The notes under the pieces: model-generated
Database searches by the model: none
Told to the model about the DNA's origin: nothing
What the model saw: only the letters and a program-made list of their open reading frames with translations
IMG/VR virus record: IMGVR_UViG_2778261420_000002
Coordinates: 1 to 5,170 of that record
Length of the DNA stretch: 5,170 nucleotides
Reading direction: 5' to 3' (one strand)
Source of the DNA: a virus
Taxonomy: Duplodnaviria > Heunggongvirae > Uroviricota > Caudoviricetes
Shown here: in pieces, positions 1 to 5,170 of the stretch
Numbering within the stretch: the first letter of the stretch is position 1
Layout of the letters: every line of letters starts with the position of its first letter
Made by a program: the position numbers and the translations under genes

Positions 1-91
1 TAAGTATTCTGCGCAATTTCCCCGACGGTCGCCGGTTCGGTGACGCTTAATTCATTAAACACCACTCTGGCGGTTTCGGTCATATCCTGCT
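1..91 (-). CDS. Partial hypothetical protein, N-terminal ~30 codons (MLKQQDMTETARVVFNELSVTEPATVGEIAQNT...); first ORF downstream of the Q/terminator module, runs off the window edge
   Basis: ATG at 91..89 on the minus strand, preceded by a purine-rich stretch (aaaagggaaaaaggc); frame stays open to position 1. Lies about 130 nt downstream of the minus-strand terminator at 222..250. Does not look like a holin (no hydrophobic segment in the visible part). Confidence 0.35.
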
Positions 92-221
92 GTTTTAGCA
101 TGCCTTTTTCCCTTTTCCGGTTAACGTGACATACCAATACCTCTTGTCGAAAAAGCCAGCAAGCTGAAAGACCGGCATTCGCAACCACCAGCGCATTTAA
201 CGTCCTGTACCGCTTTTCGGG

Positions 222-250
222 CACAAAAAAACCCGCATAAAGCGGGTTCT
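222..250 (-). terminator. Rho-independent terminator downstream of Q (tR'-like)
   Basis: On the minus strand: 7-bp GC-rich stem AACCCGC/GCGGGTT (plus 230..236 and 242..248) with a 5-nt loop, followed by a run of 7 T (complement of plus A225..A231). On the plus strand the downstream tract is only TTCTTT, so it is oriented for minus-strand transcripts. Confidence 0.7.
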
Positions 251-300
251 TTCAGGTGTCCATGTCTGCTATTCGCCTCGCGGTATAGCTTTGCGAAGCG

Positions 301-336
301 TAGCTGGATTGAAACAGTTTATGCGTAAAAAATCAA
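301..336 (-). promoter_or_regulatory. Candidate sigma70 late promoter (pR'-like) immediately after Q
   Basis: Minus strand reads TTGATT (complement of 331..336, overlapping the Q stop codon), a 17-nt spacer, then TTCAAT (complement of 308..313). Predicted start near 300, giving a leader of about 75 nt that ends at the 222..250 terminator, the same layout as lambdoid pR'/tR'. Hexamers match consensus only 4/6 each. Confidence 0.3.
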
Positions 337-887
337 GACATTTTTTGAGCAAACGATTCTCGCATAGGGATGTATAGCGCATATTCAGCAACAGCCAACC
401 AATTAGCAATTCGCTTTTCGCATGTACTAAAACACCATTCCGGGTGAACCTCATTCAACAATTCAGCCATTTTGCGTTTACTCATCCCCCGCCCTTCGTA
501 CCTTTGCCGCAGGATATCAATCAATCCAGGATAACGTGCAAGCGCTTTACTTATCACCCCATCAATGCGTAACGCCTCTGCATCAGTACAGTGAGACAAC
601 CAGCTCTTCTGTCTGCCAGCGATCATCTCTCGCAAGAATGCTTCCAGCTCTGGTTTATCAATCCCTGACTCCCTGATTCTACGCAGGGCTTCATTGATTG
701 CGGTTTTTGTCAGTTTTTTGGATGCCAGCAACTGATTGAACATATTTCCTGGTTTGCCACCACCTATATACGACCAACGCCCCCACATCCGTAATTTCCC
801 CTGGATCCAGACGGCTTCCAGCGTTTTTAGACGTAAATGCTCGCCGCTTTTGCCTGTAATTTCCGGGTATATCATATTTACGATCAC
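333..887 (-). CDS. Phage antitermination protein Q (Q21/Q82-like family)
   Basis: 184-aa ORF with an N-proximal LRMWGRW motif resembling the RWGAW motif of Q-family antiterminators. Sits immediately downstream of rusA and upstream of a promoter-plus-terminator module, the canonical lambdoid arrangement. Start is GTG at 887, overlapping the rusA stop (GTGA); an alternative ATG lies at 875. Confidence 0.75.
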   Translation of the reverse strand: MIVNMIYPEITGKSGEHLRLKTLEAVWIQGKLRMWGRWSYIGGGKPGNMFNQLLASKKLTKTAINEALRRIRESGIDKPELEAFLREMIAGRQKSWLSHCTDAEALRIDGVISKALARYPGLIDILRQRYEGRGMSKRKMAELLNEVHPEWCFSTCEKRIANWLAVAEYALYIPMRESFAQKMS

Positions 888-1249
888 TCACTCTCAATTT
901 TGTAAATCTTCACGCCCAGCCGCCCCCCAGGAACGCGCTGACCGCGCACAATATTGATTTCATCAAACTGCTCGTCGTCTATGAGAAGTCCGGCATGCGT
1001 CAGCGCATCCAGTGGTGCTTTCAGGATATTGTCCAGGTCACGACGACGTTTATCCGGTGGCTCTGCAATAATCTTTATCACCAGCCTTCCGGACAGGTTT
1101 AATTTCAGCCGCTGCTGGCGAACAATAAGCGCCACATCACGGCGATAACGCTCACCGGCTTTTGATACAAAATATGTGCTGCCACGACGTCGCCAGTAAG
1201 TGTTCACCGTTGGCGGGTAAGGCAAAACAAATTCTATGCGTTCAGTCAT
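884..1249 (-). CDS. rusA: Crossover junction endodeoxyribonuclease RusA (Holliday junction resolvase)
   Basis: 121-aa ORF (MTERIEFVLPYPPTVNTYWRRRG...DKRRRDLDNILKAPLDALTHAGLLIDDEQ...) with the RusA-family acidic motif (RRRDLDN) and the typical size. ATG at 1249 directly abuts the upstream gene's TGA stop. Confidence 0.9.
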   Translation of the reverse strand: MTERIEFVLPYPPTVNTYWRRRGSTYFVSKAGERYRRDVALIVRQQRLKLNLSGRLVIKIIAEPPDKRRRDLDNILKAPLDALTHAGLLIDDEQFDEINIVRGQRVPGGRLGVKIYKIESE

Positions 1250-2305
1250 TCATGCTTTCCACTTCAGGACACCCGAATTTCTCGCGTGCATTAAAAAACG
1301 AATCAGCAACAACAGCTGGCTGCCGTGTTTTTCTTCAAAATCTTTTACCCCGGCGTGTAGTTCGCTATGGCATTTACGGCACAGCGGAATAACAAACAAA
1401 TCATCAGCCTTTGTTCCCATCCCTCCCAGTCCATGACCAATGATGTGATGCGGATCATCTGCCTGATTGCCACACGTCATGCATTTCTGCGTTTTTACCC
1501 AGCGCGTGTATACAGGCATCTCTTCCCGTCGTGGTTTCTGGCGCTGGAGATACTGAGCCGGTGACTCCGGATCAACGGCAATGCTGACCACCGTCTTTTC
1601 CTGTGGCGGGTTTTGCTGGTGGGCGTGAGGCAGTAGCGCAATATTTTTTGTGCGCTGCTTCAGCATGCTGGTGGAGGTCTGCTCTCCCGGCACGATGTCG
1701 CTTTCGCGGTATACTGAGCGGATTTTTTCCGCGCGTAATCCCAGCGAACGACGTAATACCGTCTCCGGTAGTGCGTCCGCTACGTTATTTATGGTTGCCC
1801 ACCAGGATAATTCAGCCAGCGATAATTCCCGCTCCTGCGTGCCATTCATTGCGTGGCGGATGACATCAATCATCCATGCTGACAGGTTTTGGTGAGCAAG
1901 CTGCCCGAGTGATTCGGAAGTCTGGTCACGCAGCTGGTTGTCGCAGTGCCAGCACAACACCATTGCACCGGTACCGTAACGATGTATGACGGTTTCGCTG
2001 TGATGGTAGTCACCATGAGGCCACTGGCAGGATTTAATGTGGCGTAACAGCCAGTCAGACAGTGCACCAGCACCACCAGCAGCACGAATCACCCGCTCAT
2101 CGCTGAAAAATGGCAGTAATGATTTATCCTCCGCCAATGGCTGGCGAACGGCAGGAACGACTCCGGACGGCAGACCGCGCATGCTTTTCGGTTCCGGCTC
2201 CACCAGTACACGACCGCTGCGGAATACCTGCATGGATTCACGACCAGGCTTAAGGACCACCAGCCCAAGTTCCGGTACCGGAACAGATCGAAGTAATACC
2301 CGCAC
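1250..2305 (-). CDS. Phage protein with C-terminal HNH-like nuclease motif (resembles DUF968 / YdfU-like prophage proteins)
   Basis: 351-aa ORF. The C-terminus CMTCGNQADDPHHIIGHGLGGMGTKADDLFVIPLCRKCHSELH fits the HNH pattern (CxxC...HH...GG...CxxCH..H). GTG start at 2305 is preceded by GGAGG with a 4-nt spacer. Stop abuts the rusA start. The roughly 260-aa N-terminal part has no motif I recognise. Confidence 0.75.
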   Translation of the reverse strand: MRVLLRSVPVPELGLVVLKPGRESMQVFRSGRVLVEPEPKSMRGLPSGVVPAVRQPLAEDKSLLPFFSDERVIRAAGGAGALSDWLLRHIKSCQWPHGDYHHSETVIHRYGTGAMVLCWHCDNQLRDQTSESLGQLAHQNLSAWMIDVIRHAMNGTQERELSLAELSWWATINNVADALPETVLRRSLGLRAEKIRSVYRESDIVPGEQTSTSMLKQRTKNIALLPHAHQQNPPQEKTVVSIAVDPESPAQYLQRQKPRREEMPVYTRWVKTQKCMTCGNQADDPHHIIGHGLGGMGTKADDLFVIPLCRKCHSELHAGVKDFEEKHGSQLLLLIRFLMHARNSGVLKWKA

Positions 2306-2306
2306 G

Positions 2307-2579
2307 TTACCTCCAGATCCGTTGCTGGAATGTGCGGGACGGACGCGGTGGGCGTTCGGAATAAGGGAGTCTGACGGAAATTATCCAGTGTCGGAAGTCA
2401 GAACTGAGGTCTTTCTGAAACTCGTAACCACGTCTGCGGTAGTTCTGAATCAGCCACTCGGCCTGTTCTTCGGTGCAGGGATTGTGCTGATACCAGTCAT
2501 ATTTGAATGTGTGAGAACGCCGCCCGTGCCGGATGGCAAGGTCGGTATCAGAATTGTGTAATTTGGTTTTGTGCGCCAT
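2307..2579 (-). CDS. Hypothetical phage protein, 90 aa (MAHKTKLHNSDTDLAIRHGRRSHTFKYDWYQHNP...)
   Basis: The listed 108-aa ORF begins at a TTG (2633). The first ATG is at 2579, which I take as the start. The TAA stop at 2307..2309 sits inside the SD of the next gene (GGAGGTAACGTG), indicating translational coupling. Basic, Trp-rich small protein; family not recognised. Confidence 0.55.
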   Translation of the reverse strand: MAHKTKLHNSDTDLAIRHGRRSHTFKYDWYQHNPCTEEQAEWLIQNYRRRGYEFQKDLSSDFRHWIISVRLPYSERPPRPSRTFQQRIWR

Positions 2580-2631
2580 TGGTTGTCTCTGCTGGCGCAG
2601 CAGGTGCCAGTTGTTCAGGCTGGCGTGCGGC

Positions 2632-2661
2632 AATATTGTCTCTGATTTCTGTTGTCGTCAA
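2632..2661 (-). promoter_or_regulatory. Candidate minus-strand promoter for the 90aa-HNH-rusA-Q operon, divergent from the TA promoter
   Basis: Minus strand: TTGACG (complement of 2656..2661, 5/6 to consensus -35), an 18-nt spacer, then AATATT (2632..2637). Would restart transcription downstream of the 3315..3394 terminators. The -10 is weak. Confidence 0.25.
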
Positions 2662-2679
2662 CAGGCAACGTGCTATCAT
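2649..2679 (+). promoter_or_regulatory. Candidate promoter/operator of the parDE-like operon
   Basis: Plus strand: TTGTCG (2652..2657), 16-nt spacer, TGcTATCAT (extended -10, hexamer at 2674..2679). A perfect 6-4-6 palindrome CTGTTG-tcgt-CAACAG (2649..2664) overlaps the -35, as expected for an autoregulatory operator of an RHH antitoxin. SD GAGG at 2705..2708 precedes the ATG at 2715. Confidence 0.4.
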
Positions 2680-2714
2680 CGAATAGTGTTCTATCCTACT
2701 CCTTGAGGTTTACC

Positions 2715-2972
2715 ATGCGTACAACCCAACAATTCAGCATTACATTAACTAACGAGATGGCTGACATGGTGCGCGCCCGTGTGGCTTCCGGTGCCTATGC
2801 TTCAGAAAGCGAGGTCATTCGTGAAGGGCTTCGCGCACTGAATGAGCGCGATAAAGCAATCGAAGCGTGGTTAACGCATTCAGCCGCCCCCTCCCTGGAT
2901 TCAATCCGCAAAAACCCGAACAACGGACGCTCCATTTCACAGGTTCGCGCTGCGATTCGATCCGGGAAGTAA
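2715..2972 (+). CDS. parD: Type II antitoxin, ParD-like ribbon-helix-helix (CopG/Arc/MetJ fold) protein
   Basis: 85-aa product MRTTQQFSITLTNEMADMVRARVASGAYASESEVIREGLRALNERDKAIEAWL... shows the N-terminal beta-strand plus two helices typical of ParD/RHH antitoxins. SD GAGG lies 6 nt upstream. Stop is 5 nt before the toxin ATG. The ORF-track start at 2652 is a TTG and was rejected. Confidence 0.85.
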   Translation: MRTTQQFSITLTNEMADMVRARVASGAYASESEVIREGLRALNERDKAIEAWLTHSAAPSLDSIRKNPNNGRSISQVRAAIRSGK

Positions 2973-2977
2973 TCTGC

Positions 2978-3277
2978 ATGACATATGAAGTCATCATTAC
3001 TCCTGAGGCCGAACAGCAGATAATCAACCTGCACAGATACATAACGGAGAAAGCAGGAAGCGTCATTGCTGACAATTATGCCAATGCGCTTCTTGATTAT
3101 CTTGATGGGTTTTCTACATTCCCGCATCGGGGCAATAAACGCGATGATATTCGCCAGGGGATGCGGGTAACTCATTTCCGCCACAGAACGATTATTGCTT
3201 TTGCCGTTGATGGCAGAAAAGTCTTTATTGTCGGTATCTATCATGGTGGGCAAAGTTATGAAACCGATTTCTTATAA
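2978..3277 (+). CDS. parE: Type II toxin, ParE/RelE superfamily
   Basis: 99-aa product MTYEVIITPEAEQQIINLHRYITEKAGSVIADNYANALLDYLDGFSTFPHRGNKRDDIRQGMRVTHFRHRTIIAFAVDGRKVFIVGIYHGGQSYETDFL matches ParE-family size and pattern (ITPEAE...Y, F.V....V.I..I.H). Immediately follows the antitoxin gene and is followed by a terminator. Confidence 0.85.
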   Translation: MTYEVIITPEAEQQIINLHRYITEKAGSVIADNYANALLDYLDGFSTFPHRGNKRDDIRQGMRVTHFRHRTIIAFAVDGRKVFIVGIYHGGQSYETDFL

Positions 3278-3314
3278 ACTTTTACCCACATCATTCCGGT
3301 GTTAGAATAAACCG

Positions 3315-3338
3315 TCCGCCCCCTCTCTTACTGGCGGA
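3315..3338 (-). terminator. Hairpin, possible weak minus-strand terminator (nin-region type)
   Basis: 6-bp stem TCCGCC/GGCGGA (3315..3320 and 3333..3338) with a 12-nt loop. On the minus strand it is followed by CGGTTTATTC. Weaker than the adjacent hairpin. Confidence 0.3.
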
Positions 3339-3359
3339 TTCGTAGGCTATATAAATCAA

Positions 3360-3394
3360 AGATCCCGGCTCATGTTTGTGTCGGGATCTTTTTT
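3360..3394 (+). terminator. Rho-independent terminator ending the parDE-like operon; potentially bidirectional
   Basis: 8-bp stem AGATCCCG/CGGGATCT (3360..3367 and 3382..3389), 14-nt loop, then TTTTTT (3389..3394). On the minus strand the same hairpin is followed by TTGATTTA, so it may also attenuate the convergent phage transcript. Confidence 0.65.
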
Positions 3395-3401
3395 CGGCGA
3401 T

Positions 3402-3485
3402 TTATCCCCAGCGGCAAATCGAATACACCACCAGCGCAACCGCCATTGCAGTTCCTACCGTTGTGAATGCTTCAGGCCAGCTCAT
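3402..3485 (-). CDS. Small hydrophobic peptide, 27 aa (MSWPEAFTTVGTAMAVALVVYSICRWG), predicted single transmembrane helix
   Basis: Not in the ORF track (too short). ATG at 3485 overlaps the upstream gene's stop (ATGA). GGAGG lies 7 nt upstream of the ATG. Hydrophobic core TTVGTAMAVALVVYSI. TAA stop at 3402..3404 is followed at once by the terminator hairpin. Confidence 0.45.
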   Translation of the reverse strand: MSWPEAFTTVGTAMAVALVVYSICRWG

Positions 3486-3745
3486 TGCCTCGCCTCCAGT
3501 CTCCATACCGCCTGACCAATCCGGCTGGCATGGGTATCTTTGGATACTTTTCCGTCTTTAGCCATCTCTATAAGAATTTTGCGCAAATCTGCCGAACGCC
3601 ATTCTTCATCAGGAAATTCCTTCTCCATTGCCAACCGCAGATTCCAGGTTGCTATCGTGAATGGATATTCACCACCGAGAGCTTTCTCTTGTAGGGCAGC
3701 ACGGGAACGCATCACCTGCAAAACCTTCTCTTTTACATCCATCAT
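3482..3745 (-). CDS. Hypothetical phage protein, 87 aa (MMDVKEKVLQVMRSRAALQEKALGGEYPFTIATWNLRLAMEKEFPDEEWRSADLRKILIEMAKDGKVSKDTHASRIGQAVWRLEARQ)
   Basis: The listed 111-aa ORF has an N-terminal extension. The ATG at 3745 is preceded by AGGAGG with a 4-nt spacer and overlaps (ATGA) the stop of the out-of-frame DUF551 tail, so 3745 is the likely start. Family not recognised. Confidence 0.65.
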   Translation of the reverse strand: MMDVKEKVLQVMRSRAALQEKALGGEYPFTIATWNLRLAMEKEFPDEEWRSADLRKILIEMAKDGKVSKDTHASRIGQAVWRLEARQ

Positions 3746-3864
3746 TTCGCCTCCTGCGGCGGTTCTGGTAGCGGCATCCAGTGTGATGGAATCCACGACG
3801 CACCAGGAATTATCCAACCATCATTAGCATCAGGATGTCCCGGTATGTAAGTCGCCCACTTCAT
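3742..3864 (-). pseudogene. Out-of-frame C-terminal remnant of the DUF551 domain (…WATYIPGHPDANDGWIIPGASWIPSHWMPLPEPPQEAK)
   Basis: Translating the minus strand in the frame offset by one from the 3861..4469 ORF gives a 40-codon stretch ending SHWMPLPEPP, the characteristic C-terminal motif of DUF551 proteins. It ends in a TGA that overlaps the ATG of the next gene. Together with the WISCSERMPDSKTAVLV start of the domain in the upstream frame, this indicates a frameshift in an ancestral single gene. Confidence 0.5.
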
Positions 3865-4469
3865 TCGCAGTCACCTTTCCCGTCAAACTCCCTGGCAACA
3901 AGAACAGCTGTTTTGCTATCCGGCATTCGCTCACTACAGCTTATCCAATCATCCGGAGTTGCCGGGGAGCTGGTTGACGAATTCTTATTTTTCCGAAAGT
4001 TTCCGGCCTGAAACATAGCGGCGCGGTGACACCAGATAATCCAGCCAATCGCCATATCCCATGCCATGTATTCACTACCGCCATTTTTTACCCTGCGGCG
4101 ATCTACAGAATCCCCGAAATGCTTCTCCATAAATAACTCATAGGCAGCCCGTTCATCCGGCACCACCAGCATTGGCGGCGTGGCGTATAGCTTACGGGTC
4201 TGAACACCTGCCTCCTGGCATTTCTCTTCCTCAACAAATCTTTCGAAAGCATATTCCCCGCAATCTTCCCATTCTCCCCATTCATCATATTCTGCATCCC
4301 ACTGGCGATACTGATATGCCACTGGCTCTGCTTCCAGCGATGCCAATACAATTTTGAATAACTCGCCCTCTACTCGCGCCATCCCTGAATTGGGGTGGCA
4401 TTTCGTAATCGCTATTTTTAATTTGGCTTCTTCGATTAATTGTTCTTTTGTTAATTCAGTCATTTTCAT
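3861..4469 (-). CDS. Phage protein with C-terminal DUF551-like domain, apparently truncated by a frameshift
   Basis: 202-aa ORF; ATG at 4469 (MKMTELTKEQ...). The C-terminal WISCSERMPDSKTAVLVAREFDGKGDCE matches the start of a DUF551 domain but stops early; the rest of the domain is in another frame (3742..3864). The N-terminal roughly 160 aa is acidic and Trp-rich. Confidence 0.65.
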   Translation of the reverse strand: MKMTELTKEQLIEEAKLKIAITKCHPNSGMARVEGELFKIVLASLEAEPVAYQYRQWDAEYDEWGEWEDCGEYAFERFVEEEKCQEAGVQTRKLYATPPMLVVPDERAAYELFMEKHFGDSVDRRRVKNGGSEYMAWDMAIGWIIWCHRAAMFQAGNFRKNKNSSTSSPATPDDWISCSERMPDSKTAVLVAREFDGKGDCE

Positions 4470-4559
4470 TACCGCCCTTTCAGGCGGCCTCCTGATGTTC
4501 TGAGGGTGCAGAAATCCCTCCGGTTAAGGATTAAATTTTATTTGCTGTGCTAAATTTAA
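4470..4559 (-). promoter_or_regulatory. Structured intergenic region: two short hairpins and an 8-bp AT-rich inverted repeat
   Basis: Inverted repeat TTAAATTT (4531..4538) / AAATTTAA (4552..4559) with a 13-nt spacer. Hairpin CCGCC/GGCGG (4472..4476 and 4483..4487) lies between an AGGAGG (complement of 4488..4493) and the ATG at 4469. A second hairpin GAGGG/CCCTC is at about 4503..4521. Function not determined. Confidence 0.25.
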
Positions 4560-5015
4560 TTATTCAGTTTTTATTCCTGCTCTCAAAACAGCCTCTGCCA
4601 TTCTGATATCCGGATTTTCTGAAATCATCTTTTCCGGCGAGTCGCAATCACCACCACATTCAGTTATGCGTTCATGACCAAAACGAATTGTGGTTTTGTG
4701 CGCATTAATCATTTGTGTAAGCGCGTCTGTCAATTCTGCAATGCGTTTGTCTTTAACTTCCAGCTCTTTCAGTAAAGCCAGTACGTCAGGATCGCTAACA
4801 TCAACGACGGTTACGCGCGATTTCAGGTAATGTTCATCCGCAAAAGTTCGACCAGTTTTAAAATATCCATCATCCCCCTCACATGTGCAGGCATACACAA
4901 TATGCGTTCTGGGAAATATGCGCTGTATCGACATTTCATCGCCACAAACAGGACATTCCGGCACCTGAATTGGTGAATAACGTTCACGTAATGCCTGGTA
5001 ATTAGTCTTGCACAC
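4560..5015 (-). CDS. Hypothetical phage protein with N-terminal zinc-ribbon-like Cys motif and central coiled-coil-like segment (possibly Ead/Ea22-like)
   Basis: 151-aa ORF. CPVCG...CTC Cys cluster near the N-terminus, heptad-like LALLKELEVKDKRIAELTDALTQMI, C-terminal ECGGDCD. GTG start at 5015 is preceded by GGAGA with a 6-nt spacer and overlaps the upstream ORF by 14 nt. First in-frame ATG is at codon 28, which would remove half the Cys motif. Confidence 0.65.
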   Translation of the reverse strand: MCKTNYQALRERYSPIQVPECPVCGDEMSIQRIFPRTHIVYACTCEGDDGYFKTGRTFADEHYLKSRVTVVDVSDPDVLALLKELEVKDKRIAELTDALTQMINAHKTTIRFGHERITECGGDCDSPEKMISENPDIRMAEAVLRAGIKTE

Positions 5016-5170
5016 TGGCTGTCTCCTGAAAAATCACCGCATGCCCCAGTTTCTCCGCCAGCGCCAGTTCTGCCTTAGCGCCTGCTGACCGCCGCCAGCC
5101 TTTCAGCATGTAAATCGCATCCACACAACGAATCATTGCCATGCAAATATCCATGTAGTGCGGCTGTGTC
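5002..5170 (-). CDS. Partial ORF, C-terminal fragment (…TQPHYMDICMAMIRCVDAIYMLKGWRRSAGAKAELALAEKLGHAVIFQETASVQD); may be a small 50-aa ORF or the end of a longer gene beyond the window
   Basis: Minus-strand frame is open from the window edge to the TAA at 5002..5004. An internal ATG at 5154 would give 50 aa. Overlaps the downstream gene's start by 14 nt, consistent with operon packing. No family recognised. Confidence 0.3.
   Translation of the reverse strand, partial: TQPHYMDICMAMIRCVDAIYMLKGWRRSAGAKAELALAEKLGHAVIFQETASVQD

Follow-up and report, generated by a model that had tools for sequence, protein, structure and literature searches.

A probable late-gene control cassette in a lambdoid Escherichia coli prophage, with a DUF1133 regulator that probably belongs to a divergent branch of the phage-21-type Q antiterminators

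The window, the whole stretch of DNA that was analyzed, comprises 5,170 nucleotides (positions 1 to 5,170 of the IMG/VR record IMGVR_UViG_2778261420_000002), and carries at 222-336 a short intergenic segment that begins at the end of a Q-like gene. The locus raises the question of whether this segment and the preceding gene form a Q-dependent late control module, as held by the original prediction, and how such a module would relate to the Q systems already described. The window derives from a lambdoid prophage of E. coli, with positions 1-900 being 100% identical to NZ_CM129038 and 99.9% identical to ETEC H10407. Its genes are:

4560-5015, minus strand, Ead/Ea22-like gene
3861-4469, minus strand, DUF551 gene
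1250-2305, minus strand, DUF968/HNH gene
884-1249, minus strand, RusA gene
333-875, minus strand, Q-like gene encoding a 180-aa DUF1133 protein (ATG 875-873, stop TGA 335-333)
1..101, minus strand, 5' part (33 codons, ATG 101-99) of the gene for a 65-aa protein (MLKQQDMTETARVVFNELSVTEPATVGEIAQNT...), cut by the window edge
Plus strand, a ParD/ParE pair

Judged by gene order, the 180-aa ORF occupies the slot of the lambdoid gene Q, after the DUF968 and RusA genes and before the holin, endolysin and terminase genes. The order after it in H10407 is a 65-aa ORF, a DNA methyltransferase gene, tRNA-Ile, tRNA-Arg, two holin genes, an endolysin gene and a terminase gene.

The 333-875 protein matched the Pfam profile PF06576 (DUF1133) with an E-value of 5.9e-103, residues 1-175 aligning with profile positions 1-175 of 176. 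The assignment of the ORF to the antiterminators agrees with a second match, to PF06530 (Phage_antitermQ), which covered residues 69-140 and scored above the cut-off, marginally (28.4 bits against 26); precomputed Pfam annotation assigns PF06530 to nearly all relatives of the protein. PHROGs labels the protein Q-like, and its NCBI name is only "DUF1133 family protein". A Pfam-A scan at E<=0.01 returned these two profiles alone and no match to lambda Q (PF03589), a difference from lambda, or to Q82, the family of which we take to be PF06323. Three Q families have been named, Q21/933W, Q-lambda and Q82, and DUF1133 is not among them; the same source gives Q82 as PF06530, apparently erroneously (bioRxiv 10.1101/651190). 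Literature searches for DUF1133 and PF06576 returned no papers, and the searched literature contains no report of a transcript, a start site, a pause or an antitermination activity for any DUF1133 protein.

A profile built from 12 diverse DUF1133 proteins was used to search solved structures, and its best match was Q21 (6p18_P and 6jnx_P, E=1.2e-8; runner-up E=0.059). The profile alignment consists of two stretches, an N-terminal W..G.L..WG.W motif and a C-terminal helix-turn-helix (S-K ... T-C-x-x-R). The single-sequence search of the 333-875 protein against Q21 was not significant (E=7.9), and hhalign paired DUF1133 with the phiP27 Q-like protein at a probability of 85.6%. All of the top 10 Foldseek matches were Q21 chains, Q21 ranked first in both fold searches, and the predicted structure contains the sigma region 4-like core and N-terminal helices of the Q21 fold. 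The AlphaFold model is of low confidence (pLDDT 61.7, with the N-terminus below 50), and it stayed so because a search with the Edwardsiella homologue as query, meant to deepen the alignment, gave only 4 proteins.

DUF1133 and Q21 share ~17% identity, and DUF1133 has an extra segment of ~40 aa behind the N-terminal motif. The long loop L3 of Q21, which reaches the minor groove with R113, is absent from DUF1133: Q21 has a 13-residue insertion at this place, and the helices of the DUF1133 helix-turn-helix are joined by a short turn, HPEWC. The predicted recognition helix of the window protein reads S150-T-C-E153-K154-R-I-A-N-W159. The T-C motif is kept, and E153-K154 align with the base-contacting R127 and R128 of Q21, so that the window protein lacks this arginine pair; both arginines are retained in an 'RR' subgroup of DUF1133. 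By profile and fold comparison, DUF1133 is a divergent, previously unstudied branch of the Q21 antiterminators.

Downstream of the Q-like gene, the following elements are distinguished, in order of transcription:

331..336, minus strand, -35 element TTGATT of the late promoter (pR' analogue), read directly; overlaps the Q stop codon TGA (333-335)
322..328, minus strand, TTACGCA, candidate Q-binding element (QBE) in the promoter spacer, starting 26 nt upstream of TANGCT
308..316, minus strand, TG-extended -10 element TGTTTCAAT, with the hexamer TTCAAT at 308-313 and a 17-nt spacer to the -35
301, minus strand, predicted transcription start A301, placed by its spacing 7 nt past the -10
297..302, minus strand, TACGCT, -10-like, candidate sigma-dependent pause element (SDPE), at about -1..+5
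287..299, minus strand, conserved initially transcribed block GCTTCGCAAAGCT, one mismatch from the family consensus GCTTCGCGAAGCT and overlapping the SDPE by 3 nt
274..300, minus strand, predicted 5' hairpin CGCUUCGC / GCGAGGCG (RNAfold), 8 bp with an 11-nt loop AAAGCUAUACC containing TATACC
282..287, minus strand, TATACC, pause element of the original prediction, at about +15..+20 inside the predicted hairpin loop
225..253, minus strand, intrinsic terminator (tR' analogue) GAAAGAACCCGC-TTTAT-GCGGGTTTTTTT (RNAfold)

Every part of the predicted layout, a promoter over the stop codon of the Q gene, a short leader and a strong terminator, was found at 222-336 on the minus strand. The segment most probably serves the lambdoid prophage as its late-gene control cassette and, taken for the window alone, is an ordinary switch.

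The window promoter agrees with the consensus at 8/12 positions. Its -10 hexamer TTCAAT accounts for 4/6, with T instead of the canonical A at position 2. A weak Rfam isrK alignment begins at 299, near the predicted start A301. A generic consensus scan of the window reported neither promoter nor terminator; in the case of the terminator, the likely cause is an upstream A-tract, through which the stem drawn by the scan takes in the U-tract. Two alternative -10 elements, TAAACT (321-316) and TACGCT, were rejected by eye since no correctly spaced -35 accompanies them. In Providencia, Xenorhabdus, Serratia and Edwardsiella loci the orthologous -35 is TTGACT or TTGACA, and orthologous -10 hexamers are near consensus (TATAGT, TAGTAT, TAAATT). 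Scanning found TTGACT-16-TATAGT, a 10/12 promoter with a terminator downstream, in the Providencia phage locus L007, and TTGACT-16-TAGTAT in the Xenorhabdus locus L060. In loci whose DUF1133 protein is extended at the C-terminus, the last part of the Q gene contains the promoter. The window promoter alone is unconvincing, but the combination of promoter and terminator stands above chance because it is conserved in relatives.

This conservation was assessed in 61 genome loci across Enterobacterales, spanning Escherichia to Proteus, Xenorhabdus and Edwardsiella with Q identity down to 34%, and in five phage loci; two chimeric sequences had been removed from the alignment before the search for related loci. 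A cassette was counted as full if a -10-like hexamer was followed at a distance of 4-8 nt by a TANGCT-type hexamer and then by an intrinsic terminator. By this definition, the anticipated pR'/leader/tR' layout is a conserved property of the DUF1133 family: the full cassette follows 49 of the 56 full-length genome DUF1133 genes and 4 of the 5 phage copies, and is present in the window. In 54 loci the terminator ends 63-112 nt past TANGCT (median 73). The 131-nt cassette occurs in 1804 of 5426 complete E. coli genomes (~one third), including O157:H7 and ETEC H10407.

The spacer heptamer TTACGCA points to the site at which the protein may bind. At a fixed distance from TANGCT, the heptamer covaries with Q residues 153-154, with no exception in 55 tabulated loci:

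Residues EK, heptamer TTACGCA or a one-base variant, 5 loci
Residues ES/ET/EN, heptamer TTGCGCG, 16 loci
Residues QD/QN, heptamer TT[GA]CCGA, 9 loci
Residues RN, heptamer TTAGCCA / TTATCCA, 3 loci
Residues RR, heptamer TGAGC[AC]A and close variants, 20 loci
Residues QR, heptamer TGACATT, one locus

At heptamer position 2, R154 is accompanied by G in 21/21 loci and any other residue by T in 34/34. At least three swaps occurred within a common scaffold: between the window and the E. coli locus L073, between the Xenorhabdus loci L051/52 and L057/60-62, and between the Klebsiella and Enterobacter groups. The L073 Q is 89% identical to the window Q and carries the helix TCRNR, and its promoter spacer differs from that of the window solely by TTAGCCA in place of TTACGCA; the other differences of this locus are its -35 (TTGTAT vs TTGATT), one further leader substitution and ~80 nt inserted after the stop codon. 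The QBE of Q21 is a direct repeat of TGAGCA between the -35 and -10 elements, contacted by A124, R127 and R128 of helix H6 (PMC6606751). The RR-class heptamer contains this TGAGCA subsite, and the 26-nt distance from heptamer to TANGCT equals that from subsite 1 to TAAGCT in phage 21. A second subsite 8 bp downstream was not visible by eye; the window reads AAACTG there, and only one subsite is recognizable. Because the heptamer covaries with the residues that align with R127/R128 of Q21, 328-322 is assigned as a candidate Q-binding element, an assignment that draws on both covariation and homology.

The TACGCT hexamer keeps T1, A2 and T6, which are the positions that weigh most for sigma region 2. 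It lies 5-7 nt past the -10 in sequences checked by hand. TANGCT is found in all 53 unique loci of the TANGCT-anchored register (two carry TATCCT), and with 1.63 bits per position it ranks first in conservation within the region; both its conservation and its information content are partly circular as the alignment is anchored on the motif. A phage-21-type pR', retrieved from viral contigs with the published binding-site oligonucleotide, reads TTGACA-TCAT-TGAGCA-AA-TGAGCA-ACACT-ATTCGCA-TAAGCT-GCCGTT...terminator. Here the counterpart TAAGCT falls at +2..+7; this numbering is our own derivation, not one stated in PMC6606751, and takes the published positions of the C:G pairs of the two TGAGCA subsites (-21 and -13) and of the arrested bubble (+3..+15) from that source.

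The leader extends from 301 to 225 and is 77 nt long; that of lambda is 194 nt. The shortness noted in the original prediction is real but not unusual, since phage-21-type leaders are ~46 nt and IsrK is 77 nt. RNAfold gave -31.1 kcal/mol for 301-222 (80 nt), compared with -17.1 +/- 2.7 for 200 shuffles (z = -5.1), and the structure comprises a 5' hairpin (300-293 with 281-274) and the terminator. The latter, GAAAGAACCCGC-UUUAU-GCGGGUUUUUUU as RNA, consists of an A-tract, a core stem CCCGC/GCGGG with a UUUAU loop (232-246) and a U7 tract (225-231). The single-stranded middle of the leader is unconserved among relatives.

At the 5' end of the leader, the block GCTTCGCGAAGCT is found in 31 loci at <=3 mismatches and is a palindrome in many relatives. 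Because it is conserved in every helix class, the block does not determine specificity. It is absent from phage 21. In most relatives, the block and a downstream CGCRAGC are predicted to form the 5' hairpin, the 3' arm of which carries unaligned indels among relatives. Swapping 3' arms between sequence classes revealed no covariation (mean -8.11 kcal/mol for native and -8.14 for chimeric hairpins); without compensatory change, the hairpin was rejected as a selected RNA structure and may be a by-product of the conserved sequence.

Q gene, leader and terminator have a history separate from that of the genes beyond. Window positions 858..223 are 82% identical to phage 666R9, and 236..1, from the terminator onward, match phiP27 and Stx2 phages, whose Q genes are different ones, at 90-94% identity. 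On these matches, Q, leader and terminator travel as one mosaic block whose joint with the phiP27/Stx phages is at the terminator. A different exchange is seen in hybrid loci, where the last ~35 residues of the DUF1133 gene product are replaced, the helix is TCCSR, and a genuine IsrK-type promoter and leader follow, which in Gifsy-1 serve the unrelated Q82-type protein. Such hybrids comprise three species representatives (L012-L014) and 129 E. coli genomes. The window does not have this arrangement.

Extension beyond position 1 by way of H10407 identified what the switch would control: the 65-aa gene, the methyltransferase gene and the genes for tRNA-Ile and tRNA-Arg, and then the holin genes. 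The ORF originally placed at 1..91 has its start codon at ATG 101-99 and continues beyond the window; the full 65-aa ORF is annotated in H10407 as WP_000917767.1. As had been proposed, it does not encode a holin and it sits in a cargo ("moron") slot, but it is not unidentified, as it belongs to the conserved PHROG 331 (function unknown; E=1.4e-37). The protein is homologous to L23 of phiP27 and gave a weak TrmB/winged-helix match (18 bits, below the cut-off); by these matches it is a common conserved hypothetical protein. A 33-aa ORF at 95-196 has no PHROG match, is unannotated in H10407 and was taken as spurious. The start of the module, that is the 3' half of the terminator and the 65-aa gene, has the 90-94% identity to phiP27 and Stx2 phages given above, and phiP27 has the same annotated gene order as H10407, followed by stx2e. 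From identity and gene order, it is reasonable to regard the 65-aa gene, methylase gene and tRNA genes as a cargo module common to Stx phages, in line with the moron-slot reading.

Of the known systems, phage 21 Q/pR'21 (PF06530; PDB 6P18, 6P19, 6P1A, 6JNX, 6JNY) is the one whose regulator shares sequence and fold homology with DUF1133. The comparison of the leader with a known Q21 site, which the original prediction had called for, matched both the order of the elements (-35, Q site in the spacer, -10, TANGCT just past the start, nearby intrinsic terminator) and the 26-nt distance between binding hexamer and pause element, and the TGAGCA site is common to phage 21 and the 'RR' DUF1133 proteins. 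In contrast to Q21, which needs two subsites as a direct repeat, the window has one that is recognizable; it pairs E153-K154 with TTACGCA where Q21 has R127-R128; and its leader is about 77 nt rather than about 46 nt, with the GCTTCGCGAAGCT block confined to the DUF1133 family. The lambda Q/pR'/6S RNA/tR' system (PF03589) follows the same logic: its late promoter next to Q is constitutive, the Q site lies between -35 and -10, the transcript begins with a -10-like pause element, and the short leader RNA is terminated (PMC6606751; PMC7547250); lambda needs an extra -35-like element (PMC6606751).

The Gifsy-1 AntQ-IsrK-orf45-anrP locus (RF01394) is alike in that its -35 overlaps or abuts the Q stop codon, its leader is 77 nt with a 5' hairpin and a terminator, and a small ORF followed by a regulatory-looking gene lies downstream; it differs in that AntQ is of the Q82 type, and the window scores 21.6 against a threshold of 50 in Rfam and lacks pairing between leader and downstream region. 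Homology to IsrK was rejected, given the weak Rfam match and the unrelated leader of the Q82-type Gifsy-1 system, and IsrK is kept as an analogy only. StxS of the Stx phages is, similarly, a short RNA that begins at a late promoter under antitermination control and ends at a terminator (PMC7547250). Downstream, H10407 has the gene order of phiP27, and the part within the window shares 90-94% identity with phiP27 and Stx2 phages, whereas the pR'-tR' distance in Stx phages is 258 nt, their Q alleles are different, and there are no stx genes here.

These observations suggest, with a probability of roughly 80%, that 222-336 is a late-control cassette whose DUF1133 regulator, a divergent relative of phage 21 Q, acts by antitermination. 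The cis elements are read from the sequence, and their roles and the steps of the mechanism are drawn by homology with phage 21 and lambda (PMC6606751; 10.1101/651190). Sigma-70 RNA polymerase would initiate at the promoter over the Q stop codon, starting at about A301, and sigma region 2 would re-bind TACGCT (302-297), pausing the polymerase at about +12 to +17. Without Q, the polymerase would resume and stop at the terminator 253-225, leaving a ~77-nt leader RNA. With Q, the helix-turn-helix would bind the spacer heptamer TTACGCA (328-322), E153 and K154 taking the place of Q21 R127/R128. Presumably, Q would then load on the paused polymerase and narrow its RNA exit channel, as shown for Q21, so that terminator hairpins could not form, and transcripts would extend through the 65-aa, methylase and tRNA genes to those for lysis and morphogenesis. 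Several observations weigh against this proposal: the non-canonical -10 of the window, the single recognizable subsite, the absence of loop L3 together with the ~40-aa insertion, the low confidence of the AlphaFold model, the hybrid loci with an IsrK-type leader, and the partly circular anchoring on TANGCT. A more tentative proposal, which we hold to be rather improbable, is that DUF1133 proteins use a variant of Q21 loading, in which GCTTCGCGAAGCT and the conserved 11-nt loop region (299-274) replace the second subsite and the minor-groove loop, acting as a DNA palindrome or a nascent-RNA hairpin.

Three other interpretations bear on this proposal, of which one concerns the pause. The original prediction placed the sigma-dependent pause that allows Q loading at TATACC (282-287), which sits in the leader and matches TATAAT at 4/6, and the pause element of phage 82 is further downstream than that of lambda. 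However, TATACC has no T at position 6, it is unconserved (the closest relatives have TGTATC, and others TGTACA or TGCGCC), and its second-position A, essential in -10-like elements, is G in the closest relatives. Furthermore, it would lie in a hairpin loop at about +15..+20, farther from the QBE than the pause element of phage 21, while TACGCT keeps the phage 21 spacing. On these comparisons, the TATACC assignment is probably wrong, and the chance that the pause occurs there is very small. An equally slight probability attaches to a role for DUF1133 as a promoter-bound activator, with a sigma region 4-like helix-turn-helix, in which case the hairpin would merely end an upstream early operon. 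The resemblance of the fold to sigma region 4, the candidate site inside the promoter and a non-canonical window -10 that might need help would all suit an activator. Yet the promoters of relatives are near consensus and need none (10/12 in L007), and in 54 loci a terminator lies between the promoter and the late genes. Nor would TANGCT at about +1 have a role in simple activation, even though it matches the phage 21 pause element, and the homology of the protein to Q21 covers the N-terminal motif as well as the helix-turn-helix.

The remaining interpretation, doubtful but of more weight than these two, takes the ~77-nt leader as a functional, regulatory sRNA comparable to IsrK of Gifsy-1 or to StxS, with targets in trans or in its own readthrough transcript. 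Short pR'-tR' RNAs have gained regulatory roles in Gifsy-1 and Stx phages (PMC4825925, PMC7547250), the leader ends in a terminator hairpin and U7 tail typical of Hfq-binding sRNAs, and the presence of the cassette in 1804/5426 complete E. coli genomes would fit such a role. The Rfam scan of the window returned isrK (RF01394) and no other sRNA family; the match at 226-299 is full-length but weak, its 21.6 bits (E=0.17) being far under the gathering score of 50, and the Gifsy-1 Q is of the unrelated Q82 type. The unconserved single-stranded middle of the leader also argues against an sRNA. An IsrK-like pairing of the leader with the region of the downstream 33-aa ORF and its RBS (the structure A/B switch) was not above that of shuffled leaders, 72% of which paired as well, and the region downstream of the leader is a separate mosaic block, common to phages with other Q genes. 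An sRNA function would be compatible with antitermination.

Q alleles set the expression strength of late-operon cargo such as Shiga toxins and LT-II. From its sequence relationships, the cassette is an uncharacterized addition to the phage 21-type Q switches and not a new kind of system. The analysis places DUF1133 in the Q21 family, with the cassette present across Enterobacterales and in ~one third of the complete E. coli genomes, and comparison with relatives gives testable base-level assignments for promoter, Q-binding site and pause element. If the variant loading proposed above were true, the block at 299-274 would represent a type of cis element new to Q-dependent antitermination. The natural "recognition code" of residues 153-154 and the spacer heptamer could predict which Q acts on which prophage in multi-prophage strains.

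The joint of the mosaic is the intrinsic terminator that closes the late-control cassette behind the DUF1133 Q-like gene (window 222-253, compared with the locus L003:3480-3520), and relatives differ on either side of it, with Q and the leader upstream versus the 65-aa gene onward downstream. In phiP27, a Stx phage sharing DNA downstream of the terminator, this joint is occupied by a terminator of the phage's own, preceded by an inserted GIY-YIG nuclease gene. The hairpin (window 225-253) is flanked by an A-tract on the upstream side and a U-tract on the downstream side, and may act bidirectionally. The terminator scan of the window called no terminator at 225-253; in the relative L060 it called one on the opposite strand (L060:2138-2156).

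Hybrid DUF1133 genes (184 aa), in which approximately 35 C-terminal residues are exchanged, occur at L012:1930-2160, L013 and L014, all outside the window. The recognition helix of these proteins reads TCCSRVDVW, and 3' of the genes lies a true IsrK-type promoter and leader with ~ 80% identity to the isrK-orf45-anrP region of Gifsy-1. In Gifsy-1 this region stands downstream of a Q82-type Q that is unrelated to DUF1133. The hybrid junction was found at full length in 129 of the 5426 complete E. coli genomes.

Enterobacterial DUF1133 prophage sequence was also present in L015 (labelled as a Candidatus Nanosynbacter MAG), L027 (labelled Vagococcus sp.) and L070 (labelled E. coli DH5alpha, 4.83 Mb), probably owing to contamination or to mislabelling of the assemblies.

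The nin region of the prophage contains a gene pair on the strand opposite the prophage genes, in place of which the ETEC relative H10407 carries hokD in the matching region:

window 2652-3277, + strand, ParD-like antitoxin and ParE-like toxin pair

In many relatives, such as L051 and L060, the initially transcribed block GCTTCGCGAAGCT (window 287-299) is perfectly palindromic over 12 bp (GCTTCGCGAAGC), and the block is kept in every Q specificity class. The pR' promoters of the phage 21 type lack it. One phage cassette has first transcribed bases, TAAGATGCCGTT, that are similar to the TAAGCTGCCGTT of phage 21:

L005:3037-3200, EK-type DUF1133 cassette of phage Rac-SA53

Its spacer retains TTTACGCA, its candidate pause element is TAAGAT, and a weak terminator follows; downstream of the cassette lie pertussis-like toxin genes.

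All leaders of the Klebsiella/Enterobacter-type cassettes (L006, L016-L018, L021-L025 and L029-L035) contain GCGAACTGAGCA ~ 20 nt past the -10-like hexamer TANGCT, which places a second TGAGCA within the transcript. As GCGAACTGAGCA occurs with ES- and RR-type Q helices alike, the leader TGAGCA is independent of the recognition code by which Q residues 153-154 covary with the spacer heptamer.

Follow-up and report, generated by a model that had tools for sequence, protein, structure and literature searches.

A ParD/ParE-type toxin-antitoxin cassette as probable moron cargo in the nin-equivalent region of a Rac/Qin-like lambdoid prophage

In classical ParDE systems (Caulobacter ParD1-ParE1, PDB 3KXE, and the system of plasmid RK2), an autorepressing ribbon-helix-helix (RHH) antitoxin is paired with a gyrase-poisoning toxin (PMC8706911), and the same mechanism would be expected, by family, of the pair described here. 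Gyrase inhibition is the usual activity of ParE toxins, and modules of this type act to stabilise prophages (PMC8706911; PMC12548467). The prophage-borne ParESO-CopASO system of Shewanella oneidensis maintains the excised prophage CP4So (PMC8706911), and ParE2 of Escherichia coli O157 has been reported to act without gyrase inhibition (PMC8706911).

We analysed a 5,170-nucleotide stretch of phage DNA (hereafter the window) that carries a ParD-like and a ParE-like gene in tandem, and conclude, with a probability of about 0.85, that the region is a functional, autonomous ParD/ParE type II toxin-antitoxin operon, inserted as a moron where a Rac/Qin-like lambdoid prophage has its equivalent of the nin region (Table 1). 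That the cassette is a toxin-antitoxin module is virtually certain. It is an ordinary ParD/ParE module that public databases already name as such: the RefSeq names are ParD family antitoxin and RelE/ParE family toxin, and PHROGs places both proteins in its moron category. In the literature on ParDE, prophage and nin-region toxin-antitoxin systems we found no study of this particular parD-parE pair, the significance of which lies mainly in correct annotation, the pair being common yet uncharacterised.

Table 1. Features of the parDE cassette and its junctions (window coordinates; promoter, operator and terminator assignments are candidates).
Feature	Position	Strand	Description
Left junction of cargo	2630-2662		AATATT box (2633-2638) and palindrome GTTGTCGTCAAC
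Promoter-like site	2632-2661	-	TTGACG, 18-nt spacer, AATATT; 9/12 in scan; candidate
Palindrome	2651-2662		GTTGTCGTCAAC; overlaps parDE -35
Candidate parDE promoter	2652-2679	+	-35 TTGTCG (2652-2657), 16-nt spacer, extended -10 TG-n-TATCAT (-10 at 2674-2679)
Conserved block	2681-2700	+	AATAGTGTTCTATCCTACT; between -10 and Shine-Dalgarno; candidate ParD operator or 5' UTR element
Inverted repeat	2683-2694	+	ATAGTGTTCTAT (ATAG-N4-CTAT); 3' of -10, within the conserved block
parD	2715-2972	+	ATG 2715 to TAA 2972; 85 aa; ribbon-helix-helix antitoxin
parE	2978-3277	+	ATG 2978 to TAA 3277; 99 aa; ParE-class toxin, RelE/ParE superfamily
Weak hairpin	3314-3339	+	UCCGCC, 12-nt loop, GGCGGA
Candidate intrinsic terminator of parDE	3358-3394	+	Hairpin 3358-3391, stem of 12 bp or more, then T6; T-run ends at 3394
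27-aa hydrophobic ORF	3402-3485	-	MSWPEAFTTVGTAMAVALVVYSICRWG; unannotated; right-hand phage backbone adjoining the cassette

The source phage is a lambda-like, Rac/Qin-like E. coli prophage in which parDE runs on the strand opposite to the early-right genes. The original prediction, made from the window alone, had described parD and parE as its only plus-strand genes, separated by 5 nt and lying antisense within the nin region. The open reading frames bear this out (the gap reads tctgc), as does the annotated, 98.7%-identical genome NZ_CM129038: in its window-matching stretch, parD and parE are the sole plus-strand coding sequences and every flanking gene is a minus-strand phage gene, with the replication genes on one side and a DUF968-RusA-Q-like block on the other. 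An Rfam scan of the whole window (E up to 1) gave no match in or near the cassette and two sub-threshold matches elsewhere.

Comparison with relatives places the limits of the cargo at about 2630-3401, an almost exact match to the interval first proposed (2632-3394), for which such a synteny comparison had been suggested. Homology of the left flank ends at 2596 in the Qin prophage of K-12, at 2600 and 2625 in further relatives with other cargo, at about 2629 in sampled genomes that lack the cassette, and at 2662 in strain C5; homology to the cassettes of ArgO145 and PA8 starts at 2632, and right-hand backbone homology starts at 3401-3402. The Qin prophage, originally cited as a precedent for toxin-antitoxin genes in this position, turned out to be homologous in fact, as K-12 ydfU and its upstream sequence align to window positions 1379-2596, after which K-12 has rem-hokD-relE-relB. 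Besides this rem-hokD-relBE cargo, the same left junction is followed in relatives by hokD, by doc together with hokD, or by an unrelated gene, and the slot of one O157:H7 prophage is filled by a methyltransferase/ATPase cluster. This confirms that Rac/Qin-like prophages have an exchangeable toxin-cargo slot between their replication genes and the DUF968-RusA-Q block; what fills it (parDE, relBE-hokD, hokD or doc) depends on the strain. The left flank is present in 2,867 E. coli genomes.

Two neighbouring open reading frames were considered and set aside. The left neighbour (2307-2579) shows no similarity to K-12 Rem; the K-12 DNA homologous to it carries no annotation, and rem is found on the far side of the junction. 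The 27-residue hydrophobic frame to the right accompanies the cassette in five contexts and is in frame in all five (once with an in-frame 6-nt deletion), but it is not part of the toxin-antitoxin module, because the same 84 bp occur in E. coli genomes without parDE (for example, L015 and L016), where they form the end of blocks of early genes.

At 90% identity or more, the parDE cassette is present in 328 of 5,426 complete E. coli genomes (6%), STEC and ETEC included. The same cassette, at 96% identity, occupies a different phage context in the Stx phage ArgO145, in the early-left arm, and one cassette travels as a unit among lambdoid prophages, Stx phages, a myovirus-like tail module and genomic islands. 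The only full-length match in a plasmid search was a single 1.4-Mb 'plasmid' record, which argues against a recent plasmid origin. The proposal that this is a self-contained moron is supported by its own candidate promoter and terminator (the promoter and 5' UTR conserved, the terminator covarying, as detailed below), by the variable cargo found at the same junctions and by the second context in ArgO145; the distinct base composition of a moron was not seen, the G+C content in a composition profile being 0.44-0.52 for the cassette and 0.40-0.57 for the flanks.

By analogy with the family, the cassette's sigma-70 promoter would drive, in the lysogen, a bicistronic parD-parE mRNA ending at the 3358-3394 terminator. 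ParD dimers would bind the conserved promoter-overlapping sequence through their N-terminal RHH domain and repress the operon, and the C-terminal third of ParD would wrap ParE and neutralise it. Were expression to stop, through prophage loss or host shut-off, labile ParD would be degraded and ParE freed, most likely to poison DNA gyrase and arrest growth. Judged from its relatives, gyrase is the favoured toxin target, at somewhat better than even odds. The net effect would be that of a prophage addiction module, possibly also aborting infection by superinfecting phages, and we consider it about equally likely that it serves chiefly to stabilise the prophage or to defend against phages.

The strongest competitor to an addiction role, possible if rather doubtful, leaves the ParDE identity intact and holds that the cassette serves mainly to abort infections in defence against phages: an infecting phage would shut down host transcription or trigger ParD degradation, and ParE would halt the cell before the invader finishes. 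Toxin-antitoxin systems often serve against phages (PMC12548467), the slot is a cargo hotspot (hokD, doc, relBE and the O157:H7 methyltransferase/ATPase cluster all occur there in relatives), and homologues are accessory genes in several unrelated prophages. However, PADLOC has no model for either protein (a scan of ParD, ParE and their neighbours against PADLOC-DB 2.0, at E up to 0.01, gave neither antitoxin nor toxin a defence family), and we found no report of this pair in defence; no sequence feature tells defence and addiction apart.

The best-conserved parts of the module are the ParD N-terminus and the DNA upstream of it. In the profile searches proposed with the original prediction, ParD scored above the cut-offs of two ParD models (Pfam PF03693, ParD_antitoxin, 32 bits, cut-off 21; NCBIfam TIGR02606, ParD family, 54.1 bits, cut-off 46.2) and matched phrog_6494, 'antitoxin', at full length (E = 9e-56). 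Its significant PDB matches were all ParD antitoxins (3KXE, 7YCV, 6X0A, 7B22, 8C24 and 5CEG), with ParD1 (3KXE) at the top, and the others were weak matches to the RHH protein NikR (E about 0.8). Residues 3-51 align to these ParD structures with E = 4e-4 to 6e-3 and, judged by sequence, form an N-terminal RHH domain related to the solved ParD antitoxins. The co-oriented order of ParD followed by ParE is kept in E. coli, Salmonella, Yersinia and Enterobacter loci, with a ParD_antitoxin gene directly upstream of each toxin homologue in the latter three genera.

In Enterobacter, upstream conservation exceeds that of the coding DNA: identity to the window is 76% over the 70 nt upstream of parD, 68% in parD and 63% in parE, and the stretch from the -35 to the Shine-Dalgarno sequence (candidate GAGG, 2705-2708, 6 nt upstream of the parD ATG) is conserved as far as Yersinia and Enterobacter. 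In a set of 8 diverged loci (Yersinia and Enterobacter included), the extended -10 keeps its TGCTA without change, CGTCAA at the left junction is likewise invariant, and the block at 2681-2700 is nearly so. The parDE promoter matches the consensus at 9 of 12 positions plus the TG in a sigma-70-like scan; because that scan returned 3 sites in 1.5 kb against 1.2 expected, it is by itself weak evidence. Likewise, the patterns GTTGTCGTCAAC and ATAGTGTTCTAT each occur once in the window, but both were picked after the sequence had been viewed, so these counts are not a fair test. The promoter and operator are candidates called from consensus and conservation. Of the cassette's own promoter and palindromic operator, as first proposed, the promoter and 5' UTR hold up across genera; in Yersinia and Enterobacter the right arm of the ATAG-N4-CTAT repeat shows departures. 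Binding of ParD to its own operator, repression of the operon and neutralisation of the toxin are predicted, with indirect support from the conserved promoter and 5' UTR.

A further promoter-like site lies on the minus strand, back to back with the parDE -35 and directed towards the DUF968-RusA-Q-like block. Its -35 is invariant and, by eye, an (A/T)ATATT box lies at the same distance in ArgO145, Salmonella and Yersinia even though the spacer has diverged; the box is not kept in Enterobacter. This arrangement, together with the concentration of conservation in the ParD N-terminus and upstream DNA and the retention of a parD orthologue without parE by O157:H7 Stx2a phages (PMC12502783), would fit a reading in which ParD is the key part, acting on phage genes or on other toxin-antitoxin systems, and ParE merely enforces retention. 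The shared palindrome and a divergent promoter might let ParD regulate phage genes nearby, or ParD might serve as an anti-defence antitoxin mimic. We regard this as improbable: purifying selection on parE is equally strong (dN/dS about 0.10, against 0.04-0.07 for parD), parE is kept in the 328 genomes, and the divergent promoter is only a consensus match and is absent in Enterobacter.

In a related and speculative extension beyond passive addiction, a long shot in our estimate, GTTGTCGTCAAC would hold two back-to-back -35 elements, such that ParD occupancy would control both parDE and the outward minus-strand promoter. If so, the TTGACG-18-AATATT promoter would restart the DUF968-RusA-Q-like antiterminator block past the cassette terminator, so that expression of the prophage late genes would depend on the amount of antitoxin. 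On a related reading, the O157:H7 Stx2a phages that have parD only would mean a toxin-independent ParD function, regulatory or anti-defence.

Returning to the ParD/ParE operon, the toxin is very probably ParE-class rather than a RelE-type RNase. It exceeded the cut-off of Pfam PF05016 (ParE_toxin; 41.5 bits, cut-off 23, full length), a model of the whole RelE/ParE superfamily that does not separate ParE from RelE, and matched phrog_5232, 'toxin', also at full length (E = 4e-43). An NCBIfam scan gave no family at E up to 0.01, which means that no specific model covers this subfamily and does not contradict membership. A profile built from 83 sequences of the toxin family and run against the PDB matched 10 ParE-class sequences (E = 1e-12 to 8e-4), among them 6X0A (1e-12), 8C24 (3e-9), 5CEG (4e-9), 3KXE (1e-7), 7YCS, 6XRW, 5CW7, 7ETR and 7R5A, and no RelE, YoeB, HigB or YafQ chain at E up to 10. 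The AlphaFold model (pLDDT 82; strands 4-7, 61-67, 71-78 and 81-89, helices 9-26 and 28-46) predicts a ParE-type fold, with an N-terminal two-helix hairpin packed on a three-stranded sheet, and Foldseek ranks 1-23 were all ParE-class chains (TM 0.65-0.74). A point against the assignment is that solved ParE toxins share no more than 12-24% sequence identity with this one.

The rival view, that the toxin is a ribosome-dependent mRNA endonuclease of RelE type acting as in RelBE despite its ParD-type antitoxin, draws on the breadth of PF05016, on a RefSeq name that says merely 'RelE/ParE family' and on conserved residues (basic residues, among them Arg, plus His89 and Tyr94) compatible by sequence with RNase chemistry. 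It is quite unlikely, since the profile matched ParE-class chains only, RelE, YoeB, YafQ and HigB all ranked below the 23 ParE-class chains with much lower TM (0.39-0.57), and each lineage examined had ParD as the partner antitoxin. The antitoxin has its matches in ParD and not in RelB, and both the toxin profile and the predicted fold favour ParE, in agreement with the original description of the pair as ParDE-like rather than RelBE.

Two hairpins had also been predicted in the cassette. The one at 3358-3391 stands, folding at -20.7 kcal/mol on the plus strand (z = -3.6) and at -19.2 kcal/mol on the minus strand (z = -2.6), where it is followed by UUUGAUUUAUAU; with an A-run to the left and a T-run to the right, the terminator is potentially bidirectional. 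In a Salmonella locus (L009) its arms carry compensatory changes, from GATCCCGG..CGGGATC to GAGCCCGG..CGGGCTC. The other hairpin (3314-3339) is weak: at -12.9 kcal/mol (z = -1.4), with 20 of 200 shuffles folding as well, it is not significant alone; its sequence is conserved in Salmonella. Both parD and parE show strong purifying selection by their dN/dS (0.04-0.11 across both genes). That the cassette is a decaying, non-functional remnant in a defective prophage, as pseudogenes in the host prophage might suggest (cro frameshifted in a near-identical genome, DUF551 split within the window), is scarcely credible given this selection on two intact reading frames, the conserved regulatory DNA, the covarying terminator and the presence of the cassette in 328 genomes at 90% identity or more.

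Among solved systems, the closest relative of the toxin is ParD3-ParE3 of Mesorhizobium opportunistum (5CEG; chimera 6X0A), which holds Foldseek ranks 1-3, is a match for the antitoxin as well (E about 2e-3 to 6e-3) and has the same gene order, with an RHH ParD upstream of ParE; it differs in sequence (only about 21-24% identity) and belongs to an alphaproteobacterial chromosome rather than to a phage. Classical ParDE systems provide the top PDB match of the antitoxin (ParD1) and a toxin profile match at 1e-7, but reside on plasmids or chromosomes, and the gyrase target known for them is presumed for the pair described here. PaaR2-PaaA2-ParE2 of E. coli O157:H7 prophages (5CW7) likewise has a ParE-class toxin (Foldseek TM 0.73, profile 1.4e-5), but is a three-component system with a small antitoxin unrelated to ParD. 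The relBE-hokD genes of K-12 Qin share the genomic slot and are likewise prophage-borne type II toxin-antitoxin cargo; however, they belong to the RelB/RelE family, with an mRNA interferase as toxin, and are co-directional with the phage genes, whereas parDE runs antisense to them and lacks a hok gene. ParESO-CopASO of S. oneidensis prophage CP4So (7ETR) is a distant relative only, with a prophage-borne ParE-class toxin (profile 1.4e-4) and a CopA-type antitoxin rather than a PF03693 ParD, but its maintenance of the excised prophage offers, by analogy, the best precedent for a stabilising role of parDE.

Chromosomal prophages of E. coli 700481, AST19, TD225-C4 and B7A matched the window over its full length at 98.7–99% identity. 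In the matching stretch of an annotated near-identical genome, every phage gene is on the minus strand, and parD and parE, situated between the phrog_2814 and phrog_1212 genes, are the only annotated plus-strand coding sequences, as originally predicted (neighbouring gene assignments agreed with Pfam and PHROGs). By this gene order, the cassette has the replication genes on one side and the Q-like gene on the other, a location that corresponds to the lambda nin region, and it runs opposite to the early-right operon, in line with the antisense placement that had been proposed. Two details of the flanks were also recorded. DUF551 profile positions 2–24 fell in the longer and positions 30–68 in the shorter of two overlapping minus-strand ORFs, suggesting a frameshifted gene (the near-identical genome has a DUF551 pseudogene annotated there). 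Directly downstream of the Q-like gene, a sub-threshold, non-significant match to the Rfam isrK Hfq-binding sRNA (21.6 bits against a gathering score of 50, E = 0.17) overlaps a terminator-like hairpin in what is probably a tR′-type region.

Features of the window, right to left, with adjoining genes of the annotated near-identical genome (annotated copy)
Feature	Position	Strand	Source or size
Cro/CI family regulator (Cro-like; frameshifted per annotation), YdaT, replisome organizer, DUF977, DUF4406, in this order		-	annotated copy
ead/Ea22-like	4560-5015	-	annotated copy
DUF551 gene, split	3861-4469 + 3742-3864	-	annotated copy
Hypothetical gene, phrog_2814	3482-3745	-	annotated copy
Small hydrophobic ORF	3402-3485	-	27 aa
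Terminator hairpin	3358-3391	+	
Second hairpin	3314-3339	+	
parE	2978-3277	+	99 aa
parD	2715-2972	+	85 aa
Candidate parDE promoter	2652-2679	+	
Promoter-like site	2632-2661	-	
Hypothetical gene, phrog_1212	2307-2579	-	annotated copy
DUF968/YdfU	1250-2305	-	
RusA	884-1249	-	
DUF1133/Q-like protein	333-887	-	
isrK-like match	226-299	-	
Methyltransferase, tRNAs, lysis genes, terminase	past window, after Q-like gene		annotated copy

Profile searches against ParD and ParE models placed both proteins above family cut-offs. The antitoxin scored 32 bits against Pfam ParD_antitoxin (cut-off 21) and 54.1 bits against the ParD family antitoxin model TIGR02606 (cut-off 46.2), aligned end to end with phrog_6494 ('antitoxin'), and had as significant PDB matches only ParD antitoxins from ParDE complexes. 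The toxin, separated from it by the expected 5 nt, scored 41.5 bits against Pfam ParE_toxin (cut-off 23) and also matched phrog_5232 ('toxin'), with no match to a specific NCBIfam model. Because the Pfam model spans both RelE and ParE, these were tested separately: toxin profiles from database relatives (20 sequences, then 83) matched only ParE-class chains in the PDB (6X0A, 1e-12; M. tuberculosis ParE1, 3e-9; 5CEG, 4e-9; PrpT, 3e-8; Caulobacter ParE1, 1e-7; P. aeruginosa ParE, 6e-7; O157 ParE2, 1e-5; ParESO, 1e-4; Vibrio ParE2, 8e-4), and RelE, YoeB, HigB and YafQ chains were all absent, even at E up to 10. Against an AlphaFold model of the toxin (pLDDT 82, pTM 0.75), 23 ParE-class chains ranked first (TM 0.65–0.74), followed by RelE-type RNases (TM 0.39–0.57). 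Antitoxin models, toxin profile and fold rankings all back ParDE rather than RelBE, as had been proposed, for a toxin family of 2,528 cluster representatives (E up to 0.001) whose member here shares just 12–24% identity with solved ParE toxins. Conserved basic residues, His89 and Tyr94 are present, so the toxin's chemistry is not readable from its sequence; gyrase inhibition is not universal among ParE-class toxins (PMC8706911).

Both genes are under strong purifying selection, with dN/dS of 0.04–0.07 for parD (against the copies in Stx phage ArgO145, ECL27977, Salmonella and Yersinia) and 0.10–0.11 for parE (against ArgO145, ECL27977 and Salmonella); dS reached saturation for parE in Yersinia and in both comparisons with Enterobacter. 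A ParD_antitoxin gene lies directly upstream of the toxin homologue in the Salmonella, Yersinia mollaretii and Enterobacter ludwigii loci examined, and the N-terminal DNA-binding half of ParD is nearly invariant.

The cassette also has a candidate promoter and a terminator of its own, as in the original prediction. The promoter is sigma-70-like (TTGTCG-16-TGcTATCAT), with GAGG 6 nt upstream of the parD ATG. A 12-nt palindrome, GTTGTCGTCAAC, overlaps the −35, and past the −10 comes an ATAG-N4-CTAT repeat; the window contains one instance of each, a count that proves little for patterns picked after sequence inspection. Across eight loci, the 95 nt 5′ of parD contain invariant blocks at the −35/palindrome core (CGTCAA), at the extended −10 (TGCTA), at AATAGT.TT..ATCCTACT and at the Shine-Dalgarno; the ATAG/CTAT repeat varies somewhat in its right arm, so the exact half-sites of this candidate operator are not fixed. 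In Enterobacter, the upstream 70 nt retain 76% identity, versus 68% for parD and 63% for parE. Of the two hairpins predicted downstream, the one at 3358–3391 is convincing by fold (−20.7 kcal/mol, z = −3.6, followed by T6), with paired compensatory stem substitutions in Salmonella, and the one at 3314–3339 is no better than shuffles (z = −1.4). The terminator hairpin also folds on the minus strand (−19.2 kcal/mol, then UUUGAUUUAUAU) and is potentially bidirectional. The conserved upstream DNA, ParD N-terminus and covarying stem are what one would expect in an operon that regulates itself and has its own terminator.

A promoter-like site on the minus strand (TTGACG-18-AATATT) faces the DUF968–RusA–Q-like block; it meets the parDE −35 back to back within the invariant palindrome. 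In the upstream alignment, as read by eye, ArgO145, Salmonella and Yersinia keep an (A/T)ATATT box at the same distance although their spacers have diverged; Enterobacter lacks it. It is conceivable, if doubtful, that the palindrome holds back-to-back −35 elements; the conservation could equally reflect a plus-strand element or chance.

Toxin–antitoxin cargo at this slot is textbook for the K-12 prophage Qin, where left-flank homology ends at 2596 and gives way to rem-hokD-relE-relB. It ends at 2600 in E500002 (then doc plus hokD), 2625 in ATCC 43886 (then hokD), about 2629 in sampled non-cassette genomes (then varied cargo) and 2662 in strain C5 (then an unrelated 110-aa plus-strand ORF); ArgO145 cassette homology starts at 2632. 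On the right, 3401–3485 belongs to the backbone, since E. coli genomes that lack parDE contain it too. These comparisons delimit the cargo to about 2630–3401, essentially the extent first read from the sequence (2632–3394); G+C content does not set it apart. The C5 cargo (L006, 3501–3994), whose protein has weak coiled-coil-like family matches, is accompanied by the 2600–2662 segment, palindrome included, and has the small ORF on its right; one upstream element thus serves two different cargos. In O157:H7 380-94 (L016, 1–2650), genes for a DNA cytosine methyltransferase, an O-methyltransferase and an ATP-binding protein adjoin the small-ORF junction, possibly a restriction or defence cluster in the cargo slot.

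The small ORF itself is unannotated and hydrophobic (MSWPEAFTTVGTAMAVALVVYSICRWG), begins with an ATG that overlaps the preceding gene's stop codon (ATGA), and matches phrog_4612 weakly. Its frame is kept in ArgO145, C5 and Salmonella, and also in ECL27977, where 6 nt are deleted in frame; the 84-bp segment, without annotation in the loci examined, lies at the end of lambdoid early-gene blocks in parDE-less E. coli (for example, L015 and L016). An unrelated 37-aa hydrophobic ORF in E. ludwigii (L012, 4327–4440, minus strand), convergent with and immediately 3′ of parE, may resemble it by coincidence.

Among 5,426 complete E. coli genomes, 328 had the full cassette, in every case on the chromosome; the same left junction was found in 328 genomes, and the two sets probably coincide. 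Four phage records, three of them from Stx phages, have a 96%-identical cassette in another location, the early-left arm, where it is again antisense and has an ORF6N anti-repressor on one side and a hypothetical/HNH pair on the other. Of the more distant copies, the Salmonella one is antisense in a lambdoid nin region, the Y. mollaretii copy (L010, 3738–5848; ParE identity 67%) lies inside a myovirus-like tail module between tube protein and tape measure, and the Enterobacter copy is in an integrase/IS island. Other toxin–antitoxin genes accompany some copies: about 1 kb from the Salmonella parDE, beyond an ORF6N gene in the same nin region, is another antisense pair resembling higBA (a HigB-like toxin gene and an HTH gene; L009, 2097–2659), and in Yersinia a 63-aa ParD fragment and a YafO-toxin gene come after parDE and make up a cargo cluster with it among structural genes. 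parD occurs alone in 45 phage records, most of them Stx2a, and in about 37 genomes; in the O157:H7 PA8 Stx2a prophage (L004, 3983–5043), an intact parD orthologue (PF03693, 85% nucleotide identity) without parE precedes a 90-aa protein without a Pfam match and a HigA-like HTH protein. A 2025 paper (PMC12502783) remarks on 'orphan ParD and HigA antitoxins' among the phages of EHEC.

Taken together, these comparative analyses show an intact, selected and, as judged from its signals, autonomous ParD–ParE operon. By family analogy, ParD dimers would repress the promoter via the ribbon-helix-helix domain and the C-terminal third of ParD would neutralise ParE; were synthesis to stop, ParD would decay and ParE would arrest growth, most likely by trapping gyrase. 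During lytic growth, early-right transcripts would have to pass the potentially bidirectional hairpin and then ~680 nt antisense to parE and parD, which, speculatively, might lower parDE expression. Abortive-infection defence is as plausible a role as prophage maintenance. No PADLOC model matched ParD or ParE. For maintenance, ParESO–CopASO in prophage CP4So offers a precedent for a prophage-borne ParE-class module (PMC8706911), and stabilisation by such a module has been proposed for O157:H7 prophages (PMC12548467). Literature searches found no experimental study of this particular pair. RefSeq names for it already exist (WP_001297790.1 and WP_001297793.1), PHROGs files both proteins as moron toxin and antitoxin, and the ArgO145 genome record labels them toxin–antitoxin components; the pair is best described as a known, already annotated member of the ParDE family.

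Follow-up and report, generated by a model that had tools for sequence, protein, structure and literature searches.

MgtS, AcrZ, MgrB, PmrR, and KdpF are small proteins of bacteria that cross the membrane once and regulate larger membrane proteins. Genes of the MgtS/AcrZ type stand alone and are regulated by stress. Phages also encode short transmembrane proteins that bind a protein of the host's inner membrane, such as gp15 of HK97 and Imm of T4 (which act in superinfection exclusion), and the single-gene lysis peptides LysM and E (which bind MurJ or MraY). HK97 gp15 is a moron that is expressed in the lysogen and has its own promoter. Here we describe a phage gene of 27 codons whose product, as judged from its sequence, belongs among the small single-pass membrane proteins, an established class, as a new and uncharacterised addition.

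In lambdoid prophages, this miniprotein gene comes last in the block of accessory early genes (the ea/exo-xis or nin region). Other accessory genes of that block (ea22 variants with a C-terminal DUF551 domain, orf60a, orf61, orf63, and orf73) are, like the miniprotein gene, small and tightly coupled. Two papers deal with the accessory genes in the exo-xis and nin regions of lambdoid and Stx phages (PMC10834534, PMC8614690), and according to the former, DUF551 forms the C-terminal domain in one variant of Ea22 (PMC10834534). The miniprotein gene is usually found directly 3' of a DUF551-type gene. Term searches of exo-xis papers brought up no membrane ORF like the miniprotein: in a paper on exo-xis modelling, a term search found no "transmembrane," and none of the three instances of "membrane" concerns such an ORF. 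Similarly, a literature search for the peptide string gave no mention of it.

The window (the whole stretch of 5,170 nucleotides that was analysed, from a Caudoviricetes virus record) includes 601 nt that we compared to sequenced genomes, and these are 100% identical to E. coli B7A, within a lambdoid prophage that resembles Rac. On the minus strand, an Ead/Ea22-like gene is followed by a DUF551-type gene (3742-4469, split by a frameshift into ORFs of 202 and 40 amino acids), the 87-amino-acid eaa gene (3482-3745, with the same CDS as in RefSeq for E. coli B7A), and an unannotated small ORF, the miniprotein gene (3402-3485). So in this prophage, eaa intervenes between the miniprotein gene and its usual DUF551-type neighbor. 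As a preliminary description of this DNA stated, a TA moron lies beside the pair: the genes for ParD (2715-2972) and ParE/RelE (2978-3277) are on the opposite (plus) strand, just past the miniprotein's stop codon, and together form a type II moron (2715-3277) that is convergent with the miniprotein gene. Beyond them are an unknown 90-amino-acid gene, a DUF968 gene, RusA, and a Q-like DUF1133 gene.

The small ORF encodes MSWPEAFTTVGTAMAVALVVYSICRWG and runs from an ATG at 3485-3483 to a TAA at 3404-3402. It had been singled out for its translation signals, and all of these are present in the sequence: a Shine-Dalgarno GGAGG (3493-3497, minus strand) within the last codons of the upstream gene, a 7-nt spacer (cgaggca), and an ATGA (3482-3485) in which the TGA of eaa (3484-3482) overlaps the miniprotein's ATG. 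With the Shine-Dalgarno inside the upstream gene and the start overlapping its stop, translation of the miniprotein would be coupled to that of the preceding gene, whichever it is. We found no significant RNA structure in the initiation region (z = -0.72), so we rejected the idea that RNA structure occludes the Shine-Dalgarno. We also rejected an alternative start at 3506, which would give a protein of 34 amino acids, because the in-frame sequence upstream of ATG 3485 is not conserved in other contexts, whereas ATG 3485 is.

The predicted protein has three parts. It opens with the motif M-[S/T]-W-P-E-A-F, continues with a hydrophobic helix that spans roughly residues 6-24, and ends in YSICRWG, which is conserved. 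That the peptide is essentially one transmembrane helix is borne out by prediction: the Kyte-Doolittle mean over the 19 residues from 6 to 24 is 1.84, and the usual threshold for a membrane helix is 1.6.

This ORF is easily overlooked. It is not annotated in RefSeq for E. coli B7A, and a PGAP call for it is absent from the three E. coli records that we examined. In our tables of genome matches, the feature under the ORF's match is the upstream gene or nothing. GenBank has a few deposits of the exact variant MTWPEAFTTVGIAMAVALVVYSICRWG, as a "hypothetical" or "bacteriophage" protein, and a 36-amino-acid version is annotated in one phage record. When we searched 1.84 billion representative proteins with phmmer, using the 34-amino-acid extended ORF, we found 24 proteins. 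Most of these are miscalled fusions or read-throughs, which shows under-annotation and not rarity. (One 90% cluster joins the peptide to 121-amino-acid "DUF551" proteins, but these sequences share nothing, and we consider the cluster to be an artefact.) Ribo-seq evidence for the peptide was also looked for: a search of the supplements of an EHEC Ribo-seq study for the peptide's sequence gave no match.

At the DNA level, the gene is common. The 84-nt ORF alone is found at full length in 1,640 of 5,426 complete E. coli genomes (about 30%), at 3,127 places, with up to 7 copies per genome and with 162 of the places on plasmids. In 1,700 of 1,701 records, 80% or more of the ORF is matched, and 26 of the 30 matches listed span positions 1-84. 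A caveat is that the sample is mostly of closely related E. coli prophages, so these counts are not independent events. Using tblastn, we found the peptide in 94 phage records, which include Stx1 and Stx2 phages, other temperate coliphages, and the lytic Vequintavirinae (TH18 and Av-05). It is also present in P1-like phage-plasmids. Its presence in lytic phages argues against a role in maintaining lysogeny. The peptide is absent after yfdS (a DUF551 gene) in the CPS-53 prophage of E. coli K-12, and the gene is absent from bases 1-12000 of phi24B, which include the exo-xis region.

We have several pieces of evidence that selection acts on the protein. First, the reading frame of the miniprotein has a low ratio of nonsynonymous to synonymous polymorphism. 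In a set of 58 unique DNA variants of 27 codons, taken from viral contigs, pN/pS comes to 0.29 (or 0.35 for codons 8-27; the first seven codons are constrained by the pattern that was used), as compared to 1.0 and 1.35 in the other two sense frames. Within the helix, replacements are conservative (V, I, A, L, M, T), and in-frame deletions of two codons occur. Second, the length is kept: 62 of 66 unique copies have exactly 27 codons, with TAA as the stop codon in 49 and TGA in 13. Third, the translation signals are retained whatever gene precedes. Of 74 unique copies, which were ascertained from the C-terminal end of the miniprotein, 68 have ATGA and 73 have a Shine-Dalgarno-like purine run, and these signals are kept across five unrelated upstream contexts. 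(SJ46-type copies have a TAATG overlap instead of ATGA.) Roughly 5% of copies have a frameshift, an extension, or no start. Fourth, when a longer query is used, blocks of homology open at the Shine-Dalgarno or the ATG and close at the stop codon. The preliminary description had staked its claim on conservation of the small ORF across homologous prophage regions, and frame, length, and synonymous bias are indeed kept. With these, the predicted transmembrane helix, the Shine-Dalgarno spacing, and the purifying selection, the locus has the bioinformatic features by which genes for small proteins of E. coli are recognized. Taken together, the substitution patterns and the retained signals show that the gene is under protein-level constraint, with conserved signals for translation, and that this is independent of eaa. 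On this comparative evidence, the 27-codon ORF is a genuine and conserved phage gene that is almost never annotated.

The ratio of polymorphisms does not, by itself, identify the strand, because the antisense frame whose wobble positions coincide with those of the peptide frame has a similarly low pN/pS (0.31). Could the real gene be the plus-strand ORF at 3376-3561 (61 amino acids), whose frame is open here? What fixes the strand is the conservation of the start, the stop, and the boundaries: conservation stops exactly at the miniprotein's ATG or Shine-Dalgarno and at its stop codon. The antisense ORF, on the other hand, would begin in the hairpin and moron DNA, which varies between loci, and would end inside unrelated upstream genes, and it is not a single ORF elsewhere. 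No Shine-Dalgarno precedes it, and a GC-rich helix of Ala, Val, and Gly would leave the antisense frame open by its composition. We therefore give the antisense gene hardly any credence.

It is also conceivable that the ORF matters as DNA or RNA, either as a "boundary" for the homologous exchange of modules or as a stretch that is translated only to keep ribosomes on the message until the end of the operon. The ORF is indeed an island of 84 nt with 80-95% identity between modules that are unrelated on either side, and a hotspot for moron insertion directly follows it. But a role as nucleic acid does not account for the excess of synonymous changes, for a stop position that is kept while the identity of the stop codon changes, or for the conservative hydrophobic replacements in the helix. 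Nor does it account for the fact that phages whose GC content ranges over 46-67% encode the same N-terminal motif by different codons. Although we consider it very improbable that the ORF matters in this way instead of as a gene, the two roles are not exclusive, and a conserved gene may also provide homology for recombination at the hotspot.

We then considered whether the miniprotein works with the 87-amino-acid protein. The preliminary description had proposed that the two form a functional module for toxin/antitoxin action, abortive infection, or exclusion, for instance with the peptide as a membrane toxin and the 87-amino-acid protein as its soluble antitoxin or regulator. In this prophage, eaa and the miniprotein gene are coupled by ATGA; eaa is predicted to have a winged-helix fold, which many antitoxins and regulators share; the two genes are found together again in B7A-like prophages and, with a peptide that has diverged and has 24 amino acids, in SJ46-type phage-plasmids; and TA morons adjoin the locus. 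Conservation of the two genes together across relatives had been named beforehand as a check, and the pairing fails in both directions. In a sample of 126 loci from viral contigs, the gene directly 5' of the miniprotein gene is of the DUF551 type in 92, Ea22-like in 12 (of the zinc-ribbon/coiled-coil type), eaa in just 8, and another gene in 14. The upstream gene always overlaps or abuts the miniprotein gene in these loci. The 92 DUF551-type genes come in two forms, with 44 ending in ...PLPEPPQEVNQ and 48 having a C-terminal extension that ends in ...NGLISVEDVLR. In the rV5-like phage TH18, yet another gene precedes the miniprotein. Conversely, among the best 80 eaa loci, the gene 3' of eaa encodes an ASCH domain in 44 (with a TAATG overlap) and the miniprotein in 15; the rest have other genes or nothing. 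Of those 15 eaa-miniprotein loci, seven have the 27-amino-acid form and eight have the SJ46-type form of 24 amino acids, MSWPEAFAIVGVAMAIAAIFIFWG.

The layout that recurs is a DUF551-type gene, zero or one inserted gene (such as eaa), the miniprotein gene, and then variable cargo. Overlaps of four nucleotides are the general style of this operon: eaa is itself coupled by ATGA to the DUF551 fragment upstream of it (3742-3745), and RusA and the Q-like gene overlap at 884-887 (all of these overlaps are ATGA or GTGA). An ATGA alone therefore does not mark eaa and the miniprotein gene as a dedicated pair. The two genes sit within an extended series of early genes that overlap or are coupled, and a scan of the minus strand for promoter consensus sequences found no promoter-like site directly 5' of the pair (3745-3900), although such a scan may miss a weak promoter. 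The preliminary description was right that neither protein belongs to a curated family of known function, as both lack matches in Pfam, NCBIfam, and PADLOC and eaa matches only phrog_2814 (unknown function). This argues against a known kind of module, and with the PADLOC models we found zero matches for eaa, for the peptide (in its 27- and 34-amino-acid forms), and for the neighbors. By its genomic contexts, the miniprotein is not a dedicated partner of the 87-amino-acid protein, and the two are not a TA, Abi, or exclusion pair. The idea of a novel TA/Abi module, which prompted the finding, is not supported, and we now view a dedicated two-gene module of any of these kinds as a long shot.

The 87-amino-acid protein seems to be something else. 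PGAP names it "eaa protein," and it matches phrog_2814 along its full length (E = 1.5e-50, positions 1-86 of 86). Its homologs fall into 63 clusters, all from Enterobacteriaceae, with lengths of 85-88 amino acids and no Pfam domain. An AlphaFold2 model, based on an alignment of 24 sequences, has high confidence (pLDDT = 93.2, pTM = 0.83) and the topology a1-b1-a2-a3-b2-b3. When we compared this model to the PDB and BFVD with Foldseek, winged-helix domains appeared throughout the top ranks. These include the winged-helix domains of RosR, Fur, MecI/BlaI, PapI, STIV F93, kleisin, and ORC (TM scores of 0.6-0.66), and an uncharacterised protein from Pectobacterium phage phiTE is more similar (TM = 0.84). 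The similarity to solved winged-helix domains comes with just 6-19% sequence identity and Foldseek E-values of 0.02-0.1, and a profile search of solved structures found nothing significant by sequence. Also, unlike those proteins, eaa is a stand-alone winged-helix domain with no dimerisation domain. Winged-helix domains mediate contacts with proteins as well as binding DNA. Given the modelled fold, eaa is probably a small winged-helix accessory factor that binds nucleic acids or proteins. Nothing ties its function to the peptide.

Next, we examined the DNA past the miniprotein's stop codon. The preliminary description had placed a terminator right after the stop. There is a bidirectional terminator-like hairpin in the interval between the miniprotein gene and the convergent parE (3359-3390, starting 12 nt past the stop), with folding energies of -17.0 kcal/mol on the minus strand and -22.9 kcal/mol on the plus strand. 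On both strands, z is about -4.7 and no shuffled sequence folds as well. However, the run of T is better on the plus strand, and the hairpin belongs to the convergent ParDE moron and travels with parDE: phage ArgO145 and strain 2013C-3252 carry the same hairpin together with the same ParDE genes, while loci with other cargo have other hairpins. The cargo directly 3' of the miniprotein's stop is most often hok/mok, or else parDE or other genes with terminators of their own. As judged from these loci, the site just past the stop is a hotspot for the insertion of morons such as parDE and hok/mok.

The miniprotein does not match any known family. No family model from Pfam, NCBIfam, PHROG, or PADLOC matches it; the best was phrog_4612 (E = 0.009, for 2 of 14 family members), and in Pfam with a cutoff of E ≤ 10, none of the 14 members had a match, Hok/Gef included. 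Nevertheless, it has relatives beyond the enteric phages. The N-terminal pattern also matches non-enteric viral contigs of 46-67% GC, in ORFs of 22-34 amino acids whose hydrophobic helices are unrelated in sequence. (Two such relatives, with the same first seven residues, are MSWPEAFFGAVFIICVAWVYVTAIKDKDD and MTWPEAFCSVGWAAALASTAWALAWWAKR.) Seven of the 11 distinct non-enteric viral matches are short (22-34 amino acids), hydrophobic, and preceded by a Shine-Dalgarno, and most of the non-enteric ORFs combine a strong Shine-Dalgarno with an overlap with the upstream stop codon. As a null control, and not as a census, we scanned cellular genomes with the same pattern. Of 120 matches, 118 are largely due to chance (a gene in Atopobium is an example), and just 2 of these 118 are short and hydrophobic. 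We also used a second pattern, W-P-E-A-F-F-G-A, which does not require a start codon. It matched five stretches of viral contigs, with four distinct peptide sequences, and all five have an ATG exactly two codons upstream, an ATGA, and a Shine-Dalgarno. Judging from these matches, M-[S/T]-W-P-E-A-F is an N-terminal hallmark that is written with different codons in different phages, and this N-terminus with one hydrophobic helix defines an undescribed family of predicted miniproteins. (We also asked if DUF551 could be an obligate partner in the distant phages, and rejected this, as a DUF551-like motif is nearby in one of eight non-enteric loci and the Vequintavirinae locus L006.)

What might the miniprotein do? 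It is like MgtS, AcrZ, MgrB, PmrR, and KdpF in having fewer than 50 amino acids, one hydrophobic helix with a small-xxx-small face, and conserved juxtamembrane ends, and in being missed by annotation. Unlike them, it is carried by phages, is mobile, is present in up to 7 copies per genome, and is coupled within early operons, and it has no sequence similarity to them. As a working model, we favor the analogy to the small membrane effectors of phages that bind a host inner-membrane protein, although HK97 gp15, T4 Imm, LysM, and E are longer (37-91 amino acids or more) and are unrelated to it in sequence. Also, unlike gp15, the miniprotein gene is embedded in an early operon. The miniprotein would be made with the rest of the phage's early operon, during early lytic transcription, and would insert into the inner membrane with its N-terminus outside and its C-terminus inside. 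We predict this orientation because the N-terminal heptapeptide always has Glu or Asp and never Lys or Arg, while the C-termini are mostly basic; a caveat is that the charge bias which would set the topology is weak, and the 24-amino-acid SJ46 variant lacks the basic C-terminus. The conserved interfacial ends (WPEAF and YSICRWG) and the face of small residues (G11/A13/A15/A17) suggest that the miniprotein could act by helix-helix contact with a host inner-membrane protein. It may then be a factor for host takeover or exclusion, and not a toxin that is held in check by eaa.

The miniprotein could instead be a depolarising peptide like the type I toxins (such as TisB, DinQ, ShoB, or Hok), which would act in host shutdown or in the timing of lysis with no specific protein target. 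It resembles Hok/Gef, TisB, DinQ, ShoB, and Ibs in its length (27 amino acids, below the 60 used to define such membrane peptides), in its single predicted hydrophobic helix, and in its location in the accessory regions of prophages. Also, hok/mok are its most common downstream neighbors, so the region tolerates such genes. However, its strong and exposed Shine-Dalgarno and its coupling differ from the occluded ribosome-binding site that is typical of type I toxins, and it is also found in lytic phages. We found no match to an antisense RNA, or to anything else in Rfam (which covers described RNAs only), at or near the peptide's locus with E ≤ 1, and the sole promoter-like site nearby on the plus strand (3281-3308) is at chance level in a consensus scan. 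Neither Hok/Gef nor any other toxin family matches the miniprotein; the genuine hok/mok genes are separate neighbors. Furthermore, genomes have up to 7 copies with no dedicated antidote, and the N-terminal motif is kept even though the sequences of the helices are unrelated between phages, which points to a specific contact over bulk damage to the membrane. Overall, we think that a type-I-toxin-like peptide is unlikely. That said, binding to a host membrane protein is something that we infer, and a membrane-depolarising role would fit the sequence equally well.

With these comparisons in mind, the explanation that, as a whole, we believe to be probably correct is an autonomous and conserved gene, coupled within the early operon, for a membrane miniprotein with one predicted helix, which may act on a host inner-membrane protein. 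A broader proposal is more speculative, and we would put it forward only tentatively: the miniproteins may be a widespread and undescribed family of effectors, whose conserved, periplasm-facing N-terminus docks on a conserved machine of the host's inner membrane and thereby, for example, blocks superinfection or rewires the physiology of the envelope early in infection. The phages named under this proposal are lambdoid and Stx prophages, P1-like phage-plasmids, lytic rV5-like phages, and high-GC phages.

Roughly one in three complete E. coli genomes carries this gene, often in multiple copies, and so do Shiga-toxin phages, yet it is without a family in Pfam, NCBIfam, or PHROG. For finding its relatives, the conserved N-terminal heptapeptide, which is shared by phages of very different GC content, offers a simple handle, both for cataloguing the family and for seeking its target in the host. 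Accessory genes of the early region influence the decision between lysis and lysogeny and the induction of Stx prophages. Because the miniprotein gene is coupled to the 3' ends of DUF551- or Ea22-type genes, deleting or cloning those genes can silently remove it or uncouple it. If the miniproteins are indeed a family of effectors, then some of the phenotypes that are ascribed to the ea22/DUF551 region of Stx phages would be due, in part, to this coupled and unannotated ORF.

We compared the sequences on either side of the 27-codon miniprotein gene (3402-3485, minus strand) and of eaa, the 87-aa gene directly upstream of it (3482-3745, minus strand). One in-frame stretch (...DNSWCVV..TLDAATRTAAGGE-M...) lies upstream of both eaa and an Ea22-like zinc-ribbon gene (3745-3817 in the window, minus strand, and the loci L120 and L178-L181). 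This stretch is the 3' end of the DUF551 gene, read in a different frame. That eaa and the Ea22-like gene are preceded by a common DUF551-derived stretch suggests gene swapping at one junction. More specifically, the sequences suggest that alternative genes are exchanged at a single constant junction with a Shine-Dalgarno sequence and a start/stop overlap (CCGCCGCAGGAGG...ATGA). In the window, the DUF551 gene itself (3742-4469, minus strand) is split into a 202-aa ORF (3861-4469) and a 40-aa ORF (3742-3864). From the sequence, this looks like the result of a 1-nt deletion near 3861-3864. The gene is intact in strain AST19, where it encodes 240 amino acids, and the copy in E. coli B7A is annotated as a pseudogene by PGAP.

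We then examined the other side of the miniprotein gene. The site directly past its stop codon (3402 and the downstream 3278-3401 in the window) is an insertion hotspot for morons. The cargo at this site varies by phage (seen in the window and in loci L004, L005, L007, L262, and L263): we found parDE, hok/mok, a reverse-strand DNA-binding gene, and others, and each type of cargo brings a separate terminator hairpin of its own. In the window, the cargo is a ParD/ParE(RelE) type II toxin-antitoxin pair (2715-3277, plus strand), which is convergent to the early operon and had no match among the PADLOC models. E. coli 2013C-3252 and the Stx-type phage ArgO145 both carry this same ParDE module, along with its 3' hairpin. 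Between the parE stop codon and the bidirectional hairpin (3359-3390), the plus strand has a sequence that resembles a promoter (3281-3308; TTTACC-16-TAGAAT, preceded by a TG). This site could be the source of a short plus-strand RNA that terminates at the hairpin, but promoter-like sites in the region are at chance level (4 found versus 3.1 expected).

Two other features of the window are on the minus strand. The gene that follows the toxin-antitoxin moron (2307-2633; 90 amino acids according to PGAP, with a longest ORF of 108 amino acids) belongs to phrog_1212, of unknown function, and its product had no match in Pfam or NCBIfam. Its position corresponds to that of rem in the Qin prophage of K-12. 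Directly downstream of the Q-like DUF1133 gene, there is a weak and non-significant match to the isrK Rfam family (226-299; E = 0.17, and 21.6 bits where the gathering score is 50). The matching stretch probably corresponds to a late leader or a terminator.

The N-terminus of the miniprotein, M-[S/T]-W-P-E-A-F, also begins hydrophobic ORFs of 22-34 amino acids in phage contigs whose GC content ranges from low to high (46-67%). In the contigs with diverged ORFs of this kind (L020, L052, L063, L070, L087, L089, L113, L386, and L388), the helices are unrelated, and the ORFs usually have a Shine-Dalgarno sequence and overlap the stop codon of the preceding gene. In L063, a DUF551-like gene lies 2.4 kb upstream of the motif ORF and an integrase lies downstream. 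In L087, the motif ORF is near RusA- and GcrA-like ORFs (recognized by eye only).

Finally, the 90%-identity protein cluster that contains the 27-aa peptide (P0001-P0015) is represented by a 121-aa DUF551 protein. We rejected the idea that these form one family: the sequences are unrelated and the clustering is a database artefact. P0012 ('GGESMTWPEAF...'), a partial entry in the wrong frame, appears to have chained the two together. The artefact conceals the 27-aa peptide in the database.

Follow-up and report, generated by a model that had tools for sequence, protein, structure and literature searches.

A single-base deletion divides a DUF551 gene between two reading frames in a Rac-like lambdoid prophage of Escherichia coli

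A gene for a protein with a C-terminal DUF551 domain, located in the early region of an E. coli prophage of the Rac-like lambdoid type, is almost certainly a frameshift pseudogene, split into two open reading frames (ORFs) by the loss of a single G. The gene lies on the minus strand of the stretch of viral DNA analysed here (5,170 nucleotides, hereafter the window). Its 5′ part is an ORF of 202 amino acids (aa) that runs into a premature TGA, and its 3′ part is an ORF of 40 aa in another frame, followed by the gene eaa. The features of the locus, in the direction of reading, are listed below.

3861 to 4469, minus strand: 5′ fragment, the 202-aa ORF, comprising the N-terminal module (phrog_660 / phrog_5117), a linker rich in Ser, Thr and Pro, and the opening third of DUF551; ends ...REFDGKGDCE (...VLVAREFDGKGDCE) at a premature TGA
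3876 to 3947, minus strand: N-terminal part of DUF551, residues 175-198 of the 202-aa ORF
3871 to 3873, minus strand: TGA that closes the frame of the 40-aa ORF on its upstream side, from the codon listing
3867 to 3868, minus strand: site of the 1-bp deletion, from the DNA alignment with strain AST19, the codon listing and counts of the junction patterns
3742 to 3864, minus strand: 3′ fragment, the 40-aa ORF MKWATYIPGHPDANDGWIIPGASWIPSHWMPLPEPPQEAK followed by a stop codon, holding the C-terminal two thirds of DUF551
3482 to 3745, minus strand: downstream gene eaa, 87 aa, phrog_2814

The two ORFs carry complementary parts of one domain. In a search with the PF04448 profile (68 positions, gathering score 22 bits), residues 175-198 of the 202-aa ORF matched positions 2-24 (E 5.2e-7, 30.9 bits), and residues 2-37 of the 40-aa ORF matched positions 30-68 (E 4.4e-7, 31.1 bits). 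Since both matches exceed the cut-off, they represent halves of one domain in different frames rather than chance similarities. The intact 240-aa homologue of AST19, which also scores above the gathering threshold (71.5 bits), covers positions 2-68 without interruption (E 1.1e-19). A complete DUF551 domain (positions about 1-68) in one polypeptide was found in neither of the window ORFs, between whose two frames it is divided. These matches bear out the proposal of an earlier sequence-only reading of this DNA that a DUF551 gene is split by a frameshift. The two ORFs overlap in an ATGA (3864-3861), in which the stop codon of the long ORF and the ATG of the short one share bases (raw sequence ...GGT GAC TGC GAA TGA). 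The shifted frame had been described as running for 40 codons; this holds from the ATG onward, although the frame is in fact open for 42 codons, counted from after the TGA at 3873-3871. At its far end the TGA of the 40-aa ORF (3744-3742) overlaps the ATG of eaa (3745-3743), as had been noticed from the sequence, and in this overlap the stop/start junction of the intact gene is preserved.

Alignment with the DNA of AST19 locates the lesion. The earlier reading had placed a single-base indel near 3861-3870 and suggested that intact DUF551 homologues would position it; within that range, what the window lacks is a single G from the GG of a TGG (Trp) codon, at 3868/3867 (deleted site GACTGCGAATGA, undeleted GACTGGCGA). 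Where the intact allele reads GAC TGG CGA ATG AAG, the window reads GAC TGC GAA TGA, and the peptide G D W R M K W A T Y is replaced by G D C E and a stop. A four-way DNA alignment of the loci from strains B7A, TD225-C4, 700481 and AST19 contains only two indels inside the aligned block. One is at the junction, where AST19 has an extra G (GGTGACTGGCGAATGAAG versus GGTGACT-GCGAATGAAG), and the other is an additional A of AST19 in a run of As where the gene begins. Over 801 nt the intact AST19 allele is 98.4% identical to the window, so that a near-identical intact allele differs by an indel that is not a multiple of three. The 123 bases 3′ of the lesion are identical in the window and the intact allele, which argues that the event is recent. 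Furthermore, at the protein level an intact product (P0008) is identical to a truncated one (P0005) as far as the junction.

The A-run polymorphism (window 4464-4467, minus strand; L002 around 3766-3770) bears on the start of the gene. The window has ATG AAAA TG and AST19 has ATG AAAAA TG. Thus the first ATG is in frame in the window (MKMTEL..., 202 aa) and out of frame in AST19 (MTEL..., 240 aa). Because only the second ATG is usable in AST19, that codon (4463) is probably the true start of the gene, and a start there would give the 5′ fragment 200 aa rather than 202. In the window, the segment 4458-4492 (minus strand) contains a strong AGGAGG about 18-23 nt upstream of the ATGs at 4469 and 4463. 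A stable hairpin, GCCGCCT-GAAA-GGGCGGT, lies between the AGGAGG and these ATGs; the 46-nt fold has a free energy of -14.7 kcal/mol (z -3.7, with 0 of 200 shuffles as good). This hairpin might shorten the distance between the Shine-Dalgarno (SD) sequence and the start codon; alternatively, it might belong to the ead/Ea22-like gene upstream, as a structure at which that transcript ends or is processed. An Rfam scan of the whole window gave no match, and a promoter and terminator scan of 3200-4700 gave no more than chance.

How the deletion is distributed was assessed in related strains, as the earlier reading had proposed. At 80% or more of the 801-nt query, the gene occurs in 4 of 5,426 complete E. 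coli genomes. Three carry the deletion (B7A at 100% identity, TD225-C4 at 99.8%, 700481 at 99.5%) and one, AST19, is intact and annotated as encoding a single 240-aa DUF551 protein. The product of the 202-aa ORF is matched exactly by AIF60171.1 of E. coli B7A. The DUF551 module by itself (219 nt) is far more widespread, with 633 complete genomes containing it at a coverage of 80% or more, both on chromosomes and on phage-like plasmids. Among the best 60 E. coli records for this module, 57 are one base longer than the query, and the base-for-base matches are B7A, TD225-C4 and 700481 only. All six annotated DUF551 coding sequences (CDSs) with this module at the C-terminus read GDWRMKWATY...HWMPLPEPPQE in one frame; four of them are complete proteins (196, 237, 240 and 293 aa) that differ in their N-terminal parts, and the other two are short stand-alone ORFs of 61-64 aa. 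A pattern scan for both forms of the junction recovered 13 IMG/VR contigs, 11 intact and 2 deleted, as well as one metagenome contig, which is intact. Over all fetched loci, the 16 intact copies lie in about nine upstream contexts and are all single-frame, and all 12 deleted copies begin MKMTELTKEQLIEEAKLKIAITKCH. The deletion is confined to one N-terminal allele.

The sequence-only reading was open to two objections: that homologues might naturally end where the window ORF does, or that the shifted-frame peptide might be unrelated to the C-terminus of DUF551. Neither applies, as homologues continue through the tail quoted above and the shifted-frame peptide aligns with the domain's C-terminal positions (30-68). 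Indeed, when homologues ending ...GDCE were sought as a natural short form, only the same allele with the same deletion was found.

Taken together, these observations suggest the following history. The ancestral protein was about 240 aa long and consisted of an N-terminal module, followed by a linker and by DUF551 at the C-terminus. The TGG at 3868/3867 then lost one G, so that translation now continues to ...GDCE and meets a TGA three codons on. The protein is thereby shortened by 40 residues and deprived of about two thirds of DUF551 (profile positions 25-68), and the remaining 40 codons persist as a small out-of-frame ORF. The mutation occurred once, on one allele lineage, and has been inherited and spread by recombination within a group of E. 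coli that come mostly from human stool. The deletion leaves both the linker and the N-terminal module (phrog_660 / phrog_5117, residues 1-150) intact. We infer that the function of DUF551 has been lost and that the change reflects neutral decay of an accessory prophage gene.

A real deletion need not abolish all function. The 202-aa protein might retain the activity of its N-terminal module, which is untouched through residue 150, while the 40-aa peptide, made by termination-reinitiation at the ATGA, may complement the truncated domain; we consider this very unlikely. The arrangement that would be needed is present, with the stop/start overlap at 3864-3861 and an SD-like AAGGTG at 3877-3872, 7 nt upstream of the ATG, so the 40-aa ORF could be translated in this way and the locus is perhaps not fully dead. 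DUF551 modules are also annotated elsewhere as stand-alone ORFs of 61-64 aa. Moreover, the deleted allele persists on several backgrounds: in a collection of 15 billion proteins, about 26 contigs encode truncated 200/202-aa forms, which represent at least four amino-acid backgrounds, and about 33 encode intact 240/242-aa forms. Within its 90% cluster, the deleted allele almost equals the intact one in frequency, and it is thus at least not strongly deleterious. However, both the start codon and the SD-like element are ancestral codons (K-G-D...M), and nothing in them has evolved for reinitiation; the ATG that overlaps the new stop is an accident of the ancestral ...W R M K W.... The interruption lies within the Pfam domain rather than between domains, and the downstream DNA is the same as in the intact allele, so that selection has had no time to leave a trace. 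The gene also occurs in differently truncated forms (P0013, P0014), as would be expected of decay. A similarly low probability attaches to the related idea of a naturally split DUF551 protein, kept in enterotoxigenic-type E. coli, whose 40-aa fragment would complement non-covalently or act alone.

The sequence-only reading had also allowed for a sequencing or assembly error, in which case the genome would truly read TGG and the gene would be intact. At 5170 bp the window is one of the short pieces into which a draft assembly falls, and single-base indels are a common type of error, yet this explanation is less likely still. The exact deleted junction is present in the complete B7A genome (CP035812) and in TD225-C4, which are complete genomes from one project, in 700481 from another project, and in the older B7A draft (AAJT02000114). 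It is also found in the window's own assembly (GCA_002521845.1, NORX01000084.1), in two IMG/VR contigs and in three independently assembled Logan assemblies of separate sequencing runs (SRR9418137, ERR10017006, ERR10017336). Of the loci fetched, nine thus reproduce the deletion, and they come from at least seven assemblies or sequencing runs; the two IMG/VR contigs are additional to these. The exact 202-aa product is encoded in CP035812, AAJT02000114, NORX01000084 and the three Logan assemblies. The carriers differ from one another by single-nucleotide polymorphisms (SNPs) and in their neighbouring genes, and the sequence context is a GG doublet with no long homopolymer. The same deletion in so many independent assemblies argues for a real mutation; the lesion is a single genuine deletion, which arose recently and has been inherited. 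Of the options raised by the earlier reading, that of a real pseudogene is thus the one that has held, and that of an error has fallen.

Recoding, by a programmed -1 ribosomal frameshift or otherwise, to give a full-length DUF551 protein from both ORFs appears very unlikely, the least probable of the explanations considered here, and it had already been rated below the others before this analysis. The ORFs overlap, with the second in the -1 frame, and a G GGA AAG heptamer lies just upstream (about 3883-3875), but the zero frame reads it out of phase, as GGG AAA G, and a slip there would end at once (R-E-R-stop) at the -1 frame TGA at 3873-3871. Because this TGA closes the -1 frame upstream, a shift would be possible only within GAC TGC GAA (3872-3864), a stretch without an X XXY YYZ motif and in which none of the three tRNAs re-pairs one base back. 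The codon listing shows no in-phase slippery heptamer in the region where both frames are open (3872-3864). The candidate stimulatory RNA structure in the 96 nt from the junction (3875-3780) is not unusual, its minimum free energy of -25.6 kcal/mol having a z of -0.22 against shuffles. The split is not conserved either, every other allele being in a single frame, as are 16 of 16 copies with other N-terminal alleles or modules. Recoding was rejected on the lack of a slippery site in the permitted 9-nt stretch and the unremarkable structure downstream; the sequence has no place for a productive frameshift.

Genes ending in DUF551 seem to be broken often. The truncated forms P0013 and P0014 belong to the window's own allele and break at different points, and genes carrying the same DUF551 module are independently disrupted in strain STEC316 (L006, 691-1548) and on a plasmid of WCHEC4533 (L007, 701-1390). 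In these two, the NCBI annotation pipeline (PGAP) lists several pseudogene fragments and a stand-alone DUF551 ORF of 61-64 aa starting MPDSK. These other truncations fit ordinary decay of accessory prophage genes.

In a comparison of loci L005, L006, L009 and L016-L029 with window positions 3742-3950, the same C-terminal DUF551 module, at 90-99% DNA identity, was found on at least seven unrelated N-terminal modules, in products of 121 to about 299 aa. The N-terminal modules switch in the Ser/Thr/Pro-rich linker, right before ...DDWISCSERMPD. The DUF551 fusions thus clearly exemplify the shuffling of domains in the early region of lambdoid elements. DUF551 has been described as a portable domain, whose bearers include YfdS, a variant of Ea22 encoded by Stx phages and further mosaic proteins of phages (PMC10834534; PMC4776307). 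For YfdS, literature cited in these two papers reports phenotypes in prophage induction and in sensitivity to H2O2. A sequence search for a solved structure of the intact protein returned none.

The gene order of the window is a DUF1133/antiterminator-Q-like gene, RusA, DUF968, ParD/ParE (on the other strand), eaa, the DUF551 gene, an ead/Ea22-like gene and DUF4406. In B7A the same block runs on into ydaS/ydaT, racR and ydfC, which identifies the region as the early, or nin-type, region of a Rac-like lambdoid prophage. Upstream of the deleted allele, an ead/Ea22-like gene is present in the window (4560-5015, minus strand, 151 aa) and likewise in TD225-C4 and 700481; in B7A its position is taken by DUF4752 (91 aa; L010, 2620-2895). 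Since the upstream gene differs among carriers, either the deleted allele was moved by recombination or the neighbour was replaced after the deletion. The ParD antitoxin and ParE toxin pair (window 2715-3277, plus strand), between eaa and DUF968-RusA, resembles an inserted moron; in related prophages a toxin of the death-on-curing (Doc) family takes its place.

The disruption is already flagged in public annotation. In B7A, TD225-C4 and 700481, RefSeq records a pseudogene ('missing C-terminus') followed by the 40-aa WP_077763265.1, a 'DUF551 domain-containing protein', and the B7A sequence that RefSeq/PGAP flags as a pseudogene is identical to the window's. For annotation, the point is that the 202-aa and 40-aa ORFs are one disrupted gene and not two, half of which RefSeq has done already. 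More broadly, the locus is an example of accessory-gene decay in resident prophages, and a single lesion of this kind can mark the lineage of a prophage allele that has since been recombined into different neighbourhoods. It is an ordinary finding and raises no new question about DUF551.

Compared with known systems, the window shares with the -1 frameshift sites of the lambda G/GT tail-assembly chaperone and of dnaX two overlapping ORFs of which the second is in the -1 frame, but it differs from them in having no in-phase slippery heptamer, stimulatory structure or conserved split. Among DUF551 proteins (PF04448 / IPR007539; YfdS of CPS-53, Ea22 V2 of Stx phages), the window gene, once repaired, would likewise have a full-length C-terminal DUF551 domain. 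As in other lambdoid representatives, it lies in a mosaic early region, here beside eaa and an ead/Ea22-like gene, and the domain is joined to many N-terminal modules; the window copy differs in being frameshifted after profile position 24, so that no single polypeptide has the complete domain. The window gene also resembles the PGAP-flagged frameshift pseudogenes of decaying prophages: it shows a 1-bp indel relative to a near-identical intact allele, RefSeq labels it 'incomplete; missing C-terminus', and its gene family includes other independent truncations. There is no material difference from such pseudogenes; the only peculiarity of the window is that the ATG of the downstream fragment overlaps the new stop codon, and hence the fragment is called as a separate 40-aa CDS.
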